Shown: positions 1 to 5,977 of the stretch, in pieces
How positions within the stretch are numbered: the stretch's first letter is position 1
Layout: each line of letters starts with the position of its first letter
DNA from: Prasinococcaceae sp. CCMP 1430
Lineage: Eukaryota > Plantae > Prasinodermophyta
NCBI GenBank assembly: GCA_013416795.1
Contig: RQSC01000008.1
Location: forward strand, 365,895 to 371,871
Direction of reading: 5' to 3'
Length of the DNA: 5,977 nucleotides
The notes under the pieces: generated by a model
Told to the model about the DNA's origin: nothing
The model's database searches: none
Seen by the model: the letters and a program-made list of their open reading frames with translations, nothing else
Program-made: the position numbers and the translations under genes

Positions 1-139
1 AGCGCGCGCGGGCAGGGCGCGCGCGCCCGCTCGGTGTAGCACCCGGCGCGCGCGCCGGCGAGGCGCCGCGCGAGAGAGAGGGGGGAGGAGGGAATATTTC
101 CGGCGAGGGCGCACGCCTGCGCGACTCCGCGGCGATGCG

Positions 140-200
140 CTCACACCACCCCGCCCGCCGCCCACCCACCCCCGCGCACCTTCCGGGCTCGCGCACGCAG
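140..200 (+). other. Probable 3' end of an upstream intron (branch point, C-rich tract, acceptor) just before the protease ATG
   Basis: CTCAC 140-144, then an AG-free C-rich tract to CGCAG 196-200; same layout as the other introns here. Donor not identified (GTGTAG at 34 is one candidate). Confidence 0.55.
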
Positions 201-202
201 GC

Positions 203-1525
203 ATGGCGCGCGTCTCCGTGCACAAGACGGACGTCGCCGCGCAGTTCGACCGCACCACCGGCGCCGCGCTCGCGCCGCACTCGGTCGGCGTCGACGAGGC
301 CGGCGAGCCCGTCATCATCCACAACTACCTGTGAGTGCCGCGCCCGCATAAGGGGGGCGAGGGGCGCGAGCGCTCGGCGCGGCGCGAGGAAGCGGGTGGG
401 GTGTTTGGGAAGTGGGGCTGGAAGGGAGAGGGAAGCGTTCGAGGGGCGCGCACTGACCGGCGGACTTCCGCGCCGCCGCCCTCGCGCCGCCCTCGCGCCG
501 CCCTCGCGCGCCCTCGCAGGAACGCACAGTACTACGCCGACATCACCATCGGTACGCCGCCGCAGTCCTTCAAGGTCGTGATGGACACCGGCTCGTCCAA
601 CCTGTGGGTGCCCGGCTCCGGCTGCTACTCGCCGCCGTGCTGGATCCACTCGGTCTACCGCTCGAAGAAGTCGAGCACGTACGCCCCCAACGGCACCGCC
701 TTCGCCATCCAGTACGGCTCCGGAGCGCTCGAGGGCGTGCTGGACGTCGACGACGTGACGGTCGGAGGCCTCACCGCCAGGGCGCAGACCTTCGCCGAGT
801 CCACCAAGGAGCCCGGCCTCGCGTTCGTCGCAGGCAAGTTCGACGGCATCCTGGGCCTCGCGTGGAGAGGCATCGCCGTGGACGGCGTGACGCCCGTGTT
901 CGAAACGCTCGTCGAGCAGGGGGCCGTGGCGCAGCCGCTCTTCGCCTTCTGGCTCAACCGCGACGCCGGCGCCGGCGAGGGCGGCGAGCTCACGCTCGGC
1001 GGCATGGACGAGGCGCACTACACCGGCGACATCTCGTGGGTGCCGCTCACAGCAGAGACGTACTGGCAGTTCGCCTTCGAGTCGCTGACCGTGTCAGACG
1101 ACAAGGAGCCCCTCGCGGGCGCCTCGCAGGCCATCGCCGACTCGGGCACGTCGCTGCTGGCGGGCCCCACCACCATCATCGGCGACCTCAACATGAAGCT
1201 CGGCGCCAAGCCGCTGCCCACCGGGCAGTGGTTTCTCAACTGCTCGGAGGTCCCGAAGCTTCCCACCGTGACCTTCACCATCAACGGCGCGGACTATCCG
1301 CTGGAGGGCAAGGACTACGTCCTCGAGGTGGGCGGCCAGTGCCTGAGCGGCTTCATGGGCCTGGACCTGCCCGCGCAGCTCGGTCCGCAGTGGATCCTGG
1401 GCGACGTCTTCATGGGCAAGTATTACACCGTCTTCGACCAGGGCAACAAGCGGTTGGGCTTCGCCACCGCCGCCACGCAGCAGGAGTTCATCGCCGCCAG
1501 CGCGGCTAGGGCTGCGTCGGCGTGA
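203..1525 (+). CDS. Pepsin-family (A1) cathepsin D-like aspartic protease, join(203..330,520..1525), 377 aa; may be 5'-incomplete (no signal peptide)
   Basis: Splicing GT331..AG519 gives continuous ...PVIIHNYL|NAQYYADITIGTPPQSFKVVMDTGSSNLW; catalytic DTG (584) and DSG (1139), flap IQYGSG, KFDGILGL, WILGDVF; strong GC3 bias; stop TGA 1523-1525. RVSVHK resembles the propeptide start. Confidence 0.95.
331..519 (+). other. Spliceosomal intron (189 nt, phase 2) in the protease gene
   Basis: GTGAGT donor, CTGAC at 453-457, no AG until CGCAG 519; removal restores L-N-A-Q-Y-Y. Confidence 0.93.
479..519 (+). repeat. Tandem 11-bp repeat CCCTCGCGCCG (about 3.7 copies) ending in the splice acceptor
   Basis: CCCTCGCGCCG CCCTCGCGCCG CCCTCGCGCG CCCTCGCAG read directly. 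Confidence 0.85.
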
Positions 1526-1726
1526 GCGGCTGGCGCGCGACGCGAGTGCCCGCGGAGACGGGGGGAGTGAGGGAGGCAGGGTCGGTTGTTGAGCGTGGCG
1601 GGGGGGGATATGGGCGAAGGATGCGCTGCGCTCCCCGGCTTCGCGACAAGCGCGAGCAACCGCTCGCGGGCACTGGCGCGGGCTCGCGGATGGTCTCCAC
1701 CGAGAGCCGCCGCGGGGCGCGCAAAG

Positions 1727-1731
1727 TGTAA
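1727..1731 (+). promoter_or_regulatory. TGTAA polyadenylation signal of the protease gene
   Basis: TGTAA about 200 nt after the stop; UGUAA is the established chlorophyte (e.g. Chlamydomonas) near-upstream element; AT-rich word rare in this sequence. Confidence 0.65.
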
Positions 1732-2119
1732 GAAAGGGCCCGCCCGCGCGGCCGGCCAGTTTACATCTCGCCGCCGCTGTGCGCGCGCGCCTCTGGCGCG
1801 ACCCGCCGCTGGGCACCGCGCTCTCGGCGCCTCCCGAAAAAAGCCCGACACGAGTGACGAGAGCTCCCGGCCGCGCGGCGCGCCACAGCGCGCGCGTCGC
1901 GGGGGCACGGGCCAGGCCCTCGTGTGCCGCGGGGACGAAGGAGGCCTTTGGGGTTGGGGGTGGGGGAGGAGAGGGCGAAGCGGCGCCCGGACATAGGAGC
2001 ACGGCGGAGGGCAATCGCGCCGCGGCACGCTGGGTGCGCGGCGCCCCGCGCAGCCTGACATGCACCCAGCGCACCGGGTAGCGACGAGACGCCGGGGCGC
2101 CGCGCAACCGCTGAGGCTC

Positions 2120-4422
2120 ATGCGCCGCGCAGGTGTAGCAGTCGCGCTCGTGCTTGCGCTCGTGACAGTGCCCGCGCGCGCCTCAATCGCCGCGCGTGGC
2201 AAGCACGCGCCACAGCCCGCATCGAAGGACAGCGCGCCCAATGCCCCCGGCGATGCGCGCGAGTTGGGCTCGCTGCAAAGGTGTGGACCAAGTGCGAGCG
2301 AGCGAGCGAGCGAGCGAGCGAGCGAGCGCCCGTCTGTACGCGCGTCGCGACCTCGCCTGGCAGGCCGTCCTGACCATTTCGCCCTCCCTCCCTCCCTCTC
2401 CTGCTCCCTCCTTATCCCCCACACACCCCCAACCCCTTTCTCGCTCGCTCGCTCGTTCCATCTCTATGGGCCGCTCAGCTCGGCGCGCGTGGTGAGCGTC
2501 GGGCTGTACGTGTTGAACCTGGGCTCGATAGACCTGAGCAATGGCGCATTTGACGCGGACTTCTACCTGTACCTGACCGCCGAAGCCGGCTCCGGTGGGC
2601 GCTACGACGTCGCCTCTGATTACGAGTCGTACCTTCCCAACGCCGGGAGCAACCCCCGCGTGTGGGTCGTCTCCAAGCTCAAGAGCAGGACCAACCTCAC
2701 CTCGCAATACAGAATGAAGGGGAAGTTCTACTTCGAGCCGGACGGTGAGTGCGCAGCGCTCGCGCGCACGGACCTGAGTGCGCGCGCCGCCGCCAGCGCC
2801 CCGCGCCCACGTTCGCTCCTGGTGGCTTGCCCCGATGCCACCTCGTCCGTGCGCGCTCTCGCTCACCCGCCTCTCCCCTGCGCGCGCGCGCCACGGCGTG
2901 GCGACTGCGCCCCCCGACGTCCACCGCACGGCCCCGTGCAGTGAGCGTGTATCCCTTCGACAAGTTCGCTCTGCCGGTCCACTTCGAGGACCCCCACGAG
3001 GTGCGCCCGCGCCCGGGCTTGCACGCGCATGTGCTCTCTCGCGTCCGTGCGCCTCCGACCCCGACCGCCATGCTGTGCGCCGCCCGCCACTGTGTCGCTT
3101 GCGCGACGTGCGCGCACTCACGCAGCTGCGACCATTTCCTGCGCGTGCGCTCCGCGGACGCTCGCTCAGGAGCTCGACTCGCTCCAGTTCGTGGTGGATA
3201 ATAAGTACAACTCCCTTAGCAGCAACATCGCCATGCCCGGCTTCAGCCGTGCGGCGTCGGCCAACTTCCGCGCGAGCGTGACCAACACGACGTACCCGGG
3301 CGGCAAGACATTCAGCAGATTCACTGGCACCGTGTACATTGCCAGACCAAAGGTGAACGCGCGACAGTCGTCTCAAAGAGCCGAGCGCGGCATCCGCCGA
3401 GTTGCGCTCGCGAGCTGGCGCACGTGCGCGCCTGCCATCGCGCGTCGCGGAGCGCGCTGGGCGAGGAGCTGACGCACGCTCTCTTGTGCTCTCTCGCTCG
3501 CTGTCGCTCGCGCGCGAGCAGCTCAACGCCGCGCTGAAGGCGTTCCTGCCCGCCGTGATCGTCCTGCTGGTCGTCGCGCTCAACTCGAGCATCCCGTCGC
3601 GCCACGCGACCGCGCGCGCGTCGGTGGCTGGGTCGTCGCTGGTGGCGCTCGTCCTCTTTCACTCGGTGCGGTCCGCGCGAGCGCGAGCGCGCGCGAGGGC
3701 GTGCGCGCAGACCGCACGCAAGCGCGCGCGGCGCGGCGCACGCCCGTGGGAGGCGCTGACCGCGCTGGCGCGCGCGCTCGTGCGGCCCTCTCTCTGCCAT
3801 GTGGCGTGGACTTGCCGCCGCCCCTCGTCGCTATCGCCAGAACCTGCTGGCCCAAGTGCCTAGCACCGGCCAGGTCACCCTCGCGGACTCCTTCATGGCA
3901 ATGTGCTACGTGCTCATCGTGCAGGCCTTCGTGGTGTGCCTCCTGCTCCTGCGCTCTGCCGAGGCCGGCGCTGACGCACTGGAGGCCGAGGTGCACGTGT
4001 GCGGCCAGCTCGCGCAATGGGTGCTCACGCCGATGGCGGTGCTCGCCGTCGTCTACTCGGGGCTGACAGGTACCGCGCGCGCTCGGGTCGCCGCGCTGCT
4101 CTTCGCTCCAACGCCGTGCGCTGACGCGCCGCGCGCGCGCGCAGGTGCCATGCTGGCGTATCTCTTCGGCGCCGTTGCCATCGCCGCGCGGCGCTACACG
4201 CTCCTGCGCGCGCGTGGCTCGCCGGTGCTGGCGGGGCTCGGCTCCTCGAAGGGCGCGGGCCGAGCGCGCCGATTCGACGGCAGCGGCGGGGGCGCCGGCG
4301 CGGGGGGCAGCGATGGCTCTTCCTTTCGGCTGTTTGGCATGAGCCCCATCGCCGCAGAGAGCGAGCTCACCGCGCTGGCGCCCGAGGCGGAGCGCGCGCA
4401 GCCGTTCATGCACGCCAGCTAG
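2120..4422 (+). CDS. Cys-less pentameric ligand-gated ion channel subunit (GLIC/ELIC-like), join(2120..2280,2479..2744,2942..3000,3170..3352,3522..3665,3841..4069,4145..4422), 439 aa
   Basis: All six GT-AG joins are phase-compatible and total 1320 nt. Signal peptide MRRAGVAVALVLALVTVPARA; beta1-2 VSVGLYVLNLGSIDLSNGAFDADFYL; loop-7 YPFD; pre-M1 IARP; M1 with Pro (KAFLPAVIV); M2 ARASVAGSSLVALVLFHS; M2-M3 VPSTGQVTLAD; M3; M4 with Pro (WVLTP). Confidence 0.88.
2281..2478 (+). other. Channel intron 1 (198 nt, phase 2; in-frame and stop-free)
   Basis: AAG|GTGTGG donor, CTGAC 2370-2374, long pyrimidine tract, CTCAG acceptor; contains low-complexity repeats. Confidence 0.8.
2294..2328 (+). repeat. 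(GCGA)8 tetranucleotide microsatellite
   Basis: Eight perfect GCGA units plus GCG. Confidence 0.95.
2745..2941 (+). other. Channel intron 2 (197 nt, phase 1)
   Basis: GTGAGT donor, CTCAC 2862-2866, TGCAG acceptor; joins FYFEPD to VSVYPFD. Confidence 0.9.
3001..3169 (+). other. Channel intron 3 (169 nt, phase 0)
   Basis: GAG|GTGCGC donor, CTCAC 3117-3121, CTCAG acceptor; joins FEDPHE to ELDSLQFVVD. Confidence 0.85.
3353..3521 (+). other. Channel intron 4 (169 nt, phase 0), tandem GAG-CAG acceptor
   Basis: AAG|GTGAAC donor, CTGAC 3469-3473; joins IARPK to LNAALKAFLP (pre-M1 to M1). Confidence 0.85.
3666..3840 (+). other. Channel intron 5 (175 nt, phase 0)
   Basis: GTGCGG donor, CTGAC 3756-3760, GCCAG acceptor; joins end of M2 (LFHS) to NLLAQVP. 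Confidence 0.88.
4070..4144 (+). other. Channel intron 6 (75 nt, phase 1; in-frame and stop-free)
   Basis: CAG|GTACCG donor, CTGAC 4121-4125, CGCAG acceptor; GCGC low complexity like the other introns. Confidence 0.7.
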
Positions 4423-4454
4423 CCGGCGCGGTCTGTGCGACAATCAGCTTGTGC

Positions 4455-4459
4455 TGTAA
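4455..4459 (+). promoter_or_regulatory. TGTAA polyadenylation signal of the channel gene
   Basis: TGTAAA 33 nt after TAG 4422. Confidence 0.7.
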
Positions 4460-4530
4460 ATTCCCACGCCCCATCCCACGATTCGAGACGAGAGCACGTT
4501 CGGGACGGCGGACAGAAAGAATGAGAATGT

Positions 4531-4535
4531 TTACA
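4531..4535 (-). promoter_or_regulatory. TGTAA polyadenylation signal of the ABC gene
   Basis: TTACA on + strand, about 110 nt past the ABC stop in the - direction. Confidence 0.7.
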
Positions 4536-4605
4536 TGTCTTCACAGTGTGTGTACATCGAAGGCTGGCTGCCTGCCCCCGAGGGGCGAGGCGAGAGCAGG
4601 TAGGA

Positions 4606-4640
4606 GGGGGTGGAGGGGGGGCGGGGGTAAGGGGGGGGGG
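4606..4640 (+). repeat. G-run cluster (G5, G7, G5, G10); C-rich tract in the ABC gene 3' UTR
   Basis: GGGGG TGGA GGGGGGG C GGGGG TAA GGGGGGGGGG directly adjacent to the stop codon. Confidence 0.85.
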
Positions 4641-4642
4641 CT

Positions 4643-5608
4643 TCAGCCGCGCAGCACGGCGTTGGAGGAGAGCTTGATGGTGGTCGCCAGGCGCCCCGCC
4701 GCCCAGCCGTTGTTGCGGTCGTAGCCCTGCTTGGCCTTGCTCGGGTTGTGCAGCTTGCCCTCCGCCGCCAGCTTCTCGCAGATGACCTTCTCCTCCCTGA
4801 GCCACTTCTCGACGGTGCGGCGCAGGCCGACCTCCTTGAGGCCCTCGACGCCCTCGCACTTGTCGAAGATTTGCATGTGGCCGCGCGCGACGTACATGAG
4901 GTGGGTGGCCCACTCGTCGAGGCCGTCGAAGATGTGCGTCGCGTAGATGATGGTGGCGCCGCGCTCCTCGCACTCCTGCTTGAGGAAATTCATCAGGTCG
5001 CGGCGCACGAGCACGTCCAGGTCGACGGTGATCTCGTCGAGGAGCAGCACCTGGAAGGGGCGCAGCAAGCCCATGGCCAGCTGCACGCGCCGGCGCTGGC
5101 CGTCCGACACCTGGTGCATGCGCCACTCGAGGTTGACGTCGAGCACGTCGACGACGCGCTGGCGGCGCGCGGCGCTCACGCCGCGCACGCTGTCCAGCAT
5201 GCGGCGCGCGGGGAAGTCGCCCGCGAGGGGCACGTCGTAGCCCGCGAAGGCGACGTCGCGCCGCCACTGCCCGCCCAGGTAGGAGCACTCGCCCGTCCGC
5301 GAGAGCTCGGTGTCGTGGAAGGCGCTGCGCCCCAGCACGCGCACCATGTCGCGCTCGACCATGTGGCGGCCGGCGAGCAGCTTGAGCAGCGTGGTCTTGC
5401 CCGCGCCGTTGGCGCCGATGAGCAGGCAGAGGTCGCCGCGGCCGAGCTCGAAGCTCATGTCGCTGATCATGGGGTCCACGCCGGGCAGCGGCTGGCCGTC
5501 GGTGCCGGGGTAGGTGAATGTCAGGTTCTTGACCGCCACGACGTCCGCGCCCGCGAACGCGTGCGGCGCGGCCTCGGACGCGGCCAGCGCCGCCTCCTCC
5601 GCCGAGAC
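4643..5608 (-). CDS. ABCI20: Soluble ABC ATPase (single NBD, no transmembrane domain), ABCI19-21/yeast CAF16 group, ABCI20-like; 5' end uncertain, probably starts at 5808
   Basis: Walker A GANGAGKT (5416-5393), variant signature VSDGQRRR, Walker B LLLDE, YATH switch; LTFTYPG.DG, RVLGRSAFHDT, WRRDVAFAG and C-terminal NNGWAAGRL...SSNAVLR match my recollection of Arabidopsis ABCI20. The track's start at 5737 is GTG, not ATG. Confidence 0.9.
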   Translation of the reverse strand, partial: VSAEEAALAASEAAPHAFAGADVVAVKNLTFTYPGTDGQPLPGVDPMISDMSFELGRGDLCLLIGANGAGKTTLLKLLAGRHMVERDMVRVLGRSAFHDTELSRTGECSYLGGQWRRDVAFAGYDVPLAGDFPARRMLDSVRGVSAARRQRVVDVLDVNLEWRMHQVSDGQRRRVQLAMGLLRPFQVLLLDEITVDLDVLVRRDLMNFLKQECEERGATIIYATHIFDGLDEWATHLMYVARGHMQIFDKCEGVEGLKEVGLRRTVEKWLREEKVICEKLAAEGKLHNPSKAKQGYDRNNGWAAGRLATTIKLSSNAVLRG

Positions 5609-5628
5609 CTGGGGGCGGCCGACGGGCG

Positions 5629-5808
5629 TCACGGGGGCTGGCGGCGCAGCGGCGCCTGCCGCGCGGGCTGCGGCGCCGGCGCGGAGGACGCCGCCCACTT
5701 GGCCCAGTGCGAGCCCGTCGGCGCGATCTCGGGGCACACCTCGTCGGCGCCGAACTGCGTGCCGGCGTGGCCGCCCGTCCAGCCGGTGACGCTGATTGGC
5801 ACCGGCAT
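5629..5808 (-). CDS. 59-codon coding-like frame MPVPISVTGWTGGHAGTQFGADEVCPEIAPTGSHWAKW..., probable N-terminus of the ABC protein, out of frame with it
   Basis: ATG in A-rich context (ACAAAAATG); 58 of 59 sense codons end in G/C; ends CCC CCG TGA at 5629. Confidence 0.6.
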   Translation of the reverse strand: MPVPISVTGWTGGHAGTQFGADEVCPEIAPTGSHWAKWAASSAPAPQPARQAPLRRQPP

Positions 5809-5842
5809 TTTTGTCTTTCTCCTTTGCTGTGTTGTTGTGCGG

Positions 5843-5880
5843 CGTGCGCGCACGTGCGCGTGCGCGTGCGTGTGTGTGTG
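5843..5880. repeat. 38-nt perfectly alternating pyrimidine-purine tract (CG/TG/CA), includes the 14-bp palindrome CGCGCACGTGCGCG
   Basis: Read directly; palindrome at 5847-5860. Confidence 0.85.
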
Positions 5881-5977
5881 GTTGAGGCGGGGCGAGGCGG
5901 ACTGGAGGCGTGTGCGCACGGGCCGTGCCGCGCGGCGCTCGCTCGCCGCGACTCGCGTGCCGCGCGCGCGCTGTGGC

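Follow-up and report, generated by a model that had tools for sequence, protein, structure and literature searches.

A seven-exon green-algal gene for a probable Cys-less pentameric ligand-gated channel subunit with a putative fifth membrane helix

The DNA between positions 2120 and 4422 of the window, by which we mean the whole stretch of 5,977 nucleotides analyzed here, very probably represents a nuclear gene of a marine green alga, intact and under selection, whose seven exons encode a highly divergent Cys-less subunit, about 439 residues long, of a pentameric ligand-gated channel (pLGIC), or Pro-loop receptor. Channels of this type are most familiar as animal neurotransmitter receptors. 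The gene belongs to a small green-algal pLGIC subfamily that is invisible to standard domain models, and the placement of its family in the pLGIC (Pro-loop) superfamily is supported by profile, profile–profile, and structural comparison.

The gene model consists of seven exons on the forward strand joined across GT..AG introns, with a total of 1320 nt and 439 codons (Table 1). The coordinates were worked out from the letters and coincide exactly with those in an earlier note on this DNA, which had proposed a hidden seven-exon gene. All six introns are of the GT..CAG type, with lengths of 75–198 nt. The exons showed GC3 values of 0.75–0.96 and GC2 values of 0.26–0.65, as in the two neighboring genes, and the introns showed a flat composition of 0.67–0.84 in each phase; in intron 1, GC was flat across all three phases. 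A family profile built from seven homologs was run against 114 stop-to-stop segments of the window, covering both strands, and matched exons 2–6 only, in colinear order: exon 2 at profile positions 26–138 (E 1.7e-25), exon 3 at 138–156 (E 0.0085), exon 4 at 156–223 (E 6e-12), exon 5 at 213–271 (E 8e-16), and exon 6 at 266–342 (E 9e-14). Exons 2–6 tile gaplessly on the full-length homologs of Tetraselmis and Mesostigma and on that of a marine picoeukaryote, whose gene (P0024) has no introns, and the alignment to the latter is gap-free across junctions 2/3, 3/4, 4/5, and 5/6. The splice signals, the coding-type GC3, and the colinearity of exons 2–6 on the homologs thus uphold the proposed seven-exon gene.

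Exon 1, in which the final aag is followed by GTGTGG at the donor site, shows a hydropathy peak over residues 1–25. The homologs gave no sequence support for this exon; the relative P0002 carries a similar signal peptide and linker immediately ahead of β1. An alternative in-frame start, ATG at 2060, lies upstream. Exon 7 was assigned based on its ORF frame, a GC3 of 0.89, and hydropathy. BLASTP alignments of 3841–4419 with P0024 and P0004 stop at M4, and exon 7 therefore has no sequence-homology support, sharing with the family only the pattern of an M5 followed by basic residues. Retention of intron 6 is possible without a break in the frame. The TGTAA pentamer, the poly(A) signal of green algae, is also found 3' of both neighboring genes.

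Table 1. Positions of the features of the gene in the window.
Feature	Position	Strand	Description
Exon 1	2120..2280	+	Start ATG at 2120; N-terminus hydrophobic and signal-peptide-like, followed by a linker; based on ORF frame and translation
Intron 1	2281..2478	+	198 nt; in frame, without stop; contains a (GCGA)n microsatellite
Exon 2	2479..2744	+	Ectodomain β1 to β6; VSVGLYVLNLGSID, GAFDADFYLYL, and a conserved NLT sequon; no Trp downstream of these
Exon 3	2942..3000	+	Pro-loop (β6–β7); YPFD at 2950–2961, without flanking Cys
Exon 4	3170..3352	+	β7 to β10; conserved PGF; pre-M1 Arg in ARPK
Exon 5	3522..3665	+	M1, basic M1–M2 linker, and M2 as far as 16'; supported by hydropathy
Exon 6	3841..4069	+	End of M2, M2–M3 loop, M3, very short link, M4
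Intron 6	4070..4144	+	75 nt; in frame, without stop; GTACCG..GCGCAG; non-coding composition in the reading frame
Exon 7	4145..4422	+	Putative M5 AMLAYLFGAVAIAA, RRYTLLRAR basic cluster, Gly/Ser-rich tail; TAG at 4420–4422
TGTAA	4455..4459	+	Probable poly(A) signal; read directly from the letters

The window was compared with a 98.9% identical Tara scaffold (L007). The divergence amounted to 5.3 per kb in exons and 19 per kb in introns, and intron 1 contained an 8-nt indel. Five of the seven exon differences lie at third codon positions; for exon 7, the proportion was two of four. A pseudogene was rejected based on the intact frames and the differences chiefly at third codon positions, and bacterial contamination was rejected based on the spliceosomal introns and eukaryotic neighbors.

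In phmmer searches, exon 2 matched P0003, P0004, and P0005 at E 6e-13 to 4e-10, with 44–49% identity to the Mesostigma, Tetraselmis/MMETSP, and picoeukaryote proteins; Chlamydomonas and Chlorella proteins were absent among its nine matches. BLASTP with exon 6 retrieved P0024 (2e-13) and P0004 (4e-10), and the ESM atlas clusters nearest to exon 2 were Neur_chan_LBD. A word search with the family alignment yielded at least four proteins, among them the bacterial bridge P0033. The same kind of search with the stop-free ORF 2060–2941, using words from its exon 2 part, gave no match, and a back-translated pattern of exon 2 produced 381 pattern matches in metagenome contigs, none of which was confirmed. 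The family is conserved in three green phyla.

The earlier note had proposed a HMMER search against the Pfam Neur_chan models as a check. No matches to Neur_chan_LBD (PF02931) or Neur_chan_memb (PF02932) were obtained for any exon, even with E values up to 1–10, or for the stretch comprising exon 6, the in-frame intron 6, and exon 7. The full-length homologs P0003, P0004, P0005, P0008, P0010, P0024, and P0031 likewise gave no match, even with E up to 1–10, indicating that this check, taken literally, is misleading. A Pfam Neur_chan match serves as a practical criterion for the superfamily and does not define it. Searches of PDB sequences by phmmer with exon 2 alone or exon 5 alone found nothing. 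The family profile, run against the PDB, matched sTeLIC (E 5.8e-7) and GLIC (E about 1e-5) over the span from the Pro-loop to M3, and the best 60 of its 102 matches (E up to 10) were all prokaryotic pLGICs. The NCBIfam model LGIC_1 gave weak matches. In hhalign, the family aligned with myxobacterial and other bacterial homologs, which themselves pass the Pfam Neur_chan gathering scores, at 99.7% (E 1.8e-26, 279 columns).

For the fold comparisons, natural full-length homologs, 33–48% identical to the window's exons, served as a proxy for the window's protein. The AF2 models of P0024 (pLDDT 78) and P0004 (pLDDT 74) comprise a β sandwich plus helices and display the pLGIC fold, in which an N-terminal β sandwich is followed by the M1–M4 helical bundle. 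Foldseek matched the homolog models to sTeLIC (2.5e-17) and to GLIC (2e-16, TM 0.73), in line with the structural match to GLIC that the earlier note had suggested looking for. VIA superposed them on GLIC, GluCl, and GABA-A chains with Z of about 20 and rmsd of 3.2–3.7 over about 279 residues, model residues 30–325 corresponding to GLIC 11–314.

According to Table 1 of Jaiteh, Taly and Henin 2016 (PMC4795631), the tip of the β6–β7 loop carries an [F/Y]PxD motif in which Pro is 100% and Asp 93% conserved; all seven superfamily-conserved residues of that table are present in the window's exons. The YPFD of exon 3 aligns with YPFE, FPFE, and FPFD in the homologs, with the bacterial channels, and with YPFD in GLIC. 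The residue register was taken from the profile–GLIC alignment and from alignments with the homologs. In this register, the β9 aromatic residue is the Phe of PGF (3242–3244), aligned to TGW160 of GLIC, and the pre-M1 Arg (3344–3346) is aligned to R192 of GLIC; the M1 kink Pro is at 3549–3551 and the M2–M3 loop Pro (23') at 3859–3861. Exons 2–4 encode no Cys at all, and DADFYLYL is followed by TAEAGSGG, the β2 Trp being missing. The YPFD loop without flanking Cys and the compact ectodomain without the usual Trp after DFYL were thus correctly read beforehand, as was the very short M3–M4 loop, which measures three residues in both the P0024 and P0004 models. These models begin at β1 and have no N-terminal helix. 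A Cys-loop receptor in the strict sense, whose β6–β7 loop lies between two Cys spaced 13 residues from each other, was rejected for want of cysteines in exons 2–4.

The profile–GLIC alignment places the 0' Arg at 3615–3617, preceded by Ala at -1' and Thr at -2', and a hydrophobic residue is retained at 9'. The mouth of M2 is therefore T-A-R, set in a basic M1–M2 linker and without Glu. Because this resembles anion-selective channels, anion or weakly selective conduction is our best guess by analogy.

An extra hydrophobic segment followed by a K/R cluster is present after M4 in every algal member, including this gene, and is lacking in the bacterial relatives. Both homolog models contain a fifth helix (at 326–380 and at 352–372), which lies outside the portion that VIA superposes on solved channels and has a pLDDT of only about 65–80. 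M4 and the extra segment together span 41–46 residues in both models, with a helix break of 4–5 residues. In the window, the putative M5 has about 14–16 hydrophobic residues ahead of RR, a short stretch for crossing a membrane. The tail of the algal members beyond M4 and the fifth helix measures 35–100 residues. M5 and the basic tail probably put the C-terminus in the cytoplasm. The literature searched gave no relevant description of a fifth helix or an M5 topology in the pLGIC superfamily; in the one paper with a "five transmembrane" mention, on Alvinella Alpo2, the authors take the additional segment to be the MX helix. We tentatively suggest that the gene may represent an ancient, green-lineage-wide five-helix pLGIC subfamily (this alga, Chlorophyta, and the early streptophyte Mesostigma), in which a C-terminal tail, brought to the cytoplasmic side by M5, would stand in for the cytoplasmic M3–M4 domain.

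In the proposed mechanism, the signal peptide would direct a compact, Cys-free, and probably N-glycosylated β-sandwich ectodomain to the cell exterior or into a lumen, and, judging from the fold, five subunits would form a pore lined by M2. A ligand or a pH change in the ectodomain might be relayed by three elements that the window contains: the YPFD loop, the pre-M1 Arg that forms a salt bridge with it, and the Pro of the M2–M3 loop. The role of a chemical or pH sensor suggested in the earlier note is likewise speculative. The relay would open a hydrophobic 9'/13' gate, with presumed anion or weakly selective conduction. In contrast to GLIC, ELIC, and the receptors of animals, the green-algal subfamily nearly lacks the M3–M4 loop and carries the extra segment beyond M4; this M5 would most likely recross the membrane, leaving a variable, cytoplasmic C-terminal tail that could assume the trafficking or regulatory role of the missing loop.

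Several other explanations were weighed. The blank Pfam and single-exon PDB searches would be expected of an unrelated membrane protein with four or five transmembrane segments and a chance YPFD, but this is scarcely credible given the profile matches in the PDB, the hhalign alignment, and the Foldseek and VIA matches to the whole chain. It is also quite improbable that the protein has the pLGIC fold and is no longer a ligand-gated channel, acting instead as a scaffold, a non-conducting receptor, or a constitutively leaky pore. The compact ectodomain without the β2 Trp would fit such a loss, as would the ligand-site residues, which could not be assigned, and the statement of Jaiteh et al. (PMC4795631) that a biological role is known for no unicellular pLGIC. 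However, the coupling residues are all kept (YPFD Asp, pre-M1 Arg, M1 Pro, and M2–M3 Pro), together with the 0' Arg and the hydrophobic 9' residue, and both the conservation of the family across three green phyla and the differences mainly at third codon positions argue for the ligand-gated channel.

The extent of the protein is open to two further objections. Retention of intron 6, intron 1, or both as coding sequence, or a start at 2060, would give a longer protein; the length of each of the two introns is divisible by 3 and neither contains a stop, and the ORFs 2060–2944 and 3799–4422 therefore read through them. Such an error in the gene model appears unlikely, since the composition of the introns is non-coding, nearly identical contigs differ by the 8-nt indel in intron 1, and the homologs have no insertion at the position of intron 6, where their M4–M5 turn measures only 1–4 residues. 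Together with the splice signals, these observations favor removal of introns 1 and 6 by splicing, which is a less certain part of the seven-exon model. The other objection is that the extra segment may extend M4 or form a helix that is re-entrant or lies at the surface, making the protein an ordinary Cys-less channel with four transmembrane segments and an extracellular tail. This is somewhat unlikely, though the shortness of the window's segment and the moderate model confidence there speak for it, and monomer models cannot place the membrane. Against it stand the combined length of M4 and the segment with its helix break in both models, the K/R cluster that comes next in every member, consistent with the positive-inside rule, and the bacterial relatives, in which M4 is the end.

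The database proteins from this locus are only ORF calls of 87–231 aa that enter introns, confirming the expectation that such calls would truncate the gene; on sister contigs, they run into intron 1 in differing frames. ORF-type callers yield truncated or chimeric proteins here because the introns are in frame and stop-free. The Pfam-invisible subfamily occurs in deeply branching green lineages, one of which is a basal streptophyte. As domain models miss it, presence/absence surveys based on them are likely incomplete, and if the green-lineage-wide reading is true, surveys reporting pLGIC loss in streptophytes or other algae would undercount. If M5 truly spans the membrane, the subfamily would offer a natural experiment on moving the cytoplasmic functions of the M3–M4 loop to the C-terminus, and structural and functional studies would gain a eukaryotic channel that is compact, free of Cys, and made of a single type of subunit.

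Among solved channels, GLIC (Gloeobacter) and sTeLIC (Tevnia symbiont) are the best sequence-profile matches of the algal family. They share with it the absence of a Cys pair around the F/YPxD loop, the absence of an N-terminal helix, a minimal M3–M4 link, and the pre-M1 Arg, M1 Pro, and M2–M3 Pro, although the identity is only 16–17%. The algal family differs from them in its signal peptide, its conserved N-x-T sequon, the absence of the β2 Trp, its M2 mouth (T/N/Q-A-R-type, versus the -2' Glu of GLIC), its fifth helix and tail beyond M4, and its nuclear, intron-bearing eukaryotic gene. Two of the three features of the prokaryote-type GLIC/ELIC minimal architecture are found, the exception being a chain that ends directly after M4. 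The GLIC/ELIC-like Pro-loop architecture put forward in the earlier note fits the algal family as far as M4 and fails beyond it; the nearest solved relatives are the prokaryotic sTeLIC and GLIC. The myxobacterial pLGICs (Polyangiaceae, Kofleriaceae, and Byssovorax MAGs; L009–L013) were picked with a pattern from the shared motif, and other prokaryotes may be closer. They have in common with the algal family the G-T/A-W/F-D-A-D-F-Y-L-Y β2 motif, an FPFD loop, and M1–M4, at 19–25% identity; in contrast, they retain a Trp behind DFYLYE, carry a Cys-rich stretch ahead of β1, and end at M4. The anion-selective Cys-loop receptors (GluCl, GABA-A, and GlyR) are an equally good structural match (Z about 20), and the algal Ala -1' and Arg 0' recall their P-A-R filter, whereas the Cys loop, the -2' Pro, and the large M3–M4 domain are all missing from the algal protein, and the identity is only 11–14%. 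Jaiteh, Taly and Henin 2016 (PMC4795631) described Cys-less pLGICs in unicellular eukaryotes, including Chlorophyta; their analysis cut the sequences after M4 and is silent on any M5. By description rather than by sequence, the present gene falls into the same category as those protist receptors. The present subfamily (this alga, Tetraselmis, Mesostigma, and the picoeukaryote) slips past the Pfam models. Cys-less chlorophyte channels have been known since that 2016 study (PMC4795631), and the gene is a new variant rather than a new kind.

The locus at window 2120-4422 is a real gene. The exon limits that we derived from the sequence were identical to those of the seven-exon model in the earlier note, and the exons total 1320 nt, corresponding to 439 codons and a TAG stop. 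Every intron has GT..CAG borders and spans 75-198 nt. Read in the frames of the model, the exons showed GC3 values of 0.75-0.96 and GC2 values of 0.26-0.65, a strong third-position G+C signal as in the neighbouring genes; the introns showed flat G+C with no codon-position pattern. Relative to L007, a Tara Oceans scaffold 98.9% identical to window 146-5941, the exons differed at 5.3 positions per kb, with third codon positions accounting for 5/7 changes, and the introns at 19 per kb; among the intron differences is an 8-nt change in the length of a (GCGA)n run in intron 1. Because the length of this run varies, the ORF-type calls P0001 and P0019 from sister contigs begin in different frames. 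Two of the introns, 1 (198 nt) and 6 (75 nt), keep the frame and contain no stop, which explains why the ORF list gives long ORFs at 2060-2944 and 3799-4422, and why the only database proteins of the locus are ORF-type calls of 87-231 aa that extend into introns.

Features of the channel gene and its surroundings (window positions; profile, seven-homolog profile)
Feature	Position	Strand	Remark
Pepsin-type aspartyl protease	203-1525	+	single GT..AG intron (about 335-529); Pfam Asp match in second exon, E 4.6e-104
Channel gene	2120-4422	+	seven exons
Exon 1	2120-2280	+	
(GCGA)n microsatellite	2294-2330		intron 1; 8 nt shorter in L007
Exon 2	2479-2744	+	profile 26-138, E 1.7e-25
Exon 3	2942-3000	+	profile 138-156, E 0.0085
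Y, P, D of YPFD	2950-2961		conserved positions
Exon 4	3170-3352	+	profile 156-223, E 6e-12
beta9 aromatic, F	3242-3244		conserved position
pre-M1 Arg	3344-3346		conserved position
Exon 5	3522-3665	+	profile 213-271, E 8e-16
M1 Pro	3549-3551		conserved position
Exon 6	3841-4069	+	profile 266-342, E 9e-14
M2-M3 Pro	3859-3861		conserved position
Exon 7	4145-4422	+	
ABC-type ATPase	4643-5737	-	ABC_tran 1.9e-18, AAA_21; tail to tail with channel gene
TGTAA	1727-1731	+	past protease stop codon
TGTAA	4455-4459	+	past channel stop codon
TGTAA	4531-4535	-	past ATPase stop codon

The window DNA (G+C 70%) is eukaryotic and carries three genes; the true start of the ATPase gene may lie further upstream, near 5806. 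The pentamer TGTAA, the green-algal poly(A) signal, occurs shortly past the stop codon of each gene, a placement consistent with an origin in a green alga and with very short 3' UTRs.

An exhaustive phmmer search with exon 2 matched nine proteins; these matches and follow-up look-ups supplied the relatives described here. Besides the locus's own ORF call (100% identity to exon 2), they include P0003 (Mv11930) of Mesostigma viride (527 aa, 48% identity), P0004, a complete MMETSP transcript (448 aa, 44%), P0005/P0024 (49%), and P0010 and P0012 (TSEL_026244) of Tetraselmis striata. The 385-aa P0024 is encoded by an intronless gene found on Tara contigs, with Peptidase_S41, Glyco_transf_22, and HSP20 genes as neighbours on a gene-dense, eukaryote-like contig (L001-L004, Tara and JGI marine). 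Since this full-length homolog was found on 21 contigs from several samples, a picoeukaryote common in marine waters is its probable host.

Of the 114 stop-to-stop segments on the two window strands, a seven-homolog profile matched exactly those of exons 2-6, in colinear order. In multiple alignments, the exon pieces covered the homologs end to end, and junctions 2/3, 3/4, 4/5, and 5/6 kept the spacing of the intronless P0024. In P0022, a closer relative (64% identity), exons 2 and 3 form one unbroken ORF. The profile gave no sequence-level support for exons 1 and 7, nor did BLASTP to the homologs for exon 7. The public gene models of P0003 and P0012 show an unrelated N-terminal extension, M1-M2 insertions or gaps, and a divergent C-terminal half. 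These models look partly wrong, and the subfamily therefore seems hard to annotate automatically in other algae as well.

Single exons matched nothing in Pfam, PDB sequences, a word search, or a metagenome pattern scan. A language-model atlas placed exon 2 beside Neur_chan_LBD clusters (score 0.91, 179 shared features), which is a lead only. The Pfam Neur_chan test proposed in the earlier note would fail, as full-length algal homologs matched neither Neur_chan_LBD nor Neur_chan_memb with the E cutoff relaxed to 1-10; NCBIfam LGIC_1 gave them only 20-25 bits. The algal family is nevertheless assigned to the pentameric ligand-gated channel (pLGIC) superfamily by three independent routes: a PDB profile search, bacterial bridges, and predicted structure. 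The family profile matched sTeLIC (E 5.8e-7, pre-M1 to M3) and GLIC (about 1e-5, Pro-loop to M3), and the best 60 of 102 PDB matches (E up to 10) were all prokaryotic pLGICs. The bacterial protein P0033 matched the profile at E 1e-25. Myxobacterial ORFs, for which tblastn reached E 3e-15, exceed the Pfam Neur_chan gathering scores, and hhalign joined the algal and bacterial alignments from beta1 to M4 (99.7%, E 1.8e-26, 279 columns). AlphaFold2 models were built for two natural homologs, P0024 (pLDDT 78) and P0004 (pLDDT 74), with the window's exons entered as separate alignment rows; both show a beta sandwich followed by helices. Foldseek with these models retrieved sTeLIC (E 2.5e-17), GLIC (2e-16, TM 0.73), DeCLIC, GABA-A, and GlyR, and VIA-align superposed model residues 30-325 on GLIC 11-314 (Z about 20, rmsd 3.2-3.7, about 279 residues).

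With the register taken from profile-GLIC and multiple alignments, the window exons carry 7/7 of the superfamily-conserved positions in Table 1 of Jaiteh et al. (PMC4795631). Exons 2-4 contain no Cys, which rules out the class of Cys-loop receptors in the strict sense. The missing W reported in the earlier note was also borne out: DADFYLYL runs into TAEAGSGG where bacterial relatives have Trp.

Numbered from the 23' Pro, the window M2 carries R0', S2', S6', V9', L13', S16', and N17', with Thr at -2' and Ala at -1' of its mouth and a basic M1-M2 linker (SRHATAR). In the alignments, the cytoplasmic mouth is free of acidic residues throughout the algal members. In animal receptors, a P-A-R filter is anionic and G-E-K/R cationic; by this analogy, anion or weak selectivity would be the better guess, though with low confidence.

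The M3-M4 link comprises three residues in both homolog models. The very short M3-M4 loop read in the earlier note was supported, but the architecture departs in part from the GLIC/ELIC type through an additional helix that the note had overlooked. Unlike the bacterial relatives, which stop at M4, every algal member continues with an extra hydrophobic segment, a K/R cluster, and a variable tail. In the models, this segment is a separate helix past a 4-5 residue break (326-380 and 352-372), outside the region superposing on any solved channel. In the window, exon 6 closes with M4 (QLAQWVLTPMAVLAVVYSGLT), and exon 7 starts with the extra segment (AMLAYLFGAVAIAA), followed by RRYTLLRAR and a Gly/Ser-rich tail. 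The hydropathy profile, the positive-inside rule, and the two monomer models lead us to infer a putative fifth membrane span (M5) that would return the C-terminus to the cytoplasm, though the window's segment is short. We found no description of such a fifth helix in the searchable literature; Jaiteh et al. (PMC4795631) trimmed their sequences after M4. At the other end, hydropathy gave a signal-peptide-like N-terminus, and NLT in exon 2 is an N-x-T sequon conserved in all algal members and not in bacterial ones. Both features would fit an extracellular or luminal ectodomain.

The observation of a hidden Cys-less channel gene is thus confirmed and its interpretation supported. A 2016 study (PMC4795631) reported that Chlorophyta have Cys-less pLGICs and that land plants lack them, and a 2024 paper (PMC11085791) restated both points, so this kind of channel is known. 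What may be new is a subfamily escaping Pfam, its spread over the source alga, Tetraselmis, a picoeukaryote, and the streptophyte Mesostigma, and the M5-plus-tail architecture. The atlas neighbours of P0024 are diatom and mollusc clusters. By sequence, the closest solved and annotated relatives are prokaryotic (among the best 60 of 102 PDB matches; NCBIfam). Myxobacterial pLGIC homologs were seen at L009:2851-3870, L010:2762-3856, and L013:2728-3951 (Polyangiaceae, Kofleriaceae, Byssovorax); they have a conserved C-x-G-P-x-x-C-C stretch just upstream of beta1 and share the motif GTWDADFYLYE with the algal family.
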